From: a virus
Virus record (IMG/VR): IMGVR_UViG_3300046534_001250
Coordinates: 1-64,000 of that record
Direction: 5' to 3' (one strand)
DNA length: 64,000 nt
Shown here: positions 1-64,000 of the stretch, piece after piece
How positions within the stretch are numbered: position 1 is the stretch's first letter
Layout: the number at the start of each line of letters is the position of its first letter
Notes under the pieces: generated by a model
Databases searched by the model: none
What the model was told of the DNA's origin: nothing
The model's input: only the letters and a program-made list of their open reading frames with translations
Translations under genes and position numbers: made by a program

Positions 1-62
1 CCGGTCACGACGCTGGGTTCATACCCCGGAGATCGCTGGTTCAAATCCAGCCACTGCTACCA
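1..62 (+). tRNA. tRNA-Met(CAT), initiator-like, 5' truncated by window edge
   Basis: Anticodon arm CTGGG-TTCATAC-CCCGG (three G-C pairs), T arm GCTGG-TTCAAAT-CCAGC, 3' ACCA at 59-62. Confidence 0.85.
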
Positions 63-137
63 CGCAAGTTCGTCTAACTTCTCGGACCTCGGGATCATTA
101 CCCTTGATATAGGTATAGAATCCTATGCTTGCAACCA
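63..137 (+). tRNA. Degenerate initiator-like tRNA (CAT)
   Basis: Acceptor CGCAAGT/GCTTGCA with C1xA72 mismatch, GGG-ATCATTA-CCC anticodon arm, noncanonical T loop, encoded CCA. Confidence 0.6.
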
Positions 138-231
138 CGTAAGATAGTCTAAATACCAGTAGCGATCCTGCAAAAACGACGTCGGCAGCATGCGCCGAAA
201 TTATAGGCTTGGTAACCTGTTCTTACAACCA
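138..231 (+). tRNA. Degenerate tRNA-like RNA (CAT) with expanded D loop
   Basis: Acceptor CGTAAGA/TCTTACA+ACCA, arm TCGGC-AGCATGC-GCCGA, T-like arm ATAGG/CCTGT. Confidence 0.5.
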
Positions 232-396
232 CGTGCTAGATGGTAGTCTAGCTAGTAAGGTTAGTGACCTTATGATTAAGTAGGTTTACAACTACAAAAC
301 TAAACTCCTAGTCTCGGAGAGGCCGTCTGGTACGGACGTCAATTTGGTAAAGCAGTAGTTGCTAGCTAGCTTCAGCCTGTAATCTTTTAGTACAAC
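232..396 (+). ncRNA. Putative ~165-nt structured RNA between tRNAs
   Basis: Terminal stem GTGCTAGA/TTTAGTAC, inner stem CTAGCTAGTAA/TTGCTAGCTAG, several internal hairpins, no ORF. Confidence 0.4.
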
Positions 397-397
397 G

Positions 398-473
398 GGG
401 GGTATAGCTCAGTTGGTAGAGCGCTTGACTGTTAATCAAGATGTCGTAGGTTCAAGTCCTTCTACCCCCGCCA
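398..473 (+). tRNA. tRNA-Asn(GTT)
   Basis: Canonical cloverleaf; CTTGA-CTGTTAA-TCAAG; GGTTCAAGTCC; CCA. Confidence 0.95.
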
Positions 474-528
474 TGTCCAGTCATGTTAAGGCCAACTTCA
501 TCGGCCACTCCCCATGATTTGGACTTTT

Positions 529-590
529 GTGAACGTAACTCAGTGGTAGAGTACCGGTAGTCGCGGGTTCGAGTCCCGTCGTTTACACCA
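529..590 (+). ncRNA. Anticodon-arm-less tRNA-like RNA with G3.U70
   Basis: Acceptor GTGAACG/CGTTTAC-A-CCA, canonical D arm (ACTC-AGTGGTA-GAGT) and T arm (GCGGG-TTCGAGT-CCCGT); only ~10 nt between D and T arms. Confidence 0.75.
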
Positions 591-592
591 AT

Positions 593-663
593 TCGGTTGT
601 AGGTTTAAGTTAAAACCGTGGGATTGCCCAAAATGTCGGTATCGAATCCGACTGCCCGAACCC
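593..663 (+). pseudogene. Degenerate tRNA-like element with 4-nt anticodon loop
   Basis: D-like GGTT/AACC, TGGG-ATTG-CCCA, T arm GTCGG-TATCGAAT-CCGAC, imperfect acceptor stem, ends ACCC. Confidence 0.45.
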
Positions 664-664
664 T

Positions 665-741
665 GGTTCCTTAGCTCAGTTGATTAGAGCGCCGCCTTTA
701 CACGGCGGAGGTCACTGGTTTGAATCCAGTAGGAGCTACCA
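665..741 (+). tRNA. tRNA-Val(TAC)
   Basis: Cloverleaf; CCGCC-TTTACAC-GGCGG; CCA. Confidence 0.92.
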
Positions 742-744
742 ACT

Positions 745-918
745 ATGACAAACAAACGCAAAGCAGAGATAGCCACATTCCTTAGTGGGATCAGTCTCGT
801 CCTAAAATTACCAGGAAATACAGCTAAAACTAACGCAGATATTGCCGAACAATTATCCGCCATCTCTCAGGAGTTAACGGCAGATATTAACAACCAGCCA
901 AATAAGCCTCCAGGATAA
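745..918 (+). CDS. Small hypothetical protein (57 aa, not in ORF track)
   Basis: ATG745-TAA918 open frame filling the gap to the next gene. Confidence 0.45.
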   Translation: MTNKRKAEIATFLSGISLVLKLPGNTAKTNADIAEQLSAISQELTADINNQPNKPPG

Positions 919-920
919 CT

Positions 921-1190
921 ATGGAAATAGACTTACTAACTGAAGACACGATGGAAATCTTCGATGACATCCTGAGTCTCAAGTTTGAAGAACAGTTTGG
1001 ACTGTTCATTAACCTGGCAGAAGCATTGTCAGAAAGAGATCTAACTGACTTTACTACCAATCTCGCTAAGTGGAGTCATGCTGCGCTTGAAGACAAGGAA
1101 CGTTGGGACAACCTACGTAAAGCAGTTGTAGTGGCGTTGAAGACTTCGCCGAACGAAATACAATCTTTGTTCATGGCTATCGAAGACTGA
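921..1190 (+). CDS. Hypothetical protein
   Basis: ORF with AGGA RBS, co-oriented. Confidence 0.65.
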   Translation: MEIDLLTEDTMEIFDDILSLKFEEQFGLFINLAEALSERDLTDFTTNLAKWSHAALEDKERWDNLRKAVVVALKTSPNEIQSLFMAIED

Positions 1191-1257
1191 ACCCAAACCC
1201 TATGTGATACAATCGGAAGAAGCAACTACTCGTTGCAAAATCCACATAGGAGATAAC

Positions 1258-1482
1258 ATGGGTGCACCCAATTCAGATCTGTTTAAAGCCAAGAAGGCAA
1301 ACAGTCAACAAAAGATTGAGATCGAAATGCTTCGTAAGCACATCGCAAAGCTCAACTTAGATCTACAGCTTATAAAGCTTGCTCTAGAAGCTGTAAAGCA
1401 AGAACTGCGCGTAGCAAAAACCATTAAGCGTAAGCCAGTAAAAGAATCAAGGCCCAAGGTGACTACCAATGATGATTCCTAA
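1258..1482 (+). CDS. Hypothetical coiled-coil protein
   Basis: AGGAGA RBS before ATG1258; heptad pattern. Confidence 0.6.
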   Translation: MGAPNSDLFKAKKANSQQKIEIEMLRKHIAKLNLDLQLIKLALEAVKQELRVAKTIKRKPVKESRPKVTTNDDS

Positions 1483-1783
1483 CACGCTACTGCTTATGTT
1501 AGCCATCTATAGTATCTGCTCAAGCGTACTTGCCAGTGTCGGAACGTTGTTCCTAGGTTACCTATCAGTAGAGACACTACTTGCTATTAAGTATTACATT
1601 ACATATAAGTCATGGCCGAAGAGCGGACTAGCGTTAGAGAACGCCGTCCTAAGACATCAAGCCCAAACTGCACATAGTAGATTGGCAGAACAGCAGGGTG
1701 AAAACACTCTGCTTCAAGATAAAATCACTGAACTAGACAAAGAACAAGCCTCTATTTTAAAGAGGCTCATAGAGGGAAAATAA
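1469..1783 (+). CDS. Membrane-anchored coiled-coil protein
   Basis: Hydrophobic N-terminus then heptads. Confidence 0.6.
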   Translation: MMIPNTLLLMLAIYSICSSVLASVGTLFLGYLSVETLLAIKYYITYKSWPKSGLALENAVLRHQAQTAHSRLAEQQGENTLLQDKITELDKEQASILKRLIEGK

Positions 1784-2094
1784 TGAGAACTTTTGAAGTC
1801 GCATGTGCTGTCCTACGAACTGTCCGTCGCACTGCCACCGTTACCGTCGAGGCTAATAACTTTGCAGCAGCTGAAGCAGCCGCTGCAGCCGTCCTAGCCG
1901 TAGACCTGAGTGCCGATACCGTGACAAGCCGTGACCTTGTAGACACTACTAGCGTGAGTGCGCAGAGCATTACGGTTGTGGCTGCTGCTCCTGAGACTCC
2001 TGGGTTTGACAGCCACGGATTTCCCCAGGCAGTAGTGCAGGAACGACCAAATGGTTACCGTCAGGTAGGCCATACGTTCGATCCAGAAGCGTAA
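1783..2094 (+). CDS. Hypothetical Ala/Val-rich phage protein
   Basis: TAATG overlap, RBS, followed by terminator. Confidence 0.7.
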   Translation: MRTFEVACAVLRTVRRTATVTVEANNFAAAEAAAAAVLAVDLSADTVTSRDLVDTTSVSAQSITVVAAAPETPGFDSHGFPQAVVQERPNGYRQVGHTFDPEA

Positions 2095-2100
2095 TAATAC

Positions 2101-2128
2101 GAGGCGAGCCCACAAGGCTCGCCTCTTT
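2101..2128 (+). terminator. Intrinsic terminator
   Basis: GAGGCGAGCC-CACAA-GGCTCGCCTC-TTT. Confidence 0.7.
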
Positions 2129-2142
2129 CATTTGGGGGTCCT

Positions 2143-3864
2143 ATGGATCTACCCGTTTTTGTATTCAGCGAAGACGACTGTGTACCGTTTCCAGGCACAC
2201 AGATGCTACTCGATTTACCATTAGAACGAGCCAAGCTACTCAAGTCAGCAAGCTTAAGAGAAGCAGCAACTGGCAAATACTCTGATCAAATCGCAATAGG
2301 CTTCTCTGTAAGAGACCCTCGGGTTGTAATGAGTTCTATTGATGAATACTCAACTAGTGTCCATGAAATTGGAATACTATGCAGAGTAGATGAACGAGAG
2401 GAATGTGACGACTTTGAACTCATTCACCTTACTGGTATAGAGCGCATCTACTTACACGATTTCAGAATAATGGAATCACCTAGTACAGACCAGTCTATCA
2501 TCTTAACAACACATCAGCCTGTAAGCGAAGACTTCCTAGAAGCAGAAGAAGCTTTGATTCACGACATGGAAAATCTCTTCAATCTCATTACTGAGAATCC
2601 AAAGATTTATCCTGCGCTATTAATCGCAGACATTCAAGCAACTCAAAGTTTAATCTCAAAGATGAATAAGCTAGCAGACTATCTGCTAGGAAGTCCGCAA
2701 GAAAGAATTAAGTATCTATTAGAAGATGATAACTATGTTCGATGGGATAGTATAGTTACGCTAACCGTAGCTATGGCTGCTAAGCGACCTAAGATGTCTG
2801 GAAAAAAGAAGAAACCAGTTATAAAGAAGCAGCCAGCAAAAGAAATAACTGTCCCAGAGCAAGCTCTGCAGCTTCCATTAGACGAAGACTCTATGCGCAA
2901 CATTAAGCGCGAAGTAAATAAGTTAGAGAACTTGGCCAAAAGCAGTACAGAGTACGCTATGGTTATGGACTACTTAGATTGGGTTGTATCTGTTCCCTGG
3001 AAAAACACATCCTATAAAGACTTTGATCTGTCTAAGCTAAGAGAAACTTTGGATGAGACTCATTATGGTCTTGACGAAGTCAAAGCCCATATTCTAGAGC
3101 ATCTAGTTGTTGAACGACTACGCGGTGGTAACACCGGTACAGTATTATGCTTTGTCGGTTCGCCCGGTACAGGAAAAACTAGTATTGCTCAGCAGATTGC
3201 AAAAGCAACTCATAGACCCTTGCAACGAATTGCATTGGGCGGGCTAAGCGACGAAGCGGAAATTCGAGGTCACCGCAGAACTTACGTAGCTAGTAAGCCA
3301 GGTAGATTTATCACCGGGCTAAAGACCGCCAAAGCTATGGACCCGCTCTTTCTTCTAGATGAGGTCGATAAGATAGCTAAGTTCAAAGGCGATCCCATGA
3401 CAGCGCTTCTAGAGGTCTTAGACCCAGAGCAAAATCATTCCTTCGTTGACAGATACCTAGAGGTACCAGTGAACTTAAGCCAAGCTATGTTCATTTGTAC
3501 CGCAAACAATAAAGCAGACATTGACCCAGCCTTATTAGATAGAATGGAACTGATTGAGTTCCGAGATTACACTCTCGAAGAAAGAACACACATTACAACC
3601 AACTATCTAATGCCCAAGGTATTAAGCTTCTACAAGCTAGAAAGCTTTAATATTGTTTTCGATCCTACGCTGATTGATGTACTGTGTAAAAACAGTATAC
3701 AGATTAGACAGATTGAAAAAGACATAGCAAAGCTGCTTAGGATGGCTGCAGTCAAAATTCATGTACATGGAAGTGAGAGAGTTATCATTGATAGCGATTT
3801 CTCCGACCAAGTACTCAACAAATATAAAAGTAAAAACAAGCCCATTGGGTTTGGAGGACGATAA
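2143..3864 (+). CDS. Lon-family AAA+ ATPase (Lon N domain + AAA+), no protease domain, C-terminal IGF tail
   Basis: LPVF..VPFPG N-terminus; LDETHYGLDEVKAHILE; Walker A GSPGTGKTS; DEAEIRGHRRTY; Walker B LLDEVDK; LLDRMELI; ends KPIGFGGR with no PKDGPSAG. Confidence 0.92.
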   Translation: MDLPVFVFSEDDCVPFPGTQMLLDLPLERAKLLKSASLREAATGKYSDQIAIGFSVRDPRVVMSSIDEYSTSVHEIGILCRVDEREECDDFELIHLTGIERIYLHDFRIMESPSTDQSIILTTHQPVSEDFLEAEEALIHDMENLFNLITENPKIYPALLIADIQATQSLISKMNKLADYLLGSPQERIKYLLEDDNYVRWDSIVTLTVAMAAKRPKMSGKKKKPVIKKQPAKEITVPEQALQLPLDEDSMRNIKREVNKLENLAKSSTEYAMVMDYLDWVVSVPWKNTSYKDFDLSKLRETLDETHYGLDEVKAHILEHLVVERLRGGNTGTVLCFVGSPGTGKTSIAQQIAKATHRPLQRIALGGLSDEAEIRGHRRTYVASKPGRFITGLKTAKAMDPLFLLDEVDKIAKFKGDPMTALLEVLDPEQNHSFVDRYLEVPVNLSQAMFICTANNKADIDPALLDRMELIEFRDYTLEERTHITTNYLMPKVLSFYKLESFNIVFDPTLIDVLCKNSIQIRQIEKDIAKLLRMAAVKIHVHGSERVIIDSDFSDQVLNKYKSKNKPIGFGGR

Positions 3865-4049
3865 TGATTCAAATCACACTAGACAAGCTACCACAGCGTA
3901 TTTGGTTCGCAAAGAATACTAAGACCGGCAAAGCCCAGATTAGATTCAGTCGAGGCGAAGTACGTGATATTCGAGATGACGCTAAAGCCAAAGGAGAAGC
4001 TATGACCATCGGGTCATATGCTACACCAACGGTTGCGACCCACGGATAG
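3864..4049 (+). CDS. Small hypothetical protein
   Basis: TAATG coupling to the Lon-like gene. Confidence 0.6.
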   Translation: MIQITLDKLPQRIWFAKNTKTGKAQIRFSRGEVRDIRDDAKAKGEAMTIGSYATPTVATHG

Positions 4050-4088
4050 GTCTTGGCCCCTTACAGGGCCTTTGTTTCAAAGGCAGTC

Positions 4089-4313
4089 ATGAATTTATAT
4101 TGTATCAATTTAGACATCTGTGGCTGGTTTGGAGAGTTCGCTGATGACAGTGAATTCTCCTGCCCTGTTTGCCACGCTTTAGCTATTCCGCTAGAGAAAT
4201 TAAGAACGGAAAAAGATGAACTTATTAACCAGTTCGTCTTCGCAGAAGCTGACCTCCCTGGTGAATCTTCACAAAGAGAACCAGAAGATCCAATGGAAGA
4301 TTCTGACTCCTAA
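4089..4313 (+). CDS. Small Zn-ribbon protein with acidic tail
   Basis: C-x5-C...CPVC. Confidence 0.55.
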   Translation: MNLYCINLDICGWFGEFADDSEFSCPVCHALAIPLEKLRTEKDELINQFVFAEADLPGESSQREPEDPMEDSDS

Positions 4314-4773
4314 TACTGAAGTCACACGTTTGCGAGCCTTGTTAGGCGTTTCACAAACTTACTATTCCAAAACAAAATCAGGGTTGTTGACCTCCGCAAA
4401 GATGAGGCAATTGCAAACAGTGGGTATTCACCCCACTAAGACCCACTATCATAAAGGACTGGTGAGTACAGTACTCTATACCAAGGGATTAAACCTTGAT
4501 CTGTCGGCTATTGACGCACACATAAGGACCACTGATAGCGCTGAGATTAACAACCTTCATATTGAAGCTAGCATACTTCAATACTTAGCTTTTAATAAAC
4601 AAGGCGTCTCTACGAAAGAAGCATTAAAAGAAAGAAACAAACGACTATGTGTAATCGCTAAAGTAGCTTTACCTTCCTATGTTTGGGAAGAGCTTAGATC
4701 CACAAAAACGTTTATGAAAAACACAGCCCCTTATGTTGGGCTGTACAAGGCATCACTCAATGAATCTAAATGA
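4216..4773 (+). CDS. Hypothetical protein
   Basis: 185-aa ORF overlapping neighbours in operon fashion. Confidence 0.6.
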   Translation: MNLLTSSSSQKLTSLVNLHKENQKIQWKILTPNTEVTRLRALLGVSQTYYSKTKSGLLTSAKMRQLQTVGIHPTKTHYHKGLVSTVLYTKGLNLDLSAIDAHIRTTDSAEINNLHIEASILQYLAFNKQGVSTKEALKERNKRLCVIAKVALPSYVWEELRSTKTFMKNTAPYVGLYKASLNESK

Positions 4774-7066
4774 CAATTTCAACTTCATCTTGCCATACTC
4801 TATTGGCGGCAATGCTTCAAATCTATCTCTGGAGGCATCTAGAAACTTTGCTACGTATTACTCTGGATATAGAGGATGGTGTGCAGAGAATATATCCATT
4901 GACGAAGGCCCTGACAGATACTCTTACACGTCGCGGTCAAGCCTTACACTAACAAGAAATTGGTTAGTTCCAAGATTTGAAATTGATACTCCAACATGGT
5001 TTGTCAGATGCTCAAGTATTGAAACTTGGTCTAGAAGAGAAAGCGTAATTTCCAACGCTAGTTTGCCTGCAAAACACAATAGAGATTTACCATTCTTGTG
5101 GGTAATTCCAAAGCCTGCTGTAGTTGAAAACGGATATTCATATGCTGACTCAGAAACAATTGCGTACTTAGAAAGCCCACTGTTTTCTATAGCAGTCGCA
5201 GGGGATCCACTAGAAGGATCGCAGGGGCTTAACGGTACTAATAACATTAGGCATCAGCGCCACCAGCATGGCGTCTTGCGCATCTTTTCCAAAGAACAAG
5301 CAAGCGAATTGATTCCAGAGTTAGAGAACAAAGTCCCTACGATTAAAATCACAGGGCTGACCAGAGCTACTCCAGCTAACCCAAAGCCTAGTTATTCACT
5401 CAAGAAGCAAACCAAAGCACAAATCTTATCTGGCCAACGGCTATTCAGTTATATCCAGATAGTTACTGTCGTCGCAAACGACGGAACAGAAACTACAGAA
5501 AACTTGATTTCAGTAGGAATAGTTGGAGATGAAATACTCTTGAACTCCAGATACTCCGCTATATGTCTTCTAGCATTGATTGAATTTATTACATCAACAG
5601 AGTGGATAAATGATATCAAGTACCCGAACCAGGCTATTGTTCGAAACTTTTCTAGCGATCCAGAGTTCTGTCTATATTCTCAACCAACTGTGCCGTTTAA
5701 TATCAGCAATATCCCTGACACCAGCCACACGTCATTAAAAAACAGAGAGGCTAGCGATCTTACAGTCTTGAACTCTAGCGAAAGTGTTACTCGTGCACCG
5801 TTTGCCAGAACTTATTTGGCGGCAGTAAACAAAGTGGAATCTTACAGAGATCAAATTAAATCAATAGAGCAGGAAAGGAAGAGACACGAACAATTGATCC
5901 TTGAACACACCAGTTATATTGCAGAACGTACGCGTAAGATTGATCGGCTACAGAAAGATATCCTGACCGATAAAATACTTGTCAGAGAGGAACGACAAAA
6001 GGCTTTAATTGCTTCAGAAGCAATTCTCAAGCAAACTGATATCGTTGAAGTACTGACTCCGCAACTAGATGGACTTAAGGAGCTATTTAATAGCAAGTTA
6101 GAAAAATATACAGCTGAAGGAAGTTCTGTTCCTGCACTGGATAAGTATTTGTCCAACATGGGAATCAAGATTACTAAGTTGACATTCTTTGATGCTGAAG
6201 GCGAAACCATCAAATCACAAGACGTAGATGTAACCGGCATCCTTATGAATAGGTATGCAATCAAGAGTATGTCTTTTGAAACAACCCGACCTATGAACAT
6301 CAACGTACTGGATACTAACAAGCAAGTAGTTGATACTAGAGTCGGTGGACCATACCGTGTACGTCTCAAGCGATGTGCTGTACAGGAACGCTTTCAAGTA
6401 CGGATTAATGCATTAAGTCATGACAGTATTATAGGCATCGAACCTGTAACAAACACCGGCATCTTTTACGCAAAAGCCCATCCTCATACTGGCTGTTCTG
6501 CCTTGAAAAGAGATGATTATGTATCAGGGCTTGAAAGTCTTGTAAGCCAAGATATTGAACCATGTCTAGGCGAAGCCGAAGCAGCACTAGCTACTGCTAG
6601 CAAAACAAATAACATCAAAATGATTTTATTTGCAATGCTATCTTGGCTCAAGAATGCATACAAAGACGATCAATGGGGCAGGACCGCAGCCTGGTTTCCT
6701 AAGCCACGTTACATCGCTAATATGCTATTAGGAGAGGAGCTTGCTGCAGCAAAAATAGCTGTTTCTAACAATGGAATAAGCCTAATAGCTTATGCCAAAA
6801 TTGCATATTCAACAGACTACAGTATAACTTGGAGTCATGATGGAGCAATTGTGTGCGAAGAAGGCATAAGCTACGGTAAAGACCAATACAAGACTCTCTT
6901 ATTTTTCAAGAATAAAGAAGAGGCAAATTACTACATGCGTACACGATCTCAAGATTGGTTATCGTATTATCATAAGTACCATACTACAGATTGGTGCTTA
7001 GAAATTCTTAATGATTTTCCAGCCGAAACAGAAACACAAGAACAAATAGAAGAAATAAATGCATAA
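4760..7066 (+). CDS. Large multidomain protein with coiled coil and prokaryotic E2 (UBC-like) domain; possible C-terminal WGR-like domain
   Basis: AHPH (6479) ... PCLG (6563) ... WLKNAYKDDQWG; upstream of JAB, E1 and Ubl genes. Confidence 0.65.
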   Translation: MNLNDNFNFILPYSIGGNASNLSLEASRNFATYYSGYRGWCAENISIDEGPDRYSYTSRSSLTLTRNWLVPRFEIDTPTWFVRCSSIETWSRRESVISNASLPAKHNRDLPFLWVIPKPAVVENGYSYADSETIAYLESPLFSIAVAGDPLEGSQGLNGTNNIRHQRHQHGVLRIFSKEQASELIPELENKVPTIKITGLTRATPANPKPSYSLKKQTKAQILSGQRLFSYIQIVTVVANDGTETTENLISVGIVGDEILLNSRYSAICLLALIEFITSTEWINDIKYPNQAIVRNFSSDPEFCLYSQPTVPFNISNIPDTSHTSLKNREASDLTVLNSSESVTRAPFARTYLAAVNKVESYRDQIKSIEQERKRHEQLILEHTSYIAERTRKIDRLQKDILTDKILVREERQKALIASEAILKQTDIVEVLTPQLDGLKELFNSKLEKYTAEGSSVPALDKYLSNMGIKITKLTFFDAEGETIKSQDVDVTGILMNRYAIKSMSFETTRPMNINVLDTNKQVVDTRVGGPYRVRLKRCAVQERFQVRINALSHDSIIGIEPVTNTGIFYAKAHPHTGCSALKRDDYVSGLESLVSQDIEPCLGEAEAALATASKTNNIKMILFAMLSWLKNAYKDDQWGRTAAWFPKPRYIANMLLGEELAAAKIAVSNNGISLIAYAKIAYSTDYSITWSHDGAIVCEEGISYGKDQYKTLLFFKNKEEANYYMRTRSQDWLSYYHKYHTTDWCLEILNDFPAETETQEQIEEINA

Positions 7067-8225
7067 AGTAATTGGAACACAAACGATCGTACCTGTTGTA
7101 GGATCTAAAGCTGCTTTAATGATGGACGATACATTGTATCGTCAAACAAAGTATCTAGTTGATTCTCTCAAGACTGACGAAGTCCAGTGGTGGCACCGCG
7201 TCGAGAAAGTAACAGTTGAAGGAGCCACGTATTACATGCTGAAGGATTTGATTATCCCTCATCAAGAGGTACATGCTGCCACTACAGAAGTCGATGGGCA
7301 AAACCAGTACAAGGCTTACCAAGAAATCAAATCTCGCTTTACCCAAGAAGGCACAACAGACACAGAGTCAATGAACAAGTTCATTGGTGGCCTTACTTGC
7401 TGGAGCCACAGTCATGGAAACATGACCGTGGGGCCTTCGCCGCAAGACGAAGCACAGTTTAAGCTGTTCATTGAACAGCAGAGCAAAGATGACTTTGATC
7501 AGATCTTCCTTATGATGATCTGGAACAAGAAAGACGAAATCTATGCTCTCATTTATGATCCTGAAACATGCTTTATGATTGAGAATATTCCTCTGATTGT
7601 ATACTATCCAAATATCGAAACCGACTATATTGACGACGCTGTCGCCAATAAGGTCACAAAAAAAAAGCAAACGTATACACCAGTCAGTCAAACAACCTAC
7701 AGTGGGAAGAATGCCAAGGCTGGGAAGAGTACTACGAACAGCAAAGTCAACAATATGGCTCGGCGTATTCCTAGTGTGGGCGGACTTACGGGCAAGATTC
7801 GGACTCGCGCCTTTCAGCTGGGACAAATTGTCACTCAGTTCAGCAACCGACCTTCCGAACTGACAGAGTTAATGGAGATCTTCACGACTCATCTTGGCCA
7901 TAATGCCAATGCAATTCGTGCTCTCCGAATGCTTATCCACGGTGACTACAAGAACAAGGACCAGTTGAAAGCTTTTGAAAACTGGGACGAATCAGATTAC
8001 GAATTTGAAGTGATGGCGCTAGACAACCTTCTTAACACCGAATGGATTCCTAGCAATGGAATTATTGTACGCTCTCTAGATGTTGTGTCGTTTCTAACGA
8101 AACGACCTTCTCCCATGATTGGTTATGTTATTGACAACTTTTATGAATACTACGATGCTGTATACGAAGAAGCAGCAAAAGCAGTTCCTCAGCTAGAGGA
8201 TGGCGATCATGTCCGCAGTCTATAG
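7059..8225 (+). CDS. JAB/MPN+ (JAMM) metallopeptidase, deubiquitinase-like
   Basis: E(VQW)...HSH-GNMTVGP-S-PQ-D matches E..HxHx7SxxD. Confidence 0.88.
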   Translation: MHKVIGTQTIVPVVGSKAALMMDDTLYRQTKYLVDSLKTDEVQWWHRVEKVTVEGATYYMLKDLIIPHQEVHAATTEVDGQNQYKAYQEIKSRFTQEGTTDTESMNKFIGGLTCWSHSHGNMTVGPSPQDEAQFKLFIEQQSKDDFDQIFLMMIWNKKDEIYALIYDPETCFMIENIPLIVYYPNIETDYIDDAVANKVTKKKQTYTPVSQTTYSGKNAKAGKSTTNSKVNNMARRIPSVGGLTGKIRTRAFQLGQIVTQFSNRPSELTELMEIFTTHLGHNANAIRALRMLIHGDYKNKDQLKAFENWDESDYEFEVMALDNLLNTEWIPSNGIIVRSLDVVSFLTKRPSPMIGYVIDNFYEYYDAVYEEAAKAVPQLEDGDHVRSL

Positions 8226-8904
8226 ACCTACCTTCCTCAGGGCTGCCGCATGGGTAGGCCCGGCTATGTTGACCGACGTTGTTACTATCGTTGGTTGCGG
8301 AGCGACAGGATCATACATCGCAGTTGCTTTAGCCAAGATGGGATTCACCCAGTTCTGTATCTACGATTCAGATTTAGTAGAGCCACACAACTTGCCAAAC
8401 CAAGAGTATGACTCTCGGCATGTTGGAATGCTCAAGGTTGACGCTCTTGAGCTTAAATTGATGGAGTTTAATCCAGATATTACAGTCACAAAAAACAACG
8501 AGTTCTTCACCTCAGATACAGTCATTTCAGATTTCGGCCCAGTCATTTTGACTACAGATACCAATAGTAGTCGTGTCGAAATCATGAATGTATGTAAAGG
8601 AAATTTGATGGTTGACCACGTATTTGAAACCAGACTTGGGTTTCATCACGGCGAAGTTGCCATCGTTGATAATCATGATTCAGAATCCGTTGAAAAATGG
8701 CTGAATACAGTAAAGCCAGATGATGAAATACCAGATGGGCCTTGCAATGAGCGTACATGTACTACTCTAGTAATGATGATTGCCGCGTTTACCGTGCATC
8801 AAATCTGTGAGAAATACAGTGCAGCTACCAAAGATGAAAGATGGATATATAACAAACGAACTCTGATTCAAATGAATCCGAGTCTTACCGTACTCAGTAT
8901 GTAA
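8200..8904 (+). CDS. ThiF/E1-like ubiquitin-like activating enzyme
   Basis: IVGCGATGS; YDSDLVEPHNLPNQ; KV..L; TTD; TRLG; C-terminal Cys residues. Confidence 0.92.
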   Translation: MAIMSAVYRPTFLRAAAWVGPAMLTDVVTIVGCGATGSYIAVALAKMGFTQFCIYDSDLVEPHNLPNQEYDSRHVGMLKVDALELKLMEFNPDITVTKNNEFFTSDTVISDFGPVILTTDTNSSRVEIMNVCKGNLMVDHVFETRLGFHHGEVAIVDNHDSESVEKWLNTVKPDDEIPDGPCNERTCTTLVMMIAAFTVHQICEKYSAATKDERWIYNKRTLIQMNPSLTVLSM

Positions 8905-8913
8905 GGAGAAACA

Positions 8914-9129
8914 ATGGTTGTTTCACTAGTAATTTTCCCAGGCCGTGGCCTTGATGGACACGTCGTTCTTGAAGCAGGCGCAAGTTTGCAAGACCTCGTA
9001 AACAAGCGTGACCTTTCCGGTCGTAGCCTCTGCGTCAATGGCGAAGAAATTCCAAGCTCTGCTTGGGAATCTACCATTCTTGAAAGCGGCTGGGAAGTCG
9101 CTGCTCTGAGCCCTTCTAAGGGCAACTAA
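8914..9129 (+). CDS. Ubiquitin-like beta-grasp protein (ThiS/MoaD-like) ending KGN
   Basis: VNGEEIP..W.ST.LESG.EV pattern, penultimate Gly, strong AAGGAG RBS. Confidence 0.82.
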   Translation: MVVSLVIFPGRGLDGHVVLEAGASLQDLVNKRDLSGRSLCVNGEEIPSSAWESTILESGWEVAALSPSKGN

Positions 9130-9131
9130 TA

Positions 9132-9162
9132 GTACGAGCCCCTTCGGGGGCTCTACTTTTTT
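9132..9162 (+). terminator. Intrinsic terminator closing the Ubl operon
   Basis: GAGCCCC-TTCG-GGGGCTC then T tract. Confidence 0.85.
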
Positions 9163-9341
9163 ATAAAACTAAGACGTATAATTACGAGTTGCTATGTAGA
9201 AATCTCTACTTGCAACTATCTTTTTAAGAAGAATATACCGCGAACGCATTAAGCTAAGCAGTTGGCCCCTACCAATTACTATACGTCTCCGCATACAATA
9301 GGGAGCCTTTAAGGCAAACCAATACAAGGGGATCTTACTCA

Positions 9342-10271
9342 ATGTTACAAATCACAGACCTAACAGTTTCGCCACAGTTTGTTGATCAGATGTATTCAGA
9401 GGGAACTGTTAAGAAAAACGCTCCATCTAATATTCCAGTCAACAGCTATGTCTTGTTTAGGGATGAAACCAATCCAAAGCATACTGCTTTAGCTAGATAC
9501 TTAGGCGATAACACTTGGCAACGTATTGCATCTAATTCCAGTTTGCAAACACAAGGAATTTCTCCAAAAGATGCTTACCAATGCGCATTTGTTGATGCGC
9601 TAAAAGCTCCAGGAACACTACTCAACGTAGCAACTGGTGCGGCTGGAACAGGTAAGACTCTGCTTGCGATGGCACACGCTATTGACCAATGGATGACGAC
9701 TCGTAAAAAGATTATCTTGTCTAAGCCTACCTCTATGGTTGGTAGCGGATCCGCTTTTGGGCCTGTGCCTGGTGACATTGAACAAAAGTATGCACCTTAT
9801 CTGGCTTCTTACGATATCGTATTGAAGAAAGTGTTAGGAGACTCTTACACAGGTTTTGTCAATTCAGCTATGAAGAATGGAGACATCGAGTTTGTGCCAA
9901 TTGAATTGTCTCGCGGTTGCACTTATGAAAATGCAACCTTTATTCTCGATGAAGCACAGAACCTTTCATGGCATGAGTTAAACACCATCGTCTCTCGTAT
10001 GGGTCAAGGCACAAACCTTATTATCCTAGGGGATCTAAATCAAATCGATACAGATTCTTACAAAACAGATACAGGACTATGGAAGTTTCTACGAAGCACT
10101 CCGTTTAATAAGAGCAATATCACCAGTTCAATTCAGCTAAAGACTCAATACCGTAGTCCGATTACACAATTGGTCTCAGATGTAAACGATTGGATTATTG
10201 AAGATGCAAAGCAAGCAAGAAACAGTAGACGCGATCTTCCAGCAACTAACAGCACATCCGACGAAGGATAG
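9342..10271 (+). CDS. phoH: PhoH-like ATPase
   Basis: GAAGTGKT; PGDIEQK; RGCTY..FILDEAQN; GDLNQID; RS. Confidence 0.92.
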   Translation: MLQITDLTVSPQFVDQMYSEGTVKKNAPSNIPVNSYVLFRDETNPKHTALARYLGDNTWQRIASNSSLQTQGISPKDAYQCAFVDALKAPGTLLNVATGAAGTGKTLLAMAHAIDQWMTTRKKIILSKPTSMVGSGSAFGPVPGDIEQKYAPYLASYDIVLKKVLGDSYTGFVNSAMKNGDIEFVPIELSRGCTYENATFILDEAQNLSWHELNTIVSRMGQGTNLIILGDLNQIDTDSYKTDTGLWKFLRSTPFNKSNITSSIQLKTQYRSPITQLVSDVNDWIIEDAKQARNSRRDLPATNSTSDEG

Positions 10272-10464
10272 GCTTGAAGTTCTGGGGAATGTGTTTATAT
10301 TATTAGGAGCCGAGGGCCTTGAAGTCCCCGGCAACTTAGAAATTAATCAAGACAATATAACTGGACTAGCCTTAGCTCATCAGAAGAAACATGGAGAGAA
10401 TATCTCTACTACACTGGTGATGCAGGGGCTTACTATGCTTATATGGTTAGAAAACATAAAGTAA
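10198..10464 (+). CDS. Hypothetical protein
   Basis: Co-oriented ORF. Confidence 0.55.
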   Translation: MKMQSKQETVDAIFQQLTAHPTKDRLEVLGNVFILLGAEGLEVPGNLEINQDNITGLALAHQKKHGENISTTLVMQGLTMLIWLENIK

Positions 10465-10474
10465 GGAAAAGCAC

Positions 10475-10921
10475 ATGCCCAGACACGGCGTAATGAAATT
10501 TTATAAGTCTTTAGGCGCAGCACAATTTACGCTGCTGCCAGTAAAGCGAAACGATAAAGAATTTGTGGAAAGAGAAGGAGGTATTTTAGTTGAGGTCGCC
10601 CCAGGCGATGGCAAACGAGATAATCCAAACTGGGATTGGGACAGGAAGATCTCATTTGCAATTAGTTTTAACGACATTTGCAATCTCCTAGACCAAGACC
10701 CAGCTAAGCACCGCATCTTCCATAAACATAAGGACTCCCCCAAGACATTGCATTTTCAACCAGCTACCGATGAAAGGTATGCAGGTACGTTTATGCTACA
10801 GTTAGCAATGGGGTCCGGATCAAATAGACAAGCAGTATCAGTTCCCATTACAAATGGTGAACATGGCGCAATTATGCGTATGCTAGTAGCAGCACTACCT
10901 AAGTTAGTAGCATGGGAATAA
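10475..10921 (+). CDS. Whirly-like ssDNA-binding protein
   Basis: FYKSLGAA / REGGILVEVAP / WDWDRKISFAISFNDI / IFH..KTLHFQP / VPITNGE parallel the plant Whirly motifs in order. Confidence 0.75.
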   Translation: MPRHGVMKFYKSLGAAQFTLLPVKRNDKEFVEREGGILVEVAPGDGKRDNPNWDWDRKISFAISFNDICNLLDQDPAKHRIFHKHKDSPKTLHFQPATDERYAGTFMLQLAMGSGSNRQAVSVPITNGEHGAIMRMLVAALPKLVAWE

Positions 10922-11262
10922 AGAATCTCACCTGGAACATTGAAGTTCCAGATGGGAAGAGAGTAAAAATGACTTCGGAGCAGGTGATAAAGCTGCTATC
11001 CGATAAAGTCATGGAAGTCGAAAAAGAAGATATAGACCAACTAGTAGTGACGCTTGCAGATTACCTGGAAGCAAACTCTATGTTACGCAATTTGCGTGCT
11101 GTTGATACTATCCATCTAGGATTCGCAATAGGATATTACTATCGCGTATTTCTGGAGAAAAATGATGTTCAATTGGAGAACAAGGATGGGAATACAACCA
11201 GCAATAGCGGTGACATTGAAGCACCCGGCAGTTCACTCAGCAGCAATTCGGCTACTGACTGA
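10912..11262 (+). CDS. Hypothetical protein
   Basis: Co-oriented overlapping ORF. Confidence 0.6.
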   Translation: MGIKNLTWNIEVPDGKRVKMTSEQVIKLLSDKVMEVEKEDIDQLVVTLADYLEANSMLRNLRAVDTIHLGFAIGYYYRVFLEKNDVQLENKDGNTTSNSGDIEAPGSSLSSNSATD

Positions 11263-11407
11263 CTTCGCTACGATAGGGATCGTAGGAGCAGTCTCCTACA
11301 TACAAGATGCTCTCGCAAATAAAATCGCTGACAAGATCATCGAGAAAGAGAGACAAGAGGAAAAACAAAATGAGTGTACAGTACAACGCAACAGTGAACC
11401 TAGTTAA
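11186..11407 (+). CDS. Hypothetical protein
   Basis: AAGG before ATG; fills gap. Confidence 0.5.
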   Translation: MGIQPAIAVTLKHPAVHSAAIRLLTDFATIGIVGAVSYIQDALANKIADKIIEKERQEEKQNECTVQRNSEPS

Positions 11408-11777
11408 TACCCAAGGCAGCAGCTTACGAGCTTTTGCTACAGTCTTCGTCAAAATTGATGATGAATTCACTGTCGCCCTCAATGGCTTTCGTGTCATTGA
11501 AGGAAGCAAAGGTATTTTCGTGACCCCTCCCCAGACTAAGGCTAATAAGCCGGATGAAAATGGTAAGTTTAAATACTACAATGACATTCGATTCCTAGAA
11601 GAAGATCTGCCAGAAGGAACTTACGATGGCCCTCAAGAGAAGGCTGCGAAGGACGCTGTTCTAGAAGCCTATGGTGCCGCAATCGGAACCGCAACACGCG
11701 GAGGAGCCGCCTCCGCACAGGCAAATCAGCCTCAACGTACTGAGTCGCGTCCGACTCACACCCCCTCAAACTGGTAA
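11370..11777 (+). CDS. SpoVG-family nucleic-acid-binding protein
   Basis: LRAFATV..DDEF.V.LNGFRVIEGSKGIFV.PP..K...G..Y.DI; GAGG RBS. Confidence 0.85.
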   Translation: MSVQYNATVNLVNTQGSSLRAFATVFVKIDDEFTVALNGFRVIEGSKGIFVTPPQTKANKPDENGKFKYYNDIRFLEEDLPEGTYDGPQEKAAKDAVLEAYGAAIGTATRGGAASAQANQPQRTESRPTHTPSNW

Positions 11778-11780
11778 TAT

Positions 11781-11808
11781 AAAAGAGCGGCTGAAAGGCC
11801 GCTTTTTT
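11781..11808 (+). terminator. Intrinsic terminator
   Basis: AGCGGCT-GAA-AGGCCGCT-TTTTT. Confidence 0.8.
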
Positions 11809-11818
11809 ATTATCAATT

Positions 11819-12352
11819 ATGTCAATAACATTTGAGCAAGTAGATACTCAAGACATTGTTGACGAAGTAATAGCAACTGCGCAGAAGCACGGTGACATCA
11901 ATCAGGCGTTGATGGACCAATTTGAATTCTCAGGCAAGTCACTGACAGAGTGGATGGACGACGTAGCAGTCCCTATTCCAACTGAAGTGACCCCTGAGAA
12001 TTTTCGTAATGCCTTTACCCTCTGGGCTCGCAAGTTTCAGAAGGTTAACTACTATTACTCCATGGCTAATACCATGTTCTCAGCAATGAGTTCCGGTGGC
12101 GAGATTAAAAAGTCCGACTTGATATCCGCGCTAATGGAACACTACGCAAAAACGAAAGCAAAAAGACCTGCAGCTGCTACGCTTGAACGCATGGCAGACT
12201 CTTACATGGTCGATACAGTCAACACCCGTATCGCTGCTAAGATTGTACGTGACTTCTGGAAAGATCGTAAAGATACTTTGATTGAAGTTCGTAAAGCCTT
12301 AGAGTCGATCGGCATTTCCATGAACATGGAAATGAAATACCACGAGACCTAA
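11819..12352 (+). CDS. Hypothetical helical protein
   Basis: 177-aa ORF. Confidence 0.7.
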   Translation: MSITFEQVDTQDIVDEVIATAQKHGDINQALMDQFEFSGKSLTEWMDDVAVPIPTEVTPENFRNAFTLWARKFQKVNYYYSMANTMFSAMSSGGEIKKSDLISALMEHYAKTKAKRPAAATLERMADSYMVDTVNTRIAAKIVRDFWKDRKDTLIEVRKALESIGISMNMEMKYHET

Positions 12353-12353
12353 T

Positions 12354-12623
12354 ATGTTTGAAGGCCTACTCTTAGGAGCGCTAACTTACGCGTCAATGCT
12401 AATTACATTTTTCAAGGCACCCAAATGGATACAGCACCTACTTACAAAGTGGAAGCTGCTAACCGATGTGAGTGCCATGGTAATTGTCTATCTCATACTA
12501 GGAGGTATCAGTAAAAGTATTGTCGCTATCGTCGGTGCTATTTTTACTGGGTTGCTTGTCGGGGTGACACTTGAGTTGGCCGCAAACAAAATTACGAAAA
12601 AGGAAAGCACATGGATGACTTAA
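12354..12623 (+). CDS. Small multi-pass membrane protein
   Basis: Three hydrophobic segments, basic C-terminus. Confidence 0.7.
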   Translation: MFEGLLLGALTYASMLITFFKAPKWIQHLLTKWKLLTDVSAMVIVYLILGGISKSIVAIVGAIFTGLLVGVTLELAANKITKKESTWMT

Positions 12624-12874
12624 AACTAATGCTGAGCTCTGTATCCTTCCAGGAGACTCTTGCAAGTGATGTAGCTACTCGTATCCAGATGAACTCTGAG
12701 TTCCTCACAGACGACTTTGAGCGTCTTGTAGAGCTATTCACAAGTGTGTCTGCTACAGAAAACGGAGCAGACTTCTTAGCCTTGCTCCTTGGAGTAAGTT
12801 CACTAGAGGATTACTACACTGAGATAGTGGAACAGATTCTTGAAGATGAAGCTGCTGGTAACGAGATAGACTGA
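12611..12874 (+). CDS. Acidic hypothetical protein
   Basis: RBS AAGGAAAG. Confidence 0.6.
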   Translation: MDDLKLMLSSVSFQETLASDVATRIQMNSEFLTDDFERLVELFTSVSATENGADFLALLLGVSSLEDYYTEIVEQILEDEAAGNEID

Positions 12875-13455
12875 TGGAAGGCAGGAAAGATTTTGAAAAG
12901 ATTGCTCAGCAGATATTGCGTCAGGCAATGGATGATTACATTAAGTTGCAACATCCCAAGCAACGACGCAAGAAGTATCTGAAGGAGGCATGGTGGAGCG
13001 CTAACGATCTCTTTTTTGATCCATCCTTCAGGCTCGACAACCTAGAAGACGACAACAATCAAAGTATGTCGCTAACTGACTTCGTACAGGTAGCTGCAGA
13101 CAGAGAGAACGTCGACCTACAAAGACTGCGAGACTACTTAACCTCCACTTCTAAAGCCTACTGGGCAGAGCGCAATATGAGAACAGTAGAAATACCAAGC
13201 GACGTAGTTGTTGAAGGACATGCTTACGCTGTGTCTTACAACAAGGAAGATGCCTACGCCATAGACTATGACGAGAAAACCATCTGGCTGCCAGCATCGG
13301 CGCATAAGACGACGCAAGAAGAACAATTTTGTATTGCCGTCATGGAGGCAGTAGCTTTTCATACGGAAGCTAAGATGTCTCAGAAGGCTAGAAAGCAATT
13401 AGCTCAAGGCTGGTTCCGAGCACTCAAGGTAAACAACTGTTTTGTCGGAGACTAA
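12874..13455 (+). CDS. Hypothetical phage protein
   Basis: ILRQAMDDY N-terminal motif; TGATG overlap. Confidence 0.65.
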   Translation: MEGRKDFEKIAQQILRQAMDDYIKLQHPKQRRKKYLKEAWWSANDLFFDPSFRLDNLEDDNNQSMSLTDFVQVAADRENVDLQRLRDYLTSTSKAYWAERNMRTVEIPSDVVVEGHAYAVSYNKEDAYAIDYDEKTIWLPASAHKTTQEEQFCIAVMEAVAFHTEAKMSQKARKQLAQGWFRALKVNNCFVGD

Positions 13456-13880
13456 TAGCTCCACAACTCAAAGCCGTCATCAGAGTCTTTCCAGGCTTGG
13501 GTGACGGCTCTTCCACTGTATAGTTTATCTGCGTGGTGGATTATAAGCTGGGCACCAACGTCATCGAGAGCTTGTTGTTCTGGCAAGTCTTTACCAAGAT
13601 AGTCAGGACCTCTGATAAAGAACTTAGGCTGTAGCCTATGGATGAGTCTCGAAGGATCTTCTTCGTCAAAATGGACTACGTTACAAACGTATCTACAACT
13701 CTCCATCACTACGATTCTACTGCTTAGTCGAATCGCACAGTCACCATACTTTGCTTGTTGGTGCCTGTCACCATTTAAACCAACAGTCACGTCACCAAAT
13801 TTACTAGCGAACTTCAATAGCTCGACGTGTCCCTCATGAAGGACGTTGAACGTTCCTGAAACTAATACTTCAGCGCGCAT
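13452..13880 (-). CDS. Cytidylyltransferase-like nucleotidyltransferase (HldE/RfaE domain II-like, ADP-heptose synthase)
   Basis: GTFNVLHEGH (HxGH), VGLNGD, FDEEDP, RGPDY. Confidence 0.85.
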   Translation of the reverse strand: MRAEVLVSGTFNVLHEGHVELLKFASKFGDVTVGLNGDRHQQAKYGDCAIRLSSRIVVMESCRYVCNVVHFDEEDPSRLIHRLQPKFFIRGPDYLGKDLPEQQALDDVGAQLIIHHADKLYSGRAVTQAWKDSDDGFELWSY

Positions 13881-13891
13881 AGGAGCCTCCA
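13881..13891. promoter_or_regulatory. 11-nt spacer carrying RBSs for both divergent genes
   Basis: AGGAG on + and GGAGG on - between the two ATGs. Confidence 0.55.
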
Positions 13892-14641
13892 ATGGCAACA
13901 ACCATACTTAGTATAGCACTATTTGCTATAACTATTATTGCTATAGTAGTAGTCTACAGCAAGGCAGTCTCTGCTAACACGTCACGGCTTGAGATTGAAC
14001 GCCTGACCAACAGCATTGCTATACACGAAAGCAATCAAACTTATAAAGATGGCCGCATCACCCAACTAGCGACGGTCGTCGAAATGAAAGAGGCTCAGCT
14101 CGCAAAGGAGATACTCGCCACCGACAGGATTCGCTTCTTAACCACCAAGGTTATAAGAGACTTGGAGTCGGAACATCAAAAGCTTTTAGCCAACATGCGA
14201 GTTGAAGCAATCAAGGCCGAGAAGGCAATACGAGCTGATGCTATTGCTCGCTCTAAGACTGTCAATCACGGCTTCACGAGCGAGAACTTTGCACCGTTGC
14301 TAATGGACTTCAGTCATAAGGACTTTAGACACATGGGTGATCCGATTGATTACCTTGTCCCTGTAGGAGCTAGTGAGGTACGCGCGGGAACTAAAGATAA
14401 GATCGACAAGGTCATCCTCTTAGATATTAAGACCGGCAAAGCTCAACTAAATAAAGTACAACGGCGTATTAGAGACGCCATTGTTGAAGGTCGAATCTAT
14501 TTCGCCACATACAACACAGATACAAGTAACCTAAGGCTATGGCCAGAGGAAAAAACAGATGGAACTAAATCAGTCTTGGAACTTGAACCCAAGAGCACTC
14601 CCTCCGAAGAAGAATCAATTGCACCTAGTGATGATGCCTGA
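13892..14641 (+). CDS. Membrane-anchored PD-(D/E)XK nuclease (Endonuc_Holl-like)
   Basis: N-terminal TM, coiled coil, DAI.RS...G..SENFAP, GDPIDY, LDIKTGKAQL..VQRRIRDAI.EGRI. Confidence 0.8.
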   Translation: MATTILSIALFAITIIAIVVVYSKAVSANTSRLEIERLTNSIAIHESNQTYKDGRITQLATVVEMKEAQLAKEILATDRIRFLTTKVIRDLESEHQKLLANMRVEAIKAEKAIRADAIARSKTVNHGFTSENFAPLLMDFSHKDFRHMGDPIDYLVPVGASEVRAGTKDKIDKVILLDIKTGKAQLNKVQRRIRDAIVEGRIYFATYNTDTSNLRLWPEEKTDGTKSVLELEPKSTPSEEESIAPSDDA

Positions 14642-14777
14642 GGGGTTTGAACCAGAATATATGGTTCTTACATACTTAGGAAACAACATGTGGGGCGCAG
14701 ATGGAATCACGTCTATAAAGCTTGGCTTAAATCACATCCGAGCAGTCATGCCGATTATTCGCCCAATGGTGAAATAA
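14559..14777 (+). CDS. Small hypothetical protein
   Basis: TAATG-coupled to next gene. Confidence 0.45.
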   Translation: MELNQSWNLNPRALPPKKNQLHLVMMPEGFEPEYMVLTYLGNNMWGADGITSIKLGLNHIRAVMPIIRPMVK

Positions 14778-15823
14778 TGTCACGCATGCCAGTACCCGAT
14801 AGAATCCAATGCCCTCCCGTAGAGCAGCAAGAACTCTTCCCAGAGCAGGAGACCACACAGTGGGGAGATACCGTAGTTCCCGATCCTGTATCAGGCGCTA
14901 AGAAAGCGGATGCTTTAACAAATTGTGCTATTAAAAACGATGCTGGGAAACCTCGAATCGACCTTTTGCCAGTGCAACCACTATTAGACACAGCTAAAAT
15001 CTTTGCTTTTGGCGCTGCAAAGTATACAAAAACAGTTGACCTAGATAACAATTCTGCGCTTCAGTACCTGAAAGGAGAATTGTTAAAATGCGAAACTGTG
15101 ATGACTGTGCTAGCAAACACTATGCAAAAGGAAGATGTAGAAGGTGTTATGAAAAAAACCTTCGAGAATCTAATCCAGAATACGCTGAGCGCCAAAGGGA
15201 GAACTCTCGTCGATGGAGAGCAGATAATCCCGAACGTGTTGAGAAGGCGCGGCAAAAGCGTATGGCCTGCCCAAAACTCAGAAAGCGAGACGCTAACACT
15301 AAAGAGCGAATCAAACTGCGCCATCAAGGACTTACAAAAGAGTCAGCTAATTTGCTATTACAATTCCAATCAAATTGCTGCTCAATCTGCGAAAGAAATT
15401 TTGATGTCTGCACCAAGCACCTTGATCATTCACACGAGACAAAACTTGCAAGAGGCTATCTTTGTAGTCGGTGCAACAACGGATTGGGAATGTTTGGCGA
15501 CACTATTACTGGCCTTGAAAAAGCACTTCAATACCTCCTTGACCCACCAGCTAAGAACTTTATCAATAGGCAAAGGCGACCCAATTAGCTTGACAATTTC
15601 TGGAGAGCGTAATTGGGAGCAAGGTTTTCAATGGAGCAGAACGTACGCTGCGCTCCAACGCCACTTAATGGCGTGGTGGGCAGGAGAAAACACTGACGAC
15701 GAAAGCGGACAGAGTCACCTAGCACATGCTATGTGCAACTTAATGTTTTTGATGGAATTTGAAAACACACACGGAGAAAGAGATGATAGGCCAATTAGGA
15801 AGCCCGACACAACACGTAGATAG
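14777..15823 (+). CDS. dATP/dGTP diphosphohydrolase-like protein (DUF5664) with a 192-codon in-frame insertion
   Basis: KNDAGKPRIDLLP..FGAAKY|insert|GERNWEQG...AALQRHL.AW..GE..D.ESG..HLAHA.CNL. Confidence 0.85.
   Translation: MSRMPVPDRIQCPPVEQQELFPEQETTQWGDTVVPDPVSGAKKADALTNCAIKNDAGKPRIDLLPVQPLLDTAKIFAFGAAKYTKTVDLDNNSALQYLKGELLKCETVMTVLANTMQKEDVEGVMKKTFENLIQNTLSAKGRTLVDGEQIIPNVLRRRGKSVWPAQNSESETLTLKSESNCAIKDLQKSQLICYYNSNQIAAQSAKEILMSAPSTLIIHTRQNLQEAIFVVGATTDWECLATLLLALKKHFNTSLTHQLRTLSIGKGDPISLTISGERNWEQGFQWSRTYAALQRHLMAWWAGENTDDESGQSHLAHAMCNLMFLMEFENTHGERDDRPIRKPDTTRR
15026..15601 (+). mobile_element. 576-nt insertion carrying an EndoVII-type endonuclease, stop-free in host frame
   Basis: Removing it restores GAAKY-GERNW. 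Confidence 0.75.
15088..15588 (+). CDS. Endonuclease VII-family (putative homing) endonuclease, nested in alternate frame
   Basis: CDDC..HYAKGRCRRCY; CSIC...LDHSHET..ARGYLCSRCNNGLGMFGD; own AAGGAG RBS. Confidence 0.88.
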   Translation: MRNCDDCASKHYAKGRCRRCYEKNLRESNPEYAERQRENSRRWRADNPERVEKARQKRMACPKLRKRDANTKERIKLRHQGLTKESANLLLQFQSNCCSICERNFDVCTKHLDHSHETKLARGYLCSRCNNGLGMFGDTITGLEKALQYLLDPPAKNFINRQRRPN

Positions 15824-16067
15824 ATTTGGTAACCGAATCTACCTTGGTGACCTAGTGTTACAAACAGGTAAGTATAGTACTGGACTAGTACTTGTAATCG
15901 TGGGGGAAACCAAATGCAATGTCAGGGGAAAACAAACGCGTCGTCTTACAGATGCATTTTCAAGTGAAGGCGAAATCTTTCGTCCCAATAATCTAGTCAC
16001 ACTAGCGTCTATGAAGCAACTAGAAGCCAATAACTCTCAAGCTATTGCGGACTTTTTCACATGCTAG
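15783..16067 (+). CDS. Small paralog 1 (D-x2-G-x2-I-x2-GD family)
   Basis: GSPTQHVDRFGNRIYLGDLV. Confidence 0.7.
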   Translation: MIGQLGSPTQHVDRFGNRIYLGDLVLQTGKYSTGLVLVIVGETKCNVRGKQTRRLTDAFSSEGEIFRPNNLVTLASMKQLEANNSQAIADFFTC

Positions 16068-16324
16068 GTAGCCCGACTAACCACGTAGATACAAACGGAA
16101 GACCAATTAATATTGGAGACGTTGTTGTATCTACTGCCAATAACACGCCAGAGATATGGATGGAGGTAGTGATAGGCGCAACCGCTAAGCAACTGAAGGT
16201 TACAAGCCTGAAGCACGTAGGCGACAACTACTCCTTCACTAGGCCTTCGTCATGTGTATCTCTTGAATCCCTAATCAAATACTCACATGATAATTTACAA
16301 GGAGTTTTGGACCATGGTAGGTAG
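16061..16324 (+). CDS. Small paralog 2
   Basis: GSPTNHVDTNGRPINIGDVV. Confidence 0.7.
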   Translation: MLGSPTNHVDTNGRPINIGDVVVSTANNTPEIWMEVVIGATAKQLKVTSLKHVGDNYSFTRPSSCVSLESLIKYSHDNLQGVLDHGR

Positions 16325-16574
16325 CCCGACCAATCAATTAGATTCTCGCGGCAATACAATCTGTATAGGAGATGTACTAGTTTATGGGTACAACTACGGA
16401 TTGATTCTGTACGTAGCGATTGGAGAGACACCAAAAATGATACGGGTAACCCGTCTAGTGAACACTCAACATTGGCCTAATGAAATAATCTCAGGCCACA
16501 AGACCCTTACCGTAGGTAGCATCCTAGATGCTCAAGCCACACTCTTGTCCGCAGCGCTAAAGGCTATTCAATGA
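16314..16574 (+). CDS. Small paralog 3
   Basis: GSPTNQLDSRGNTICIGDVL. Confidence 0.7.
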   Translation: MVGSPTNQLDSRGNTICIGDVLVYGYNYGLILYVAIGETPKMIRVTRLVNTQHWPNEIISGHKTLTVGSILDAQATLLSAALKAIQ

Positions 16575-16837
16575 TTGGTGACATCATTTGCTTTAAAGAC
16601 AAAATGGGCAACGACGTACGGATAGGAGACTTAGCTTTCGGATCCTATGGTGGACTCTACGTTTTCGTAGTTATTGGCGCGAGCAAAAAGCGAATTCGCG
16701 GAAGAATCTTAAACCACCCCGCAGGTACAATAAGCCGCTACACTCAAACGTTTCCCCCAGAAGATGTGGTAGTTTCTAACACCCTTATTGATTTATCAAT
16801 CAAATTACAACAAGACATTTTAGACATGGAATTTTAA
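16571..16837 (+). CDS. Small paralog 4
   Basis: FKDKMGNDVRIGDLA. Confidence 0.7.
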   Translation: MIGDIICFKDKMGNDVRIGDLAFGSYGGLYVFVVIGASKKRIRGRILNHPAGTISRYTQTFPPEDVVVSNTLIDLSIKLQQDILDMEF

Positions 16838-16838
16838 T

Positions 16839-17129
16839 ATGAAATGGAACAGTACACAAGAAGCACTAAACTTTCTCCTCACTAGCGCTCCGCTAGACAG
16901 AAAGAATTATGCGACTGCAGCATATAATACAATTGTTACAGCACTTAACAAGGCTGGAGAAGTAGATACCGAAGAAGTAGACCGTCTTAAGACCCTTGTA
17001 GACAATCGCAATACTGAGATTGCAAATTTAACCCTGCAAGTTTCCGATCTAGAAGGTCAACTGGCTACTGCTAGCAAGCCCAAGACCAGAACAAAGCGTT
17101 CAAAGAAGACTGATGAACCAGCCAGTTGA
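16839..17129 (+). CDS. Coiled-coil protein with basic tail
   Basis: Heptads, KPKTRTKRSKK. Confidence 0.65.
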   Translation: MKWNSTQEALNFLLTSAPLDRKNYATAAYNTIVTALNKAGEVDTEEVDRLKTLVDNRNTEIANLTLQVSDLEGQLATASKPKTRTKRSKKTDEPAS

Positions 17130-17742
17130 TATGGTGACGGGCCAAGGTCATGCGATTTACTTCTCTAATCCAGAGAGGACTACAATCGACCTACTTGATC
17201 TTCGCCGAAGCACCATGAATATCTGCAGATACAATGGGCACCTGAACTGGAAGCTCGTACAGCACTTGTGGTTATGTGTACAGTTGGCTAAGGCTAATTA
17301 TACACTCAACCCCTTAGCTTCACTATATGCTGGTGCTCACGACCTGCATGAAGTGTATGTTGCAGATATTGTTTCAGGAATGAAACCACACCTGACAAAC
17401 TACAGACGTATTGAATATAGCTGGGAAGTTTATGTTCATGAGTCACTAGGCTTGCCCTGGAGCCTACGCCCGCATGAAGAAGTCAAGTACGTTGACATGC
17501 GCGCCCTAGTATTAGAAATGAATGTACTCAGACATCCATCTGCTAAAGAAGTAGCCTCTCAACTAGGAGGGGAACCTTCTGGCGAAGAGCTACAAATCAT
17601 GATGGACGTACGTGCATTAAGCGTTTCAGACTGTTGGGATTTGCTTTGGGCGGAAATTTGCCAGGGAATCCAATATATTAAAGAGGTACGAAATGGCAAA
17701 GGCAAAAGCAACAGTCAAGAAAGAGAAAGTCGAAGTAGCTAA
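17113..17742 (+). CDS. HD-domain 5'-deoxynucleotidase-like phosphohydrolase (YfbR/YfdR-like)
   Basis: CRYNGH..VQH..HDLHEVYVADI...K; VKYVD. Confidence 0.82.
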   Translation: MNQPVDMVTGQGHAIYFSNPERTTIDLLDLRRSTMNICRYNGHLNWKLVQHLWLCVQLAKANYTLNPLASLYAGAHDLHEVYVADIVSGMKPHLTNYRRIEYSWEVYVHESLGLPWSLRPHEEVKYVDMRALVLEMNVLRHPSAKEVASQLGGEPSGEELQIMMDVRALSVSDCWDLLWAEICQGIQYIKEVRNGKGKSNSQERESRSS

Positions 17743-18892
17743 CAAAACGGGAATCCGTGAGTTAGACGCAATGCTTGCAGCAGTTTCTAAGAAGTTCGGA
17801 AAAGACCTAGGTGGAGAAAACTACGGAGACGTAGAAATCTTTACTACCGGCTCATTGAACTTTGACATTGCGTTAAAGCGTGGTGGTATTCCCACCAATA
17901 CAGTTATTGAAATCTATGGCCCCAACAGTAGTTTTAAAACTACGTTTGCTGTCATAGCCTTAGCGGCACGACAGAAGTGGCGCAAGGAACAAGGTATCAC
18001 TGATCAGCGAGACCTGATCATTGACCTTGAATACAGTATGGAAGAGAGCTATCTAGTCAGTTATGGCGTAGATATGGACATGGTTATTTGGGTTCGCCCA
18101 GATACTATTGAAGAAGCTCTTCAGATGTGTATCGATATTCCAAAGAGCGGCAAGATTGATTACGTAATCTTTGATAGTGTTGATGCTGGTCAGAATGAAC
18201 GTCAGCAGCGTCGCCAAGTTGGAGAAGCAGATGTGGGAGGTTCGTCGAAAGACATGAACTTCGCTCTCCGTACGCTATCTAAGCTGTGTCATGAATATAA
18301 AACTACATATTGGTTCATTAATCAAATCAAGATGAACCCAGGTGTAATGTTCGGAAGCCCAGAGACAACTCCTGGCGGACTAGCTCTTGGATTCTATGCT
18401 TCGTTGCGTTTAAAGATGTTAACTCGGGCAAAGGTCCCAGACCTTCCAGGTGCATCTATGATTAGGTGCAAGGTTGGTAAGACAAAACTCAGTGGCGATG
18501 TAGAAGACTTAGTCACTGCCGCAATCATCTGGGGGCAGGGCTACGATGAGACTTACGAGCTAAACGCGCTAGCAACAAAGTATGGTATACTACGTCATAG
18601 TGCAGGGCAAACCAAAGTAGCATGGACTAAAGAACATGAACTTGAACCTATCGATTCGGAAGTTGAACCAGGCAAACAAGCAGGTATCGATTACATTCGG
18701 ACTAATGATGGTCCGCGTTTTAGATTGCGACATGCTGTATTGCGGGCCACCGAAACTGGTGGAGCAATGTCTGATGAAGCTGCCCTAGCATTTATCAAGG
18801 AGAAATATGGAGATGGAAGAGAAGACTCACCGACTGATGGAGTCAGTGAGGAAGATACAGAATCAACAGATGACGCAGAAGATTCTGAATGA
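17693..18892 (+). CDS. recA: RecA/UvsX recombinase
   Basis: TTGSLNFDIAL..GGIP; EIYGPNSSFKTT; VIFDSV; FINQIK..PGVMFGSPETTPGG.AL.FYASLRL. Confidence 0.95.
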   Translation: MAKAKATVKKEKVEVANKTGIRELDAMLAAVSKKFGKDLGGENYGDVEIFTTGSLNFDIALKRGGIPTNTVIEIYGPNSSFKTTFAVIALAARQKWRKEQGITDQRDLIIDLEYSMEESYLVSYGVDMDMVIWVRPDTIEEALQMCIDIPKSGKIDYVIFDSVDAGQNERQQRRQVGEADVGGSSKDMNFALRTLSKLCHEYKTTYWFINQIKMNPGVMFGSPETTPGGLALGFYASLRLKMLTRAKVPDLPGASMIRCKVGKTKLSGDVEDLVTAAIIWGQGYDETYELNALATKYGILRHSAGQTKVAWTKEHELEPIDSEVEPGKQAGIDYIRTNDGPRFRLRHAVLRATETGGAMSDEAALAFIKEKYGDGREDSPTDGVSEEDTESTDDAEDSE

Positions 18893-18979
18893 GATTAGAA
18901 CCCGTACTACGGTATCGGTATTACAGTTAGAAAACCTAACTAAAACTATTTACGACATAATAGAAGAAGGAACATCATA

Positions 18980-21196
18980 ATGAAATTGCAAGGATCAGAA
19001 ATCAAAGTAGAACGACAAGGAGACATGAAGGAAACTTCATTTGGCATTAGCCAGGGAGATGAATCCCACATCCTAGTCATCCTTAGAGATAAGCTCTACT
19101 CAGACAAAGCACGAGCAGTATTACGAGAGTACGGAACCAATGCTCTCGATGCACATATGGAGTCAGGCAAAGGCAAGACTCCGATCAATGTGCGGTTACC
19201 TACTAGGTTTAATCCGTTTCTAACTATCCGGGATTTTGGTCCCGGACTAAGTTCGGAAGATGCAAACACAATCTATACTCAGTATGGCCGAAGCACAAAG
19301 CGTTCAAGCAACAGTGCTATTGGTCAGCTGGGACTTGGATGCAAAAGTGCTTTCGCGTATACTCAGCAGTTTACTATCACTAGTTGGCATGACAGCAAGA
19401 AGACAATCTACAATGCCTACATCGATGAGACCAATAAGGGCAAGCTCGCTAACATGGGTAGCCTAGATTGTAATGCAGGCGAGACTGGTGTTGAAATCAA
19501 AATTCCAGTCAAAAGCCAAGACATTGAAGAGTTCACTACCAAGGCTAAGTCTGTCTATTACTATTTCGAACCTAGGCCTGACATTAATACCACTATCACA
19601 GCCCCTGCCTACGCAATCTCTGGCGGATGGTGGCGGCTACGGAACGAATATAGCGTAGGACCCATGGCTGTTATGGGATCAATCGGATACCCCCTCAAAG
19701 TAGAAAGTATGGGGAACGTTCCTCAAGAACTTAAGGATTTTCTTCAGACAGGTATTGAAATTAGATTTAAGATCGGCGAGTTGGCAATTAGTGCCAACCG
19801 TGAAGACCTGGAGTACACGGATCATACGCGAACCAATATACTTAAACGTCTTCATCAAGCTTTTAGCGAACTGAAGACAGAGATCACAACTAAGTTTAAA
19901 GACTGTACTACACCTTGGGAAGCCCGCAAACTTTACGCACAGCTGACCGCTAGAAAGCATAGGTCACATATCTATGGTACGACTCGTAGTCGAGATATCC
20001 TTGGCGAGTTAACCAGCAAGTTCGCAACCTGGACTGATGGAACTCGTGTCGTAGACTTAAAGCCAATTACAATTTCAACTAAAAGAACTACATGGTCTAG
20101 CAAAAACGCAATTGTACCTCCAGCAAACTTCACTGCTAACTATTTACCAGCTGGATCTGACAGAGTCCACACAAGTTCATATGGTTCATCTATTAAAGTT
20201 GGCAATCAATTTACCCTACTAGTTAATGATGTAACTACTTTTAACGTAAAGCGCCGTAAAGTCTTGATTGATACGCTACAGAATGACGCTGAACTGTTAA
20301 TTCTAAAGTACGATGGTTCCGGAGATTTAAACACAGAGCTAAAGGCTTGGACTGAAAAGCTTGGAATTGATGGCGTCACGATCTATAAGTTAAGTGATTA
20401 CGATTACAATATGGTTAAGGGTGGAACAAACACTTCTAATATTAAAGAGAAGCACTTTGAATTAGTTACTGGTTGGCACCCAACAAGAAGCCCAAAGAGT
20501 AAAAACTGGAAGACTGCTTCACTGGATATCCAAGCTGGAGAAGGGGTATACATGCCACTCTATAGATACCAACCTGATGTACTCGACTGGACTATGGAAA
20601 CATTCCAAAAGCAGTTGACTCAGCTGAAAACGCTGGACAGTACAATTGTTCTTCCAACATTCTATGGAGTCAAACGAGACTCTGTAGCAAAGCTAGGAGC
20701 TAAGTGGATTTGTATTGATGCCTGGCTTACAAAAGAGATTTTAAAAGCCGCTAAGGCATCTCCACTGCTCAAGCAAGTGCCATCTTGGCAGTCCTGGTCG
20801 CAACATACAAGCGCTGGCTGGTTCTATCGAAGCTGGAATAAACAGGCAATAGAAAGATCTACAGAGACTTTTAAGTTACTAATAGGATTGCTTGGTGAAA
20901 AGCACGAAATCTGTCAGTTCTATACCGCCTTACAGTCTGAGACACTTAAATTCTCAGCATTGAATAACAAAATGACAAATGCTTATTCCTTGTTTACAAA
21001 CACTATTAGCAACATGCCTGCAGTCCAGGCAGCTATGAAACCTCGACATGATTTCAAAGTCATGGTAGGGGACATCCATATTAAGTATCCACTATTACGT
21101 TCGTTGCCTATGGTGACAACATCAGAAGATCAAATCAAAGAATTAGTACGCTATGTTAAACTAATTGACCAAGAGAGTAAAAATAATGACAACTAA
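18980..21196 (+). CDS. rIIA: rIIA-like protein (GHKL ATPase N-terminus)
   Basis: LYSDKARAVLREYGTNALDAH; IRDFGPGL; YGRSTK..SN..IGQLGLGCKSAFAYT. Confidence 0.9.
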   Translation: MKLQGSEIKVERQGDMKETSFGISQGDESHILVILRDKLYSDKARAVLREYGTNALDAHMESGKGKTPINVRLPTRFNPFLTIRDFGPGLSSEDANTIYTQYGRSTKRSSNSAIGQLGLGCKSAFAYTQQFTITSWHDSKKTIYNAYIDETNKGKLANMGSLDCNAGETGVEIKIPVKSQDIEEFTTKAKSVYYYFEPRPDINTTITAPAYAISGGWWRLRNEYSVGPMAVMGSIGYPLKVESMGNVPQELKDFLQTGIEIRFKIGELAISANREDLEYTDHTRTNILKRLHQAFSELKTEITTKFKDCTTPWEARKLYAQLTARKHRSHIYGTTRSRDILGELTSKFATWTDGTRVVDLKPITISTKRTTWSSKNAIVPPANFTANYLPAGSDRVHTSSYGSSIKVGNQFTLLVNDVTTFNVKRRKVLIDTLQNDAELLILKYDGSGDLNTELKAWTEKLGIDGVTIYKLSDYDYNMVKGGTNTSNIKEKHFELVTGWHPTRSPKSKNWKTASLDIQAGEGVYMPLYRYQPDVLDWTMETFQKQLTQLKTLDSTIVLPTFYGVKRDSVAKLGAKWICIDAWLTKEILKAAKASPLLKQVPSWQSWSQHTSAGWFYRSWNKQAIERSTETFKLLIGLLGEKHEICQFYTALQSETLKFSALNNKMTNAYSLFTNTISNMPAVQAAMKPRHDFKVMVGDIHIKYPLLRSLPMVTTSEDQIKELVRYVKLIDQESKNNDN

Positions 21197-22076
21197 ACCA
21201 CCAGTAATTCGCACTGAAGATCAAATCACTATCATCCTTAGTGGTCGCCCACGCATTGCAGATAGATCACATGGTAACTTTGAGCTTATTGTCGCCGCCC
21301 TAAATGAGGGGCGGTACAACGACCTTGAAAACCTATTTGACATCAAGTCTGCTATTGAGGCATGGTCTGAGGGTAAGTACACTGTCACTGAAGACAGTGT
21401 TACGTACGACGACGAACGCCTACCTAACTCGTTGGAACGTCGGATTCTCGCCTTCTTCGCAGCAGGTGAAGACTTTGCCCCGCTATTGGCTTTCCATAAG
21501 CGACTACAGGCTAATCCAAGTCGTAGTTCAGTACAGGAACTGTATACTTTCCTTGAGCACAAGAGTATCCCTATCGATGAGAACGGATACTTTTATGCAT
21601 ACAAGGCTATCACTCAGGAGTGGACAGACATCTATACCGGTAAGGTAGACAATAGCATTGGAGCCACTCCAAGTATGACTCGTAACCACGTAGACGATAA
21701 CCGAAACAACCATTGTTCACACGGTTACCATGTAGGAAGCCTGCACTATGTAAAGTGGTATGGCAACTCCGATAGTCGCTATGTAATCTGTCGTGTTGAT
21801 CCGGCCGAAGTCGTAAGCGTACCGCTAGATCATGACTGCCAGAAGGTTCGTGTCACAGGATACGAAGTTGTAAGTGAATTCACTGGCGCGCTGCCAGAGA
21901 CTCGCTGGTCTCCTGAAGATGAAAGTAAAGCTGACGACGAAACTGAAATCACTTTCGATGACGTCGACGACGACTACGATGAATGGCGCGAAGACTTAGA
22001 AGCTGAGAAAGAAGAACTTGAATGTGAAATGGCATCGCTGCAGGATCGCCTTCAGGACATCGACGACCAGCTCTAA
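21186..22076 (+). CDS. rIIB: rIIB-like protein
   Basis: LQANPS..VQELYTFL..PI..G.F.AYK; CSHGYHVGS; VDPAEVVSVP.D; follows rIIA. Confidence 0.9.
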   Translation: MTTKPPVIRTEDQITIILSGRPRIADRSHGNFELIVAALNEGRYNDLENLFDIKSAIEAWSEGKYTVTEDSVTYDDERLPNSLERRILAFFAAGEDFAPLLAFHKRLQANPSRSSVQELYTFLEHKSIPIDENGYFYAYKAITQEWTDIYTGKVDNSIGATPSMTRNHVDDNRNNHCSHGYHVGSLHYVKWYGNSDSRYVICRVDPAEVVSVPLDHDCQKVRVTGYEVVSEFTGALPETRWSPEDESKADDETEITFDDVDDDYDEWREDLEAEKEELECEMASLQDRLQDIDDQL

Positions 22077-22096
22077 TCTTAGATTAGACTTAATTT

Positions 22097-22127
22097 AGAG
22101 GCACCTCATGGGGTGCCTCTTACTTTT
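22097..22127 (+). terminator. Intrinsic terminator
   Basis: AGAGGCACC..GGTGCCTCT-TACTTTT. Confidence 0.75.
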
Positions 22128-22136
22128 GGAGAATGA

Positions 22137-22364
22137 ATGTTAGTAGAAGCTAAGCTGCCCAGGAGCGTGCAACAAGATATCTTAGATGCCTTCCAGCGCT
22201 TTTTTGGAGGGCCAACAGATTACATGGCTTTGATAGAAATCAAACTGGTAATCATAGAAGTACTTGTAGATGCTGCTATTGAAGCAGAAATAGACTTCAT
22301 ACCCGTAGTTGAGGTCACGGCTGAAGGCGACCGTGTAACAGTTAAGATACTAAAAGAAGAGTAG
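22137..22364 (+). CDS. Small hypothetical protein
   Basis: GGAGA RBS. Confidence 0.6.
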   Translation: MLVEAKLPRSVQQDILDAFQRFFGGPTDYMALIEIKLVIIEVLVDAAIEAEIDFIPVVEVTAEGDRVTVKILKEE

Positions 22365-22645
22365 ATTTTTAACTAAAAGATATGATGTGATACTCCTAAG
22401 TATAAAGAGGAGCTACCATGCAGACAGAACGTATACGAACCACCTTTACAAAGGCAGGACTTCTTGGGCAGAGCAAGAAATCCTAGGCGTTCCTCATGGC
22501 TTCCATATCGTACGGGCCCGCGCTCTAATAACTAGTGGCACGGGAACTACGTTAGCCCTGTCAGTAAGGGAATCAAGTGTCCCTACTGAGGATACAGATA
22601 TAGTTCTGCAATATGGACTGACTTAAACACGACAAATAACCGCAC

Positions 22646-22678
22646 AAAAAAGCCACCCTTTGAGGTGGCTTTACTTTT
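22646..22678. terminator. Intrinsic, possibly bidirectional terminator
   Basis: AAAAAAGCCACC-CTTTGA-GGTGGCTTTACTTTT. Confidence 0.8.
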
Positions 22679-22704
22679 GAACACAGATAAACATAAGAGG
22701 AAAC

Positions 22705-24036
22705 ATGGAACCAGAACAGAATCAATTTGTACATCTTCACGTGCACACCGAGTACTCAACTTTGGATGGCATCAATCGAGTTGATCAAACACCAGATCAT
22801 ATCAAAAGCATGGGGCAAGAAGCTGTAGCTATTACAGACCATGGTAACGTCGCTGGCACTTACGACTTCTTCAAAGAATGTAGAAAGTCAGACATCAAAC
22901 CAATCCTTGGCATGGAAGCTTATTACACAGTAAATGATAAATCAGCGCGTGAAAAAGACGAAGATGGAAAGAACTACTACCATTTAATCCTTCTTGCTAA
23001 GAACAACATAGGGTTAAAGAACCTCTATGCTATATCTACTAAAGCTTTTACTGAAGGTATGTATTATAAGCCTAGGGCAGATGATGCTTTGCTGGCCGAA
23101 CATTCCGAAGGAATTATAGCCACAAGTGCCTGCCTTGGGAGCAGGGCTTCCCAGCTTATCTTAGCTGGTAGGAACGATGAAGCTGAACGACTTATCCTGC
23201 ATCACGCCGCTATCTTTAAAGGCAACTTCTTGATCGAGATCCAACTACACGACGATGATCAACAGCTAGTTAATGCAGTACTAATCCTTATAGCCAATAA
23301 GCACGGCCTGCCAATCATACTAAGTAATGACTGCCACTACCAACATGAAGTCGACAAAGAACTACACGAGCAGGCTCTCTGTATGTCAACGAATATGATT
23401 ATGTCAGATCCTCCCTGGAATCCAGAGTCTAAAGGAACTGCGACAGGCAAGACTCGATTCTCTTTCGGAGACATTGACGTCCACGTAGCCTCGACTGAAT
23501 GGATGTGGAAGAAGGCAAAAGCTCTAGGCATCCCATTAGAAGCTATTACAAACACTAGGTACGTAGCCGACATGATTGACGACTCGTCTTACTTCATGGA
23601 CAAGAAAAACCGCTACCCGTCATTCCCTGGACTCAGTGGGCTCCCACCATGGGAGGCTCTTGAGAACTTATCAAAGCAAAAGCTTATGGAAAAAATGGGA
23701 GGTATGCCGCCGGAAGAATACCGGGATAGAATGAATAGCGAACTAGCAGTTATTAAGAAGATGGGCTTCTACGACTATCTTCTTATCGTTGAAGACTTCT
23801 GTACTGGTGCTCGCTCTGAGGATGTATGGATTGGCCCAGGACGAGGAAGCGCAGCAGGATCATTAGTAGCTTATGCGCTAGGGATCACGCAAGTAGATCC
23901 TATCAAGTACGGCTTAATCTTTGAAAGATGGCTTAATTACGGGCGTGCCGCAACCCCGCTTATCTTTGATAGGCAAATGATTAAACAAATAAAGGAAACA
24001 CATGTACCAAAAACAACCTGTGGCCACAGTCACTGA
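22705..24036 (+). CDS. dnaE: DNA polymerase III alpha (DnaE), N-terminal piece: PHP domain through GRGS/FER motifs
   Basis: FVHLHVHTEYSTLDG; AITDHG; HLILLAKN..GLKNL; GPGRGSAAGSLVAYALGITQVDPIKYGLIFERWLN. Confidence 0.93.
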   Translation: MEPEQNQFVHLHVHTEYSTLDGINRVDQTPDHIKSMGQEAVAITDHGNVAGTYDFFKECRKSDIKPILGMEAYYTVNDKSAREKDEDGKNYYHLILLAKNNIGLKNLYAISTKAFTEGMYYKPRADDALLAEHSEGIIATSACLGSRASQLILAGRNDEAERLILHHAAIFKGNFLIEIQLHDDDQQLVNAVLILIANKHGLPIILSNDCHYQHEVDKELHEQALCMSTNMIMSDPPWNPESKGTATGKTRFSFGDIDVHVASTEWMWKKAKALGIPLEAITNTRYVADMIDDSSYFMDKKNRYPSFPGLSGLPPWEALENLSKQKLMEKMGGMPPEEYRDRMNSELAVIKKMGFYDYLLIVEDFCTGARSEDVWIGPGRGSAAGSLVAYALGITQVDPIKYGLIFERWLNYGRAATPLIFDRQMIKQIKETHVPKTTCGHSH

Positions 24037-24232
24037 ACCACAAATAGATATGATGTATCGTCATTTTAGAAATGCGATGCGTAAAAACTCTTGGCCAATT
24101 CCAAACCGCACAGAGTTCAGACAAATCTGTGTCATCTCGTTAGATCCAGAGGTTGAAGTCAAAGACGGCAAAACCGCTGTTGATAGCATCATCGCCGACT
24201 ACGAACTTATATTAGGCGGCTACGATGGATGA
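24002..24232 (+). CDS. Hypothetical protein
   Basis: AAGGAA RBS. Confidence 0.55.
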   Translation: MYQKQPVATVTEPQIDMMYRHFRNAMRKNSWPIPNRTEFRQICVISLDPEVEVKDGKTAVDSIIADYELILGGYDG

Positions 24233-24503
24233 CATGCTAGGCAAGCCTGTTAAAGTAGGCGACTACTTTTTACTGGCAGTAGGTAATCCTCGATATGGAG
24301 GTATCGTTGCCTCTGTAGGCAAAGTAGTAGGCAGCACGGAAAAGATGTGGACGTGTGCTCGTATTATAGATATGCGCAAAGACACATTGAAGCTTAAGGT
24401 CTCTAACTGTAAGGCTAAGAAGTTCTTAGTTGTCCCAAGTACCGTCATCGATCAGTGGCCAGAAGCAAAAAAGCTTCTGGATTCAAAAGATTTAAAAGTT
24501 TAA
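24225..24503 (+). CDS. Small protein related to the 15.8-16.8 kb paralog family
   Basis: DMLGKPVKVGDY...VVGSTEKM. Confidence 0.6.
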   Translation: MDDMLGKPVKVGDYFLLAVGNPRYGGIVASVGKVVGSTEKMWTCARIIDMRKDTLKLKVSNCKAKKFLVVPSTVIDQWPEAKKLLDSKDLKV

Positions 24504-24530
24504 AAACCAGGGCTGTGAAAGCAGCCCTGT
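24502..24530. terminator. Terminator at convergent junction
   Basis: CAGGGCTG-TGAAAG-CAGCCCTG; T tract on - strand. Confidence 0.75.
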
Positions 24531-25393
24531 TATCCTAACTTACGCCTGTTGATCCAAGCTCGCTTACCGGCTTCGACACGCCGCTTATCAATTTCTGGGC
24601 CGAATTCGAAACTGCCCCCAACATCTTCTATATTATCTGGAGCCGATAGAAATACTTCCATGTCTAAGGCATACTTGTTTAGCCTGGCAATATCATTGTT
24701 TAATACATTTCCGACATGTATCTCAGAAAGCTGCTCGATTACTCCAAGAGCACCTTTCTTCCACTTGCCATAAGTACGATCCTCTACGCGGTAAGGACTG
24801 GCCCCGATCGCATATAGCCTCGTGCATGTTTGGCGAGCTCTTTCAGGCAACGGTGGGTAAACAGCAACGCCACCGCCATCCATGTATCTCCAACCTTCTA
24901 CAGGCTCATGATAAGGCAGGATGGCACTACTGCGCCCAATCCACATCAGTTGATCATCGATACTAAGCTCATCAATTCGAATTAACTTGGCCCCAGGAAG
25001 ATATTCAGGATCGATCCCACTAGGCGCCCAACTACTCCTGTCTGTAACCAATACCCAGCATTCTACCACGCAGGGATTTTCTTCTAAGTAGGGACGTAGT
25101 CGCCGCATAAAGACATTAAGACTCTTCCACCCATTTAAGGGGTTGATGTCGTTAACTCTCTGGACATCTCGCTCCTTAACGATATTGTTACTAAATTCTT
25201 CCAGCGCACTCATGGCATTTGCAGCAGCAAAACGAGCAGCAGTAGCTCCAATACTATTGCCAACAAATCCGTCAGGATGCTTTCCAGTGATAGCCAAGGC
25301 TTCATCAATAGCGCCCTGAATCTGCGGAAGCTCACTTCTTCCTCTGGCTCCACCACCACTAATTATAAACCATACGTTAGGGCGCTTCATCAT
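24530..25393 (-). CDS. Patatin-like phospholipase
   Basis: SGGGARG glycine loop, GNSIG nucleophile elbow, DGG. Confidence 0.88.
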   Translation of the reverse strand: MMKRPNVWFIISGGGARGRSELPQIQGAIDEALAITGKHPDGFVGNSIGATAARFAAANAMSALEEFSNNIVKERDVQRVNDINPLNGWKSLNVFMRRLRPYLEENPCVVECWVLVTDRSSWAPSGIDPEYLPGAKLIRIDELSIDDQLMWIGRSSAILPYHEPVEGWRYMDGGGVAVYPPLPERARQTCTRLYAIGASPYRVEDRTYGKWKKGALGVIEQLSEIHVGNVLNNDIARLNKYALDMEVFLSAPDNIEDVGGSFEFGPEIDKRRVEAGKRAWINRRKLG

Positions 25394-26265
25394 TATGGAG
25401 CCCAGGGAGCAAGTTTCGATAACAAATACATTTGAATCGTTACGCCTTCGGCAACCGGCACATCTAACCAGGCAAAATCAACTGAAGAGCTATCTGCTAC
25501 AGCTTCGTGCAGAGTTCTTGAACCACTTGTCAAGAAAGCAGAATCAGCACCTTTTAACGAAACTAAATAAGCTGTGCCACCAGTTGAGGGGTCTGCAGAG
25601 TTGTTGAGTGCCAAGATTGCACTGCCAATAACAGCTGAAAGCTCATCAATGACATTTTGTCTACGCCGACGACCAGCAGCAATACTAGGACCTGCTGCTG
25701 AAAGAGAACCAGGAGTCGCAGCAGCAGTGTTGAAGCGTTCAGCATATTCAAGCCAAGACTCACTACTAGTCTTAAGCAAAGGAGAAGCAAGAGTAACGTA
25801 GGGTTTAAATCTATACTTAGTTGCACAAACATTACCAGCAGTATCTAGCCACTGAATGGTCATAAGTCTACAGTAGGGGCCGACACTATTAGTCTGAGCA
25901 CTCGGAGCTGGCCAGTAAGTCGATAGCTCTTTTATCACCGTATCTGCAGAGCTATTAATGAGTTCAGTTCTAACCTGGTGACCGTACTCAAAAACTTCAG
26001 TTCGATCAAGCCTGGTCATTAAGCCAGACTTGTAATTAAAAGCAGTAAGCGGTCCCCAAAGACTATCAGCAGGAAGAAGAGCCAACAACCTAGCAGGTGC
26101 ATCTTCAACGTACCATCCATTCTTGACAATAAGCTCTTCTAAGTCAGTATCCGTACTGAAAACCTCTAATGTTTGATTGTCACTTTGAGACATAGTTGCG
26201 CCTGTAGCAGCAACCCAGTTAAAGAGTTCAGCGGACTTGTATCCATAATGATGTATTAAGCTCAT
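25393..26265 (-). CDS. Hypothetical protein, possibly virion-associated
   Basis: Coupled within the - strand cassette. Confidence 0.65.
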   Translation of the reverse strand: MSLIHHYGYKSAELFNWVAATGATMSQSDNQTLEVFSTDTDLEELIVKNGWYVEDAPARLLALLPADSLWGPLTAFNYKSGLMTRLDRTEVFEYGHQVRTELINSSADTVIKELSTYWPAPSAQTNSVGPYCRLMTIQWLDTAGNVCATKYRFKPYVTLASPLLKTSSESWLEYAERFNTAAATPGSLSAAGPSIAAGRRRRQNVIDELSAVIGSAILALNNSADPSTGGTAYLVSLKGADSAFLTSGSRTLHEAVADSSSVDFAWLDVPVAEGVTIQMYLLSKLAPWAP

Positions 26266-27221
26266 AGCGTTGCTCCCCAAGGACTAGACTTTGTAGCAAG
26301 TTTCTTTAAGCCAAGTAAGACTTTTCTGCCAGACACACCGGTAGTATGAGCGCATAAGCCAGCATAAGTGTGTTGCCCACGACTACTAGCTGGAGGGATA
26401 TTTGTAGTCAAAAGACCAGAAGTGATAGTTGCATCTTCTACACCAGCTTCTCTAATCGCCCAGTGAATCCTTACGCCACCATCAACAAGAAATCCAAGTT
26501 CATAATTTTTGCCCTTTACAAACGCAACACCTGTATCAACAACAGTTGAGGTAGCGCTTCCATCATTATGAATTACCTCCCAGGTTGTGCCCTGGCTTCC
26601 ATCAGAAGACAATCTAATAGAAACATGAGGCTCGCTTGTACTTGACTTTGGATCAGCAAGCTGAAGACCTTCAAAGCCACTGCTCGTTAAGGCGTTGACT
26701 TTCCATCTCAAAACCAAACCAAGCCTGCACCAGGTCAAGACTGCATCTGACTCTGTACCTACTATCCAAGAGACCCCATGCGCTCCGTCAGCAGCAAAGC
26801 CGTTGTAGGTCTCTCTAGTAGTAGCAATCCCATCAACAGCCGCGCTACATGCAAGGTCTAACATTGTGCCAACACCGACTACTTGAAGATAGTCTGTTGA
26901 GCTAGAAACGTTGCTATGATTAGGGTTTGAAGTGTTTGAGAAAGCAGTACTTCTGTTTAAGACAAATGCTGCTCCGTACGAGTACTGGTTTATTATGCTG
27001 AAGACATCATTGCTTACGCCGCCGCCACCACCGCCAACAGGTTCATAAAGAGCATCAGCTTCAGCTTCAGTTAGTAGATTGGCAGCAGTAATCTGAGTAT
27101 CTGCAATACCAGGAGCCAAGGCATTAACTCGTGCATCAACTTCTGTTTCATCTGCACTGATAGCTTGGACCCCGGCTTCAGTCATGCCGCTAGTTGCTAC
27201 AGTTTTAGATAAACCAGCCAT
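26262..27221 (-). CDS. Putative virion protein with C-terminal beta-sandwich resembling the tail-fibre tip at 51052
   Basis: Poly-Gly linker; IR....W.V....G..TV.DTGV motif. Confidence 0.6.
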   Translation of the reverse strand: MAGLSKTVATSGMTEAGVQAISADETEVDARVNALAPGIADTQITAANLLTEAEADALYEPVGGGGGGVSNDVFSIINQYSYGAAFVLNRSTAFSNTSNPNHSNVSSSTDYLQVVGVGTMLDLACSAAVDGIATTRETYNGFAADGAHGVSWIVGTESDAVLTWCRLGLVLRWKVNALTSSGFEGLQLADPKSSTSEPHVSIRLSSDGSQGTTWEVIHNDGSATSTVVDTGVAFVKGKNYELGFLVDGGVRIHWAIREAGVEDATITSGLLTTNIPPASSRGQHTYAGLCAHTTGVSGRKVLLGLKKLATKSSPWGATL

Positions 27222-27604
27222 TACCACACCACCAGCTGAATAACAGCTGGAGTAGCCAGCGTCATAGCAGTAATCTCAATAGAAGAAACACTGACTCCAT
27301 CTACAAGTTCGATTAGAGCGCCTATGTCAGTGAACGTAGCGAACGCAGGGTCTCCGCTCCAGATGTCAGTACTATCAACATGGTTTGTAGACCGACCGAA
27401 ATCAGTTTGGATGTGCCTGGAAATAAGGTTATTAACCTTGTAACTAACACTATCAGTAGCAGATGTAGTTATCATTTTTAGCCCACGAGCAGGCCTGCCT
27501 AACACATCATCGATATTAATACGATCGCCGACAGCAACGTCAGTGATCACAACCGTACGTTGTGCACTAGGTACAGAACGCGGGACTTTGTTTACAGTAG
27601 CCAT
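27221..27604 (-). CDS. Hypothetical beta-rich protein, possibly structural
   Basis: GGAG RBS before MATVNK; TAATG coupling. Confidence 0.65.
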   Translation of the reverse strand: MATVNKVPRSVPSAQRTVVITDVAVGDRINIDDVLGRPARGLKMITTSATDSVSYKVNNLISRHIQTDFGRSTNHVDSTDIWSGDPAFATFTDIGALIELVDGVSVSSIEITAMTLATPAVIQLVVW

Positions 27605-27653
27605 TGTTATCTCCAGGTAGATGATGCCGGAGAGCACCATTCAATTACTTAAG

Positions 27654-27662
27654 AGTATAGCA
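27654..27662 (-). promoter_or_regulatory. Possible extended -10 promoter (TGCTATACT) for the - strand cassette
   Basis: TGn+TATACT 50 nt upstream of ATG27604. Confidence 0.35.
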
Positions 27663-27705
27663 TTTTCTTGATTCAAAATCAGTTCCATTTACTAAAAGGA
27701 TAAAA

Positions 27706-28881
27706 ATGACAAACTTAACTAGCTGGTACATACCAGAAAGATTAAAAACTGTGGACCCAGACTTTCTTTCATTTGAAGAGGACCTATCCACTCAAGAAGA
27801 TAGACTAACAATATGGAACCTAGCAGAATCTAGAGCACTAGGAACTCTGCCTAATCCGCACAATAGTATCCTGCTCTACGTTACTGGCCTGACAGACGAC
27901 TTTGATCCCATCAAAGCACGAGTAGATACCACTGGGGGAAGTCCGCCAGATATTGATATTGACTTTGAATCACTCAATCGAGACAAAGCAATTGCATGGG
28001 TAATTAACAAGTGGGGGCAAGATAACGTCGCCAACATCATAACCCATGGTACATTCAAGCCAAAGAGTTTAACGCGGAGATACTTCAAAATAACTGAAGA
28101 AGAACCTCGATTAATGCAAGACATTTTGGAAGCTGTACCTAAACCTCTCTTCGGAAAAGAGGCTACTTTAGCTGAAATCATTCAGGGCAACGAGGACAAA
28201 AACTATGAACCTCACCCTCGACTAGCAACAGACGGAAAGTATAAAGGCTGGTACAAGTTCGCTAGCCAGTTAGAAGGAATGATTACTAACTTTGGAATCC
28301 ATGCAGGCGGAGTAGTCATTAGTGACTTCCCTATCTACGAACAGGTTCCAATGTGGAAGAACTCTAAGAGTGAGCGCATTACCCAGTTCGATATGCACGA
28401 GGTAGAAGACCTCGGGCTAATTAAGTTTGACTTCTTAGGTGTTAATAATATTGACATCATCAAGGAAGCTTGTAGGCTTGTAGGCGAAAACCACGGAATA
28501 ACGTTAGATCCGTACCAGATACCAGACCATGACAAGCGAGCATACGCGCTCCTTAACAGTGGGTTGCTTTGCGGAATCTTTCAGATGGAAACTAGTGGCT
28601 CGGCCAGAGATCTCATCATGCAAATCCTCCCAACAAGTATCGAAGACCTTAGTGACATCAGCGCGTTAAACAGACCTGGTCCACTTGAGAATCATTTCCA
28701 TACGCTCTACATGGAAAACAAAGCCAATGGGTACGCGCCAGAAGGCATCAACGAAATCGTTGCAGACATTACCAAGAGTACCCACTATACGATCATCTAC
28801 CAAGAACAGGTGATGGCAATCGTATCGCGACTCGCAGGCTTTACCTTGAGGGAGGCAGATGATGTCCGCAGAGCAATGGGT
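27706..28881 (+). CDS. dnaE: DnaE catalytic piece, exon 1 (palm/thumb)
   Basis: PPDIDIDF; GIHAGGVVIS; TQFDM.EVE.LGLIKFDFLG; GIFQME; ALNRPGP; IIYQEQVM; ADDVRRAMG. Confidence 0.93.
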
Positions 28882-29265
28882 TAACAACAAAATTCTTTAT
28901 ACGCTATACTCCAACCGAGAGGCAAGTATGCACGCTAAAAGAAAAGCCCGGTATCTGGGTGACCAGATGCAAAAACCACCCCGTGAATTGCTGGGAAGTC
29001 CTGAAGAGGATGATCAGCAGCCAAGCCCTGAGAGCAATCTCTCGGAAGGTTCAACGACTAGTTCAAACGTTCTCACCGAGAATATGAAGGACCACGAGCG
29101 CGGGGCATCAATACCATTCAAAGAAATTATCTCTGCACATCTAATGACAGCAGAGACCAAACTTAAATTTGAATACATATTTGATGATGATATAGTCTGA
29201 GCTACGTATATAACAAAGCAAAACGTAGAAGCGCAGGATAAAGAGCCTGCGCGATAACATAACTG
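28882..29265 (+). mobile_element. Group I intron (IA-like), no recognisable homing endonuclease
   Basis: 5' exon ends U (GGT), intron ends G; splicing gives RRAMG-KKKM; P3 CCCCGT/GCGGGG, P4 TTGCTG/CAGCAG, P7 GACTA/TAGTC, P9 hairpins. Confidence 0.92.
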
Positions 29266-30612
29266 AAAAAAAAGATGTCCGTACTTGAGGCAGTTAAGCC
29301 CAAGTTCATTACAGGATGCCTAGCAAGCGGTACGACCTCAGGAGCCGCTGAAGCTCTTTGGAAGCAGTTGATTCTATTCAGTCACTACGGCTTCAACAAG
29401 TCACACAGCGTCGCTTACAGTGTCATTACGTACGTGTGTGCATACCTAAAAGCCAACTATCCAGCAGAATTCTTCTGTGCCCTCATGACTATCCGTAGTC
29501 AGACGATGGCTACTAAGGATTGGTGCCTTAAGGCGCCAGAGTATGTGCAAGAGGCAGAGAACATGGGGATCCGTATCCACGGACCCAACGTTCAGCAAAG
29601 TAACATCGGCTTCAGTATCGTAGAGAAGGAGATTTACTTTGGACTTAATGCCATCAGAAATGTAGGTATTACAGGTGCCAGAAGTGTAATGCAGGCACGA
29701 GGAAACCGTCGATTTAAAGACGTCAATGACTTCGTCTTCAGGATTGACCGCCAGAAAGCAAACACGAAAGTGTTCGCAGCCCTAATATACGCTGGAGCCT
29801 TTGACAGAATGGGGTACGACAGAAATGAATTGCTAACCAGCGCAAGAGCCCTCTATGATTATCCAAAAGATTATCAAGACTCTGTAACTAGAGACGCAGA
29901 CATTGTTGTCAGAGACAGGCAAAACATAGTGGTTGAAACGCGAAGAGAAGAGATAAGACTTCTTGTTAAGGAAGCTAAGGCTCTCAACCGAAAAGCCTTA
30001 AAGGCTAATCTGCCTGTGTCAGAAGAGACTGAATACTGGGTGGAATACACTCAGTATATTAAGGACTTGAAGGCAAAAGCGGCAGACATTAAACAGGCAG
30101 AGGAGGAGTTGGAAAATCATTTTGACCAAAGAGAATTAAAAGACTACCTAGAAGCAGCATCGCTAAGAAAGCTGCCAGCACTTAAACCTAAGCCTAAGCC
30201 AGAAGTAGTTATTGTTTCTAGGAGCACTACGATTAGTTTGTCAGTAGACCAGCTAATTATGCAAGCCGATTACATTGGTTGCTACTTGGGTGACAATCCA
30301 GCGGCAATCATTTTCCCAGAAGCTGAGGCAATCGCCGCAGTAGAAGACTGCGACTACACTATTATTTGTGGAGTCGTAACCAAAGTGAAAGAAATCATGA
30401 CAAAAGCAGGAGACCCAATGGCCTTCTTGCAGATTGGAGACGGAACTGCCATGGCAGAGATCGTCGTATTCCCTAAGCAATTTAAACGCTTTCACGAGAA
30501 CAAAACGTTCCCTGCCGAAAAAGATCTAGCTCAGTTTGCTGGACGTATAAAAGGCATGGAACCGATCACGATGCTAGCGGATCAAGTCGAAATTTACAGG
30601 AGACCTGAATGA
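29266..30612 (+). CDS. dnaE: DnaE catalytic piece, exon 2 (fingers, HhH, OB fold)
   Basis: FSHYGFNKSHSVAY..AYLKANYPAEFFCAL; IYFGLNAIRNVG; AGAFD; MAFLQIGDGT. Confidence 0.93.
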   Translation, partial: KKKMSVLEAVKPKFITGCLASGTTSGAAEALWKQLILFSHYGFNKSHSVAYSVITYVCAYLKANYPAEFFCALMTIRSQTMATKDWCLKAPEYVQEAENMGIRIHGPNVQQSNIGFSIVEKEIYFGLNAIRNVGITGARSVMQARGNRRFKDVNDFVFRIDRQKANTKVFAALIYAGAFDRMGYDRNELLTSARALYDYPKDYQDSVTRDADIVVRDRQNIVVETRREEIRLLVKEAKALNRKALKANLPVSEETEYWVEYTQYIKDLKAKAADIKQAEEELENHFDQRELKDYLEAASLRKLPALKPKPKPEVVIVSRSTTISLSVDQLIMQADYIGCYLGDNPAAIIFPEAEAIAAVEDCDYTIICGVVTKVKEIMTKAGDPMAFLQIGDGTAMAEIVVFPKQFKRFHENKTFPAEKDLAQFAGRIKGMEPITMLADQVEIYRRPE

Positions 30613-31718
30613 GTACAAACAAATGGCGCGCCGAAGAAGAGCGCCTTCTAAAGATGCTTCTACCTACTAATACCCACCGAGAAATCTCTGAACAAATCAA
30701 TCGAAGATTTGCTCAGAAGCTAACAGGGTTCCCTGGTGAACGTAGCGAAGAATCAATTCGAAAAAAGATCGCACGAGAAGGGTGGAAGAAAGAAGACTTT
30801 AAAAACTATCAGGAAGAAAACGAGGTAGCTACTACCTTTAGGAAAATCGCTGCTATCCAAGAAGAATACAAGGATCGTTCTATCAAGCTTACCCGAGGCG
30901 TTATGCCAGCGGACCAAGCTACGACTAAGATCTTGTCCCTAAGTGATATTCACTTTCCGTTTGCGCGAGAAGACTTACTAGAACGAGCAATCAATGACAA
31001 TTCAGATGCTGATATCGTTGTAATTAACGGAGATATGCTGGAGGGTTATATCTTTAGCTCTTTTAAGAAGTCGAAGAACATTGCAGCAATTCACGAATAC
31101 ATTACAGCGTTTGAATTCGTTGAAGTGTTATCCAAGCGCTTCAAGGACGTAGTAATTGTAGACGGCAATCATGACATACGGTCTGGCCGACTGATTGGAG
31201 AAGGCATCCCTAAGGGAGCCGAACAAGTTCTTCGTACCAATCTGGTACAGCGAATTGCCAATGGTGAACGGCTTGATGAAACTGGAGCTGTTGTCGAACT
31301 AGTGGACTTTAAGAATGTTCATTACGAGGCTCGTGAGAGCTGGTATGTTCGTATTGGTAAGACCTTGTTTATCCACCCTCATACACGAGGCAGTGGTAAG
31401 CCTGGCTTTACAGTCAACGCAGTTGGAGAAAAGCTACTCAAGCGCTATCCAGATGGCGACGTTGACAGTGTGGTTTGCGGCCACACCCATCAGGTCTACA
31501 AGGGCATCGTTAATGGTGTCCTTATGATGGAACAGGGTTGCCTGGCAGACTTACTTGCTTATGTATGGAAGCCCAACAGCCTAACCCGCAAAAACTATCA
31601 AAACGGCTATGCCGTTATATATCAAGACAAAGACGGTAACACAGACTTTAATCGAAGTGGAGTAATTTACTTTGGTGAAGTTATTCCCGCCAAGAAAGAA
31701 ATTTTCAGTAAGGACTAA
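30609..31718 (+). CDS. Calcineurin-like metallophosphoesterase with N-terminal helical domain
   Basis: SDIH, NGD, GNHD, GHTH motifs. Confidence 0.85.
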   Translation: MSTNKWRAEEERLLKMLLPTNTHREISEQINRRFAQKLTGFPGERSEESIRKKIAREGWKKEDFKNYQEENEVATTFRKIAAIQEEYKDRSIKLTRGVMPADQATTKILSLSDIHFPFAREDLLERAINDNSDADIVVINGDMLEGYIFSSFKKSKNIAAIHEYITAFEFVEVLSKRFKDVVIVDGNHDIRSGRLIGEGIPKGAEQVLRTNLVQRIANGERLDETGAVVELVDFKNVHYEARESWYVRIGKTLFIHPHTRGSGKPGFTVNAVGEKLLKRYPDGDVDSVVCGHTHQVYKGIVNGVLMMEQGCLADLLAYVWKPNSLTRKNYQNGYAVIYQDKDGNTDFNRSGVIYFGEVIPAKKEIFSKD

Positions 31719-31720
31719 AC

Positions 31721-32053
31721 ATGAGTAAACTAATTGACCCCAAGACAGGCCGGCCTATGGGCGGCAACACGGTACCCTTAGCAGCAATCGTAAAGCAGCT
31801 CTCCGTTCAGGACGACAAAATCGATGCGATGACTCAGCAAACTATCCACCTGGGTATTTTCATGCAGTTTATCGTGGAACAGCTAGCAGATATCAATATC
31901 GTTGTTGATACCTCAAATTTTGCAGCTTACGCTCAAGAAAAGTGGCAAGAGCTTCGAGAGGCCAATACAGCCCGAGTAGACGATGCTGTTACAGAAATGC
32001 AGGAAAACACACCAGATGCGGCGACCACGCTTGGAGTAGATCTCGATGGATAA
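31721..32053 (+). CDS. Hypothetical protein
   Basis: AAGGA RBS. Confidence 0.65.
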   Translation: MSKLIDPKTGRPMGGNTVPLAAIVKQLSVQDDKIDAMTQQTIHLGIFMQFIVEQLADINIVVDTSNFAAYAQEKWQELREANTARVDDAVTEMQENTPDAATTLGVDLDG

Positions 32054-33110
32054 CAACTGGTCATTCATTGATCACGTTACCGATTCTCTACTAATACCTC
32101 GCCCAGGCGATTCAAAGCACCCGACGCTGTGGCCTTCGGAAGCCACAGCGACTGTAACCGAAAACGGAAGAACTAAGGTGCTAGGCAAATGCCGACGCCA
32201 ACGTTTCTTTCGCTTCATGCTTAACTGCTACAAGTTCTATCCCAGGTACGCTCATTGGAAGCCACTTGCAGACGAACTAGTTCGTGAACGAATTCCGCCA
32301 GATCGCTACATGCTGTGGATTTGGAGACAAGGAGAGCTCTATGAGGACTTCCTCGTAGAGCAATCTAAAATCTCTGGAGTCTTTGCCTGCGGTCAAGTAC
32401 CACTCTACATCAAAGATCATAACATCTCTGGCAAAGAGGATATCGAAACTATCAATCCAGTCACTCATAAGTTTTCCATCGTAGAAGCTAAGAGTGTTTA
32501 TGGATTTGGTGGCAACGTAGTACTTGGTACACCTGCAGCTAGACGCAAAGGATTCATGGGGGTTCCCCGAGAAGGGAACCTTATGCAAATTGGTATCTAT
32601 CACTGGTGGAAGGCTTCGGCAGATTCGTCTTACGAGGAAAGCAGACTAGTATACGGAAGTAGAGATACTGGCCGTTACGCTGAATACCTTGTTAAAACTG
32701 AACCAGAAGTAACTGAAGATGGTGAAACTCGTACTTACATCTGGCACAAGGGCAATGCTCCTGTTCAGACTCCATGGGTTAAGAGCGCAATCTATATCGA
32801 AAATATCTTCGAGCAGTATGCTGGTACACAACTAGCAGTCGACGGAGGGTTTATTCCTCCCCGAGACTTCAAGTTGTTATTCGATGAAAAGGACCTGGCT
32901 CACCTATCAGATGAAGGAGGTCTTAGTAAGACTGACCAGATTCAGTATGACAAGGTCATTGCTCGTCGAGAAGAGAACGTCGAGCTAGTAGCAGCCGGTA
33001 AGAAAGAGAAGAAAGAACTTAAGCAGGTTGAGAAAGGTGATTGGCAGTGTAGATTCTGCAATTACAAGACCGTCTGCTTTGATAAGGACTCGGTACCACG
33101 AGAGGTATAA
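32046..33110 (+). CDS. Cas4-like PD-(D/E)XK exonuclease
   Basis: CRRQ; ISGKEDI..IVEAKS; Q...Y; C-terminal CRFCNYKTVC. Confidence 0.82.
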   Translation: MDNNWSFIDHVTDSLLIPRPGDSKHPTLWPSEATATVTENGRTKVLGKCRRQRFFRFMLNCYKFYPRYAHWKPLADELVRERIPPDRYMLWIWRQGELYEDFLVEQSKISGVFACGQVPLYIKDHNISGKEDIETINPVTHKFSIVEAKSVYGFGGNVVLGTPAARRKGFMGVPREGNLMQIGIYHWWKASADSSYEESRLVYGSRDTGRYAEYLVKTEPEVTEDGETRTYIWHKGNAPVQTPWVKSAIYIENIFEQYAGTQLAVDGGFIPPRDFKLLFDEKDLAHLSDEGGLSKTDQIQYDKVIARREENVELVAAGKKEKKELKQVEKGDWQCRFCNYKTVCFDKDSVPREV

Positions 33111-33325
33111 TGGAAACCTATTTCTGGGTTAAAGTATTTGATGGGGCTCGGGGCTATAGCTTCGGGCCCTATCCCGTTTTTAGTGTAGCTGCGGAAATTC
33201 TCGTAGAAGCGCCAATGATTATTGCACAACTAGGAGGTGGCGACAGCACTGTTTGCTCACTGACAGAAGAAGTTATTATTAACGGCTCCTGGACGGTAAT
33301 AAACGTAAAAGTAGAGACACGATGA
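33110..33325 (+). CDS. Small hypothetical protein
   Basis: GAGG RBS, TAATG. Confidence 0.55.
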   Translation: METYFWVKVFDGARGYSFGPYPVFSVAAEILVEAPMIIAQLGGGDSTVCSLTEEVIINGSWTVINVKVETR

Positions 33326-34245
33326 GTATCTATGTAGACGTTGCTGTAGAAGCAGTAACCGTAAGCGAAGTAGTTATTGAGCCCAGAAAGGGCTCTGTGC
33401 CCGCAGAAGAAGTGCTTACGGGCTTCCCTATCCACTCTACGCCTGATGGCCTAGTCACGGGTTACGACGTGTGTGAAGCCTTACTAAAGGTAGGCGGAAG
33501 TCCAATACTTTCCCCAGATATTCCAAAGGATGAGTGGGAGGCCGCAATAGCAGAGTTCGCTGGCAATCCAAAATTCTGGATTGCAGCACGTAATGATAGA
33601 GATCTAATCGAAGAGATTAAAAACATTACTGGTGATAGCAGTCTGAATATCGCAACAGATGCAACCAATGGGTGGAGTAACGATTCTATCTTGATGACTC
33701 ATTTCTTAGCCAAGCAGCCAACAGTCATAGGTATCATGAGTGGACCAGTCGCTACTATCTTGGCCGCACTGGATATGCAGACGTCTGGCTGTACACATAT
33801 CAGAGTAGGCATTAACAGCAATGGAGTAGGTTTTCCGCACCTCACGGCGGTAGCACAGATAGCCCAAAGGCTCACAACCTCAAAAGTAGTTGCTGATTGT
33901 CAGATCCAAACGCCTGCAGAAGCAGTCAAATACCTGGCAGCTGGCGCTAACTCTATTATGCTAGACATACCGTTTGCATACGTTAGAGAGAGCAGGGGCT
34001 GGGTACAGGATGGATGGATAGAAACTATCCCGCAGGCAAGCGTCGTACGCTTCCCACTTCCAGACCCTACTCCCAAGCTAGTTAGAGACGGTATCCAATG
34101 GGATGGAGCCACTACCGCAAGCGTGGTAGCTAGCTATCGAACCGGCGCCTGTAAAGCCCTGGCTTTGCTAGGCTGTAGAACTGATGAGTTTATAACTAAC
34201 CAATCAAAATTTATAAGAACAAAACAAGGAGAAACATATGGCTAA
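33322..34245 (+). CDS. IMPDH/GMPR-like TIM barrel lacking the catalytic Cys loop
   Basis: IATDATNGWS; GPVAT; IRVGI-NSN-GVGFPHLTAV; VVADCQI..PAEAVKYLAAGANSIML. Confidence 0.72.
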   Translation: MSIYVDVAVEAVTVSEVVIEPRKGSVPAEEVLTGFPIHSTPDGLVTGYDVCEALLKVGGSPILSPDIPKDEWEAAIAEFAGNPKFWIAARNDRDLIEEIKNITGDSSLNIATDATNGWSNDSILMTHFLAKQPTVIGIMSGPVATILAALDMQTSGCTHIRVGINSNGVGFPHLTAVAQIAQRLTTSKVVADCQIQTPAEAVKYLAAGANSIMLDIPFAYVRESRGWVQDGWIETIPQASVVRFPLPDPTPKLVRDGIQWDGATTASVVASYRTGACKALALLGCRTDEFITNQSKFIRTKQGETYG

Positions 34246-34633
34246 GAAATATCAAATGGCTATCGTATCATACCCCAAAGAAACCGTAGTTAATTACTAC
34301 GATTCAAATCTAGCAACGAGTGCTATTGACCAGCTGACTATTAAACACAGGTGGTCCAACAAAATATCGGTTCCAACAGTAGTAGTAGATATACCAGATA
34401 CTTTTACTGCCTTCTTGGAGTACAAGAGCTTTAGGTACTACCGAGATAGTACTTCTGTAAATTGGATCATTCGAGGGTGTAGCGTAATTGCCTTAGAAGG
34501 GGTTGAAGTTAAGAGCAAACTCGATATCATTGGCGACGCCCTACGAGATGGAAAAGTTGATAAGAACACAGTACTAAAGCAAGACTACAACTTCTCTCGT
34601 AACGGAGGAAGAGTTAATGTCCGAACAGCCTAG
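34238..34633 (+). CDS. Hypothetical protein
   Basis: AAGGAG RBS. Confidence 0.65.
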   Translation: MAKKYQMAIVSYPKETVVNYYDSNLATSAIDQLTIKHRWSNKISVPTVVVDIPDTFTAFLEYKSFRYYRDSTSVNWIIRGCSVIALEGVEVKSKLDIIGDALRDGKVDKNTVLKQDYNFSRNGGRVNVRTA

Positions 34634-35381
34634 CATCGTAGTCTTTGGAGATCCAATCCTAGACGTCTTTTATCTAGGTACTATGGACGGCTTGCGATTC
34701 ACTCCAAAGAAGACAACCAACAGGAATGGAGGTGCTGTGAACACTCTGCTCAATGTTGTTGCAGTCTTACCAGAAGGATACCCGGTGATAGACAAGGTAG
34801 AGGGACTTGGTTCCGCCCGCCTGATTCGTCACTGTGACCTTAACGGGGTGGTGCTACATGAATTCTGGGCAGACAAGCCTTCTTCCCAGTTTGCGTGGGC
34901 CCTCAACAACACTGATGTTGCTATCTTTAGTGACTATGGACACGGAAGCTTAACTGCTCGCCCAGGTAGTATGGTCGCTAAGCACAAGCTGGCAGTGGTT
35001 GATAGCAAGCGCAGGACCTTCGACACGTCTTATCTAGAAAAGACCGAGACTAAAATCTGGAGATGCACTGGTGACGAGTACGATGAAACGTGGGCTAAAA
35101 ACTTTGATTGGATAGTCATTACCGATGGTGCATCAAATATCTATATTCGGCAAGGAATTCGGCCAGGAGTTGGTGGATGCTTGATCGTACCTACGATTGA
35201 CGTAGTGGATGCATGTGGTGCTGGCGATACATTCACTGCCGCTCTAGGATCTTACTTGCTCATGCACTCACTCAGCCCAAACTTAGATGAACTAATGCTA
35301 GCTTGTGAGTTTGCTCGTAAGGCTTCGCAAGATGTCTGTATGCAGAAGTTCACAGCAGTAACAAATATAACCTTGAGGTAG
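34617..35381 (+). CDS. PfkB-family sugar kinase (HldE/RfaE domain I-like)
   Basis: VFGDPILD; GGAVN; FSDYGHG; VVDSK; VVDACGAGDTF. Confidence 0.85.
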   Translation: MSEQPSIVVFGDPILDVFYLGTMDGLRFTPKKTTNRNGGAVNTLLNVVAVLPEGYPVIDKVEGLGSARLIRHCDLNGVVLHEFWADKPSSQFAWALNNTDVAIFSDYGHGSLTARPGSMVAKHKLAVVDSKRRTFDTSYLEKTETKIWRCTGDEYDETWAKNFDWIVITDGASNIYIRQGIRPGVGGCLIVPTIDVVDACGAGDTFTAALGSYLLMHSLSPNLDELMLACEFARKASQDVCMQKFTAVTNITLR

Positions 35382-37795
35382 TGATGTATATCACAAACGC
35401 AGAGGACCTAGCAGCGGAATTAAAACCACGACTACGAGATTACCTCACTAAGACACTGGGTCCAGAGTATGGGCATAACACATTTAAGTGTTATGTCCAT
35501 GACGACAATAGCCCGTCAATGAAGTACAACCCCAAGGTCAATGACGAGGCGGTTCATTGCTTTGGCTGTGGAGTTACTCACGATATCTTTGCAGCAGCAG
35601 CTTACATTGAAAGCTTACCAGATAGCGGTAGCGACTGGATAAAGGTAACACTTCCTGCCCTGGCAGAGAAGCTAGGCGTAGAGGTAGTCTACGGGGACCC
35701 AACTGTAGAAGAACAGCAGAAACTTAAACTCTTTAAGATGGCTAGTGATATCGCTACTATCTTAGAAGACCATGGTGGAGCTGAAGAATACTGTAAAGTT
35801 CGTGGATGGTCTAACGATCATCTAACAATTGCTTCTATTGCTCCTGAAACCATTAAGAGCAAGCTGCTTGAACAAGGGTGGAGTTTCGAAGACATACTGG
35901 AAAGTAATCTGGTAGAGCACAACAACCTTCAGTTCTTTGGTTCTGAAAAAGTTACGTTTGTTGTCAAAGATTTCCGTGGTAGACCCGTTGGATTTGTTAG
36001 CAGGAATCCTACTGGTGATAGACGGTATATCAATAGCTACGATAGCACTATCTACAAGAAGGGCTCTACTCTACTTGGTATCCGTGTTGCTCTTAAAACA
36101 GCTAAGACTAATGGTCTCTATATTGTTGAGGGTCCTGGTGACCTTGCCGCTCTTCACAAGATTGGCGTCTTGAACGCTGTTGCCATTTGTGGCACAGCTT
36201 TTACTGCTGACCATTTGGCTCTCATTCGTTTGCTTGGTATCAAGGAACTTCACTTCTGTCTCGATTGGGATGAAGCTGGAGAGAAGGGTACTCAACAACT
36301 ACTACAGAAAGAAATTAAATTCGCTAAGGATATTCGGTGTTTTGTTGTGCCAGCTCCTGGAGAAGTTACAGATGTAAGTGACTTGCTAGCTACTGGTGCT
36401 ACTGCCCTTCCAGATAGCATTCCGGCTTTCGAATGGATGATTGGCCGACTACAAGACCAACTAGAACCTGCTGAACTATGTGAACAGATGGTAGCTGTTA
36501 TCTCAGCTGAGCCTACTGCTGTGCGACGAGAAATCTTCGCAGGTAAGCTCTCTAAGATGGTTGGCATATCCATTGTGAGCATCAACCACGATATCGAATT
36601 CATTAGGGACAACAAGCAACAGGATCGTAAGAACCAATTGCTTGGAGCGGCTGAACGATTCAACCTAGCAGTTGATGATGATCCTACCAGTATCATGAGC
36701 TGTATGGCTTCGTTGGAAAACGACATTGATACAATTGAAAAAAAGTTCTCTAAGGGATCTATTGGCGCCAGCTATCAGATCAACAAGTACAATGCCCTGC
36801 AAGAAGCTAAGAAAGAAGAAAGTAAACGAGATGAAGCCAGTGGCTTTCAGATGAATTACTTTACTAACATTCATAGAGCGTTTTCTGGCGGTGTACGTTG
36901 GAACTACGGTGTTCTAATATATGTTGGTGGCCGGCAAAATAGTGGGAAAACCGCTACCGTCATTGGTATCGGTCTCGATGTTGCACTAAGTGACCCAGAT
37001 ACTATTGTGCTTATGCACTTTACTGATGATAACTTTGCACAGGTAGAGCCACGGATTAAAACCAATATTGCGTTAATGCAGTTCGGAAAAGAACTACATA
37101 TCGCTGAGGCTGATAACCCGTACGTCAACATCAAGACGCCAGAACAAGCTGCGATACATGCTGATGCTGATACAAGCTTTAGAAACCTCATTGAAAACGA
37201 AAAGTTAGTAATCATCGATAGTGAAGACGGCAACACTCTTGGTATTCTTGAGAAGAACCTGCGGTATCTGCGAGGCAGGCATCCAGACAAAAAGATTCTT
37301 GTAATTGCTGACAACACTCACAACTACATGGACTTTCTGACTCTCGACCAGAACACACGTATGCGACGCATCAGTATGATGCAAAAAGCTTTTACCAATA
37401 AGTACCGTTGTACTATGTTCGCTACAGCTGAGTACAGAAAGAATGCTTCTCCCAATAAAGAAGAGATGCGTTTACCTGTAGATGATGACCTAGCTGATGC
37501 TCGGTCGTTAATGTATCTGCCCAATGGAATCATTCATGTTTACAATGACTTGAATGACCGGGGTGTAGAGCATGCTGAGATTATGTGGCACCGCCGTATG
37601 GGCGGAGAGCCACAAGCACGACTTATGCTGTGTGTTACTAAGAACAAGATTAATGGCTGGAAAAATAAGCTTATCTTGGACTTGGATAACAAGGTGGTTG
37701 GTGTCCGACCATTCGATGCTGATGAAGCTCGTAGGCAAAGCCAAAACCTAGGACAGGGTAAAGGCACAACCATAGACATAGGAAAGATTCAATGA
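35381..37795 (+). CDS. DNA primase-helicase (CHC2 Zn finger, TOPRIM, DnaB-like)
   Basis: CYVHDDNSPS..HCFGCG; YINS; IVEGPGD; LDWDEAG; GGRQNSGKT. Confidence 0.92.
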   Translation: MMYITNAEDLAAELKPRLRDYLTKTLGPEYGHNTFKCYVHDDNSPSMKYNPKVNDEAVHCFGCGVTHDIFAAAAYIESLPDSGSDWIKVTLPALAEKLGVEVVYGDPTVEEQQKLKLFKMASDIATILEDHGGAEEYCKVRGWSNDHLTIASIAPETIKSKLLEQGWSFEDILESNLVEHNNLQFFGSEKVTFVVKDFRGRPVGFVSRNPTGDRRYINSYDSTIYKKGSTLLGIRVALKTAKTNGLYIVEGPGDLAALHKIGVLNAVAICGTAFTADHLALIRLLGIKELHFCLDWDEAGEKGTQQLLQKEIKFAKDIRCFVVPAPGEVTDVSDLLATGATALPDSIPAFEWMIGRLQDQLEPAELCEQMVAVISAEPTAVRREIFAGKLSKMVGISIVSINHDIEFIRDNKQQDRKNQLLGAAERFNLAVDDDPTSIMSCMASLENDIDTIEKKFSKGSIGASYQINKYNALQEAKKEESKRDEASGFQMNYFTNIHRAFSGGVRWNYGVLIYVGGRQNSGKTATVIGIGLDVALSDPDTIVLMHFTDDNFAQVEPRIKTNIALMQFGKELHIAEADNPYVNIKTPEQAAIHADADTSFRNLIENEKLVIIDSEDGNTLGILEKNLRYLRGRHPDKKILVIADNTHNYMDFLTLDQNTRMRRISMMQKAFTNKYRCTMFATAEYRKNASPNKEEMRLPVDDDLADARSLMYLPNGIIHVYNDLNDRGVEHAEIMWHRRMGGEPQARLMLCVTKNKINGWKNKLILDLDNKVVGVRPFDADEARRQSQNLGQGKGTTIDIGKIQ

Positions 37796-37891
37796 CAATT
37801 AAAGATTCCGTACTAGGCATTCTGCCTGAGATTCAACGACGGCAAGAAGTAATGCAAAAGCGCAATGAAACAAAAGCAAAGGAGAAGCGAA

Positions 37892-38083
37892 ATGAGAAGT
37901 CTAAAGCTGGGTGAAGAAGTAGAGAGCGATGGGCGTAAAGCGTACGTAGCTCGATGCGACCAAGTGCTATTCGTAGGTGAAACAATCGTTCACGAAGGCA
38001 CTAATAAAATCGTCACAGAGGTTCGTCGCCTTTCAGACGGACCTCCCGCTCTTCAACAATGGGCCTTGGTATTCCTGGAGTAG
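37892..38083 (+). CDS. Small hypothetical protein
   Basis: AAGGAG RBS. Confidence 0.55.
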   Translation: MRSLKLGEEVESDGRKAYVARCDQVLFVGETIVHEGTNKIVTEVRRLSDGPPALQQWALVFLE

Positions 38084-38085
38084 AC

Positions 38086-38355
38086 ATGGACTTTGAAGAA
38101 GTGGTGGATTGGATATCGACTCTAGCGCCAATGTTTAAATACGAAGTTAAAGCAACTTGGCTATCTAGAAGTGAAGTAATCAGGTTAGACATGTATCATC
38201 GTAATGTAGCTGAGGATACGCTAATCCATCTACACAGTAGTTACACGCTGGAGTTTTTACGCTACGGCAAGCCAAAAGAAACATTGATTGAAAGGCTCTT
38301 GGAGCTAACCCGAGAAATGAATAGAGAAATTAGAGGTTCATATGGAATCGGTTAA
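38086..38355 (+). CDS. Small paralog A
   Basis: FEEVVDWI...Y.V motif, GGAG RBS. Confidence 0.6.
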   Translation: MDFEEVVDWISTLAPMFKYEVKATWLSRSEVIRLDMYHRNVAEDTLIHLHSSYTLEFLRYGKPKETLIERLLELTREMNREIRGSYGIG

Positions 38356-38806
38356 CTTCCCAAGCTGGCCACATGACAGCTCCTGCCAATGCCCTGGAGG
38401 ATATCCTCCCTGCTCGTATTGTGTAGAGGAACCACTCTGTAGTCGCTGTGACAATAGAGGTAGAGACGTTGGTGAAAAAGGCTGGACAGAGATCAATGGC
38501 GATCTATTTTGCCAGGCGTGTTCTAAAGAAAATAGATTGCTATTTAACGAAGTAAAATGGATCAACAGCTTATGTCTGCCGCTTAAGTACAATACCTCAG
38601 CCGAAATGACTGGCGGATTCTTACGGATTGCAGTCAAACGTTACGACACACTAAGCAACAGAAGGTATAGCCGCTCTATGCTGCTCGAACCCAATAAGCT
38701 TTCGATGAACATTCGTAAAGATCTGCTTTTGGATACAATCAACAACCTGCATAAAAACATAGATGCCTACTTAAGAGACAAACTTTATGAACCTAACAGA
38801 AGCTAG
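38342..38806 (+). CDS. Cys-rich Zn-finger protein fused to paralog domain B
   Basis: CQC..PPCSYC, CSRC, CQAC; then FNEVKWI..L.Y. Confidence 0.65.
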   Translation: MESVNFPSWPHDSSCQCPGGYPPCSYCVEEPLCSRCDNRGRDVGEKGWTEINGDLFCQACSKENRLLFNEVKWINSLCLPLKYNTSAEMTGGFLRIAVKRYDTLSNRRYSRSMLLEPNKLSMNIRKDLLLDTINNLHKNIDAYLRDKLYEPNRS

Positions 38807-39062
38807 AGATTGGGTTGCTGATTGGGATATGGCTTGTGAATACACGGTTAATCCGACGATCAACCCAGCAGGTACCAGACTAGCCTTAAGGGTTCATCAC
38901 GTCATGCCTAATGGCAAACGTTTTGGTCTATGCTGTTGGTTTTGCGAAAATGATTTTGCACGGCAACCAGCTAAGCCATTAATGATTAAGTGGCTGGCAG
39001 ATATGATTTCCAGAATCGACTCTATGGTTATGACTACTGAGCAAAATACAAAAGAAGGATAA
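38787..39062 (+). CDS. Small paralog C
   Basis: LTEARDWV...Y.V. Confidence 0.6.
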   Translation: MNLTEARDWVADWDMACEYTVNPTINPAGTRLALRVHHVMPNGKRFGLCCWFCENDFARQPAKPLMIKWLADMISRIDSMVMTTEQNTKEG

Positions 39063-39063
39063 T

Positions 39064-40182
39064 ATGAAAATACATGCCCTACCGATACTCTATGCTAAGA
39101 GTTCTACTGGTAAGATTAAGCAGTGGGCGGTGTGCGCAAGCCACAACCCAGAACTAGAATACGGAACTGTGAGTACGGCTTATGGGTACGTAGATAGCAA
39201 GACACAGGCCACTGAGAAGCGCGCCTATCCTAAAAACGTAGGCAAGTCCAACGAGACTACTCCGTTTGATCAGGCGCTGTCACAGGCTCAAAGCTCATGG
39301 AATAGCAAGGTAGATAAGGGATACGTTACCCACGTAGATCTTATCCTTGATCCCAGGGACGTTAAAAACTTCCTGTGTATGCTAGCCGAGAAGCACATTG
39401 AAAGGTTTCAAGATCTAGTGTTCCCAGCGCTCTTGCAGCCAAAGCTTAATGGCTGTCGAGCTATCGCTAAAAAGCGAAATGGCGTTGTAACTATGTGGAG
39501 TAGAACAGGTAAACCCTGGGTTCACTGCCACGAAATTATAGCCGAGCTAACTGACTTACTGGAAGAAGGGCGATCTACAGACGGAGAACTTTACGTTCAC
39601 GGCTGGACACTACAAGCTATCAACCGTGCTATCAAGACCCGTAATGACAACACTCTGCTTCTCGAATATCATGTATATGATTTTCCAAACAACGAAACAT
39701 TCGAAGTACGAGAACAAAGAATCCCTGCATCAACTGGCAGGATTCATCACGTAGAACTTCAAACCATTAAAAGCGCAGAAGCGGTACAAGAAGCCCTACA
39801 AGCTTTCTTAGATCGTGGCTACGAAGGAATGATGATTCGCAACAAGCTTGGGTTATACAAGTATGGTGGGTATCGTTCAGTTGATCTACAGAAGTGTAAA
39901 TTGTTTCATGATGCTGAGTTCAAAGTCATTGGCGTCAAAAGCGCCACTGGTAAAGACCGAGGAACTGCTGTCTTTAAGTGCATAACCAAAGAAGGCAAAG
40001 AGTTTGATGTGCGCCCAATGGGTACACGCCCAGAACGTAAAGAGTACTTCGATAACTTCGAAGACAAATATAATGGAGAGTACCTTACAGTAAGGTACCA
40101 AGAACTTTCTGAAGCAAACATCCCTACTATTGTTACGGGCTTATGTTTTCGACTAGCAGAAGATTTACCGGAGCAGCAGTAA
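39064..40182 (+). CDS. ATP-dependent DNA ligase
   Basis: QPKLNGCR (motif I), DGELY, VYD, EGMMIR, RS.DLQK, LTVRYQEL. Confidence 0.92.
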   Translation: MKIHALPILYAKSSTGKIKQWAVCASHNPELEYGTVSTAYGYVDSKTQATEKRAYPKNVGKSNETTPFDQALSQAQSSWNSKVDKGYVTHVDLILDPRDVKNFLCMLAEKHIERFQDLVFPALLQPKLNGCRAIAKKRNGVVTMWSRTGKPWVHCHEIIAELTDLLEEGRSTDGELYVHGWTLQAINRAIKTRNDNTLLLEYHVYDFPNNETFEVREQRIPASTGRIHHVELQTIKSAEAVQEALQAFLDRGYEGMMIRNKLGLYKYGGYRSVDLQKCKLFHDAEFKVIGVKSATGKDRGTAVFKCITKEGKEFDVRPMGTRPERKEYFDNFEDKYNGEYLTVRYQELSEANIPTIVTGLCFRLAEDLPEQQ

Positions 40183-40469
40183 TGAATGAAAGATCACAGT
40201 ACGAAGAGCTAGGCAGAGCATTGGCTAATGGGCCGCTAACAGCAGACCTAGGCGATATTAAACTCCGGGCAACTGATGAGCCTTCAGTCGAGGTACAAGA
40301 TGGATCCCATGTGGTGGGGCAAAGGGTTATTGCTGGCGGCAAGACTTACGAAGTTACTGATATTGAAAACATTTACTATCAGTACTACAACGAAATAACA
40401 GATGAAACAGATGGGCTATCTGGCATAACCAGATACTATAGCCAAGTACTAACGATGAGAGAAGTATAA
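40182..40469 (+). CDS. Hypothetical protein
   Basis: TAATG coupling both ends. Confidence 0.6.
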   Translation: MNERSQYEELGRALANGPLTADLGDIKLRATDEPSVEVQDGSHVVGQRVIAGGKTYEVTDIENIYYQYYNEITDETDGLSGITRYYSQVLTMREV

Positions 40470-41059
40470 TGACGAGAGTACACTTGTGTGTAGACCTAGA
40501 GACCCTAGCGATCTCAACCGATGCAGTAATCCTTGCTATCGGTATCACAGCTTGGAACGAAGGTGAGCAGGAGCCATTTGATGGCATCCACTTACGTATC
40601 GACCCTGAGCAACCGGGTAGACGTATCGACCCACAGACTTTAATTTGGTGGCTCAAGCAAGACCAGGCAGCTGTTGACGCAGCCTTTATTGATGGCAAAC
40701 AAGGTAACGCCGAACAAGCTTACAAGTATATCCAGGACTGGATTAAAGACATGAATGTTGTGGGAGTTTGGGCAAACGATCCAAGCTTTGACATTGCTAA
40801 ACTAAATGACTTCTTCGGCAAGCAAGCGTTTTACTTCCGAGCTACTCGATGCTGTCGTACAGCGCTATCTGCGTTAAAGACCATGGGCTTCAATAAAGAG
40901 CTTGATGCGCTCCCCCAGGGGCAGAAGCATCATGCCCTAGCAGATGCTGAATACAGCGCCTCGATCGTTAGACTATACATGGAAAAGGTATTGCGAATCC
41001 CAAACATTCCCCAGCCAGAACCAGCTCACCACAAAGCGTGGAGGGACTATGAAGTCTGA
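40469..41059 (+). CDS. DEDDh 3'-5' exonuclease
   Basis: VDLETL; WAN..SFD; HHALADA. Confidence 0.88.
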   Translation: MTRVHLCVDLETLAISTDAVILAIGITAWNEGEQEPFDGIHLRIDPEQPGRRIDPQTLIWWLKQDQAAVDAAFIDGKQGNAEQAYKYIQDWIKDMNVVGVWANDPSFDIAKLNDFFGKQAFYFRATRCCRTALSALKTMGFNKELDALPQGQKHHALADAEYSASIVRLYMEKVLRIPNIPQPEPAHHKAWRDYEV

Positions 41060-41219
41060 TAACTCTGACCCAGAAATCTACGTCGAACTAGACGAACACG
41101 AGAGCAAGCACTCATACTTTCAATTGACAGTGGGACCATGTCGATGGTCCGAGCTAGATGAAGTAACAATCGCGGTACTTAAAGCCTTGGGGTATTCGCT
41201 TGAAGGATCAAGAGACTAA
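41049..41219 (+). CDS. Small hypothetical protein
   Basis: GGAGGG RBS before MKSDN. Confidence 0.5.
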   Translation: MKSDNSDPEIYVELDEHESKHSYFQLTVGPCRWSELDEVTIAVLKALGYSLEGSRD

Positions 41220-41221
41220 CA

Positions 41222-41512
41222 ATGAGCGAAAAGGATATCTCGTCCAAAGTAATGCAGCTGCCTTGCGGGCCCAGCTCTTTCAGGGGATACAATTCCGATA
41301 TAACACACAGTTGCGAAGTGTTTGAAGAAGATTGGAAGGAAATGTTCATCGGAATGCTCTGCTCTTTTGACTGTCAAAAATACACTGTTATATCGCTAAC
41401 AGCCATTAGCGAAAGATACCCTCTCTATTTAATAGGGACAGCTAAGTCTCTCGATCTTGTCCAAGGGCGAACCTCATATATTATAATGCTAAGAGAAAAC
41501 AATGAATACTAA
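41222..41512 (+). CDS. Hypothetical protein
   Basis: Co-oriented ORF. Confidence 0.5.
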   Translation: MSEKDISSKVMQLPCGPSSFRGYNSDITHSCEVFEEDWKEMFIGMLCSFDCQKYTVISLTAISERYPLYLIGTAKSLDLVQGRTSYIIMLRENNEY

Positions 41513-41693
41513 AGAATTAATCGCATACCTGCAGGGTATGGTTACAGACCTTCGTACGGAGCGTGTGACAGAGTCAAGCGAAATGTACGAAGCAGGCGTG
41601 GCTTCAGGTAGAAACTTCGAAGCCAGAGAAATTGCAAACGACATCGAGCATATGCTCAGTTTACACCACGATGTAAAACGAGAGGAATGGTAA
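41502..41693 (+). CDS. Small hypothetical protein
   Basis: Co-oriented ORF. Confidence 0.55.
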   Translation: MNTKELIAYLQGMVTDLRTERVTESSEMYEAGVASGRNFEAREIANDIEHMLSLHHDVKREEW

Positions 41694-42070
41694 TGGAAAC
41701 CGTACAAGAAGTAGAAACAATCACAACCGAAAAGCTTCAAGCATGTATTGATTCGATGCAGCGACGAAATGGTATTGAGCAGTACGTCCAGGTGACGATC
41801 GAACCGACACCAGATAGCCACCCAATCCACAAGATTAAGGTCGCTATCACTATCCCTGCTTTTGAACAGGGTGCTGAACCCATTAAGGTCAGCAACTCAA
41901 CGTTTGTTCTGTACAAGACACGGATGCAAACTGTGAGGAACACAATCGAGCACGCTTACAAGAGCGCAGTTCATCAGCTCACAAGCAATCTGGACTTTCC
42001 AATCGAATCTAATACCAGCATTAAATACCACATCGGTTACACAACAAACCCAGTGCATAATGGACAATAG
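41687..42070 (+). CDS. Hypothetical protein
   Basis: GAGGA RBS. Confidence 0.6.
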   Translation: MVMETVQEVETITTEKLQACIDSMQRRNGIEQYVQVTIEPTPDSHPIHKIKVAITIPAFEQGAEPIKVSNSTFVLYKTRMQTVRNTIEHAYKSAVHQLTSNLDFPIESNTSIKYHIGYTTNPVHNGQ

Positions 42071-42302
42071 ATATTACATCACTATTGTCAAAACTAGGGG
42101 TGGAGATACCTACACCATCCTGTGGAGAGGCTACCCCGATGACAAACTGCTTCATCATTGGCTGTGGAATAATATTCCAGGTGCGTTCTACAACGACACC
42201 TTTTATGGCACTTGGGAAACCGCAAAAGCAGAGGCTGTGTGGGAAGACACAATTTACCCAGCCGGCACATACCCACCACCCGGCATCAACTGGGATATAT
42301 AA
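42060..42302 (+). CDS. Small aromatic-rich hypothetical protein
   Basis: Co-oriented ORF. Confidence 0.55.
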   Translation: MDNRYYITIVKTRGGDTYTILWRGYPDDKLLHHWLWNNIPGAFYNDTFYGTWETAKAEAVWEDTIYPAGTYPPPGINWDI

Positions 42303-42316
42303 CCCCCGAGAGAATA

Positions 42317-42538
42317 ATGAATAAAGAAGCAGACGTTATTTACGTTGAAGACCTTCTTGAATCAGACGACCCTGTCGACCAAATAGAAGGTAAGATTATG
42401 CTTGCGCTCATGGAACGCTTAGGCCTTGATGAGATTGATCCAAGTCGGCTGGACGTAAAGCATACTGAGACATCATACCCAGAAGGTAATCTTCTAGTAG
42501 AAACCAAAATCGAATATAAAGAGAGAAAAAATGAATAG
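42317..42538 (+). CDS. Small acidic hypothetical protein
   Basis: MNKEADV start; overlaps thyX start. Confidence 0.55.
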   Translation: MNKEADVIYVEDLLESDDPVDQIEGKIMLALMERLGLDEIDPSRLDVKHTETSYPEGNLLVETKIEYKERKNE

Positions 42539-43607
42539 AGAGGAACTACTCGCCAAACATGGTGAGCTTAGAAAGATTGGAACTGATGGTCATGTGCGAC
42601 TAGTAGATGTGATGGGCGATGATGCAGCAATTGTCCAGGCAGCACGAGTCAGTTACGGCAAAGGAACGAAGACAATCAATGAAGACCGGGGACTCATCCG
42701 GTACTTGATGCGTCATCGACACACCACGCCTATGGAAATGTGTGAGATTAAACTCCACATTAAGATGCCTATGGACAGTCATCGACAGCAAATTCGTCAC
42801 CGAACTTTCAGCGTAAATGAATATAGTACGCGTTACAGCGAAGCTATGGACTGCAGAGAGGTTACACCAGTAGAAGGGTGGAGGCTCCAGAGCCGAAACA
42901 ACAAGCAGGGATCCGCAGGGTTCATGATTGATGCTGACGAAGCGCACCTTGAGGGCAACATGCTCTCTGGTGTAGAGGTCGCAGATAGGCTATCAGCCCG
43001 AGAGCTAGAACTACATGAGCTATCTAATGCCGTGTACCAAGAGCGTCTAGCTGCTGGTGTTGCTCGTGAACAAGCTCGTAAGGATTTGCCGCTTAGTACT
43101 TATACAGAGTACTACTGGAAGGGCAACCTCCATAACTTGTTCCATTACCTAAGTCTACGTATGCACTCTCACGCTCAAAAAGAGATTAGAGAATTTGCGG
43201 AAGCTATCTATGATATAGTACAAGACTGGGTACCTATTGCAGTCGAAGCGTTTAAGGACTATCGTCTTGAAGCCAGTGGTTTCAGTGGTCCTGAATTGCG
43301 GATCCTAAAGACTCTGTTATCAACCAACCATGGCGAACTTATCCAACACGTTGACTACGACTACCCAGAGGGCGATGACGAGTTTGAACAGTTTTATGCC
43401 GAAGTGGCTTTTACAACTGGGCTCAAGACTGGACTAGCAAAAGAAGGCTGGTATCTTTTTTCTGCTAAAGACGGGAAGGCAGAGCTTCGCAGGCCCAGAA
43501 CCGTACACGACTTAACACAAGATGAACGTATTGGGTTCATGGAAGATGAAGGAGTAAGTAATGCAAGAGAACGAAGAGAATTCTGGGTTAAGCTCGGAGT
43601 TGTGTAA
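42531..43607 (+). CDS. thyX: FAD-dependent thymidylate synthase
   Basis: AARVSY; H.TP.E; RHRTFSVNEYSTRY; AREQAR..LP; HAQKEIR. Confidence 0.96.
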   Translation: MNREELLAKHGELRKIGTDGHVRLVDVMGDDAAIVQAARVSYGKGTKTINEDRGLIRYLMRHRHTTPMEMCEIKLHIKMPMDSHRQQIRHRTFSVNEYSTRYSEAMDCREVTPVEGWRLQSRNNKQGSAGFMIDADEAHLEGNMLSGVEVADRLSARELELHELSNAVYQERLAAGVAREQARKDLPLSTYTEYYWKGNLHNLFHYLSLRMHSHAQKEIREFAEAIYDIVQDWVPIAVEAFKDYRLEASGFSGPELRILKTLLSTNHGELIQHVDYDYPEGDDEFEQFYAEVAFTTGLKTGLAKEGWYLFSAKDGKAELRRPRTVHDLTQDERIGFMEDEGVSNARERREFWVKLGVV

Positions 43608-43776
43608 GTGTTGTAGCTTAGGCTTCATCGACGCATTCGAAGATAAGGACTTTCGATATTACAACTGTGCTCGTGGCTACATAACCAAGATGCCATTGCG
43701 GCAAAAGTGTGAAGGCTGTACCTGCGAAGGAGTTGTTAAACCATTCTGCGATAAGCCAGTTCCGACGGTAGAATAG
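43561..43776 (+). CDS. Small Cys-rich protein
   Basis: Multiple Cys; followed by terminator. Confidence 0.45.
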   Translation: MQENEENSGLSSELCKCCSLGFIDAFEDKDFRYYNCARGYITKMPLRQKCEGCTCEGVVKPFCDKPVPTVE

Positions 43777-43793
43777 CATGCTAGACAAAGCCT

Positions 43794-43827
43794 TAGCCCT
43801 CCCACTTACGGAGGGCTATTCTTTTTT
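43794..43827 (+). terminator. Intrinsic terminator
   Basis: TAGCCCTCC-CACTTAC-GGAGGGCTA-TTCTTTTTT. Confidence 0.75.
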
Positions 43828-44099
43828 AAAGACAGCCAGTTGCAAGATAACTAAATTCGCTTTCAGAGAAGACCTATCCAATAGCGATATCGCCTTTGGG
43901 TCTTTCAAAGCAAGAAGCTCGCCAGGTCACCACCCGACAAAGCTGGTGCTAACTTTTGAGAACAGGCTTGATAGGTACACTGTTACGTTCTCAAAGATAT
44001 CGATATATTCAGTATTCAGAAAAAGCCACTTACAACCTGCAGAATTTAGTTTTAAAAGCCCACCCCCAACGATAGAACACCACAGCTACAGGAAGAAAG

Positions 44100-44456
44100 A
44101 TGACTAACACACAAGGCGGTAGAGCCTACCCAAAATATGTAAAAAAGACCTGGGGTAGTGAACGACATTACAAAAACGACGAGCAGTACTGCATGAAGCT
44201 TTTACACATTGAAGATAGAGGAAGCACTTCAATGCACTTCCATCGAGATAAGCATGAGACACTTCTGGTTGTTAGCGGGTTACTTACTTTGACTATCACT
44301 CATGACAATTGCAAGTACGTGCATATCTTAAAGCCAGGAGATGCCTGGGATATGGTTCCAGGCATGATACACACACTCGAAGCTAAGGCTGGTCCCGTCA
44401 ATATTGTCGAGGCTAGCACCTTCGATCATCCATCAGATACAGTGAGAACCAAATGA
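44100..44456 (+). CDS. Cupin (sugar isomerase-like)
   Basis: VKKTWGSE; SMHFH..KHET; PG.IH.L. Confidence 0.82.
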   Translation: MTNTQGGRAYPKYVKKTWGSERHYKNDEQYCMKLLHIEDRGSTSMHFHRDKHETLLVVSGLLTLTITHDNCKYVHILKPGDAWDMVPGMIHTLEAKAGPVNIVEASTFDHPSDTVRTK

Positions 44457-44752
44457 AAGATAAGAACTATATTTGGGGCGTTTGGGCCCGGTCTAACAAG
44501 ACTTTTTACTACATGAACACAGGCGTACACTCTGTTAATAACCCAGTAGAAAGAGTATTGAATACTCTTATTGCAAGGGAAGTTATAGAGATGAAGCCTG
44601 GGCGGCAAGCCTTACATTCAGAACCATACAAGCTCTATACGCTTGCGCAGGCTGAGGAAAAGAAGTTCGAAATCGAAGTAATCCATCACAATAAGCTAGC
44701 CCAAGACTATGCCTCTACAAAAGAGAAGGCTAAATTGAGCGGATGGTCCTAA
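44453..44752 (+). CDS. Hypothetical protein
   Basis: ATGA overlap. Confidence 0.6.
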   Translation: MKDKNYIWGVWARSNKTFYYMNTGVHSVNNPVERVLNTLIAREVIEMKPGRQALHSEPYKLYTLAQAEEKKFEIEVIHHNKLAQDYASTKEKAKLSGWS

Positions 44753-45615
44753 TGCAACTAAACCGAGAGTTGATAGCAGGGGCAGTCGTTGCCGTACTGG
44801 CATTTACTCTCAGTTGGGGTATCCAAAGCCAGCTTGCGCAGGCTAGAGAGTCTGCTATTAGGGCTAGTTACTTAGCTCAAATTGGGGACGTGCAGGCGGA
44901 CATGGAAGTGGTACGTATTGACGAAGTCTCTTCAATAGAAGAGATCTTGGCAGAATCATTTTCCGAACGGCAGGACCTGCTAGACAGGATCGTCACCCTG
45001 AATGAAGATATTGAAGGCTTGAGGTTTGTAGCATCAACAAGAGGCTCACTTTTAGGAAGTGAGCCAGAACCTATAATCATCAGACGCAATGAATTGCCAC
45101 CAGAACACGTTTACGAGACTGGCGGGCTAACGATTGCAGAGTTCAAGGTAGAAGACCTTGGAGACACAGTTAGTTATTCGTTTCCAACCTACGACTTAGA
45201 AGTAGAGGCTTCCTTTGTGATAGGGGAGTCGAAAGCTTCCGTAGATGTTGTGGCTTGGACTAGCTTTGATCCAGAAACAAGAGTAAGGATTGCTCAAGAC
45301 AGCCAGGTCTTTGACTTGACTAAAGAGCATAAGGTGTTAACTCCTCAAATTGGTCTAGGTATTACAACGGGGTATCCCAGCGTGGCACCAAGCGGCAGTC
45401 TATGGTTTTCAACTATCCATCCGAACCCAAGTTTAGACTTAGCAGTGCTTAGATTCAGTGGCAATGCTGAAGCCTTAGCAATAGGTATCGACCCAATATC
45501 CTACAATGTAGGAAAGCCATTGCCTGTATTGACCAACTTGTGGATAGCTCCAGGGGTATCACTGGATACATTAGGCCGTATAAACGGCAACATAACAATA
45601 GGAGCTAAGCTATGA
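44743..45615 (+). CDS. Membrane-anchored protein: TM, coiled coil, beta-rich C-terminus
   Basis: LIAGAVVAVLAFTLSWG; alternating strands ending ITIGAKL. Confidence 0.65.
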   Translation: MVLMQLNRELIAGAVVAVLAFTLSWGIQSQLAQARESAIRASYLAQIGDVQADMEVVRIDEVSSIEEILAESFSERQDLLDRIVTLNEDIEGLRFVASTRGSLLGSEPEPIIIRRNELPPEHVYETGGLTIAEFKVEDLGDTVSYSFPTYDLEVEASFVIGESKASVDVVAWTSFDPETRVRIAQDSQVFDLTKEHKVLTPQIGLGITTGYPSVAPSGSLWFSTIHPNPSLDLAVLRFSGNAEALAIGIDPISYNVGKPLPVLTNLWIAPGVSLDTLGRINGNITIGAKL

Positions 45616-45800
45616 GCTACAGAACATACGACTATGTATGCAAAAACTTTGAATGCGAAAACCTTGATAAAGTTGACGAGCGTATGATTGAGTACGAAGA
45701 ACGAGACAGTGCAGAGTGTGAAAACTGTGGAGACACGATGAAGCGATTGCCTGCTGGTATACGTACTACTCATCATTCCTGGAGTACCTGGAGAATATAA
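45612..45800 (+). CDS. FmdB-like Zn-ribbon protein
   Basis: TYDYVC...C...CENCG..MKRL. Confidence 0.75.
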   Translation: MSYRTYDYVCKNFECENLDKVDERMIEYEERDSAECENCGDTMKRLPAGIRTTHHSWSTWRI

Positions 45801-46540
45801 TGAGTACAGCTGGAAAGCTGATCACAGGCCAAGACTTACGAGCTTTCGCACATTGCTCTAGATTCTATGATTTCGGAGGTTCGCTCACAGAGTACGAGCC
45901 TCCGCAACTTATTAACAAGACCGCTTTTGAATTAATGACGTCTGCTGCCATACGACATCCGATAAGCAATTACTTGGGAGCGGTAGTCAAAGCCATCCCG
46001 AGAGCAGTAAAGACTCTAGGGTTAAGAAAGAATCACCTAGGAGGCCAGGTGGATGCGTGGGAGAATGAAGCCCTAAGGTTCGTCCCTGCGATTTTTGAAA
46101 CCCTATCTCCGCTGAGATACTTCCCAATCTCTGGGCCAATGCCTTGGCGTGTGCAAATATCTAGAACACCAGTTGAGGTGACTGCAAATGCCATCTATAG
46201 AACCAGGGCCAACCAGACTTTACACGTAATACATTTCAGTCCCTACAAGACAACACAAGATCAGCTAAACGATCCTGTTGCGAACATCTTGCTTCATTCG
46301 ACAAAAGAGTTGGTCAAAGAAGACTACCAAAGGCCTCGCGTAATGGTCCACGTTTTTGGGAGATCGGGTCTGGGACAGATGACATACAACTCTATCGAAT
46401 CAAAAACTGCTGACGAAGGGTATACAAACCGACTGACATCTATGGTTAGGGCGATGGAAGTTGGGTATTCATATCCAGCAACTCCGTGCCCCAATTCTTT
46501 ATGTCCATTTCGCAAGCAGTGTTTACCGAGGATATACTAA
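45800..46540 (+). CDS. Degenerate PD-(D/E)XK/Cas4-like protein
   Basis: F.HC.R N-terminus; C-terminal PCPNSLCPFRKQC; acidic core not evident. Confidence 0.55.
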   Translation: MSTAGKLITGQDLRAFAHCSRFYDFGGSLTEYEPPQLINKTAFELMTSAAIRHPISNYLGAVVKAIPRAVKTLGLRKNHLGGQVDAWENEALRFVPAIFETLSPLRYFPISGPMPWRVQISRTPVEVTANAIYRTRANQTLHVIHFSPYKTTQDQLNDPVANILLHSTKELVKEDYQRPRVMVHVFGRSGLGQMTYNSIESKTADEGYTNRLTSMVRAMEVGYSYPATPCPNSLCPFRKQCLPRIY

Positions 46541-46851
46541 TGCACGATATAAAAATCATTAATGACGTCCAGCAGCCTATGCCAGAAATACTGGAGAACG
46601 GCCCATGGATTCATCATGCGACTTTAAAAGGCAGTCGAGGTCAAGAATACATTGTGTTCAGACAGGCTGCTACCAACAAGCTATACATTGAACGCGTAGA
46701 CAATAGCGTGACATGGACTCTAGTCAAGATTAAGGACGAATCAGAATGGGCAGAAGTTGCTCAATTTTGCGCAGACGCAGGCTTATTACAGATTGATAGC
46801 GATGTCAAGGCCTCTAAATCACTAGTGGAGCTAATGGATAATGGCAGTTAA
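46540..46851 (+). CDS. Hypothetical protein
   Basis: GAGGA RBS, TAATG. Confidence 0.6.
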   Translation: MHDIKIINDVQQPMPEILENGPWIHHATLKGSRGQEYIVFRQAATNKLYIERVDNSVTWTLVKIKDESEWAEVAQFCADAGLLQIDSDVKASKSLVELMDNGS

Positions 46852-47254
46852 AAGTAGATGGACGAATCAGTTCAAAACGTTAGATCACAATTCAAAGTTC
46901 CACAATGAAGCAAAACACGTTTTTGCAACAGACTCTTTTTTCAAAGGGCTCTCTTGTTATCAAGAAGTACCAGTCGTAGACTTGTGTCCAGGATACCACT
47001 CAAATGCACATCGTTTTGATTGGTATATAGAAGAGCTAAATGCCATTATCGAAATGCATGGGAGGCAGCATTACGTAGCAGTAAACTACGGTAACGCCTC
47101 TTACGAAGAGGCGCAAAAGGCTTTTAAAGAAATGCAAAACCGAGACAGCGCAAAGAAGCAAGCCGCTCTTGAAGCGGGCTTCACATATACAGAAATCCCA
47201 TACACATACTACAATAAGCTTGATGCTGAAACGCTCAAGAATCTTATTCTATAG
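46841..47254 (+). CDS. Vsr/DUF559-like endonuclease
   Basis: QEVPV; RFDWY...AIIEMHGRQHY; RDSAKK.A...G..YTEIPY. Confidence 0.8.
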   Translation: MAVKSRWTNQFKTLDHNSKFHNEAKHVFATDSFFKGLSCYQEVPVVDLCPGYHSNAHRFDWYIEELNAIIEMHGRQHYVAVNYGNASYEEAQKAFKEMQNRDSAKKQAALEAGFTYTEIPYTYYNKLDAETLKNLIL

Positions 47255-47263
47255 GAGTACAAC

Positions 47264-47929
47264 ATGACAGAAGATGAAACCGTAGTCGAAGAGCCAGTTG
47301 AAGAGGAAGGCGTTGAAGGCTTTGATCTCGCAACCTTAATAGGCGGAAGCTCACAAGAAGTATGGAGACCAGACACGGTTGCTTTCTTTGGCTCAGCCAA
47401 TAGGAGTATCTTGATGTCAGGAGAGGTAGACCAGTCAATGGCAGACGCCATGATCGGGCAACTCCTTCAGCTAGACGAAGAATCTAACGACCCAATCGTA
47501 GTCTATATCAATACTCCAGGTGGAGAATTAGATAACGCACTTGCTATCTACGATACGATGCAGACTGTCGCTAGTCCAATCTTTACGATTGCAGTCGGAT
47601 CATGCATGAGCGCAGGGCTATTGCTCCTTCAAGGTGGAGACGTAAGATCGTCTATGCCGAGAACAAGGCTCATGTATCATGAGCCAATGGCTGGTGCCAA
47701 CGCCTTCAATAGCGAAGGTGCTGATGCTTTCGCAGCAAACTACGCTTGGGCCAAGCAGCAAATGAAAGAGATCCTGACAGAAGGAACGAACATCACCGAG
47801 AAAGTGTGGAAAGACACTTTCGCAGGGAAGACTGCAATGTTCCTTTCGGCTCAAGAAGCTCTTGAGCTAGATCTATTAGATGTCATTATGACGTACGCCG
47901 ATAAGGCAGTATTGCCAGATGGCAAGTAG
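47264..47929 (+). CDS. clpP: ClpP-family (S14) peptidase
   Basis: QLLQLD..S.DPI.VYINTPGG; AIYDTMQ; GSCMSAG (Ser); MYHEP (His); FLSAQEA. Confidence 0.9.
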   Translation: MTEDETVVEEPVEEEGVEGFDLATLIGGSSQEVWRPDTVAFFGSANRSILMSGEVDQSMADAMIGQLLQLDEESNDPIVVYINTPGGELDNALAIYDTMQTVASPIFTIAVGSCMSAGLLLLQGGDVRSSMPRTRLMYHEPMAGANAFNSEGADAFAANYAWAKQQMKEILTEGTNITEKVWKDTFAGKTAMFLSAQEALELDLLDVIMTYADKAVLPDGK

Positions 47930-48269
47930 AGGCCGAGGCGCCCGACAAAAAGGATTCAACTTTGAGCGTGCTGTAGCCAAGCTTCTAACAGGCTTAACAG
48001 GTTTTGAATGGAAGCGTGGGCTAGGGCAAACTCGTGGCGGTGGAGCAGAGCACGCAGACGTTATTTCAGAACACATGGAAGATATTCATGTAGAATGTAA
48101 GCGTCACAAATCAGTATCAATTAAAAAAGCTATGGAACAAGCAGTCGGAGACCGTGATCCAGGAGATTTAGCAGTTGTAATCACTAAGGATGATCGTAAA
48201 GACATCTTAGTGACTATGCTCTGGGACGACTGGGCACTAATGTTCGACGTTTACACGGCCAACAGGTAG
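47919..48269 (+). CDS. Hjc-like Holliday junction resolvase
   Basis: RQKG..FER.VA; ADV; HVECK. Confidence 0.82.
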   Translation: MASRGRGARQKGFNFERAVAKLLTGLTGFEWKRGLGQTRGGGAEHADVISEHMEDIHVECKRHKSVSIKKAMEQAVGDRDPGDLAVVITKDDRKDILVTMLWDDWALMFDVYTANR

Positions 48270-48273
48270 TACA

Positions 48274-48954
48274 ATGTACAGGTTTTTAAACGTCGATACA
48301 CGACCAATGCCACTAAGTATTTCTTCTAGAAGTTTTGCGGCCAGATGGCGTAAAGACTGGCAAAATAAAGCCTGTACAGAAGGACTACTATCTATTATGG
48401 AACCGTTCTTTAAGCAGTGGGAACACATGCTTACTGATCCAGGCTCCGAAAAAGACATCAATTTTATATCTCTATGCCACTTGCTTGAATCACAAGGAGT
48501 GAATCCAACTGCCGCTATGGAAGAGTGGATTCACTACGCAGATAATACGACCTCTATCCGAGAGGAGCTGGTCATGTTGTTTCTTACTCAAATGAGCAAG
48601 ATGCGATATTATCCTACCAAAGCGTCTTCTCGCATGGTAGAATATGTGCTAGCTCGTGATTTCAAGCAAAGACTTTGTAAGGAAATCCTAAAAGCAAGCA
48701 GGCACCCTATTGACATGCCGGTCAAGGAAGTTATATTCACAAGTATTCCTACTCCTTCGTTGGAAAAGGATATTCTGCTTATCAAACATTTAGGTTTGAC
48801 AGACTGGCAATGGTATTTATTAGAGCTACTCCGCCAAGGCAAAAGCAGTTTAGAGATAGCTAAAATTACACACATCCCTAGAGAAACATTCTACTACGAG
48901 GAACGCGAAATATGGCAGAGACTAAGGCAGATTTGGCTGATAGCAGAACATTAA
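48274..48954 (+). CDS. Protein with C-terminal sigma-70 region 4/LuxR-like HTH
   Basis: LTDWQWYLLELLRQGKSSLEIAKITHIPRETF. Confidence 0.6.
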   Translation: MYRFLNVDTRPMPLSISSRSFAARWRKDWQNKACTEGLLSIMEPFFKQWEHMLTDPGSEKDINFISLCHLLESQGVNPTAAMEEWIHYADNTTSIREELVMLFLTQMSKMRYYPTKASSRMVEYVLARDFKQRLCKEILKASRHPIDMPVKEVIFTSIPTPSLEKDILLIKHLGLTDWQWYLLELLRQGKSSLEIAKITHIPRETFYYEEREIWQRLRQIWLIAEH

Positions 48955-49409
48955 GCAATCAGCAGGCCATTGTAAAGCAACTCATTCGAAAACGTAATGA
49001 GCCGGTTCGACATGTAATCCCAGGTGGCGCAAACCTACTTGAAAACATTGATGAACGCACACTTAAGCGGGCAGTCAAGACATGGCTAAACCGTGTACGA
49101 TGGTTTGACCACGTGACTATTAATCTAGTTACAGATCCAGATACGCGTACTTATTCAGAAAAGAAAGTGGAAGACTTTCCAGAGGATATTATCCTTGCTT
49201 GGGATCGAGCAGACCAGGGCAAAGACTGGCTAGCTGGAATCATGTCTAAACACTTGGCAGAAACCAAAGTGCTCTCAGTAATTGCACGCAAAGACGGACT
49301 ATACCTACGAGTACCAACAGGTGATAGCACTATCGACCCGAAGGATGAAGATTGGGAACCACATCTACTCTTCGGACGTCGGGGTAAGGACGAGTATGCA
49401 GTCTTCTAG
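48912..49409 (+). CDS. Hypothetical protein
   Basis: GAGGA RBS. Confidence 0.65.
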   Translation: MAETKADLADSRTLSNQQAIVKQLIRKRNEPVRHVIPGGANLLENIDERTLKRAVKTWLNRVRWFDHVTINLVTDPDTRTYSEKKVEDFPEDIILAWDRADQGKDWLAGIMSKHLAETKVLSVIARKDGLYLRVPTGDSTIDPKDEDWEPHLLFGRRGKDEYAVF

Positions 49410-49584
49410 AACACTGGCTGATGCTGAAGCTGAGCTTGAGACCCTTAAGGCTAAATACGCCTGGTTGGAACTCGTAGCCAAGGCGCTCAGAGTGGAGATG
49501 GGCCGTTTAAGGTCTGACTCAACTATGAGTATCAAAGCTGGAACTGTACTGATTACAGACTCTGTTGATACTATCAATATGTAG
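49396..49584 (+). CDS. Small hypothetical protein
   Basis: AAGGA RBS before MQSSR. Confidence 0.5.
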   Translation: MQSSRTLADAEAELETLKAKYAWLELVAKALRVEMGRLRSDSTMSIKAGTVLITDSVDTINM

Positions 49585-49599
49585 TCGCCCCAGATAATG

Positions 49600-49629
49600 A
49601 AAGCCGGTCCTTAGTGGCCGGCTTTTTTT
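49600..49629. terminator. Terminator at the +/- strand convergence point
   Basis: AAAGCCGGTC-CTTAGT-GGCCGGCTTTTTTT. Confidence 0.85.
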
Positions 49630-49631
49630 AT

Positions 49632-49850
49632 TTATCCAGTGGGATCTTCTTCGATAGTTTGTACGCGACGCTGGATAGCATCCACTTCAACATGCAGTGC
49701 CTGTACATCTGTTTGGGTTATGACGCTCAACTGCGTAAGTTGGTTAACCGTAACAAAACTATTGATAGCAACTAAGACGTCATTGAGAACGTTCTCAGTC
49801 TTACGTAAGCGAACTAAGATTGCTTGATATTGGTCATCAGATACTGCCAT
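49632..49850 (-). CDS. Small coiled-coil protein
   Basis: GGAG RBS before MAVSDD. Confidence 0.6.
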   Translation of the reverse strand: MAVSDDQYQAILVRLRKTENVLNDVLVAINSFVTVNQLTQLSVITQTDVQALHVEVDAIQRRVQTIEEDPTG

Positions 49851-50190
49851 TTTGTTCTCCAAGTAACACATTGATAGTGCTCTTCATAGACTCTACATTA
49901 ACTGCCTTGTCATCGAAATACAAGTCAGCTCCAGGCTTGCCGAAATAAATCTCATCATAAGGCACACCCCATGTATCGAGCTGTAAGCACGTCAGGAAGC
50001 CCCAGGCGGCAGTAGCCTGTCCAGGGTTACCCTTCGAGCTCCCCATCCCTCTAGCGGTATAGACGATGATTGTATGGCCATCCTCGCTCAACTTACGGAG
50101 TAGTTGAATCGCTTCTACGTCAGGCTTTGAATCTATGTAGTCGCCCTCCCCATGACAGAGCGTCTCATCTAAATCAAAACATAATCTCAT
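49837..50190 (-). CDS. HAD-superfamily phosphatase
   Basis: FDLDETL; YTARG; YDEIYFGKP.ADLYFDDKA. Confidence 0.88.
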   Translation of the reverse strand: MRLCFDLDETLCHGEGDYIDSKPDVEAIQLLRKLSEDGHTIIVYTARGMGSSKGNPGQATAAWGFLTCLQLDTWGVPYDEIYFGKPGADLYFDDKAVNVESMKSTINVLLGEQNGSI

Positions 50191-51044
50191 GCGTTCTCCC
50201 TTAAGGTCCTAATCATTTGCCCACAAACTTCTGTGGCTTGAATATCCTGCATACACTTGAAGACATACTCGCATTTAGTATACCAGCAACCCAGGCAAGA
50301 CACCGTACTGGCTACAATCCCCGTATGCGATGGGTAGTAATTGATGCGTGAATCCGGGGGAGTGCTTCCAAAAAGCACTACAGAAGGAGTCGCTAACGCT
50401 CCTGCCATATGCATTGGGCCACTATCTGGTCCGATGAAACAATCCGCTTCACCTATTAGCGCACCCATTTCCCGAATGTCAGTACCACTTACATCGATAC
50501 AGTTACTATAGGAACTCCAATCACGACCACCCTCCCAATCTAGTATGAGGTAAGTGATTGATAGTTTCTCTGTTCCTGTTATTAGTTCTACGTACCTTTC
50601 TATTGGCCAGCTTCTTTTTATGTCATCGCTGGCCACATGCAGTACGACCATTTTATTGCTTGTTCTTAACGACCTAGCTTGCTCTGCTTCCTTGGCGGTC
50701 ACTACGTAGAACGGTACCTTGTTCTTCGCTTCTACCCCAAGGGCTTTGGCAAACAAGTCTATTCGATTCACTAATGGTAATCCCTTGTGCTCTTGTCTTA
50801 TACATACTGATGATACATCTATTACTTTGTCATAAGAACTATGGTTGATGCGCCGAGAATCAATAAGTTCATCTACAAACGGACACCCAGCAAGCAGCTG
50901 GGAGTACGTGCTAGTACTCAGGTCGATAGCGAACGTAACATGTACACCAGTTTCCTTAAGTGCTCGAAGCCCCGGAGTAAGCATAAGCACATCGCCTACG
51001 CCTCCAGTCCTACGAAGTATACAAACTCTTTCTACAATAGACAT
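50187..51044 (-). CDS. GT9 (heptosyltransferase-like) glycosyltransferase
   Basis: GGVGDVLMLTP.LRALK; RSWP.E.Y; FIGPDSGPMHMAGAL.TPSVVLFG.T; CLGCW...C...CM.DI. Confidence 0.9.
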   Translation of the reverse strand: MSIVERVCILRRTGGVGDVLMLTPGLRALKETGVHVTFAIDLSTSTYSQLLAGCPFVDELIDSRRINHSSYDKVIDVSSVCIRQEHKGLPLVNRIDLFAKALGVEAKNKVPFYVVTAKEAEQARSLRTSNKMVVLHVASDDIKRSWPIERYVELITGTEKLSITYLILDWEGGRDWSSYSNCIDVSGTDIREMGALIGEADCFIGPDSGPMHMAGALATPSVVLFGSTPPDSRINYYPSHTGIVASTVSCLGCWYTKCEYVFKCMQDIQATEVCGQMIRTLRENA

Positions 51045-51051
51045 TCAAAGA

Positions 51052-53463
51052 CTAGAGTAAGTCCCAGGCAACAGAGACATGAGAGATCCGAGCAATAACC
51101 GGAGCTGCGGCTGCAGTCTTGATCCCATAGTAAACCTGGCCTAAATATTCACTAGCAGGATTAAGGACATTGGTAGCTCCGGTTACAACAATTACGTCAT
51201 TCATTGAAAGTGTTACTTGGCCACCGGCATTAACAGAGAACTTAACTGCAAGTGGAGTATCAGCAGCCGCAGGGACTCCGGTATCTGTAACAGTATCAAC
51301 ACCGACAGCAGAAGTAACTAGGTACCAATTCGCAGAAGTACTATCATAACGAATAATCATTTTTTCATCGTCTGATGTATCGTCGAAAATATCAATATCT
51401 TCACGAATGCCAAACTCTACACGCTGACTAGTCAAGGTATCAAGGCTTATGACAGTAGCCAATACAACCTTAGACGTTGTGCTGTACTTGGCTATAGAAG
51501 TAACCTTTCCGCCCTGCCAGCGATTTGTATGATCGCTGTATTCAGGAGAGATAACAGTACAATCATTAGCTGCGGTATTAGTTACCAATGCAATGTAGCT
51601 TTCTGAAAAACCACTGACAGTTGGGTTGTTGACTCCGCCTAAACCAAAGATGTGATTGGAGCTAAAAGTAGATACTGCTTCAGGGCGTAACTCAAACCCC
51701 TCACGAAACACAGCCCGGCTTCTAGTATTGGCAATATCGTAACGTAAGTCGCCAGCAATTGTATCTACAATCTCAGCATCAAGGGTAATAGCACCACGAG
51801 TACCGGTTGGGGAAGCACCCGTTGTGATAGTGATATCTCCCGAGTCATCATCTGTACTGTCTCCAGTCAGGATGTTGATCGCTCCCGAAGGAGGAGTAGA
51901 GCCATCAGAACCAACATCACCTGTGCGGATTGTAATGGGGGAAGTATAGTAGTTGCTGTCTGCTGTTTCGATTAAGATCTTCGACTCAGTAGTAGCCCCC
52001 GCCAACATGTGAATAATACCACCACCACCAGCTCCACCACTGGTACTGCTACCAGTGTGAAGATCCAGGTTTCCAGTATCGCCACTGACCGTGTCCGCAG
52101 TATGGATAAAGATCCCGCCACTATTCTGATCACTTGTACCGGTATACATATAAATAGCACCAGTAGTAGCTTCTGAGGTACCAGTTCTCAATGACAGGTC
52201 ACCAGACTGTGAAGTATCGGTACCGTTGCCAGTCAATATTGAAACAGTACCAGTAAAATCTCCAACAGCACTATCGCGAGCCTCGCTAGTAATAGTTACG
52301 CCTTCTGGATAAGTGTTGCCATCTTTACCATTAGAAGATTTAATCAACACCCCGCCGTCACTAAAGCCACTAGAAGGCTCTTGTGCTCCGGGTGTGATCG
52401 TAATGCGCCCAAAGCGATTTGTCGCAGAGGCTCCAGTAAAGAGACTCAAGTCACCACTCTTCTCATCAGAGTCACCAGAGTAAATGAAAACTTGCCCACT
52501 ATCACCGCTAGTTCCAGAGCCAGCATCAGCCAAGCCAGAATAGATCTTGACTTCACCTGTATCGCCAGCGGTACCACCGGCATCAGTCGTAGTGGTATTT
52601 CCGGAGCGTACTGTAACTGCTCCTGAGCCAGTGCCAATTTTGTTGTTGGTTACGGTTCTAATACCTGTTTCAATTACAATGGGAACCGTAGCAGCTGTTT
52701 CAGCTACATCAGTTACTGCAACAGTGGCAAAATCAACTGTTGATCCTGAGTATCTTGCATAGCCATTAAGAGCTGTACCAAAAGACAGCAAATCCCCATC
52801 AGAAACAACAGGGTTTGTGCCGTTGGATGTCTCCCCGATTAAGAGGCTTGCTCCCCAGCCAGCTAAACCAGCAAGGCTAAGAGTAGGGTAAGAGTCAGTG
52901 TAGCTCAAGCCAGTAGGCGAGTAGCCATTAAACAGATTGCCAACAGCATCAATAATTTGAGCTAAAGGATGCGACAAATCTGATAAGCCATCACCATCAA
53001 GGGTGTAGTTGTCGCCAAAAGCATCTACAACGACCTGATCCAAATCAAGATCGTTGGCTGTGATAAGACCACGAACAGCAGTGTCGTCATAAGCACTGGC
53101 TTCTGCCGCAGTAATAGCGTTTTCAATTCGCGCAATCTCTGCCAAAAGTACATCAACCGTTTCTTTGATTGTAAGTTTCCGACCAAGACCACTATCGTAA
53201 TAAACTTCGGCACCAGAGCTATTAGCTTCTACGTGCGTGTAGATTGCATTGCCAGACAAGCCAAGGGTCTGAGGATCAACCCCAGTTACTTCAGCTAGCT
53301 TAACCATTAATGGATAGTAGACAGTGTTCAACTGATTAATTAAGTTAGCAATGTCTGCCTTAGTGTTGGCAACATGTGCTGTACGTTGCGCAACAGTTTG
53401 AAGAGTGCCGCTACTCGCACCAGTTCTCTGTGTGAGGATTTCGAGGTCGGTAGACAATGGCAT
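51052..53463 (-). CDS. Putative tail fibre/spike with G-x-[IVL]-x-[IL]-x-[ST]-G repeats and C-terminal beta-sandwich
   Basis: About 18 Ser/Thr/Gly-rich repeats; N-terminal coiled coil. Confidence 0.7.
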   Translation of the reverse strand: MPLSTDLEILTQRTGASSGTLQTVAQRTAHVANTKADIANLINQLNTVYYPLMVKLAEVTGVDPQTLGLSGNAIYTHVEANSSGAEVYYDSGLGRKLTIKETVDVLLAEIARIENAITAAEASAYDDTAVRGLITANDLDLDQVVVDAFGDNYTLDGDGLSDLSHPLAQIIDAVGNLFNGYSPTGLSYTDSYPTLSLAGLAGWGASLLIGETSNGTNPVVSDGDLLSFGTALNGYARYSGSTVDFATVAVTDVAETAATVPIVIETGIRTVTNNKIGTGSGAVTVRSGNTTTTDAGGTAGDTGEVKIYSGLADAGSGTSGDSGQVFIYSGDSDEKSGDLSLFTGASATNRFGRITITPGAQEPSSGFSDGGVLIKSSNGKDGNTYPEGVTITSEARDSAVGDFTGTVSILTGNGTDTSQSGDLSLRTGTSEATTGAIYMYTGTSDQNSGGIFIHTADTVSGDTGNLDLHTGSSTSGGAGGGGIIHMLAGATTESKILIETADSNYYTSPITIRTGDVGSDGSTPPSGAINILTGDSTDDDSGDITITTGASPTGTRGAITLDAEIVDTIAGDLRYDIANTRSRAVFREGFELRPEAVSTFSSNHIFGLGGVNNPTVSGFSESYIALVTNTAANDCTVISPEYSDHTNRWQGGKVTSIAKYSTTSKVVLATVISLDTLTSQRVEFGIREDIDIFDDTSDDEKMIIRYDSTSANWYLVTSAVGVDTVTDTGVPAAADTPLAVKFSVNAGGQVTLSMNDVIVVTGATNVLNPASEYLGQVYYGIKTAAAAPVIARISHVSVAWDLL

Positions 53464-55463
53464 TAAATCACCCGTGCTTTGAAGGAGTTGATTACCGGAG
53501 TGACATTTGGATCACTGGTATTAAGTACTGCTCTAACGTAAAAGCTTGTTGCTGGTCCGTCTTGCAGGATCCATGTGGTATCGAATAATTCGTTTACCCA
53601 CGATGAATCAGTTTTGTTGACCTTCACTTTGAAGTGGAGATTCCCATCGGCGTTTTCTACCGTGAAACTATTATAGTACCTTTCGTCACTAAATTCTAGA
53701 TTGCTGAAGTCTTCAGGAGCTAGGTAATAAAGACGTTGGCCGTAGTACTTGTCTGTACCAAAGTAAGGCTTAAGCCCAGTATGATCTCCCCGATACTGAT
53801 ACCCTTCGATAATGTACCTGTGGTTGTAAGGATACAGCGGATCATTCTGTAAGAAATCTTCAGGACTACTCAACCCAGAAGGCAAAGCTAGCCAATTAGC
53901 CTTCGAAGTAGTGAACTGAAAAACACCCTTAGGCACGTGAACACTTCCACTAACGGGAGTACCTGACAAGAAAGCATTGGAGGAGCCAAGGTCTAATGTA
54001 ATGCCTTCTTCAGACTCTACCTCAAACGTAGTTCCCATTAAGCCAGACGCAGTTTCGTACCAGCCAGGAGGAAGACCAAGTACTGTCGCTTGAGAGGAAG
54101 GCATGTTGCGGTTGATAACAACTTCCGATAGCGGAGTCTTGGTTACGAAGTTTTCAGCAACGTAAACATTCAATACGCCCTCAGTGGCGTATTGTAAATT
54201 CTCTAGCCCGGTGACAGATTCAAGTACACTGCCAGCAGAAAGAGTTGAATCTATGTATTGAGCAGAGTCACCTGGAGCATTAGATGCAAAAGAAACAATA
54301 GGAGCATGTCCTGTTCTCTCTTCAACTGCTAACCAGGGCCCATCAACATTGACAGAAGCAAACCAGTTGACGTAAGTGCCAGGAGGTTTCACACAGCAAC
54401 TCCTCAGTGTTAACTTCGTGAAGGCAATATCTCCACCCTCTGCATTTGTAACGGAGTAAGGACCAGAGTAAAGCTCGGCGTCCTGGGCTAAACGATAGCT
54501 GTTATTAAACACTTGAATACTATCTAGAGAGAATACGTAAACATTCTGTCTCCCACTAGTAGTCTTTTGATCGGAAGCTGTTTTTGACAATCGGATCTGC
54601 AGTTTCTTAACACCGCTTACACCAATAGGAAAAGTATTTTGCCCCTTGATTAAGACTTGCTCGACAGGTTCTACCGGAGTAACAACAGAGCCACCAGTAC
54701 TGTAAAATACTGTGGCTGTTAGATCGCTATCCACAGCAATTGGTAAACCATTAAGGCGTAGCTCTGACACATCAGTATCTTCGGTAAACACTATGTCTAT
54801 CAGTAAACTAACCCTACCACGCTCTCTGTCCGTATAAACCAGATACTCCCAGGTACTACCATCAGTCTCTACTAGCGCATGAACAGGGGAAGTAGCACTC
54901 TGACCTAAAAGCGTACTGGCACTAAAAGCAGCAGCTCTTATAGTGGCATCTTCAAGATTTACTTCTGCCCAGTTCTGCTTAGGCAACGTAACAGCACCAG
55001 CCTCAACAGAAGCAGTACTCTTAACAAGATCAACACGGTTCTGAGCTCCGAACTCTTCTTCTATACCATGCAAGAAAACGTCAGCAGTAGAAGTGAGCAG
55101 CAAGAGGTTGTCTGCTCTGCTTCCTTGGATATCTAATAGGCGATTGAGTCGATAGGCATTCGTCATGAACCCACGAAAGCTATCGTCAAGAGAACCGAAC
55201 AAAGAGTCAAGCTCTCCATTAATAGCTCTCAGGTCGTCTACGAATGCCCTGCGATTAGCAGTCTCTTGAGATGCGCTAGCATGCTGTCCAAAGCCAGGCC
55301 TCTCTACGTCATAGCCACTAAAGCCAATCTTATCAAGGTTCGGTTTAGCGACACCAGCTTTAGTCAGCAGGATTCGAAGCTCCTGAGATGTCGGAGAACG
55401 ACTATTAGACTTTACAAAGTCTTCAATAACCCTTCTCTTAAGTGCTTTTTCAAAATGCTTCAT
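53463..55463 (-). CDS. Large virion structural protein (paralog family)
   Basis: Helical N-terminus, beta-rich body, C-terminal TPVINSFKARV. Confidence 0.65.
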   Translation of the reverse strand: MKHFEKALKRRVIEDFVKSNSRSPTSQELRILLTKAGVAKPNLDKIGFSGYDVERPGFGQHASASQETANRRAFVDDLRAINGELDSLFGSLDDSFRGFMTNAYRLNRLLDIQGSRADNLLLLTSTADVFLHGIEEEFGAQNRVDLVKSTASVEAGAVTLPKQNWAEVNLEDATIRAAAFSASTLLGQSATSPVHALVETDGSTWEYLVYTDRERGRVSLLIDIVFTEDTDVSELRLNGLPIAVDSDLTATVFYSTGGSVVTPVEPVEQVLIKGQNTFPIGVSGVKKLQIRLSKTASDQKTTSGRQNVYVFSLDSIQVFNNSYRLAQDAELYSGPYSVTNAEGGDIAFTKLTLRSCCVKPPGTYVNWFASVNVDGPWLAVEERTGHAPIVSFASNAPGDSAQYIDSTLSAGSVLESVTGLENLQYATEGVLNVYVAENFVTKTPLSEVVINRNMPSSQATVLGLPPGWYETASGLMGTTFEVESEEGITLDLGSSNAFLSGTPVSGSVHVPKGVFQFTTSKANWLALPSGLSSPEDFLQNDPLYPYNHRYIIEGYQYRGDHTGLKPYFGTDKYYGQRLYYLAPEDFSNLEFSDERYYNSFTVENADGNLHFKVKVNKTDSSWVNELFDTTWILQDGPATSFYVRAVLNTSDPNVTPVINSFKARVI

Positions 55464-58375
55464 TATCTAAACCTAAATCCAAGTAGTGAAACCAATGGGC
55501 TGAAATACGTTTCCAATCCACGAAGAGTCTTTTGGTTAGCAGCTGTAGCCCATACACATTTAATGTATCCCACATCTCCCCACAGATTCTTACCACTAGT
55601 ATGAACCTGGTTTGCCCTTTTATCAAAAGTGCTCTCTATCGGTAGTGCAATATCATAACACGCTTCGTACACAGCAACCTTGTACGTAAGGGTGGACCCA
55701 CTCCGGAAAGCAGCGTAAGAGAAAACCATACCTCGACTATAGTTTACAGAGTACTTGTTACGAGGGTTGAAGTCTGGGTCCCGATACAGGTAAGTGATTG
55801 AGATCCCAGCAGGAAGGCTGACTCCAACGCCAGTGTAAATAGAGACAGTGCCATCGTTTGCTACATACCAATCGCCATCAGCAACTACGTTAACTAGCGC
55901 AGTCTTTTGACTAACAAATGTAGCCACATCTCCGAACACAACTCCGCCATCGTTGTACCAGAGCACACCAGCAGAAAGGTTGAATGAAACTATACCAGCT
56001 GTATCCGGTAGCGCAATAGTTTCTTCAGCGTGCATAGGAACCAGTCCTAAGAATTCACTCTTCCCATTAAGGTAAGGAACTTCTACCGGTGTTGCACCAT
56101 TGTCAAACAGATTGACAGGAACCTTCAACGTACCAGGTATTAAGCTATCGTAGCTTAACCTGTATGCATCAATGACACTCGTTACCTGGTCTCTGGTTAT
56201 CTCAATAGCTGCAACGCCAACCATGGGTGAAAGCTGCTCACCAACCGTGTCTGCAGCATCCCTGGCAACAAAACTACTGTCGGGTATTGTAACTCCGACA
56301 GGAACGCCATCCTCGAACACGATGTCGTAAGACTCGCTAGGTAAAGGGGCAGCGGTCAAGTGCGTGTAAGTAAGCCTCGCCAACTTACTTCCCAGCTCAG
56401 AATCAAGCTCAAGGATACCATTCTGAAAGTCTACGAAGTATTTACTAGGGCCCAATAGGCTCCTGTTCGTCACCAGTGTGTAGGTGCTCATGTCTGAAAA
56501 AACCAAAGAGGTAGTATCAGCAAGCAAGTGACTATGAGGAAGGTTGATTGTCTTTTGGTCCTTCGGCATAACCACGGTATTAACAACGCCAGCAGCAGGC
56601 AGGTACTTGATACTGATCGTTTCTTTATCTGGGTCCGGGATAGTCTCAAACTTATGATGGAATCCGCCAGCCACTGGAGTGAACTTCATCTTCTCAGGAG
56701 AAACAACCATTGAAACCCGACTACCAGTACGTAATTGAGAAGGCATAACCAGTTCTCGATAGTCGTCAGCGAAGGACCATTGGCCAGAACTTACAGCAGT
56801 GTTGTCGACGACGTACTCTTGCTTTATGCGGTTTACATAAATGCTTATATCGTCAGCATCTAAACCATGATCTAGAATGTAGATCGGAAGCCCGAATGCA
56901 ACCTCCGCATCAACGCCCTTCCCGAGGGGGCGTTGACCAAAACGATCGCCCCTTCTGACAGTCCCCGACTGGAAGGTCCATGGCTTCTGTACCGACGGGC
57001 TATCTAAGGAGAATATAATGTTCGATTGAGAACGAGATGCTCCCTTGGTCTGCATAGGGTAATCAAACTTCATGCCGTCGGACCAAGAAGCAATACCACT
57101 CAACGCCCCATCTGGTCGCTCCAAGTCTAGGCGCCAAACGAAAGAACCACCTTGCCCATCGAGTAAGATTGTCTCCCCTCCTGGGTCTAGTTCTGTATGC
57201 TTCCAACTACCACCACCATCACTCGTAACACTAAGCGATGCATCGTAAGTACTAGTGTCCGCAGGAGCAATCTCTACGACCGGAAGTGCAGCATAGAGTC
57301 CTTTGGGTAGCTCAGATTCTAAGCTGTTTACTTGGCCACTGCTTTTGAAAGCATGTCTGCCAGCCCGTAATGACTTCACGCCTATGGCAAAACGCTTTCG
57401 TAACTGCTCGCCAACTACGATCTGGGTACTATGGTTCTGAATTAAACTGATTACCACGACTTGCGTTTCGACCGGAAGGAATATCATATTCCATTCAGAG
57501 TCAGTTCCTGCAGACTTAACATCATATGCATCGGGACTGCTACCAGGAGCTAAGTCTCTAATTGATGTCCCATCCGTTCCGAAGCGGATGTCTTCGATCT
57601 TGAAGGCAATACCGTCCCCGAACGAGATAGGCTCCATCGCAAGATAATTGATAACCTCTGGCTTGGAGAACTCAACAACAAGCTTGAGCTTTACAGGCCC
57701 AACGTCAAGCTTCTCAAACTCAAACCAACGACTAGAGTCTCCGGAGATTACATTCAAGGGGCTGACATTATTTACAGTGACTGCACGATTGCTATTGCCA
57801 GGTCTACCTACACTATCTCGCCCTACTGAAACCTTCTTGGGGCTAAGCGTAATGGTGTCCTCAATGGGAAGAGTGGCAATGCCTTGCTGCGTTTGTATAT
57901 TCAGAACAGGCTTCTCAACGAATGAGTCTCCGAGTCCACGCCAGGTAAGGAAGTTCTCAGCCAGTACGAAGCTACTACGCTCGTCGCTCCAAAGCTTAGC
58001 AGCCGCTCGCTTCTGCTGGATGGTCTTCTTCTTACCAACCAGCTGCATGAGAGTTATCTCTTGAGTATTTAACCTAGATAGAAACAACGTTATGAGCCGA
58101 CGCATCTTCGTTAGCGACGCCTTCACAAACCAACGTTGTTCCGTATAGGCGCTGTTCAGTTCGCTAAGCTCTTGGTACTGACCACTGGAAACCTCTTGCA
58201 ACTGAATGTCAAAAGTATTCAAGCGTTCAAACAAAGCCATGGCGTCAGACTCTACGCCAAGTCGACCCTCAAGCGTAGAAGCATACTGCCAGCGAGACAC
58301 AAAGTCTTTCAAGGCATCCGTTAGCGCATCAACCTCAGCTAAATACTTCTGATCTAAAACAATATTAAGACTCAT
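55463..58375 (-). CDS. Large virion structural protein (paralog family)
   Basis: Same layout; C-terminal SPLVSLLGFRF. Confidence 0.65.
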   Translation of the reverse strand: MSLNIVLDQKYLAEVDALTDALKDFVSRWQYASTLEGRLGVESDAMALFERLNTFDIQLQEVSSGQYQELSELNSAYTEQRWFVKASLTKMRRLITLFLSRLNTQEITLMQLVGKKKTIQQKRAAAKLWSDERSSFVLAENFLTWRGLGDSFVEKPVLNIQTQQGIATLPIEDTITLSPKKVSVGRDSVGRPGNSNRAVTVNNVSPLNVISGDSSRWFEFEKLDVGPVKLKLVVEFSKPEVINYLAMEPISFGDGIAFKIEDIRFGTDGTSIRDLAPGSSPDAYDVKSAGTDSEWNMIFLPVETQVVVISLIQNHSTQIVVGEQLRKRFAIGVKSLRAGRHAFKSSGQVNSLESELPKGLYAALPVVEIAPADTSTYDASLSVTSDGGGSWKHTELDPGGETILLDGQGGSFVWRLDLERPDGALSGIASWSDGMKFDYPMQTKGASRSQSNIIFSLDSPSVQKPWTFQSGTVRRGDRFGQRPLGKGVDAEVAFGLPIYILDHGLDADDISIYVNRIKQEYVVDNTAVSSGQWSFADDYRELVMPSQLRTGSRVSMVVSPEKMKFTPVAGGFHHKFETIPDPDKETISIKYLPAAGVVNTVVMPKDQKTINLPHSHLLADTTSLVFSDMSTYTLVTNRSLLGPSKYFVDFQNGILELDSELGSKLARLTYTHLTAAPLPSESYDIVFEDGVPVGVTIPDSSFVARDAADTVGEQLSPMVGVAAIEITRDQVTSVIDAYRLSYDSLIPGTLKVPVNLFDNGATPVEVPYLNGKSEFLGLVPMHAEETIALPDTAGIVSFNLSAGVLWYNDGGVVFGDVATFVSQKTALVNVVADGDWYVANDGTVSIYTGVGVSLPAGISITYLYRDPDFNPRNKYSVNYSRGMVFSYAAFRSGSTLTYKVAVYEACYDIALPIESTFDKRANQVHTSGKNLWGDVGYIKCVWATAANQKTLRGLETYFSPLVSLLGFRFR

Positions 58376-60434
58376 CGCGCTTGACCTTCAATAGGTAAGA
58401 GGTGATAACGGGAGAGACATATCCGTTTGAAGTCTCTGCTCTCATCATCATAACAGTTTTAAGTCTTGCTTTCATACCCTGCAGGGAAGGATCAAAAACA
58501 ATACGTCCATTACGCAATGTCACAAGGCCTTTAGGCTCAAGGTCTTGAACGCTCTTAGGCAGATACTGTATGCGATACAAGCTATCGTATTGAGGACTAG
58601 CCACCTTGATTCGGAACGTACCAGCGAGGGTCTTACGGAAGTTTCTCCGCAAAGTCATAGTGGCAGGCACTTCGGTAAGCCAGGTACTACCGTCATCTAG
58701 TGAGAAGGAGTAGTCTTGCCCAAGGACTAAAAGAGTGTCGCCCAAGTAGACGCTGAACGGATCGTTAGCCAGCTCTTTGATATACCCAAAAGGCGTTGGG
58801 GCAAACTCAACCAGCTCTCCAGAGCCAACATAATCCAAGGCTTTAACCGTGAAAGCATCAACAATAACCCAGTTAGAAGACTTGATATTAAAACTATCAT
58901 CATCACCTGGCGCACTTATAACCAAGGTGTTAGACACATCAGTAAAGCCATGCTCGGTAACAAATACAATCTGCAGTCCACCAGCAATGTATTCAGCAGT
59001 AGCTATTTTGACTTTCTCTGCCATGTATAGCACGTCAGGGAAGAGCTTACATCTTCCGACTTGACCCACTAAGGGAAGGTGTTCTATCTGTACTGGCAAC
59101 GAGTCTGGAATCGGAATCAAAGCCTTCAGCGCCAAGTCCGTACCATCGTAGATTTCAACTCCATAGTAGGTCTCGTTAGAAGCCTGACTATCGGGAAGAT
59201 TAATGTGCGTACCATCTTTATCTACAGTGATAGAGATAGACTCTACAGCAGTAGTGTGGGCAAGAGCCTGTAGCTTGTCGATATTGATTGCTGGGCTTTC
59301 AAAAAGCCCCAGCCCCCTATAAAGACGCAGACCTAATTCGATCGTTTCGATCGAGAAGTCATATATTTTCGCAGGAATAGATACTGTGTTTTCAGGTACA
59401 AGTTGAGACCAACCCAATCCGGATACGACGTCATTGAGCTTACGAGCATTAAGATCATCAAAGCGTACAACTTCGCTAGAGACGGGAGCAAACTGTACAA
59501 GCTTAACCTTGAGCTGCCGAGTCCTTACCGGTTCAAACAATAACGTCAAGTACAGGTCTGCGTCAATTTCAGTAGTAGTCAGTAATACTTCTTCTCCAGC
59601 GTTGTTGATGTACGACACGCTTTCCACACACACGGGAGAAGCGCCAATAGGTTTAATCTTTAAACTATTAAGCTCTTGCGGAACCGTCATCTCAAACAGC
59701 AACGTACAGTAAACCGGCTTGTGCAAGTACCTTTTGCTAGTATTGTCTGAGTGTCGCTTGGCTATAACATATCTAAAAGACTCGCCTTCGCGCAACACGC
59801 TATTGGGATCTCCATTCACCAGTGGTAAATGAGTGCTTCCAACATTAGTTTCTTCAGCTACAAGTACTACCTTTGAGACCAGTAGCGGTTCGGTGCGCAA
59901 CACAGGCAACGTGATCCCTGCAGCAGGGATAAGAGAAGCAATGTCTTCGGGCAATAACGTTCGTCCGGTTTTGAAATCTACACGCCATTCGCAATCAGCC
60001 CACTCGGTAGGAAGATCTTGAGGCCTACTCCAGCGATTAAGCTGTGCATAATTAAAGCCAGACTGATATGATACTTCATCTTCTGTCAGCATACTGCCTA
60101 GAGAGTGCACATCGGTTTGCAACTCAGATAGTAACGCAGAGTTTCTATCACGGAAGTTAGAGATATCGTGATTAAGTACACGAATTGTTTCAGCCAAGCG
60201 GCCTATCGAGAACTTAGAGTCCTTTAAATACACAGACTGTATGCCACTGCTGCTAATAGAACCAGGAAGCAACTGCGGGTAATCTACAACCCTATTCTCT
60301 TTGAGGTATTTACGAGCAAGAGAATCTATAGCAGACTCGCTAAGCTCAAGATGATCAACATCCGACACACGACGTCGAGCCGCTCTTCTAAGCGGCTCGT
60401 CCTGGTCGAACTTTTTTATTAGATTCAAAGGCAT
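58365..60434 (-). CDS. Large virion structural protein (paralog family)
   Basis: Same layout; C-terminal SPVITSYLLKV. Confidence 0.65.
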   Translation of the reverse strand: MPLNLIKKFDQDEPLRRAARRRVSDVDHLELSESAIDSLARKYLKENRVVDYPQLLPGSISSSGIQSVYLKDSKFSIGRLAETIRVLNHDISNFRDRNSALLSELQTDVHSLGSMLTEDEVSYQSGFNYAQLNRWSRPQDLPTEWADCEWRVDFKTGRTLLPEDIASLIPAAGITLPVLRTEPLLVSKVVLVAEETNVGSTHLPLVNGDPNSVLREGESFRYVIAKRHSDNTSKRYLHKPVYCTLLFEMTVPQELNSLKIKPIGASPVCVESVSYINNAGEEVLLTTTEIDADLYLTLLFEPVRTRQLKVKLVQFAPVSSEVVRFDDLNARKLNDVVSGLGWSQLVPENTVSIPAKIYDFSIETIELGLRLYRGLGLFESPAINIDKLQALAHTTAVESISITVDKDGTHINLPDSQASNETYYGVEIYDGTDLALKALIPIPDSLPVQIEHLPLVGQVGRCKLFPDVLYMAEKVKIATAEYIAGGLQIVFVTEHGFTDVSNTLVISAPGDDDSFNIKSSNWVIVDAFTVKALDYVGSGELVEFAPTPFGYIKELANDPFSVYLGDTLLVLGQDYSFSLDDGSTWLTEVPATMTLRRNFRKTLAGTFRIKVASPQYDSLYRIQYLPKSVQDLEPKGLVTLRNGRIVFDPSLQGMKARLKTVMMMRAETSNGYVSPVITSYLLKVKRDES

Positions 60435-60904
60435 TATTCAACTCTCAGGTTCACAAAGAAGCGCCGAGCACTAACAACTGGCGGTGTTTCAAACCTGACT
60501 GTAACATTTGTACTGGCACCAGCAGCCAGATCAATCAAAGGAATCTTAGTCCGGAGAATAGCGCCTTGAGCCCTAGTGACATAACCAGTCCAGGCACCAC
60601 TGTTGTTAGTGAGGGTCAAATACACACCTCCGCTAGCTTCAGCACCGTCTGCAACGCGTTGGCCCCACTCAAGCAAGTCATTGTAGTCAGTTGCTGGAGG
60701 AAAGGCAGCAGGGTTATCTACGTCGCCTACATTGGAGGCAGGAGCCAGATAGATACCAAGACCTGTTAAGGCGTCTTCGCCGTTATTCTTTATAGTGATT
60801 TCGATGTCACCACTAGGAGCAGGCGCATCAGACTTAACAACCAATGGGTCATAGATGATATCGCCCGAGAGAACACCGGTAAATTGCAAATCATTAATTG
60901 ACAT
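60434..60904 (-). CDS. Small beta-sandwich virion protein
   Basis: ITIKNNG..LTGLGIY; TAATG coupling. Confidence 0.6.
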   Translation of the reverse strand: MSINDLQFTGVLSGDIIYDPLVVKSDAPAPSGDIEITIKNNGEDALTGLGIYLAPASNVGDVDNPAAFPPATDYNDLLEWGQRVADGAEASGGVYLTLTNNSGAWTGYVTRAQGAILRTKIPLIDLAAGASTNVTVRFETPPVVSARRFFVNLRVE

Positions 60905-62994
60905 TAAAGCACCTTGATAGAAACAGAATTAGGGATGGGAAACTCTTGCCCATCTTCCACTAAGGCGATACCGTAATGATAAACCTGAGTAGTAACAGCA
61001 GTAGCATCAGTATAACTTATATCGCCATCAGTTGGGGATGCGACAACATGCAGCGACACCCAAGTTCCTTGCAGACTATCCTTCCTGTAGATGATAAGGC
61101 TGTCAACTGGACCTTCATAAGTCCATGACAAATCAACTTCGCCAGTAAGAACTGAAGTAGCAGACAGCTGAGTGGCAGGATAAACCCAACGAATAACAGG
61201 ATACACACTTGCATCTAAGTGTCTAAGCAAACGCTCTTCGGCCTGAACCTTGGTGAGTACTCCACCGTAATCTTCAAGCAGAGATAGCTGCGCCTCAATA
61301 ATGAACGCCTTGTTTCTAGGTGCAATCATTCCGTCTTCATGGCCAGCCAGATAGCTTTGCTGAATACGAGGGTTGCGAAGCAAAACAGCATCATTGACAG
61401 GTCGGGCACCTTGTTTGCGAACACCAACTACAAAGTAATCATCGCCAACTGGCTGTTCTGTTACTACTACTTCTGACAGGATAAGATAAGCATTTAAGTT
61501 ATCGTACCCAGCAGCATAAAGCCCAAGGAAAGTATTAGTATTATCCACAGCAGAGTAAAGAGTACCAATCGCGGTACCGTAGTTATAAGCTCCAAGTCCA
61601 TCAGTCATCTGAAGGTTTGGATGTGTGGCCCCAACGCCTTGTGAGCACTCTAGAATTTCGCCGTTGCTTCCTACAATAAGATAATGCAACGCATCATCAC
61701 CGGCAGATACGTCAGGAACCACGTAGAATACTACAAGCTTGTCAGCTACCCGAGGGTTCAAGCCGGGGTTGAGGTCAAGCTTAGTGACTTCGAAGTCTAC
61801 AGTGTTATAATAGGCCTGGACATCGACTGTCCAACTAGGATCAAGGTCGAACGCAAGATGAATAAAGCCACCTGGATTATCCCAAGAAGCGATTGCATCC
61901 GAGTTCCACTTCACATCTGTGTCCGAGAACCTAAGTCCGCTTAGCGCGCCATTAGTAGTAAAGGCAAACAGCAGGTTGCCATTATGATCCTTTACAAAAA
62001 CAGAGGCATGTAGTCCGTCGTCTGGGTGTACTCCAAGATGAGGACGTATGGTCTTGAGCACATTGCGGGTTACAAACCACGTTTCACTATTGTTCGAATA
62101 GATGTAGGGCTTATAGGGGGCAAATGGCTGGGTATCATATTCGGGTAGCGAGTACGACCTCTGGGAACCGTTTACCAACCCATTCACGATAGCAACATTG
62201 GTACGGAGGTACCAAGGATTATCAGCTTCTCGCACAGCAGGAATAACTGGGCGTAGCTGACTACGATCCATAGGCTTCCTCCACCAACGCGAACCGTAGC
62301 TCATGTAGAAGGTAAACCCGCTAGAATTCCGAGACTTACTATAAGTCGGAGAGCTATCGTAAAGGCGACCAGTGTCAGGGTCAATATCACGCCAGCCAGC
62401 TTCTGGAGCTGCTGGCTCTGCATTTAATAGCGTGTTTGTGGATACACCAGCTGAATCTTCTGACTGAATAAAGTAAAGCGCGTAAGCACCAGTCTTGGAA
62501 TTGAAGTAATTCCGGTAGTTGGTAAAGACCCTGCCGGCTTCGTAGTCAAACGAAATACCTTCCTGATGTTGATCATAACCATCAGAGCGCTGAATACTTA
62601 ACGAAGCCCGAACAGTATTCTCAGGCAAACGATGCATGTAGTAAAGCGGAACCTCAGACCCGTCAGAACCAAGAACAGTACGATCAGTAATCAAGACTTT
62701 GTCATACTGGCTGCTAAAGCTTCGAGTAACGCTAACGCTTTCCTGCGAACCGCTATCCGTCATACGAGGAGCATTAGCTGCGACACCGTAGCTCTTGTCA
62801 ACAATCTGCAGATTACGTTCTGGGCTAAGAGGCAGGAATTCTATATAGTCCAGGGCAATAGCATTAGCCTTCACATCACGCTTGTACCTAAAGTGTTCTA
62901 CTCTGTTCTGAACATAGTCTTCCATTGAGACAAGGAGTGTCTTCGGCGTAGCACTAGCGCCACCATCAGCAATAAGTTCAAGAGTAATAGACAT
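60904..62994 (-). CDS. Virion protein with C-terminal FN3-like domain
   Basis: VDLSWT...IIYRK...W...YTD...YHYGI. Confidence 0.65.
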   Translation of the reverse strand: MSITLELIADGGASATPKTLLVSMEDYVQNRVEHFRYKRDVKANAIALDYIEFLPLSPERNLQIVDKSYGVAANAPRMTDSGSQESVSVTRSFSSQYDKVLITDRTVLGSDGSEVPLYYMHRLPENTVRASLSIQRSDGYDQHQEGISFDYEAGRVFTNYRNYFNSKTGAYALYFIQSEDSAGVSTNTLLNAEPAAPEAGWRDIDPDTGRLYDSSPTYSKSRNSSGFTFYMSYGSRWWRKPMDRSQLRPVIPAVREADNPWYLRTNVAIVNGLVNGSQRSYSLPEYDTQPFAPYKPYIYSNNSETWFVTRNVLKTIRPHLGVHPDDGLHASVFVKDHNGNLLFAFTTNGALSGLRFSDTDVKWNSDAIASWDNPGGFIHLAFDLDPSWTVDVQAYYNTVDFEVTKLDLNPGLNPRVADKLVVFYVVPDVSAGDDALHYLIVGSNGEILECSQGVGATHPNLQMTDGLGAYNYGTAIGTLYSAVDNTNTFLGLYAAGYDNLNAYLILSEVVVTEQPVGDDYFVVGVRKQGARPVNDAVLLRNPRIQQSYLAGHEDGMIAPRNKAFIIEAQLSLLEDYGGVLTKVQAEERLLRHLDASVYPVIRWVYPATQLSATSVLTGEVDLSWTYEGPVDSLIIYRKDSLQGTWVSLHVVASPTDGDISYTDATAVTTQVYHYGIALVEDGQEFPIPNSVSIKVL

Positions 62995-64000
62995 TATTGG
63001 TACTGTACCGTAAGGCGGTAGCCGACATTGGCCACATGCCAGCCGGTGGTTGCTTCGGCGAAAACATCAATCGTATCTGTCAATGTATTAAGATACGCAC
63101 GCAACTCACCTACGTTAAGTCCGGCGCTATTAGAGGTGACAATCGGAACCCATATATCCCCACCTTGATTTAACATCAGGTTAAAGCCAAGAATAGTGTG
63201 TCCGCTATATCTTGAAACATCAATCCCGTCAGTTCCTCCAGATAAATCTAGACCACTAGCCACCGCACCTTTGATTATAACTCCAAACTTTACACCACCT
63301 TGAGTGGCTACAGCCTCAGCGCCTTTTACACCATCCTCAGGATAGATTGCTCCATGGAACTGATGGCCTGTACCACTGGTAGGAGCCGTATATATCAACC
63401 GGTTATTAACATCTTTGACAATCCTGCCGCTAGCAGCGGTATTATCAGGATCTCCAAAGACCACCTCTACGGTAGCAGTAGTCAATGGAGCCGCAGGAGA
63501 TAAGACACTGCCTGCAGCTTGTCCAGCATAGCCGAGTACAAGGTCACCGCGCATTACATTGCTGTCATTAACACTCTCATCAACTCCAGTTAGCCAGCCA
63601 TCTCGATGCAGGTACTGAGGTGCAAAGTTGCTAGGATTACTTGACGGTCCAAACGCTCCAGAAGCTCCTGGATATGAAAGCATACCTACAAGGTTTGCTA
63701 CGTCATAGAAAGGCCCACCCCAACTGCGAGGACTAGGCTCCAACAGCTTACGACGAAGGTCATCGATGCTGCTGGTAATATCAGTGCCTACAGTAGCAAT
63801 ATAAAACACATCACCACGAAGTATCTCGGCAGACAGATCAAGGTTGCCTACCTCTACGATAGTAGGAGTATTGTAATAATACTGACCCAAGTCATAGGTC
63901 TCGCCAGTGGTGTAATTCTTAAGATATAAGAAGCCATCAGGCAACCGATCTCCAGAGATAAAATTATCTATAAGTACACTAGGCAACTGAAGCTGAATGT
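62994..64000 (-). CDS. Virion/tail protein, 5' end outside window
   Basis: Frame open to window edge. Confidence 0.6.
   Translation of the reverse strand, partial: IQLQLPSVLIDNFISGDRLPDGFLYLKNYTTGETYDLGQYYYNTPTIVEVGNLDLSAEILRGDVFYIATVGTDITSSIDDLRRKLLEPSPRSWGGPFYDVANLVGMLSYPGASGAFGPSSNPSNFAPQYLHRDGWLTGVDESVNDSNVMRGDLVLGYAGQAAGSVLSPAAPLTTATVEVVFGDPDNTAASGRIVKDVNNRLIYTAPTSGTGHQFHGAIYPEDGVKGAEAVATQGGVKFGVIIKGAVASGLDLSGGTDGIDVSRYSGHTILGFNLMLNQGGDIWVPIVTSNSAGLNVGELRAYLNTLTDTIDVFAEATTGWHVANVGYRLTVQYQ

What the first reader, a model, noticed from the sequence alone, without database searches (positions are those of the whole stretch)
2143..9129. Candidate phage tag-and-degrade system: Ubl conjugation operon + protease-less Lon unfoldase + ClpP
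Seen: between terminators at 2101 and 9132 lie a Lon AAA+ ending in IGF, three small genes (one Zn ribbon), E2-like, JAB, E1 and Ubl genes; a ClpP sits at 47264. A weak hairpin near 4055-4072 may divide the unit. Established: Ubl tagging coupled to an AAA+ unfoldase and barrel peptidase is the logic of the proteasome, and characterised bacterial E1-E2-JAB-Ubl systems (e.g. Bil) are host antiphage defences. Inference: this phage encodes its own Ubl-dependent degradation route, possibly to remove host defence proteins or time its own programme. I do not know of a described equivalent; the coupling is a hypothesis.
Basis: partly seen in the sequence, partly recalled or inferred. Interest (0 to 1): 0.92.

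Follow-up and report, generated by a model that had tools for sequence, protein, structure and literature searches.

The report
Phage ubiquitin-like tagging cassette with Lon motor
A large uncultured phage carries its own complete ubiquitin-style protein-tagging kit (tag, activating enzyme, carrier enzyme, trimming protease), preceded by a Lon motor that lacks its protease half; the tagging kit is well supported, but its proposed coupling to that motor and to ClpP is not.

Summary
Between two strong hairpin terminators (2101-2125, 9136-9153) lie a Lon-type N-domain plus AAA+ motor with no protease domain, ending in IGF. After it come three small genes, a 768-aa protein, a JAMM/JAB peptidase, a minimal ThiF-type E1 and a 71-aa ThiS-like Ubl ending K-G-N. 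A ClpP gene sits at 47264.

The 768-aa protein has no Pfam or sequence match. Its C-terminal domain folds confidently (pLDDT 90), and 49 of its 50 nearest solved chains are E2/UEV/RWD folds. Shorter homologues carry HPH-x7-C-L-G-D, which matches the canonical E2 spacing as I recall it.

The E2-JAB-E1-Ubl set recurs in over 150 viral contigs. Close relatives have polyubiquitin-like genes of 2-4 repeats, each ending K-G-N. I read this as a phage-owned Ubl conjugation system.

The coupling to Lon and ClpP is not supported:
- Twelve complete phage genomes have the E1-JAB core without Lon or ClpP.
- Collinear sister genomes lack only Lon and keep ClpP.

Against that, every Lon copy found sits just upstream of the cassette and ends in (I/V)GF, and every Lon-bearing complete genome has ClpP.

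This scan has noted the same family on other DNA. I found no paper describing it.

The parts
2101..2125 (+). Strong hairpin terminator closing the upstream genes; 5' boundary of the unit
   Evidence: 10-11 bp stem with 8 G-C pairs, followed by a T-rich tail. Sequence read.
2143..3864 (+). Lon-like AAA+ ATPase, 573 aa: LonA N-domain plus AAA+ module, no S16 protease domain
   Evidence: PF00004 E 6.6e-21; TIGR00763 profile positions 260-572 of 795; residues 1-217 match LON_substr_bdg models at TM 0.68-0.72. GxPGTGKT, LLDE(V/I)DK and the pore-loop GHR(R/K)TY are conserved across relatives.
3844..3852 (+). IGF tripeptide, residues 568-570, three residues from the C-terminus
   Evidence: all 15 distinct homologues end in (I/V)GF plus 0-6 residues. 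G and F are invariant, although the preceding ~20 residues vary in sequence and length.
3864..4049 (+). 61-aa ORF of unknown function; its start overlaps the Lon stop codon
   Evidence: One homologue, in L002.
4055..4070 (+). Weak hairpin (5 bp, all G-C) in the short gap before the zinc-ribbon gene
4053..4313 (+). Small zinc-ribbon protein (CX5C...CX2C); likely start is the ATG at 4089
   Evidence: Homologues at the same position in L002, L004 and L005/L006.
4216..4773 (+). 185-aa ORF of unknown function; it overlaps both neighbours, so its true start may lie further downstream
   Evidence: No family match.
4760..7066 (+). 768-aa E2-type protein: variable N-terminal region, ~105-residue coiled-coil helix (aa 347-452), C-terminal UBC-like domain
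6122..6739 (+). UBC-like catalytic domain of the E2 (aa 455-660). Invariant H574-P-H576 lies at 6479-6487 and invariant C602 at 6563-6565.
   Evidence: AF2 pLDDT 90.1, pTM 0.85; 49 of the top 50 solved chains are E2/UEV/RWD folds (Ube2K 6jb6_A Z 4.5, rmsd 3.9, 122 aa; bacterial Bil E2 8tyz_C Z 3.3); invariant residues, and HPH-x7-C-LGD in the short homologues.
7059..8225 (+). JAB/JAMM metallopeptidase, 388 aa: N-terminal ~210-aa catalytic domain plus a variable C-terminal region
   Evidence: E41, H117, S118, H119, S127 and D130 are invariant in 25 sequences; 845 representative clusters at E <= 1e-3.
8200..8904 (+). Minimal ThiF-type E1, 234 aa, without a rhodanese domain
   Evidence: PF00899 E 2.2e-23; invariant GxGAxGS, D56, K79, D120, R125, C182, C187 and C203.
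8914..9129 (+). Ubl, 71 aa, ThiS-like beta-grasp pattern, ending K-G-N
   Evidence: ThiS E 0.0058; homologues end KGN, or KG plus up to 8 residues. Relatives have tandem repeats.
9136..9153 (+). Strong hairpin terminator; 3' boundary of the unit
47264..47929 (+). ClpP-family peptidase, 221 aa, flanked by an HNH endonuclease and a RusA resolvase
   Evidence: The catalytic Ser (MSAG) and His (YHEP) are present. The position where I recall the triad Asp to lie is Ala here.

Best explanation
Genes 4760-9129 encode a phage-owned ubiquitin-like protein-conjugation system.

Proposed mechanism (steps inferred, none assayed here):
1. The JAB peptidase trims the Ubl precursor after its conserved Gly. 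In this phage it removes the terminal Asn. In relatives it would cut the repeats of polyUbl genes apart.
2. The minimal ThiF-type E1 adenylates that Gly.
3. The Ubl passes to the invariant Cys602 of the UBC-like domain of the 768-aa E2.
4. The E2 transfers it to target lysines. The E2's long variable N-terminal region and coiled coil probably choose the target, acting like a built-in E3.
5. The JAB could also remove the tag again.

The targets are unknown; they could be phage or host proteins.

The Lon-type motor upstream is an optional accessory limited to one phage clade. It looks like an active ATP-driven unfoldase. Its conserved C-terminal (I/V)GF most plausibly docks it onto a separate partner, and the phage ClpP is the leading candidate (about one in three). 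Whether it acts on Ubl-tagged proteins is open (about one in seven).
For: Shown by tools:
- JAMM motif invariant in 25 family members.
- E1 adenylation motifs invariant.
- E2 domain model at pLDDT 90, with 49 of the 50 nearest solved chains being UBC/UEV/RWD folds, including a bacterial Bil E2.
- Invariant His-Pro-His, Cys and D-x-W-G in 19 homologues.
- Short homologues beside JAB and E1 in distant phages show HPH-x7-C-L-G-D. This is the canonical E2 HPN-x7-C-L spacing as I recall it.
- The Ubl ends K-G-N across the sampled loci of all three groups. Relatives have 2-4 head-to-tail repeats, each ending K-G-N.
- Type II Bil Ubls likewise have a conserved Gly followed by up to nine residues (10.1101/2023.09.26.559546).
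- The gene order E2-JAB-E1-Ubl is kept in 10 close loci and 10 further ones. The E1-JAB core occurs in 152 viral stretches. The E2-JAB-E1 set occurs in about 50 of 80 MAG loci (E2 in 53, JAB in 56).
- Overlapping start and stop codons link E2, JAB and E1.

For Lon as an accessory:
- It has a LonA N-domain fold and intact ATPase and pore-loop motifs, and ends at lon profile position 572 of 795.
- (I/V)GF is conserved in 15 distinct homologues.
- It lies directly upstream of the cassette in all 16 loci that carry it.
- ClpP is present in this genome, in partial G002, and in all 3 complete Lon-bearing genomes.
- It is the only unfoldase-type AAA+ gene found in this record and G003; G005 has one further short AAA match of 306 aa.
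Against: - No conjugation has been observed.
- The E2 assignment rests on fold and motif only. Z-scores are low (3.1-4.5). Pfam, a PDB sequence profile and Foldseek gave nothing significant.
- In this phage, ~25 residues are inserted between HPH and the Cys.
- The E1 has Asn where ThiF/MoeB enzymes have the Arg of NLxRQ, as I recall the motif.
- The Ubl ends in one Gly plus Asn, not Gly-Gly.

Against a Lon link:
- Lon is absent from collinear sister genomes that keep both the cassette and ClpP.
- ClpP occurs without Lon (G008, G010, G011, G016).
- The cassette core occurs without either in 12 complete genomes.
- The ClpP lacks the Asp of the triad as I place it.
- The (I/V)GF could descend from the first strand of the lost protease domain (xVGxVxGLA in LonA, as I recall it) rather than from a ClpX-like loop.
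Confidence: 0.55

Rival explanations
1. This is a virus-encoded tag-and-degrade pathway: Ubl-tagged proteins are recognised by the Lon N-domain, unfolded by the AAA+ ring and fed into the phage ClpP, which is docked through the IGF tail.
For: - Lon lies directly upstream of the cassette in all 16 loci that carry it, inside one terminator-bounded unit.
- The (I/V)GF tail is conserved.
- Every Lon-bearing complete genome has ClpP.
- No other unfoldase-type AAA+ gene was found in this record or in G003.
- There is precedent in SAMP/proteasome and Pup/Mpa systems (PMC4895103 for the archaeal case).
Against: - The cassette core works without Lon and ClpP in 12 complete genomes.
- Collinear sisters G008 and G010 lost or never had Lon, yet keep the cassette and ClpP.
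- The adjacency can be explained by one ancestral insertion.
- There is no evidence of Ubl recognition by the Lon N-domain.
- ClpP lies 38 kb away, in the DNA-metabolism block.
Confidence: 0.14
2. The Lon-like protein works without ClpP. It could be a stand-alone remodelling chaperone for phage assemblies, or a decoy that mixes into or competes with host Lon to protect phage proteins. The terminal (I/V)GF would be a retained piece of the Lon linker and first protease strand, used for ring packing or for another partner.
For: - The protein ends exactly where the Lon protease domain begins. As I recall, LonA sequences have xVGxVxGLA at that point.
- Protease-less Lon N+AAA clusters of ~590-635 aa exist in bacteria (rows 3 and 5).
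- Phage ClpP occurs without Lon and lacks the triad Asp as I place it.
- Phage interference with host Lon has precedent (T4 PinA, from my own knowledge).
Against: - G and F are invariant in a tail whose surroundings drift freely, which suggests a docking peg.
- The basic-residue-plus-IGFG context resembles the ClpX IGF loop as I recall it.
- Lon is never found in a ClpP-less genome among those searched.
Confidence: 0.28
3. The E1, Ubl and JAB form a sulfur-carrier system of the ThiS/ThiF, CysO/Mec or QbsE/QbsD type. It would make a thiocarboxylate for a thio-modified metabolite or nucleoside, not protein conjugates.
For: - The Ubl's only family hit is ThiS (E 0.0058), and the E1's best hits are ThiF/MoeB models.
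- JAB-trimmed sulfur carriers are known (Iyer et al. 2006, PMC1779556).
Against: - A conserved UBC-fold protein with invariant Cys always accompanies E1 and JAB in the close relatives.
- PolyUbl precursors occur in relatives.
- No rhodanese domain was detected on the E1, and no family match of any kind on the other cassette genes.
- The Ubl ends in a single Gly, not Gly-Gly.
Confidence: 0.04

Closest known systems
Bil systems (BilABCD types I and II; operon types 6c/6d of Iyer, Burroughs and Aravind 2006, PMC1779556; Chambers et al., 10.1101/2023.09.26.559546)
   Same: - Four separate genes for a Ubl, an E2, a JAB peptidase and an E1.
- The Ubl has a conserved Gly followed by a few removable residues.
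- Some members have multi-domain Ubls.
- The Bil E2 structure (8tyz_C) is among the fold matches.
   Different: - This system is encoded by lytic-type large phages, not by bacterial defence islands.
- The E2 has His-Pro-His before the Cys, as classical eukaryotic E2s do. Bil E2s lack the upstream His and use a downstream one.
- The E2 carries a 450-residue N-terminal extension with a coiled coil.
- The E1 is a 234-aa single adenylation domain without the inactive adenylation domain or the helical Cys insertion of BilD.
- No Bil profile matched.
Operon type 6e of Iyer et al. 2006 (multi-Ubl, JAB-E1 fusion, E2/RWD-like domain, Zn-finger protein)
   Same: One to three tandem ~70-75-aa ThiS/MoaD-like Ubl repeats, and a small Cys-rich zinc protein in the neighbourhood.
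   Different: In type 6e the JAB is fused to the E1 and the E2-like domain lacks the Cys. Here JAB and E1 are separate genes and the E2 Cys is invariant.
LonA protease (endopeptidase La, TIGR00763)
   Same: N-terminal substrate-binding domain fold and AAA+ module. The AAA+ module is 42-46% identical to phage- and bacterium-encoded Lon.
   Different: The whole S16 Ser-Lys protease domain is missing. The chain ends in a conserved (I/V)GF tail.
ClpX/ClpA/ClpC unfoldases docking on ClpP through IGF/IGL/VGF loops (e.g. PMC7112951, PMC7112952)
   Same: A hexameric AAA+ translocase type carrying an (I/V)GF tripeptide, in genomes that encode a separate ClpP.
   Different: - The AAA+ lineage is different (Lon clade).
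- The tripeptide lies at the extreme C-terminus, not in an internal loop.
- Docking is untested.
Archaeal SAMP-UbaA-JAMM system with proteasome/Cdc48 (PMC4895103)
   Same: A ThiS/MoaD-like tag, a minimal E1 and a JAMM peptidase, possibly linked to an AAA+ unfoldase and a barrel peptidase.
   Different: SAMPylation needs no E2. Here an E2 is conserved, and the unfoldase link is optional rather than general.

Membership tests
Ubl conjugation system (E1-E2-DUB-Ubl) | Small beta-grasp modifier with a conserved C-terminal Gly that can be exposed | tested here: met
   ThiS-like pattern, with ThiS E 0.0058. K-G-N or K-G-x(1-8) ends in all homologues found, and tandem repeats each ending K-G-N. The fold itself was not modelled.
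Ubl conjugation system (E1-E2-DUB-Ubl) | E1 with a ThiF/MoeB adenylation domain | tested here: met
   PF00899 E 2.2e-23. Nucleotide-binding and Mg-binding residues are invariant. The Arg of NLxRQ, as I recall the motif, is Asn here.
Ubl conjugation system (E1-E2-DUB-Ubl) | E2 with the UBC fold and a catalytic Cys preceded by His (HPN-x7-C in classical E2s) | tested here: met
   49 of the top 50 fold matches are UBC/UEV/RWD (Z 3.1-4.5). HPH and Cys are invariant. Short homologues show HPH-x7-C spacing. In this phage the spacing is 25 residues. No sequence-profile support.
Ubl conjugation system (E1-E2-DUB-Ubl) | JAMM/JAB metallopeptidase motif E...HxHx7Sx2D | tested here: met
   E41, H117, H119, S127 and D130 are invariant in 25 sequences. 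No Pfam JAB model matched.
Ubl conjugation system (E1-E2-DUB-Ubl) | Isopeptide conjugates formed on target proteins | not testable with these tools
   Needs biochemistry or proteomics.
Bil (BilABCD) | Sequence membership of the E2, JAB and Ubl in Bil families | tested here: inconclusive
   PADLOC matched only the Rossmann part of the E1, to CBASS Cap2 'E1-E2' models. The E2, JAB and Ubl had no hits. I did not check whether that library carries Bil models. The Bil E2 is a weak fold match (Z 3.3).
LonA protease | LonA N-terminal domain plus Lon-clade AAA+ module | tested here: met
LonA protease | C-terminal S16 protease domain with the Ser-Lys dyad | tested here: not met
   The match ends at profile position 572 of 795. 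The ORF stops 26 residues later. The downstream small ORFs have no family match of any kind.
ClpP-docking unfoldase (ClpX/ClpA/ClpC type) | Conserved (I/L/V)G(F/L) tripeptide available for the ClpP pockets | tested here: met
   (I/V)GF is present in 15 of 15 homologues, but at the C-terminal tail rather than in an internal loop.
ClpP-docking unfoldase (ClpX/ClpA/ClpC type) | Physical complex with ClpP and stimulation of degradation | not testable with these tools
   Needs reconstitution. Co-occurrence is one-sided: Lon implies ClpP, but ClpP does not imply Lon.
ClpP (S14 peptidase) | S14 fold with the Ser-His-Asp triad | tested here: inconclusive
   PF00574 E 7e-36. Ser and His are present. 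The position where I recall the Asp to lie is Ala, Ser or Asn in all 9 phage homologues. The gene is not in a head-gene block: it lies between HNH and RusA genes.
ThiS/ThiF sulfur-carrier pair | Gly-Gly carrier, sulfurtransferase partner, no E2 | tested here: not met
   The Ubl has a single Gly followed by Asn. No rhodanese was detected. A conserved E2 is present.

The most novel reading that the evidence does not exclude
A virus-encoded counterpart of the ubiquitin-proteasome pathway. The phage tags chosen proteins with its own Ubl. A Lon-derived unfoldase that swapped its built-in protease for an IGF peg recognises the tag and threads the protein into the phage's ClpP barrel. This would be a third, independent invention of tag-unfold-degrade, alongside the Ub/SAMP-proteasome and Pup-Mpa systems. 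It would also be the first Lon-clade partner of ClpP.
Probability: 0.13. Interest if true: 0.95.

Novelty: new variant of a known kind. Interest (0 to 1): 0.74.

Why it matters
- Origin of the system. E1-E2-DUB-Ubl systems in prokaryotes have so far been studied as bacterial anti-phage defences (Bil, CBASS Cap2/Cap3). Here the virus itself owns a complete, widely distributed version. Its E2 active-site signature looks closer to that of eukaryotic E2s than the Bil E2's does, and its tag genes are polyubiquitin-like.
- Use of the system. It opens the question of what phages tag: host defence proteins, their own virion parts, or timing factors. It also offers a compact four-gene system for biochemistry.
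- The Lon motor. Separately, the Lon motor with an IGF tail is a natural experiment in how AAA+ motors exchange peptidase partners.

Tried and rejected
- Complex prediction with three copies of phage ClpP (aa 33-221) plus the last 80 residues of Lon gave no verdict (score 0.00, controls not run). This is no evidence either way.
Contexts were obtained through the search for related loci instead.
- DNA and protein searches of GenBank phages found no close relative of the cassette. Only canonical Lon genes and crAss-type ThiF genes turned up.
- Single-protein pattern scans of viral contigs with the E2 or JAB found nothing. Alignment-based scans worked.
- The full-length E2 model was poor (pLDDT 55), and its fold search was swamped by coiled coils. 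Atlas and PDB sequence searches of the E2 gave nothing.
- Foldseek against the PDB on the good domain model gave no E <= 0.001. BFVD returned only uncharacterised phage proteins.
- Pfam at E <= 10 on ten E2 homologues, and a PDB profile search with alignment A8, found no E2 family.
- A search seeded on the Lon N-domain found only one extra homologue.
- I considered that ClpP might be the prohead protease. I rejected this on position (between HNH and RusA) and on its better scores to ClpP models than to the head-maturation model.
- Host assignment from MAG labels was rejected. The closest MAG contigs carry Saccharibacteria, Gammaproteobacteria, archaeal and Bacteriovoracaceae labels and look like mis-binned phage contigs.

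Full report
**Setting.** The window is the first 64 kb of an 82-kb IMG/VR virus record that CheckV rates about 62% complete. It carries rIIA, PhoH, DNA polymerase, primase-helicase, ligase and thymidylate synthase. It is therefore a large lytic-type tailed phage. No cultured relative was found in GenBank phages.

**Observation.** Genes 2143-9129 lie on the + strand between the two strongest + strand terminator-like hairpins of the first 12 kb, at 2101-2125 and 9136-9153. A weak 5-bp hairpin sits at 4055-4070. Start and stop codons overlap at Lon/61-aa ORF, E2/JAB and JAB/E1, and 9 bases separate E1 from the Ubl.

**Lon-like gene.**
- The 573-aa product matches the equivalog model for endopeptidase La only over profile positions 260-572 of 795 (E 1.6e-111). 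It then stops, so the S16 protease domain is absent.
- Residues 1-217 superpose on LonA N-domain models at TM 0.68-0.72.
- Walker A, Walker B and the GHR(R/K)TY pore loop are conserved in relatives.
- Fifteen distinct homologues, including a split copy and one database protein, all end in (I/V)GF followed by 0-6 residues. G and F are invariant, while the preceding ~20 residues vary in sequence and length. The tail is therefore under selection.
- Two origins are possible. It could be convergence on the ClpX-type IGF peg. It could also be retention of the first residues of the lost protease domain, where LonA has xVGxVxGLA as I recall it. The sequence alone cannot separate them.

**The 768-aa protein.**
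- It has no Pfam, PHROG, NCBIfam, PADLOC, Atlas or PDB-sequence match.
- Related loci and a profile search gave 19 homologues of 700-1150 aa. They share only a C-terminal ~190-residue core, with invariant P, GP, H-P-H, C-x-G, D-x-W-G and F-P.
- The full-length model was poor except for a ~105-residue helix (aa 347-452) and this core. Modelled alone, the core reached pLDDT 90.1 and pTM 0.85.
- Foldseek found nothing significant. An exhaustive alignment against 48,161 solved chains gave a top-50 list in which 49 entries are ubiquitin-conjugating enzymes or their UEV/RWD relatives. Examples are Ube2K (Z 4.5, rmsd 3.9, 122 residues), UbcH7, E2S, UbcH5, Ubc13, Ubc9 and the bacterial Bil E2 8tyz_C (Z 3.3). 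The Z values are low, but the list is too uniform to be chance.
- More distant phage loci have 280-420-aa homologues next to JAB and E1. These read HPH-x7-C-L-G-D, followed about 27 residues later by [DN]-P-x-D-x-x-G. I recall the classical E2 signature as HPN-x7-C-L...PNPxDP, which is the same layout.
- The protein in this window has about 25 residues inserted between HPH and the Cys.
- I conclude it is a catalytic E2 with a long N-terminal targeting region. My confidence in that is about 0.85.

**JAB, E1 and Ubl.**
- JAB: the 388-aa protein has the JAMM signature, invariant in 25 aligned relatives. Its family has 845 representative clusters at 50% identity.
- E1: a 234-aa single ThiF domain with no rhodanese domain.
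- Ubl: the 71-aa protein has the ThiS pattern (...VNGE.IP...W..T.L..G..V...) and ends K-G-N.
- All sampled loci of the three groups of relatives carry a small ORF ending K-G-N. One ends K-G plus eight residues.
- Group B relatives encode proteins of 2-4 head-to-tail repeats, each ending G-S-V-K-G-N, plus single copies. That is the layout of polyubiquitin genes and calls for a processing peptidase.
- Type II Bil Ubls also have a conserved Gly followed by up to nine residues.

**Distribution.** An E1 profile scan of IMG/VR found 152 related stretches, of which 80 were kept.

| Group | Loci | Content |
|---|---|---|
| A | L012-L021 | Lon, E2, JAB, E1 and Ubl, in the order seen here |
| B | L022-L031 | E2, JAB, E1 and polyUbl; Lon only in L022, L024 and L031 |
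| C | L032-L091 | E1 with an adjacent JAB in 56 of 60 loci, often a short E2, no Lon |

In MAG collections the E2-JAB-E1 set occurs in about 50 of 80 loci (E2 in 53, JAB in 56). Some lie on Mb-size bacterial contigs. Lon occurs only in the three loci that are evidently mis-binned group A/B phage contigs.

**Testing the coupling.** I searched 28 whole records of at least 90 kb.
- Lon-like genes occur only in G003, G005 and G006, all 100% complete and all with ClpP. This genome and partial G002 also carry both.
- ClpP also occurs in G007, G008, G009, G010, G011 and G016, which lack Lon.
- Twelve complete group C genomes have neither Lon nor ClpP.
- Groups A and B are collinear from thymidylate synthase to PhoH and beyond. 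In L025, L027, L028 and L030 the Lon gene alone is missing from its slot.
- The Lon-less, ClpP-bearing complete genomes G008 and G010 have no ClpX/ClpA-type ATPase. The phage ClpP therefore does not depend on a phage-encoded motor.
- In this record and in G003 the Lon-like gene is the only unfoldase-type AAA+ gene found. G005 has one further short AAA match of 306 aa.
- In short, Lon implies the cassette next door and a ClpP in the genome, but neither the cassette nor ClpP implies Lon. This fits an optional accessory acquired once in the A/B lineage. It gives no independent support for a functional link.

**ClpP.** The gene at 47264 scores best against ClpP models. It lies between an HNH endonuclease and a RusA resolvase, not among head genes. 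Ser and His of the triad are present. The position where I recall the Asp to lie is Ala, Ser or Asn in all nine phage homologues.

**Literature and earlier notes.**
- Iyer et al. 2006 (PMC1779556) described bacterial E1/E2/JAB/Ubl operon types 6a-6e. For phages they described only the tail-assembly Ubl/JAB pair.
- Chambers et al. treat Bil operons as bacterial defence.
- Four full-text searches found no paper on phage-encoded E1-E2-JAB-Ubl cassettes or on a protease-less Lon with ClpP.
- This scan has noted the same family on other DNA. One earlier follow-up also judged the IGF tail conserved and the Ubl link unshown. Another reported polyUbl relatives. My own tests agree with both.

**Verdict.** The phage Ubl conjugation cassette is well supported and undescribed in the literature I could search. 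The tag-and-degrade coupling remains a hypothesis that comparative genomics weakens but does not exclude.

Noticed in passing
L022:11821-13050, L030:11158-11907, L023:5290-5940, L031:11284-11715: Relatives encode polyubiquitin-like genes: 2-4 head-to-tail Ubl repeats of ~70 aa, each ending G-S-V-K-G-N with 1-5 linker residues, alongside single-copy Ubl genes.
   Followed up: yes
L094/L095 (G006:77744-78871 and 79780-80367): In a 192-kb complete relative, the Lon-like gene is split into two ORFs about 900 bases apart, exactly within the AAA+ module. The second piece still ends IGFRK. An intron or a homing-endonuclease insertion seems likely.
   Followed up: no
window:47264-47929 and alignment A6: All nine phage ClpP homologues keep the Ser and His, but have Ala, Ser or Asn where I recall the triad Asp to lie. 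They also carry an acidic N-terminal extension.
   Followed up: partly
L136, L138, L169 (MAG contigs of 3.2-4.5 Mb): The same E2-JAB-E1 set also sits on Mb-size bacterial contigs (Bacteroidetes, Pseudohongiella, Myxococcota). The family is therefore not confined to free phage genomes. Whether these are prophages or cellular systems was not resolved.
   Followed up: no
L108:10486-11088, L110:10536-10838, L131:15342-16007: Three distant E2-JAB-E1 loci without Lon have a ClpP-family gene 2-7 kb from the E1. This is a possible second, independent ClpP-cassette neighbourhood, or these may be prohead proteases.
   Followed up: no
crAss001 MH675552.1:81502-82083 and other crAss-like phages: crAss-like Bacteroides phages carry a distant ThiF-type gene (23-27% identity), annotated 'thiamine biosynthesis protein'.
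   Followed up: no
window:46841-47254 and 47919-48269: An HNH endonuclease gene abuts the ClpP start, and a RusA resolvase gene overlaps its end.
   Followed up: no
The protein-atlas search rows 3 and 5: Clusters of bacterial proteins of ~590-635 aa have a Lon N-domain plus AAA+ module and list no Lon_C domain among their common Pfam families (Bacteroidota, Pseudomonadota). Protease-less Lon motors may be more widespread than this phage clade.
   Followed up: no

Follow-up and report, generated by a model that had tools for sequence, protein, structure and literature searches.

The window analysed here covers the first 64,000 nucleotides (64 kb) of a viral record that is 82,033 bp long, comes from a large uncultured phage and is estimated to be 62% complete. 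Near its start lies a gene for a 573-aa protein, referred to below as the Lon-like protein, whose parts are as follows:

2143..3864, + strand: gene for a protease-less LonA-type AAA+ unfoldase, 573 aa (ORF call, phmmer, TIGR00763, AF2, Foldseek)
2143..2781, + strand: Lon-type N-terminal domain, residues 1-213 (AF2; Foldseek against full-length LonA; PF02190 on relatives)
2782..2850, + strand: Lys-rich disordered linker, residues about 214-236 (sequence; pLDDT <50 at 218-228)
2851..3816, + strand: Lon-type AAA+ module, residues about 237-558 (phmmer; family alignment)
3817..3861, + strand: flexible C-terminal tail, residues 559-573, a basic linker followed by IGF (low pLDDT, no secondary structure)
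3844..3852, + strand: I568-G569-F570, with G and F invariant in the family alignment

Searches with phmmer matched residues 238-548 to human LONP1, B. subtilis LonA and other Lons of solved structure with E values of about 1e-78. The Walker A motif GSPGTGKT is encoded at nt 3157-3180 and the pore-loop Tyr381 at nt 3283-3285. The best NCBIfam model was TIGR00763 (endopeptidase La) with 374 bits, which lies under its curated equivalog cut-off of 608, and among the PHROGs the match to phrog_15585, a profile of 793 positions, was limited to positions 259-573. Pfam reported AAA domains only; its N-domain match was absent in the window's own copy, and PF02190 is annotated on many relatives of the protein. 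The protein was not assigned to the Clp/Hsp100 clade, with AAA_2 scoring 21.7 bits against a cut-off of 27 and TIGR00382 giving no match.

The AF2 model, for which a 37-sequence family alignment served as input, was confident (pLDDT 89.3). Its N-terminal part is beta-rich at residues 1-123 and helical at 133-213 and is followed by the disordered Lys-rich linker (218-228); the C-terminal part consists of the large and small AAA+ subdomains, a last helix at 551-558 and then the unstructured, low-confidence IGF tail. Foldseek aligned the whole model over ~600 columns with the full-length LonA structures 7p6u, 8ovg and 7fd4, and the N-domain is therefore Lon-type too. The ORF ends 25 residues past the AAA+ match, which stops at residue 548. 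An initial annotation of this DNA had described a Lon N domain with complete AAA+ motifs, a C-terminus KNKPIGFGGR with IGF at 3844-3852 and a TAATG overlap with the next ORF, and the absence of the Lon Ser-Lys domain. On the domains, phmmer, TIGR00763, AF2, Foldseek and the invariant motif residues agree; the ending and the overlap were re-read exactly as stated; and Lon_C (PF05362) found no match anywhere in the entire 82,033-bp record. The product of 2143-3864 is thus confirmed as a LonA-type N-domain joined to a complete AAA+ module with no in-cis protease domain.

Among 5.8 billion proteins, full-length matches were obtained for 89 clusters that are 530-660 aa long and without Lon_C, many of them on contigs 100-205 kb in length; in the same search, canonical Lon carrying Lon_C ranked below these protease-less clusters. 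Conservation of the IGF among protease-less Lon homologs, a check that the initial annotation had set beforehand, was passed decisively. A tripeptide of the form [ILVMF]-G-[FY] was present inside the last 25 residues in 89/89 clusters (IGF 55, VGF 19, LGF 9, FGF 3, MGF 2, IGY 1 and VGY 1), against a background of 1.2% among 2,745 unrelated ORFs. The exact C-terminus is at GF in 33 members, the remaining members having 1-14 residues after it, and the 12 residues preceding the tripeptide carry a mean net charge of +2.4. In the 37-sequence alignment, whose members are 33-62% identical to the query, no variation occurs at G569 and F570, nor at Walker A K345, Walker B D406/E407, pore-loop Y381, N455, R467 or R522. 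Invariance of the ATPase, pore-loop and sensor residues indicates that the Lon-like protein is probably a working translocase, and the gene as a whole has a conserved architecture, not a truncation.

In one relative (G002), a group I intron interrupts the Lon-like gene precisely at its pore-loop codons. Homing elements typically choose functionally critical sequence as their target, and we count this intron in favour of the unfoldase reading given below.

Protein- and alignment-based locus searches gave mostly canonical or giant-virus Lon, as generic AAA+ patterns saturated them, and family members on viral contigs were sought with family-specific DNA signatures. These identified 14 viral-contig members and at least three metagenome members that share the same ending. 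In the signature scans of metagenomes and prokaryote genomes, 204 of the 235 matches listed were ordinary Lon; the matches listed from the prokaryote-genome scan included no family member in a cellular genome, and the three metagenome family loci among the matches listed were too short to show neighbour genes. With tblastn against GenBank phages, only AAA+-region matches to ordinary Lon genes were obtained and no family member. A homolog search with the N-domain only returned the closest relative alone, a result that says nothing on fused forms.

Immediately downstream, the Lon-like gene is followed by the genes of a Ubl-conjugation cassette, and the unit is flanked by hairpins:

2101..2125, + strand: strong terminator-like hairpin of 10 pairs (8 of them G-C) with a T-rich tail, shortly before the Lon-like start
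3864..4049, + strand: 61-aa ORF, TAATG-coupled to the Lon-like gene (overlap ATAATG); no family match
4733..7066, + strand: 777-aa protein, E2-like by motif only (C-terminal HPH...CLG region), with orthologs in every related record
7059..8225, + strand: 388-aa protein with a JAMM motif (HSHGNMTVGPSPQD), a JAB-type peptidase by motif
8200..8904, + strand: ThiF/E1-type adenylyltransferase (Pfam PF00899, 83 bits; PADLOC E1-E2 and NCBIfam matches)
8914..9129, + strand: 71-aa beta-grasp/Ubl candidate ending ...KGN (weak ThiS match)
9136..9153, + strand: strong terminator-like hairpin that closes the unit (hairpin scan)

The E2-like protein had no Pfam or PHROG match, the JAMM motif of the 388-aa protein is complete, and orthologs of the Ubl candidate are 71-75 aa long and end in ...VKGN. 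In 13/13 records the ThiF/E1 gene follows the Lon-like gene on the same strand at a distance of 4.4-6.5 kb, and it does so in one further record (G016) too. Indeed, the E2-like/JAB/E1/Ubl cassette stands directly downstream of the Lon-like gene in all 14 of 14 records, and the intervening genes are orthologous. Terminator-like hairpins bracket the unit 2143-9129, of which the upstream one (2101..2125) apparently marks the start of a new transcription unit. Judged from gene order, the Lon-like gene is an optional first gene of the cassette. Its firm linkage is to the cassette, and this link is tighter than the one to ClpP described below. The cassette, which was absent from the initial annotation, is the strongest contextual fact at this locus.

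A separate peptidase gene is present further along the window:

47264..47929, + strand: phage ClpP-family peptidase, 221 aa, the candidate docking partner (Pfam PF00574, alignment)

Pfam CLP_protease matched its product with 119 bits, which is over the cut-off. The cellular ClpP model of NCBIfam gave 118 bits (cut-off 249) against 46 bits for the ClpP-related head-maturation model, while the best PHROG match was 'head maturation protease' with 77 bits. Residues 46-211 align with solved ClpPs. The catalytic Ser (CMSAG) and His (MYHEP) are in place and are invariant in phage-type ClpPs, and the position of the canonical catalytic Asp is Ala, Ser or Asn in all of them. Outside the phage lineage, the nearest homologs are cellular ClpPs. 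The gene sits in a non-structural block, with HNH, PDDEXK nuclease and HTH genes nearby and an HNH endonuclease ORF adjoining. The complete genomes yielded no S77 or S78 prohead protease, and searches for HK97-type capsid and portal proteins gave nothing except one weak portal match (G001), which lies ~98 kb from ClpP on the other strand and forms no portal-protease-capsid arrangement. Given the missing canonical Asp, the PHROG assignment and the absence of an S77/S78 protease, the phage ClpP may be a head-maturation protease, and these three observations weigh against it as the docking partner. The lack of a portal-protease-capsid arrangement, in turn, speaks against a head-protease role.

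The phage ClpP also bears on the question of which unfoldase and which peptidase could work together in these phages. In a survey of ten related records, namely the present one and nine others, with two rated complete, Lon_C, ClpX and proteasome/HslV (PF00227) were each found in 0/10. The sole AAA_2-like match per genome was the Lon-like gene itself, and ClpP was the only self-compartmentalizing peptidase found. The phages therefore pair an unfoldase that has no peptidase with a ClpP that has no Clp ATPase, and the two orphans look complementary.

PF00574 was detected in 10 of the 13 family-bearing records, usually 36-45 kb downstream and on the same strand as the Lon-like gene; most of the viral records used are incomplete pieces of genomes. 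When counted over records whose contig includes the usual position, ClpP was present in 10/11, or 11/12 with G016. Among the three ClpP-negative records, the expected position falls past the contig end in two, and the third (G008, 75.7 kb) is a true exception. In two records (G007 and G010) the Lon-like gene lies 6-15 kb from a canonical cellular-type ClpP (267 bits), a proximity that hints at canonical pockets as the target.

We then asked whether the Lon-like gene tracks ClpP. A search anchored on the downstream E1 gene, and hence independent of both Lon and ClpP, yielded 65 viral records. Of the 50 new records, only G016 contained the Lon-like gene, with ClpP 40 kb downstream. Six close relatives (G018-G023, with G020 and G023 complete) have the same phage-type ClpP and no Lon-like gene; their flanking genes are unchanged, and an ORF of 99-115 aa takes the place of the Lon-like gene. 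The loss lineages G018 and G020-G023 hold the phage-type ClpP at the same locus. In the E1 tree, all Lon-plus records fall in one clade (support 100/99), the Lon-minus/ClpP-plus records are nested inside it, and 2-3 changes are required; the likeliest history by this tree is a single gain of the Lon-like gene followed by one or two losses. ClpP was kept after loss of the Lon-like gene and therefore has a Lon-independent role. Moreover, ClpP occurs clade-wide, and its co-occurrence with the Lon-like gene is therefore a clade trait. Co-occurrence was accordingly rejected as specific evidence for a ClpP partnership.

The pocket positions of the phage ClpP, given in E. coli ClpP numbering, are only partly conserved relative to canonical ClpP. 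The Tyr62 equivalent is aromatic or His in 7/7 ClpPs from Lon-plus records and in 2/6 from Lon-minus records, the latter being few and related, and the difference is at most a hint. We also predicted the complex of three copies of ClpP (residues 36-221) with residues 476-573 of the Lon-like protein. This gave an ipSAE of 0.41, in the weak band, against 0.18 for the best control, with at least 53% contact agreement between runs and a partner pLDDT of at least 70; likeness to solved ClpXP may add to this score. In the calibration, 58 of 80 solved complexes passed the mark, as did 2 of 110 mismatched pairs; 7 of the 80 solved complexes and both mismatches did so with scores of 0.60 or under. The prediction thus gives weak support to a contact between the Lon-like tail and ClpP.

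The reading that we favour, with moderate confidence, is that the Lon-like protein is an unfoldase derived from Lon and uses its tail to dock on a phage or host ClpP. The product of 2143-3864 would be an active hexameric LonA-derived AAA+ unfoldase that has presumably lost its in-cis Lon protease domain, with a tail bearing [IVL]-G-F occupying the attachment point. Its N-domain would pick substrates, possibly proteins marked by the co-transcribed Ubl cassette, and its Lon-type pore loops would translocate them. Six tails would then insert into hydrophobic pockets between the subunits of a ClpP-type ring to give a two-component protease like ClpXP or ClpAP, albeit with a Lon motor. As to the ring, phage ClpP and host ClpP are about equally likely. 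The geometry fits docking, since the tail emerges from the small AAA+ subdomain at the normal attachment site of the Lon peptidase. To our knowledge, there is no experimentally known precedent for a ClpP-docking tripeptide on a C-terminal tail instead of an internal loop. The Lon-ClpP hybrid protease was already proposed in the initial annotation, and part of that proposal has gained ground: the IGF is invariant, a phage ClpP is encoded at 47264-47929 and no other ClpP-partner ATPase was found. Its other part, the ClpP interaction itself, is only weakly predicted and faces a ClpP that is kept without the Lon-like gene and may be a head protease. A more far-reaching proposal, which we regard as doubtful, is that the unit 2143-9129 and the phage ClpP together form a self-contained viral tag-and-degrade machine. 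In it, the E1 and E2-like enzymes would conjugate selected proteins to the Ubl, the N-domain of the Lon-derived unfoldase would recognise the conjugates, the JAMM peptidase would recycle the tag, and the IGF tails would feed the unfolded chain into ClpP.

The same observations can be read without ClpP-dependent degradation by the phage. The protein may be a stand-alone, Cdc48/p97-like unfoldase or segregase of the Ubl pathway that remodels conjugates or pulls them out of their surroundings without degrading them, in which case the IGF tail would bind a non-peptidase partner (the E2-like protein or the JAB) or regulate the hexamer in cis. The tightest linkage of the gene, to the terminator-bracketed cassette in every record and not to ClpP, speaks for such a role, as does the persistence of ClpP in phages that have no Lon-like gene. 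However, in the AF2 model and known Lon structures the tail exits on the ring face of the Lon peptidase, opposite the substrate-entry side with the N-domain. Furthermore, the tail has the tripeptide and the basic surroundings typical of ClpP-docking motifs, and sister phages run the cassette without the Lon-like gene, so it is no core cassette subunit. We consider a segregase the chief rival to the favoured reading, possible though on balance unlikely. A decidedly improbable reading is that the six IGF tails displace ClpX and ClpA from the pockets of host ClpP, either to shut down host proteolysis (e.g. of phage proteins) or to redirect host ClpP to substrates chosen by the phage. Walker, sensor and pore-loop residues would have no need to be invariant in a mere blocker, and the redirecting version merges into the favoured reading of an unfoldase docked on ClpP. 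On the other hand, the phage ClpP looks divergent and possibly structural, which would leave host ClpP as the pocket-bearing target, and in their jumbo-phage survey Iyer, Aravind and colleagues make the case that genes of phage peptidase systems can be directed at the host (PMC7824862).

Two further explanations attribute the missing protease domain to other causes. As an alternative to the hybrid, the initial annotation had suggested a dominant-negative inhibitor of host Lon, which would act through mixed hexamers. Although the Lon N-domain and the AAA+ oligomerisation surfaces are retained, the AAA+ module is about 40-48% identical to that of any cellular Lon and the N-domain is far more divergent. 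Inhibition would also leave the invariant tail, the conserved catalytic ATPase and pore-loop residues and the operon linkage unexplained; the suggestion is not supported and is very improbable. Nothing but the missing domain speaks for a decaying remnant of a phage Lon gene, whether produced by truncation, frameshift or assembly artefact. Over 100 independent sequences, including those of two complete genomes, share the same length and end, no Lon_C fragment lies downstream or elsewhere, and conservation is strong throughout. The chance of a remnant is next to nil, the conserved length, ending and sequence across the family having effectively refuted it.

AAA+ proteases have motor and peptidase either fused, as in Lon and FtsH, or separate, as in ClpXP, ClpAP, HslUV and the proteasome. 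If the tail docks on ClpP, the Lon-like protein would be a natural hybrid, a Lon motor with its own peptidase swapped for a ClpP-docking peg. This would mean that the docking tripeptide can be transferred from one AAA+ clade to another and can function from a C-terminal tail, and it would provide a partner for hitherto orphan phage-encoded ClpP genes. Should the tag-and-degrade proposal hold as well, the phages would possess an analogue of the ubiquitin-proteasome or Pup-proteasome systems built from Lon and ClpP parts. The position at the head of the cassette makes it testable whether prokaryotic viral Ubl tagging can signal degradation. A full-text literature search found no publication describing a Lon that lacks its protease and bears a tail for docking on ClpP.

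Comparison with known systems places the family between several classes. Like the LonA proteases (E. coli Lon, B. subtilis LonA 3m6a, T. thermophilus Lon 7p6u and human LONP1 7ksm/7p09), the phage protein has an N-domain, a long-helix region and an AAA+ module with every Lon-type motif; the AAA+ modules are about 40% identical, and the structural alignment extends over the full length. Unlike them, it has no S16 Ser-Lys domain, ends in a 15-residue disordered IGF tail and heads a Ubl cassette. ClpX and ClpA dock on ClpP by [LIV]-G-[FL] in a basic, flexible, peptidase-facing element. The phage protein resembles ClpX, ClpA and ClpC in that the unfoldase is separate from the peptidase and a tripeptide of [LIV]-G-[FL] type is carried on a flexible basic element, but it belongs to another AAA+ clade, its tripeptide is on a C-terminal tail whereas theirs is on an internal loop, and its N-domain is Lon-type and not zinc-binding or Clp_N. 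In HslU and in PAN, Mpa and Cdc48, C-terminal tails insert into the inter-subunit pockets of a separate peptidase ring (HslV and the 20S, respectively), and the docking proposed here would likewise place an ATPase C-terminal tail in such pockets. The HbYX, GQYL and HslU C-terminus motifs require the exact C-terminus and use Tyr or Leu, in contrast to the 0-14 residues that follow GF in the phage family, and proteasome/HslV is absent from the ten surveyed records.

The proposed system is like Pup-Mpa-proteasome and ubiquitin-26S (Rpn11 JAMM and the Rpt ring) in that genes for small-protein tagging are linked to those of an AAA+ unfoldase and a JAMM peptidase. It differs in that the phage parts descend from Lon and ClpP, some members of the clade do without the unfoldase, and the Ubl as a degradation signal is hypothetical. 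Previous studies have described LonC, Lon-like-Ms and other degenerate Lons, in which the protease is kept and the ATPase function is lost (PMC3391209, PMC13069640, PMC4864567). One activity is lost in both cases, and the phage family is the reverse, with the ATPase kept and the protease lost. Finally, jumbo phages carry patchily distributed stand-alone ClpPs, for which roles beyond virion maturation have been proposed in a survey that mentions no ATPase partner encoded by the phages (Iyer et al. 2021, PMC7824862). The Lon-like family would supply such stand-alone ClpPs with their ATPase partner.

Canonical cellular-type ClpP was found in two of the related viral records that carry the Lon-like ATPase gene, where it lies only 6-15 kb upstream of that gene:

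G007:C1:41331-41867, ClpP of canonical cellular type (about 267 bits) that has both the YDIYSRLL helix and the Asp
G010:C1:40242-40781, likewise of canonical cellular type (about 267 bits), YDIYSRLL helix and Asp both present

None of the 49 records lacking the Lon-like gene (0/49) contained a canonical cellular-type ClpP.

In one complete 192-kb relative (G002), the Lon-like gene itself is interrupted (L066:2632-3548; record positions about 78863-79782), with the break falling precisely at the junction of ...AEFRG with the HRRTY pore loop. The insert is a group I intron (RF00028; 45.3 bits, E 1.6e-9, a score slightly below the gathering score) and contains an ORF for a 246-aa, Cys-rich, endonuclease-like protein.

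Between the Lon-like and E2-like genes, we observed an 86-aa ORF (window 4053-4313) with a C...C...CPVC zinc-ribbon-like pattern. This ORF is probably a member of the Ubl-conjugation cassette, because weak homologs immediately precede the E2-like gene of two relatives, G010 and G011. Downstream of E1, several relatives also carry extra Ubl copies and Ubl domains fused N- or C-terminally to larger proteins (L079:6102-6740, L086:1827-2543, L087:7241-8389 and L088:4037-4821). Free Ubls share the conserved terminus ...VKGN.

Elsewhere, window 42531-43607 encodes ThyX (Thy1, 172 bits), whose C-terminus extends ~120 aa past the Pfam domain. The relative G000 carries a single ORF of 2,939 aa (L068:9072-17891; about 72072-80891, minus strand) in a run of large ORFs on the minus strand, none with a PHROG match and all presumably encoding tail or baseplate components; this record lacks the head module.

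Directly upstream of the phage-type ClpP (window 47264-47929, plus strand) lies an HNH/homing-endonuclease-like ORF (window 46841-47254; phrog_559/9084), and the syntenic spot in G011 is occupied by an unlike 164-aa ORF instead. Alignment of this ClpP, a putative peptidase, with its orthologs (A2) showed that Ser and His are invariant and that the canonical catalytic Asp position is Ala, Ser or Asn. The clade is also distinctive at its N-terminus, where the motif W-x-P-x-[DE]-x-x-[YF]-[FY]-G replaces the canonical YDIYSRLL helix.

What the first reader, a model, noticed from the sequence alone, without database searches (positions are those of the whole stretch)
4760..9129. Complete phage-encoded E2-JAB-E1-Ubl operon
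Seen: tightly coupled genes with HPH...CLG (E2-like), an intact JAMM motif, ThiF/E1 nucleotide-binding motifs and a 71-aa beta-grasp protein ending K-G-N, closed by a terminator. No thiamine, molybdopterin or tRNA-thiolation genes are nearby. Inference: JAB trims the terminal Asn to expose Gly, then E1 and E2 conjugate the Ubl to targets, so this is protein modification rather than sulfur transfer. It could also counter host Bil or CBASS Cap2-type conjugation.
Basis: partly seen in the sequence, partly recalled or inferred. Interest (0 to 1): 0.85.

Follow-up and report, generated by a model that had tools for sequence, protein, structure and literature searches.

The report
Phage-encoded ubiquitin-like tagging operon
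An uncultured phage from ice carries its own ubiquitin-style protein-tagging kit (tag, activating enzyme, carrier enzyme, trimming protease); related kits occur in more than a hundred other phage contigs, some with polyubiquitin-like genes, and I found no paper describing them.

Summary
Window 4089-9153 is one tightly packed plus-strand block closed by a terminator.

The same gene order recurs in 17 related phage contigs. Some of these carry 2-4 tandem tags, or a tag fused to cargo, each unit ending KGN, so a processing protease is needed. JAB sits next to E1 in 78 of 80 viral loci, including crAss-like phages.

Conjugation chemistry, targets and purpose are untested. The near-invariant Asn is unexplained. 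I found no evidence for a role against Bil or CBASS. The scan has noted similar phage kits on other DNA. Verdict: a new variant of a known kind, of high interest.

The parts
4048..4071 (+). Terminator-like hairpin that probably closes the upstream unit (Lon-like AAA+ gene and a small ORF) and marks the 5' edge of the block
4089..4313 (+). 74-aa four-Cys zinc-ribbon protein (C-x5-CG ... CPxC). It lies just upstream of the E2-like gene in 14 related phage loci, abutting or overlapping it in 9 of them. Candidate fifth component of the module.
   Evidence: weak zinc-ribbon Pfam hits
4216..4773 (+). 185-aa ORF with no homologue in any fetched locus or library. It overlaps the zinc-ribbon ORF in another frame. 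Coding status uncertain.
4733..7066 (+). E2-like protein of 777 aa (768 aa from the called start at 4760): unassigned N-terminal region, coiled coil, UBC-like domain, variable C-terminal tail
6125..6742 (+). UBC/E2-like catalytic domain (residues about 465-670). HPH is at 6479-6487. Compared with canonical E2s, about 20 extra residues, modelled as a helix, lie between HPH and the Cys.
6563..6565 (+). Cys611 codon (TGT), invariant in 150 homologues. It aligns to the catalytic Cys of E2s through the sister family. Predicted thioester site.
7059..8225 (+). JAMM/MPN+ metalloprotease, 388 aa: catalytic domain in residues about 1-200, then an unassigned C-terminal domain
7407..7448 (+). JAMM zinc site H117-S-H119-x7-S127-x2-D130. 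The catalytic Glu41 is at 7179-7181.
   Evidence: all invariant in 22 sequences
8200..8904 (+). Minimal single-domain ThiF-type E1 of 234 aa (231 aa from the likelier start at 8209). Features: GxGxxGS at 8293-8313, Asp120, Arg125, and invariant Cys182 at 8743-8745.
8914..9129 (+). 71-aa ThiS/SAMP-like beta-grasp Ubl. The K-G-N codons are at 9118-9126.
9136..9153 (+). Intrinsic terminator-like hairpin (7 bp, 6 GC) followed by a T-run. It closes the block.
2143..3864 (+). Context: Lon-like AAA+ ATPase, conserved 2-3 kb upstream of the module in at least 10 related loci
9342..10271 (+). Context: PhoH-like ATPase, conserved downstream of the module in 17 related phage loci

Best explanation
This is a phage-encoded ubiquitin-like protein-conjugation cascade. 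The proposed steps are as follows.
1. The JAMM protease cuts the Ubl precursor after Gly70, removing Asn71. In relatives it would cut tandem Ubls and Ubl-cargo fusions at each KG|N.
2. The minimal ThiF-type E1 adenylates the exposed Gly. It probably then holds the Ubl on its invariant Cys182.
3. The Ubl passes to Cys611 of the UBC-like domain at the C-terminal end of the 777-aa protein.
4. The large N-terminal region and coiled coil of that protein, perhaps with the small zinc-ribbon partner, select the targets, so that it acts as an E2/E3 hybrid.
5. The JAMM enzyme may also reverse the conjugates.

What is shown computationally: the identity of the four families, intact catalytic residues, conservation of the operon, and precursor genes that require processing.

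What is inferred: the thioester relay, isopeptide products, targets and biological purpose. The most likely purpose is remodelling or tagging of host or phage proteins early in infection.
For: E1:
- Pfam ThiF 2e-23, over its cut-off. PADLOC E1-E2 models at 1e-18.
- Solved relatives are Uba4, UBA5, MccB, ThiF and MoeB.
- The nucleotide loop, Asp120, Arg125 and Cys182 are invariant in 16 homologues.

JAB:
- E41, H117, S118, H119, S127 and D130 are invariant.
- 17 of 19 profile hits in the PDB are JAMM deubiquitinases: BRCC36 at 0.0068, Rpn11 at 0.016, archaeal JAMM1 at 0.047.

Ubl:
- The profile hits SAMP2 at 1.1e-4 and ThiS at 8.5e-4. These alignments stop at profile position 69 of 70, i.e. at about the Gly of KGN.

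E2-like protein:
- 192 homologues share a core at residues 500-660. P584, H585, C611 and G613 are invariant in 150.
- Proteins at the same operon position elsewhere carry HPHVSxxGxPC[LW]G, the canonical E2 spacing.
- Their profile hits almost only E2s in the PDB: most of the 60 rows listed, best UBE2L3 at 0.0016, with HPH on HPN and Cys on Cys86.
- hhalign of the P0001 family against that profile gives 94.8%, E 4.9e-8, with HPH and Cys in register.

Operon:
- Gene order E2-like, JAB, E1, Ubl(s), PhoH recurs in 17 phage loci.
- JAB is adjacent to E1 in 78 of 80 viral loci.

Processing:
- Poly-Ubl ORFs of 2-4 units and Ubl-cargo fusions each end a unit in SVKGN.
- BilC gives an experimental precedent for a one-residue cap (PMC10557695).

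No sulfur-pathway partner occurs in the 82-kb record.
Against: - No experiment exists.
- P0001 matches no Pfam, NCBIfam, PHROG or PADLOC E2 model.
- The link to solved E2s is transitive and rests on a marginal E-value (0.0016).
- The HPH-to-Cys spacing is about 25 residues, against 7-8 in E2s.
- The E1 lacks the separate Cys domain and the ubiquitin-fold domain that canonical E1s use to recruit E2s.
- Asn after the Gly is conserved in over 90% of tags, which a mere removable cap does not explain.
Confidence: 0.62

Rival explanations
1. E2-independent tagging. E1, JAB and Ubl would work as in archaeal SAMP/UbaA or Urm1/Uba4, with the E1 alone driving conjugation. The 777-aa protein would then be a non-catalytic UBC-fold scaffold, an adaptor, or the main substrate, not a thioester carrier.
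For: - The best Ubl matches are SAMP2 and ThiS. The E1 is a minimal MoeB/ThiF-size enzyme like UbaA. From my knowledge of the SAMP/UbaA and Urm1/Uba4 systems, not tested here, those need no E2.
- The structural similarity of the large protein to E2 is weak.
Against: - The Cys, the HPH and the following Gly are invariant in all 150 homologues and in the sister family. That pattern is expected of an active site, not a scaffold.
- The Cys aligns with the E2 catalytic Cys.
- A protein with this domain sits next to JAB-E1 across very distant phage lineages.
Confidence: 0.17
2. Sulfur carrier. The Ubl would be adenylated and converted to a thiocarboxylate that donates sulfur, for example to tRNA, DNA or a cofactor. 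JAB would only mature the carrier.
For: ThiS and ThiF are among the nearest named families. SAMP and Urm1 are dual-function precedents (PMC5349211, listed).
Against: - No rhodanese, MoaE, ThiG or PP-loop thiolase is present in the 82-kb record, though the record is only about 62% complete.
- The E1 has no rhodanese domain.
- Poly-Ubl genes, Ubl-cargo fusions and an invariant-Cys E2-like partner are hallmarks of modifier systems, not of sulfur carriers.
Confidence: 0.07
3. Asn-based chemistry. The conserved terminal Asn would be kept and would itself be the activated residue, as in the microcin C pathway. As I recall that pathway (not checked here), the E1-like MccB adenylates a C-terminal Asn through a succinimide intermediate. 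Alternatively, Asn cyclisation would self-cleave the poly-Ubl precursors. Either route gives a product other than a Gly-Lys isopeptide.
For: - K-G-N is over 90% conserved across distant lineages, and many tags end exactly at Asn.
- MccB is among the solved relatives of the E1, at about 2e-6.
Against: - MccB scores no better than Uba4, UBA5 or TcdA.
- The 231-aa E1 has no room for an extra N-terminal peptide-binding domain; MccB chains are about 350 aa.
- Gly70, not Asn71, lines up with the reactive Gly of SAMP2 and ThiS.
- A few family members replace Asn (KGA, AGS, GGR).
- An intact JAMM protease is always present, which self-cleavage would make unnecessary.
Confidence: 0.05

Closest known systems
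Bil (BilABCD) anti-phage ubiquitin-like conjugation systems of bacteria (PMC10557695; bioRxiv 10.1101/2023.09.04.556158)
   Same: Same four-part logic: Ubl, E2 with a catalytic Cys, JAB/JAMM peptidase and E1. The JAB pre-processes the Ubl by removing a short C-terminal cap (BilC cuts Gly97|Ala98). Both belong to the phage-host conflict.
   Different: - Bil is encoded by the host and acts against phages; this module is encoded by the phage.
[quoted passage not shown] Here the E1 is a single 231-aa ThiF-size domain.
- This E2-like domain sits at the end of a 777-aa coiled-coil protein and has about 20 extra residues between HPH and Cys.
- The gene order differs.
- No PADLOC E2 or Ubl model matched any of the proteins; only the E1 matched (E1-E2 models) and, weakly, the JAB.
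- The tag is a single ThiS/SAMP-like beta-grasp ending KGN.
Archaeal SAMP / UbaA / HvJAMM1 sampylation, including the Pyrococcus JAMM1-SAMP2 complex (PDB 5lda)
   Same: The nearest sequence relatives of the tag (SAMP2, E 1.1e-4) and hits for the protease (JAMM1) come from this system. It also uses a minimal MoeB/ThiF-type E1 and a JAMM enzyme that cleaves the tag.
   Different: From my knowledge of sampylation, not tested here, it has no E2. Here an E2-like protein with an invariant Cys is always adjacent. I know of no SAMP gene arranged as tandem repeats or cargo fusions.
Eukaryotic ubiquitin genes (polyubiquitin, ubiquitin-ribosomal protein fusions) and canonical E2 enzymes such as UBE2L3 and UBE2N
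   Same: - Relatives of this operon encode 2-4 head-to-tail tags, and tags fused to a basic Gly/Arg-rich tail or to a 94-aa domain, all needing proteolytic release. From general knowledge, ubiquitin precursor genes have this same format.
- The sister E2-like family aligns with UBE2L3 from helix 1 through HPN to the catalytic Cys.
   Different: The tag is ThiS/SAMP-like, not ubiquitin-like in sequence. It ends KG-N, not GG. The E1 is minimal. The E2-like domain is highly diverged and matches no Pfam UQ_con or Prok-E2 model at threshold.
Type II CBASS Cap2 (E2-E1 fusion) / Cap3 (JAB) and Bub operons (PMC10097602; PMC11601596)
   Same: The E1 adenylation domain scores best against PADLOC Cap2-type E1-E2 models (1e-18) and against the NCBIfam 6A-MBL cap2_3 model. 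A JAB partner is present.
   Different: - There is no E1-E2 fusion, and the tag here is a dedicated Ubl rather than a CD-NTase. I ran no explicit CD-NTase search.
- Bub works through Ser/Tyr oxyesters and has a DUF6527 protease. Here the E2-like and E1 residues are Cys, and no DUF6527 match appeared in the proteins scanned.
crAss-like phage genes crAss001 gp78-gp77-gp76 (NC_049977.1), annotated as hypothetical, metalloprotease and 'thiamine biosynthesis protein ThiF'
   Same: A distant version of the same three-gene core (coiled-coil E2-like, JAB, E1), in a cultured phage. Upstream proteins of this type from metagenomic loci (crAss001 gp78 itself was not aligned) align to the HPH-type E2-like profile at 97.3%, E 2e-11.
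   Different: The motif is PNPHxxxxC.G, with shorter spacing. No separate Ubl gene was detected nearby. The E1 is longer (383 aa). Identity to the window's E1 is only about 24%.

Membership tests
UBC/E2 superfamily | UBC alpha/beta fold (helix 1, beta-meander, active-site loop, helices 2-4) | tested here: inconclusive
UBC/E2 superfamily | HPN-type motif followed by the catalytic Cys | tested here: met
   H583 (over 90%), P584, H585 and C611 are conserved or invariant in 150 homologues. hhalign places them on the HPH...C of the sister family, and that motif aligns to HPN...Cys86 of UBE2L3. The spacing is about 25 residues here, against 7-8 in E2s.
UBC/E2 superfamily | Sequence-profile similarity to known E2s | tested here: inconclusive
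   Directly there is none. Indirectly, the sister-family profile A5 hits almost only E2s, best E 0.0016, and A4 against A5 gives 94.8%, E 4.9e-8. One sister protein gives sub-threshold Pfam hits: Prok-E2_D at 0.0096 and UQ_con at 0.088.
Pfam Prok-E2_A to Prok-E2_E / UQ_con | Score over the family's gathering threshold | tested here: not met
   P0001 and nine shorter relatives give no hit at E 1 or better. The protein is therefore not filed under these Pfam families, only as a probable diverged member of the superfamily.
JAMM/MPN+ metalloproteases | E ... HxH-x7-S-x2-D zinc and catalytic motif | tested here: met
   E41, H117, S118, H119, S127 and D130 are invariant in 22 sequences.
JAMM/MPN+ metalloproteases | Profile similarity to solved JAMM enzymes | tested here: inconclusive
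   17 of 19 PDB hits are JAMM deubiquitinases, but with E-values from 0.0068 to 0.6. PADLOC JAB models score 0.02. There is no Pfam hit.
E1 / ThiF / MoeB adenylyltransferases | Pfam ThiF over threshold, with Rossmann GxGxxG, catalytic Asp and Arg | tested here: met
   PF00899 scores 83 bits against a cut-off of 28. G32, G34, G37, D56, K79, D120 and R125 are invariant.
E1 / ThiF / MoeB adenylyltransferases | Catalytic Cys forming an E1~Ubl thioester | not testable with these tools
   Cys182 is invariant and Cys203 is 90% conserved. Their role can only be shown biochemically.
ThiS/MoaD/SAMP beta-grasp modifiers | Beta-grasp domain with a reactive C-terminal Gly | tested here: met
   The profile hits SAMP2 at 1.1e-4, ThiS at 8.5e-4 and SAMP2 of 5lda at 0.002. 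The alignments end at about the Gly of KGN. Pfam ThiS scores 16.5 bits, below its cut-off of 22.5. The Gly is penultimate, so it needs exposure.
Bil (BilABCD) | E1 with tandem inactive/active adenylation domains plus a Cys domain; bilA-B-C-D gene order; host-encoded | tested here: not met
   The E1 is a single domain of 231-234 aa. The gene order is E2-JAB-E1-Ubl. The record is viral. No PADLOC E2 or Ubl model matched.
Type II CBASS (Cap2/Cap3) | E2-E1 fusion acting on a CD-NTase | tested here: not met
   E1 and the E2-like protein are separate genes, and a dedicated Ubl is present. I ran no explicit CD-NTase search.

The most novel reading that the evidence does not exclude
Phages carry a ubiquitin system of their own with the same genetic grammar as the eukaryotic one: polyubiquitin-type genes, tag-cargo fusion genes, a processing deubiquitinase, and an E2 fused to its own targeting module. 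In this clade the system would work with the phage's protease-less Lon-like unfoldase (2143-3864) and phage ClpP (47264-47929) to mark host or phage proteins for destruction, making it a viral tag-and-degrade pathway inside bacteria. A second unexcluded twist is that the invariant Asn after the Gly gives the tag an activation or cleavage chemistry not seen in other Ubls.
Probability: 0.15. Interest if true: 0.95.

Novelty: new variant of a known kind. Interest (0 to 1): 0.78.

Why it matters
In bacteria, ubiquitin-like conjugation has so far been shown only as a host weapon against phages (Bil, type II CBASS). A complete cascade on the phage side would reverse the roles.

The JAB-E1 core recurs in 78 of 80 phage loci fetched, out of 145 viral contigs that encode an E1 relative. 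These include the crAss-like phages that are abundant in the human gut. A cultured phage of that group, crAss001 (gp76-gp78), offers a way to test a distant version at the bench.

The operon also defines a large family of E2-like proteins that none of the libraries I searched (Pfam, NCBIfam, PHROGs, PADLOC) recognises: 192 homologues of P0001, plus sister groups in phages, candidate-phyla bacteria and Myxococcota.

Tandem tags and tag-cargo fusions in relatives show that the 'polyubiquitin' gene format is not confined to eukaryotes.

Identifying the targets would show what a phage gains by tagging proteins. The options include host takeover, counter-defence, degradation and assembly control.

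Tried and rejected
- Single-sequence AlphaFold2 of residues 501-777: unusable, pLDDT 35.
- Foldseek of the good model against the PDB: no hit at E 0.001 or better. Against BFVD: only uncharacterised phage proteins.
- ESM Atlas, for the E2-like domain and for the N-terminal region: nothing usable.
- Complex prediction with E1, Ubl and the E2-like domain: no verdict, score 0.23 against a mark of 0.32. This is not evidence either way.
- Word-index protein search for P0001: found only itself.
- Close-relative scans of viral contigs with single proteins: nothing. The A1 alignment was too diverged to seed a scan.
- Megablast of the region and tblastn of P0001 against GenBank phages: no match.
- E1 against plasmids: one irrelevant hit.
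- A merged profile of HPH-type and crAss-type E2-like domains (A8) lost the E2 signal in the PDB.
- Profile of full-length homologues against the PDB: only coiled-coil matches.
- Sequencing runs: no RNA holder was listed. Contigs from four further ice samples carry the block with 2 SNPs and no indels. That shows presence, not expression.
- Literature searches for a phage-encoded E1/E2/Ubl system found nothing. The search for 'crAss' plus 'ThiF' returned only unrelated papers.
- Filing under Bil, CBASS type II or Bub: rejected, because defining architectural features are not met.

Full report
**Setting.** The window is the first 64 kb of an 82-kb IMG/VR virus record, estimated about 62% complete. 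It carries rIIA, a split family-B-type DNA polymerase, a primase and tRNA genes. The same phage occurs almost unchanged in contigs from four further ice-metagenome samples. Those contigs show two SNPs across the block and no indels.

**Anatomy.** The genes on the plus strand between 4048 and 9153 are listed below.
- A terminator-like hairpin at 4048-4071.
- A 74-aa zinc-ribbon ORF at 4089-4313.
- An ORF at 4216-4773 found in no other locus.
- A 777-aa ORF at 4733-7066. The database gene call starts at 4760.
- A 388-aa ORF at 7059-8225, overlapping the previous gene by 8 nt.
- A 234-aa ORF at 8200-8904. The likelier start is 8209, behind AGAGGA.
- A 71-aa ORF at 8914-9129, behind AAGGAGA.
- A GC-rich hairpin with a T-run at 9136-9153.
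- PhoH follows at 9342.

**E1.** The 234-aa protein matches Pfam ThiF at 2e-23, well over threshold. It also matches PADLOC Cap2-type E1-E2 models over its adenylation domain at 1e-18. Its solved relatives are ThiF-fold enzymes: Uba4, UBA5, TcdA, MccB, ThiF and MoeB. In 16 homologues the GxGxxGS loop, D56, K79, D120, R125 and Cys182 are invariant. It is a single adenylation domain with no second domain.

**JAB.** Library matches are weak (PADLOC JAB at 0.02). However, an alignment of 22 orthologues from phage loci shows E41, H117, S118, H119, S127 and D130 invariant. This is the full JAMM motif. Of its profile's 19 PDB hits, 17 are JAMM deubiquitinases: BRCC36, Rpn11 and archaeal JAMM1. Residues about 230-388 form an extra domain with no assignment.

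**Ubl.** The 71-aa protein is sub-threshold for Pfam ThiS. A profile of 21 orthologues hits SAMP2 (1.1e-4), ThiS (8.5e-4) and the SAMP2 chain of the JAMM1-SAMP2 complex (0.002). These alignments stop at profile position 69 of 70, i.e. at about the Gly of K-G-N. Asn71 therefore lies one residue past the position of the reactive Gly.

**The large protein.**
- It has no match in Pfam, PHROGs, PADLOC, NCBIfam or PDB sequences.
- An exhaustive HMMER scan found 192 homologues. Those listed are mostly 400-1150 aa, and their common core is query residues about 500-660.
- In 150 of them P584, H585, C611 and G613 are invariant, and H583 is over 90% conserved.
- With 102 homologues as the alignment, AlphaFold2 models residues 441-777 with a core pLDDT above 90.
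- Foldseek found nothing in the PDB.

**A second, independent line comes from relatives.**
- Using the E1 alignment I fetched 80 viral and 80 genome loci.
- In many of them the gene upstream of JAB-E1 encodes a coiled-coil protein with HPHVSxxGxPC[LW]G. This is the canonical E2 active-site pattern and spacing.
- A profile of 19 such domains hits almost only E2 enzymes in the PDB (most of the 60 rows listed). The best is UBE2L3 at E 0.0016. The alignment runs from helix 1 through the beta-meander to HPN and Cys86; for Ubc13 it covers nearly the whole domain.
- One archaeal member gives sub-threshold Pfam hits to Prok-E2_D and UQ_con at the same motif.
- hhalign of the P0001-family alignment against this profile gives 94.8% probability, E 4.9e-8. 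HPH aligns on HPH and Cys611 on the catalytic Cys, with an insertion of about 20 residues in the P0001 family. The model shows this insertion as an extra helix.

Taken together, the domain at 6125-6742 is very probably a diverged UBC-fold E2. It does not belong to any existing Pfam E2 family.

**Conservation.**
- The order E2-like, JAB, E1, Ubl(s), PhoH is kept in 17 phage loci (L002-L018) at 36-49% E1 identity. Locus L084, a 158-kb contig binned with a Bacteriovoracaceae MAG, shows E2-like, JAB, E1 and Ubl(s) in the same order.
- The zinc-ribbon ORF lies just upstream of the E2-like gene in 14 of these loci.
- A Lon-like AAA+ gene lies 2-3 kb upstream in at least 10.
- Over all 80 viral loci, JAB is adjacent to E1 in 78. 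A Ubl lies within 6 kb in 40, and 35 of those carry KGN. An HP[HN]..C.G protein lies nearby in 43. Only 45 of all 668 ORFs over 200 aa have that motif.
- The remaining loci, many from contigs of about 100 kb like the crAss-like genomes, have an upstream protein with PNPHxxxxC.G. This group aligns to the HPH-type profile at 97.3%, E 2e-11.
- In cultured crAss001 the corresponding genes are gp78 (hypothetical), gp77 (metalloprotease) and gp76 ('thiamine biosynthesis protein ThiF').

**Processing.**
- Tag C-termini are strikingly uniform, (S/A)xKGN. Many ORFs stop right after Asn; others carry 1-14 more residues.
- Seven related loci encode 2-4 head-to-tail tags, each ending SVKGN with the next unit starting at once.
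- Several encode a tag fused to a Gly/Arg-rich basic tail, or to a 94-aa domain ending YGWAAC.
- Such genes make sense only if a protease frees the units. The invariant JAMM enzyme next door is the obvious candidate.
- In the Bil system the JAB enzyme BilC has been shown to cut one residue before the C-terminus, at Gly97|Ala98 (PMC10557695).
- What the cap model does not explain is why the residue after Gly is almost always Asn. It may be a P1' requirement of the protease. I cannot exclude that Asn takes part in the chemistry.

**Mechanism proposed.** JAB exposes Gly70. E1 adenylates it and probably forms a thioester on Cys182. The Ubl moves to Cys611 of the E2-like domain. The N-terminal region, the coiled coil and perhaps the zinc-ribbon protein choose the targets. 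JAB may also reverse the modification. Only the parts list, the intact active sites, the conservation and the need for processing are shown; the rest is inference.

**Purpose.** The purpose is open. The module sits among early and replication genes. In this clade it lies next to a protease-less Lon-like ATPase, and the phage also encodes ClpP at 47264-47929. Tag-and-degrade is therefore conceivable, but the Lon-like gene is separated from the block by a terminator-like site and was found in few of the more distant loci. Nothing supports or contradicts a role against host Bil or CBASS.

**Sulfur transfer is unlikely.** No rhodanese, MoaE, ThiG or PP-loop thiolase is present in the 82-kb record. 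Tandem tags, cargo fusions and an invariant-Cys E2-like partner are features of modifier systems.

**Novelty.** Searches of the paper library found host-encoded Bil, Bub and CBASS systems and the 2006 survey of prokaryotic E1/E2/JAB/Ubl operons (PMC1779556). That survey covers phage tail-assembly Ubl-JAB pairs but not this module. I found no description of a phage-encoded E1-E2-JAB-Ubl cascade. BFVD members of the E2-like family are all 'uncharacterized protein'. Earlier notes of this scan report similar phage kits on other DNA (e1-5964143, e1-5885001), so within the scan this is a recurring discovery rather than a unique one. I class it as a new variant of a known kind.

Noticed in passing
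window 4089-4313: A 74-aa four-Cys zinc-ribbon ORF (MNLYCINLDICG...CPVC) lies just upstream of the E2-like gene in 14 related phage loci, abutting or overlapping it in 9 of them. It may be a fifth component of the module, for example an E3-like or adaptor protein.
   Followed up: partly
window 4216-4773: A 185-aa ORF between the zinc-ribbon and E2-like genes has no homologue in any fetched locus or library. It overlaps the zinc-ribbon ORF by about 100 nt in another frame. L004 has a gap of similar size at this place, but no homologue of this ORF was found there.
   Followed up: partly
L009:9902-11053, L010:5302-5943, L016:9236-9910, L018:9287-9718, L011:9939-10658, L012:9321-9827, L014:8945-9424: Polyubiquitin-like genes in related phages: 2-4 tandem Ubl units, each ending SVKGN. 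Some are followed by a 94-aa cargo domain ending YGWAAC or by a basic tail GRPSGGGRGNNPPRGK.
   Followed up: partly
L009:10769-11050; L014:9661-10017: The 94-aa cargo domain fused behind the Ubl repeats has no Pfam match. A similar sequence occurs as a free-standing ORF in L014.
   Followed up: partly
L002:9001-9387 and equivalents in L006, L007, L008, L009, L016, L017: A roughly 125-aa P-loop kinase-like ORF (MKIQIIGLPCSGKTT...) sits between the Ubl and PhoH in many relatives. It is absent from the window, which has a 213-nt gap there.
   Followed up: no
L082 (crAss001, NC_049977.1 81394-85065): crAss001 gp78, gp77 and gp76, annotated as hypothetical, metalloprotease and 'thiamine biosynthesis protein ThiF', look like a distant E2-like/JAB/E1 trio inside the replication gene block. 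No separate Ubl gene was seen. gp76 is 383 aa, so it may carry an extra domain.
   Followed up: partly
L124, L137, L143, L145, L149 (Myxococcota chromosome OZ223209.1): One Myxococcota MAG chromosome holds at least five separate loci with E1 relatives. Two of them have a 954-aa E2-like gene on the opposite strand. This suggests paralogous expansion of the system in a cellular genome.
   Followed up: no
window 47264-47929: The phage encodes ClpP (Pfam CLP_protease, 7e-36), about 40 kb from the Lon-like AAA+ gene at 2143-3864.
   Followed up: partly
window 8027 and 8600: These are the only two differences seen in contigs from other ice-metagenome samples: a synonymous AAC to AAT change in JAB, and GGA to GAA (G134E) in the E1.
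   Followed up: yes
window 10475-10921: A 148-aa ORF downstream of PhoH is conserved in all 17 related loci.
   Followed up: no

Follow-up and report, generated by a model that had tools for sequence, protein, structure and literature searches.

A Whirly-family gene in a conserved gene block of large uncultivated phages

The available parts of two plant reviews describe Whirly proteins as plant-specific or unique to plants (PMC9070903, PMC6963530), and the members with structures in the PDB to which the present gene can be compared are potato PBF-2 p24 (StWhy1) and StWhy2 and Arabidopsis WHY1, WHY2 and WHY3 (1l3a, 3n1h, 4koo, 4kop, 4koq). According to the accessible text of one of these reviews, plant Whirlies bear an acidic/aromatic C-terminal tail (PMC6963530), and an excerpted study of their KGKAAL motif reports that its second lysine is needed for the formation of 24-mers and for cooperative binding of ssDNA (PMC3245945). 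In a 2026 preprint, Arabidopsis Whirlies were purified and promoted the strand exchange carried out by organellar RecAs, which canonical mtSSBs did not do (10.64898/2026.10.24.761589). Organelles have a trio of SSB, Whirly and RecA.

Among the phage and bacterial proteins with a Whirly fold that came up here, ChmC, Shedu and Menshen, all are known by structure only as far as the available parts of the publications go. ChmC of the Chimalliviridae (PhiPA3 gp61, PhiKZ gp67) is, like the protein described below, encoded by a phage; it has a Whirly-type fold, and in the accessible text it forms tetramers and binds single-stranded nucleic acid (bioRxiv 10.1101/2023.09.22.559000). As presented there, it was recognised by predicted structure alone, shows no sequence similarity to known proteins, prefers RNA and carries a disordered C-terminal region of 50-70 residues, whereas the present protein matches a sequence model and is tailless. 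The sPC4/Whirly-fold sensor domains of Shedu and Menshen and the T. brucei proteins MRP1/MRP2 fall into the same wide class of folds that bind single strands; in the excerpts available they are related by fold only, being either parts of larger proteins or factors of RNA editing, and none of them appeared in PDB searches with the phage Whirly protein or with a profile of 95 of its homologues. The literature on the Pfam family PF08536 was, among the matches listed, all plant work, and none of the papers listed in the literature searches was found to describe sequence-level phage Whirly genes.

The DNA analysed here, called the window, comprises the initial 64 kb of a virus record in IMG/VR, 82,033 bp long and 62% complete as estimated by CheckV. 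Its Whirly gene and the presumed ribosome-binding site in front of it are located as follows.

10463 to 10467, plus strand: Shine-Dalgarno-like AAGGA, read from the sequence, 7 nt 5' of the Whirly ATG and overlapping the stop codon of the upstream gene p88
10475 to 10921, plus strand: Whirly-family gene, 148 aa, ATG start, matching PF08536 and the plant Whirly chains of the PDB

The protein amounts to a bare Whirly domain with neither transit peptide, linker nor tail: the domain begins at about residue 8, and the C-terminus, W147-E148 (…LVAWE), lies two residues past its end. A database entry of the same ORF starts at Met7 instead (P0001, 142 aa), but the start at 10475 is preferred, since all of the 12 closest homologues have G5. 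The sequence-only reading had called the gene a Whirly homologue from five motifs, all of which are present in the ORF, namely YKSLGAA at residues 10-16, REGGILVEVAP at 33-43, WDWDRKISFAISFNDI at 53-68, IFH..KTLHFQP at 81-96 and VPITNGE at 123-129. HMMER aligns four of them to REG.V.LQFAP, YDWSRKQ.FSLS..EI, FFH..K.L.VEP and IPITKAE in AtWHY3, WHY1 and WHY2, and the fifth, the counterpart of YKGKAAL, is paired at profile level with p24 and WHY3.

The proposed identity was borne out by the Pfam model PF08536 (Whirly), which the protein matches with 43.3 bits (E 4.1e-11) against a curated gathering cut-off of 23, residues 25-134 covering profile positions 21-134 of 136; run on the genome, the same model scores 42.5 bits. 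A phmmer search against all PDB chains returned Whirly proteins alone, the best being AtWHY3 (4koq, E 1.6e-5), followed by five further Whirly chains (WHY1, WHY2, StWhy2, p24) with E-values up to 0.019, a range that reflects the low identity between the single phage sequence and its plant counterparts. With the profile of 95 short homologues, all six distinct Whirly chains are matched from end to end of the domain at E-values of 2.9e-24 to 3.4e-22, the next PDB matches following at E about 0.5, and it spans residues 42-195 of p24 and 13-166 of WHY3, as judged from sequence evidence only. Among 1.84 billion representative proteins, 119 clusters match with E up to 1e-3 and 50 with E up to 1e-10, most of the 119 being 140-170 aa long, and homologues in the protein database are already tagged PF08536. 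PHROGs holds no family for the protein (best match E 0.34). The match to Whirly is thus far beyond chance, and the protein is confirmed as a member of the family at the level of its sequence.

By alignment, a complete Whirly domain is predicted, with two beta-sheet repeats and the C-terminal helix, and homology to the plant Whirlies extends over the whole of it. The helix GEHGAIMRMLVAALPKLVAW pairs with plant AEFAVLISAFNFVLPHLIGW, and the final Trp is aligned too. G35, W55 and H83 are invariant in the 95 homologues; the plant chains have identical residues at W55 and H83, and G35 corresponds to Gly in WHY3, WHY1 and p24 and to Arg in WHY2. K58, D67, K90 and E129 are conserved in at least 90% of the 95, and of these K58, K90 and E129 are the same in the plant chains whereas D67 stands opposite Glu. 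Common to plant and phage Whirlies are the conserved positions W, K, H, K and E together with the C-terminal helix. They differ in that the present protein is phage-encoded without a targeting peptide and lacks the acidic/aromatic C-terminal tail of its plant relatives. They also differ in the KGKAAL motif, for which the phage sequence has YKSLGAAQ, so that the first lysine is kept and the second is replaced by Leu13, at a position that varies among the 12 closest homologues. Since the second lysine is missing, an action of the plant type that depends on it is not to be expected in the phage Whirly. The marks of ChmC, namely lack of Whirly similarity, a long disordered tail and a nucleus-forming context, are likewise absent from this protein, and PHROG scans of the phage group gave no chimallin-type annotation while rIIA/B, DnaE and RecA were seen.

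That the gene belongs to a phage, as had been assumed, is borne out by the phage genes that flank it. Near it are found a Lon-type AAA ATPase, a cassette with a ThiF (E1-like) gene, PhoH, a Holliday-junction-resolvase-like nuclease, a dATP/dGTP diphosphohydrolase, a 5'-nucleotidase and RecA; farther on follow rIIA, rIIB, DnaE in pieces, an Mre11-like phosphoesterase, a primase-helicase, a ligase, thymidylate synthase and a prohead protease. The stretch was found in several ice metagenomes at the DNA level, and no RNA dataset was listed as containing it. Against 50,697 GenBank phage records, tblastn with the Whirly protein gave no match at E 1e-3, and RecA and a DnaE piece disclosed no close cultured relative, all matches being below 60% identity and those listed for the DnaE piece at most 43%. 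Scans of IMG/VR and metagenome contigs with the single Whirly protein yielded no loci. Pattern scans with an alignment of 12 sequences (A2) located 3 loci in IMG/VR, 28 in metagenomes (marine, groundwater and other samples) and 2 on contigs in MAGs labelled Saccharibacteria and Bacteriovoracaceae, which are read as phage DNA because both carry the phage gene block; a search seeded with a remoter clade of Whirlies added 2 IMG/VR loci. Of the resulting 35 loci, 33 have distinct Whirly DNA. The genomes of this phage group are large (150-192 kb) and uncultivated, and along about 58 kb the window is collinear with one complete 150-kb genome, G002.

The neighbourhood of the Whirly gene has a fixed order in 33 related loci: Ubl cassette, PhoH, p88, Whirly, p116, SpoVG-like, p177. 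In the window, the genes of this block around Whirly, and the RecA gene beyond it, are the following.

9342 to 10271, plus strand: PhoH-like ATPase (PF02562, E 3.1e-38)
10198 to 10464, plus strand: p88, the small conserved upstream neighbour
10912 to 11262, plus strand: p116, whose start overlaps the Whirly stop by 10 nt
11370 to 11777, plus strand: SpoVG-like nucleic-acid-binding protein, the longest ORF starting at 11307
11819 to 12352, plus strand: p177, a conserved helical protein
17693 to 18892, plus strand: bacterial-type RecA recombinase (PF00154, E 4.2e-51), 6.8 kb downstream of Whirly

When for each gene only the loci with enough flank to hold it are counted, ThiF lies upstream of Whirly in 20/20 loci and PhoH in 23/23, and downstream the SpoVG-like gene is present in 24/24 and p177 in 23/23. 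The immediate neighbours were recovered less regularly, p88 by tblastn in 21 of 28 such loci and p116 in 21 of 29; both are short and fast-evolving. No Pfam or PHROG match was obtained for p88. In p116 about 85 N-terminal residues are conserved, with the motif GYYYR.FLEKN.V, and the tail is acidic and Ser-rich (alignment A3). In 17 of 24 related loci it begins at -8 to +6 nt relative to where the Whirly stop codon ends, and this spacing together with the overlap in the window suggests translational coupling of the two genes. Twelve related loci have RecA downstream of Whirly; of the seven loci with a full 10 kb of downstream sequence, five have it. The median identity of the related proteins to those of the window is similar for Whirly (43.8%), RecA (45.7%), ThiF (44.3%) and PhoH (48.6%). 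Because the block is conserved, the identity of Whirly resembles that of RecA and ThiF, and G002 is collinear with the window, Whirly is an old, vertically inherited core gene of this widespread phage group. The linkage itself counts as a single evolutionary observation, since all the loci come from one phage group.

The profiles of p116 and p177 found no PDB relative at E below 0.5. For p177, a UvsY-like mediator was considered and is rejected for now, as its sole basis was a cluster of look-alikes in the ESM atlas with 21% PF11056 members; neither a comparison of 20 orthologues with Pfam and PHROGs by hmmscan nor a search of five records with PF11056 supported it, and hhalign to a UvsY-like ORF gave a probability of 0.5%. 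The SpoVG-like protein scores 28.5 bits against PF04026, slightly below the cut-off of 29.6, and the profile built from 17 orthologues retrieves SpoVG structures with E-values of 3.6e-9 to 1.6e-8. It has a low-complexity linker and a C-terminal Trp that is invariant in 17/17 orthologues.

The constant company of PhoH upstream and the SpoVG-like gene downstream could be taken to mean that the Whirly protein acts mainly on RNA, as an mRNA chaperone or regulator working with these two proteins. Plant Whirlies bind both DNA and RNA in the account given in the available part of a review (PMC9070903), and ChmC from nucleus-forming jumbo phages, the single phage protein with a Whirly fold to have been studied, is reported in the accessible text to bind RNA with a Kd of 58 nM and DNA with one of 184 nM, despite its Whirly fold (bioRxiv 10.1101/2023.09.22.559000). 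ChmC, however, has in that same text no sequence similarity to Whirly and a different architecture, while the phage Whirly is a sequence relative of plant proteins that bind ssDNA, and the wider block around it is one of DNA metabolism. A main role on RNA is accordingly considered unlikely, with the reservation that PhoH and the SpoVG-like protein as adjacent genes would fit it equally well as they fit help for RecA, which, like the RNA preference of ChmC, counts against the latter.

The ThiF (E1-like) gene upstream of Whirly lends itself to yet another reading, in which the Whirly protein has a task linked to its conserved neighbours or to host takeover and is a target or partner of the Ubl cassette, and two further activities of Whirly-type proteins might be transferred to the phage. 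It could compact DNA, as plant WHIRLY1 does with nucleoids according to the available text of a review (PMC9070903), or it could serve as a decoy for defence sensors, given that Shedu and Menshen, in the excerpts of the publications, use sPC4/Whirly-fold domains as sensors. No specific feature of the protein points towards any of the three, and the linkage to the cassette, drawn from a single phage group, does not separate function from shared ancestry. This set of roles is regarded as improbable.

Turning to the question of the single-stranded DNA-binding protein, the sequence-only reading had noted that no OB-fold SSB is recognisable in the window and had proposed that Whirly serves as a phage SSB. 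The observation is correct and extends beyond the window, as a search with PF00436 is empty over the full 82,033 bp of the record, where no gp32 or T7-gp2.5-type SSB and no match to the SSB protein of the lineage or to its profile (--max, six-frame ORFs) were found either. In seven of the eight relatives whose contigs reach far enough, a canonical SSB (PF00436) is encoded 10-13 kb upstream, on the same strand as Whirly: G001 (192.5 kb, complete), G003, G004 contig 47 (the contig of locus L005), G006, G005 contig 1 (the contig of locus L006), L043 and G007 (158 kb, complete). In G001 and L043 it is found about 1 kb before the Lon gene, while in the window the Lon gene is preceded by 2.1 kb with two tRNA genes and small ORFs, where the contig ends. 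The SSB would thus be expected at the first base of this record, which is 62% complete, or before it, so its absence from the window says little; at this locus it is a product of the contig end and no evidence for replacement by Whirly. As Whirly and SSB co-occur in seven of eight related records, neither simply substitutes for the other.

Replicative SSBs recruit their partners through a linker and an acidic tip. The phage Whirly has no such flexible linker or acidic C-terminal tip, since it ends two residues past the domain, which speaks against its being a replicative SSB. The OB-fold SSBs of the phage group are short (112-134 aa) and show neither a long linker nor a classic acidic tip. An OB-fold SSB (PF00436) is presumed to be a tetramer that binds ssDNA, as Whirly is, although its fold is unrelated. 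The eighth relative points the other way: in G002, which is complete and collinear with the window, no PF00436, gp32 or Enc34-type SSB was detectable, and its Whirly carries an acidic, coiled C-terminal extension. This single case keeps the idea of substitution alive for the G002 sub-lineage, where Whirly may be able to cover the role. For the phage of the window, the earlier conclusion stands only as regards ssDNA binding, a fair inference from the family, while its argument from the missing OB-fold protein fails on the SSB genes of the relatives and on the lack of linker and acidic tip. Whirly is probably not the main SSB of the phage, and that it replaced the OB-fold protein as replicative SSB is judged improbable. 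The failure to find an SSB in 82 kb of this phage or in G002 is also a point against the role as RecA helper that is proposed below.

The reading preferred here sees in the Whirly protein a tetrameric ssDNA binder with an accessory role as helper of the phage RecA beside an OB-fold SSB, in the way plant Whirlies assist organellar RecAs, a proposal held with about as much confidence as doubt. It is favoured because an SSB is present in most relatives, because Whirly has no recruiting tail and because the genes of its block include RecA, a resolvase-like nuclease and one for an Mre11-like enzyme, which together suggest accessory work in recombination and repair. As envisaged from the sequence and from what is known of the plant family, this minimal Whirly, a domain of about 140 residues, would form a homotetramer like the plant Whirlies and would bind ssDNA without sequence preference. 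It would work beside the ordinary OB-fold SSB, not instead of it, as an accessory factor for the phage RecA in recombination-dependent replication and break repair, and it would be produced together with p116 by way of the overlap of start and stop codons. The parallel to the plant system would lie in the company of the protein, since the organelles in which plant Whirlies act also have a bacterial-type RecA and a canonical SSB, and the phage group has RecA as well as SSB in the relatives. On the other hand, RecA is 6.8 kb away from Whirly and not adjacent to it. A version of 148 residues without targeting peptide or tail would make the debated job of Whirly beside SSB and RecA testable with few phage proteins.

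The organellar RNA polymerase and Twinkle are phage-derived. A similar descent for the plant Whirlies belongs to the boldest interpretation of the present data, by which large aquatic phages carry the organelle trio of OB-fold SSB, Whirly and RecA, with Whirly as a helper of RecA made together with p116 beside a tailed SpoVG-like protein, and by which plant Whirlies stem from such a phage gene; taken as a whole, this would be unlikely. What follows more directly from a sequence relative among the core genes of a phage group is that the Whirly family is older and wider than the plant reviews describe. Two quick maximum-likelihood trees, both unrooted and seeded from the phage side, were computed with 132 and 152 rows after removal of fragments shorter than 125 aa, of the giant proteins P0087 and P0118 and of P0001, the second tree also excluding five near-identical long rows; rows of 200 aa or more, called long, were taken as eukaryotic by length alone. 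As the trees are unrooted and the sample was seeded from phages, they show no direction of transfer between phages and plants. The window Whirly falls in the clade starred in the trees, which holds 24 of 132 rows in the first and 35 of 152 in the second. A single clade (99% SH-aLRT) unites the rows that are at least 200 aa long and carry N-terminal extensions; it includes P0150 (Cuscuta WHY1), the sole named land-plant sequence. One branch with 84% SH-aLRT splits 29 synteny-verified phage rows from the long rows. The clade of the phage Whirly is far from the plant/algal clade, and when the larger tree is rooted on the latter, 79 of its 152 rows are placed neither in that clade nor in the smallest one to contain every synteny-verified phage row.

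The genes next to the Whirly gene of the window, together with the two tRNA genes at the extreme start of the contig and the DNA polymerase genes further downstream, are arranged as follows.

Features of the window
398-473, tRNA-Asn(GTT) gene
665-741, tRNA-Val(TAC) gene
4733-9129, ThiF (E1-like) cassette, including two large unannotated proteins
10912-11262, p116
11370-11777 (longest ORF from 11307), SpoVG-like protein
11819-12352, p177
22705-24036, 27706-28884 and 29275-30612, separate pieces of DNA polymerase III alpha (DnaE)

The SpoVG-like protein encoded downstream of Whirly consists of a SpoVG domain followed by a low-complexity linker and a C-terminal tip, in which the C-terminal tryptophan is invariant in an alignment of orthologues (17 of 17). 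This layout of domain, linker and tip resembles that of SSBs, whose tip binds partners. The OB-fold SSBs of the phage group itself, found in L016 (8037-8441) of the relative G001 as well as in G003, G004:C47, G005:C1 and L043, are only 112-134 aa long and have neither a long linker nor the classic acidic C-terminal tip. The SSB gene of the relatives lies upstream of the Lon-type AAA ATPase gene, at the place that corresponds to the contig start of the window with its two tRNA genes. The sole complete relative in which no OB-fold SSB was detectable is G002; at its C-terminus, the Whirly protein of this relative (L003 7974-8504 and P0012) is extended by about 25 residues that are acidic and coiled.

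The SpoVG-like gene is flanked by those of p116 and p177. The Whirly and p116 genes share 10 nt, with the p116 start lying just ahead of the Whirly stop, and the p116 protein combines a conserved GYYYR.FLEKN.V motif with an acidic, serine-rich tail; family and PDB searches with p116 returned no match. The p177 gene is kept in all 23 related loci whose flanking DNA reaches far enough to show it. Its look-alike cluster in the ESM atlas carries the label UvsY on 21% of the members; a relationship of p177 to UvsY was unsupported in four sequence tests. The ThiF cassette, located directly upstream of the PhoH-Whirly block, is likewise kept wherever the flanking DNA suffices (20 of 20 loci).

Two of the related loci, L005 (G004:C47) and L006 (G005:C1), are on contigs of 23.5 kb and 158 kb that were assigned to MAGs with the labels Candidatus Saccharibacteria and Bacteriovoracaceae, respectively. 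Both contigs contain the full phage block and are most likely phage DNA that was binned with cells.

Between the first and second DnaE pieces of the window lie four minus-strand genes (24530-27640), one of them patatin-like. In the 192-kb relative G001, the Lon-type AAA gene (L016 9736-11999) is interrupted by a cysteine-rich, HNH-like ORF of 246 aa, past which the Lon reading frame picks up again.
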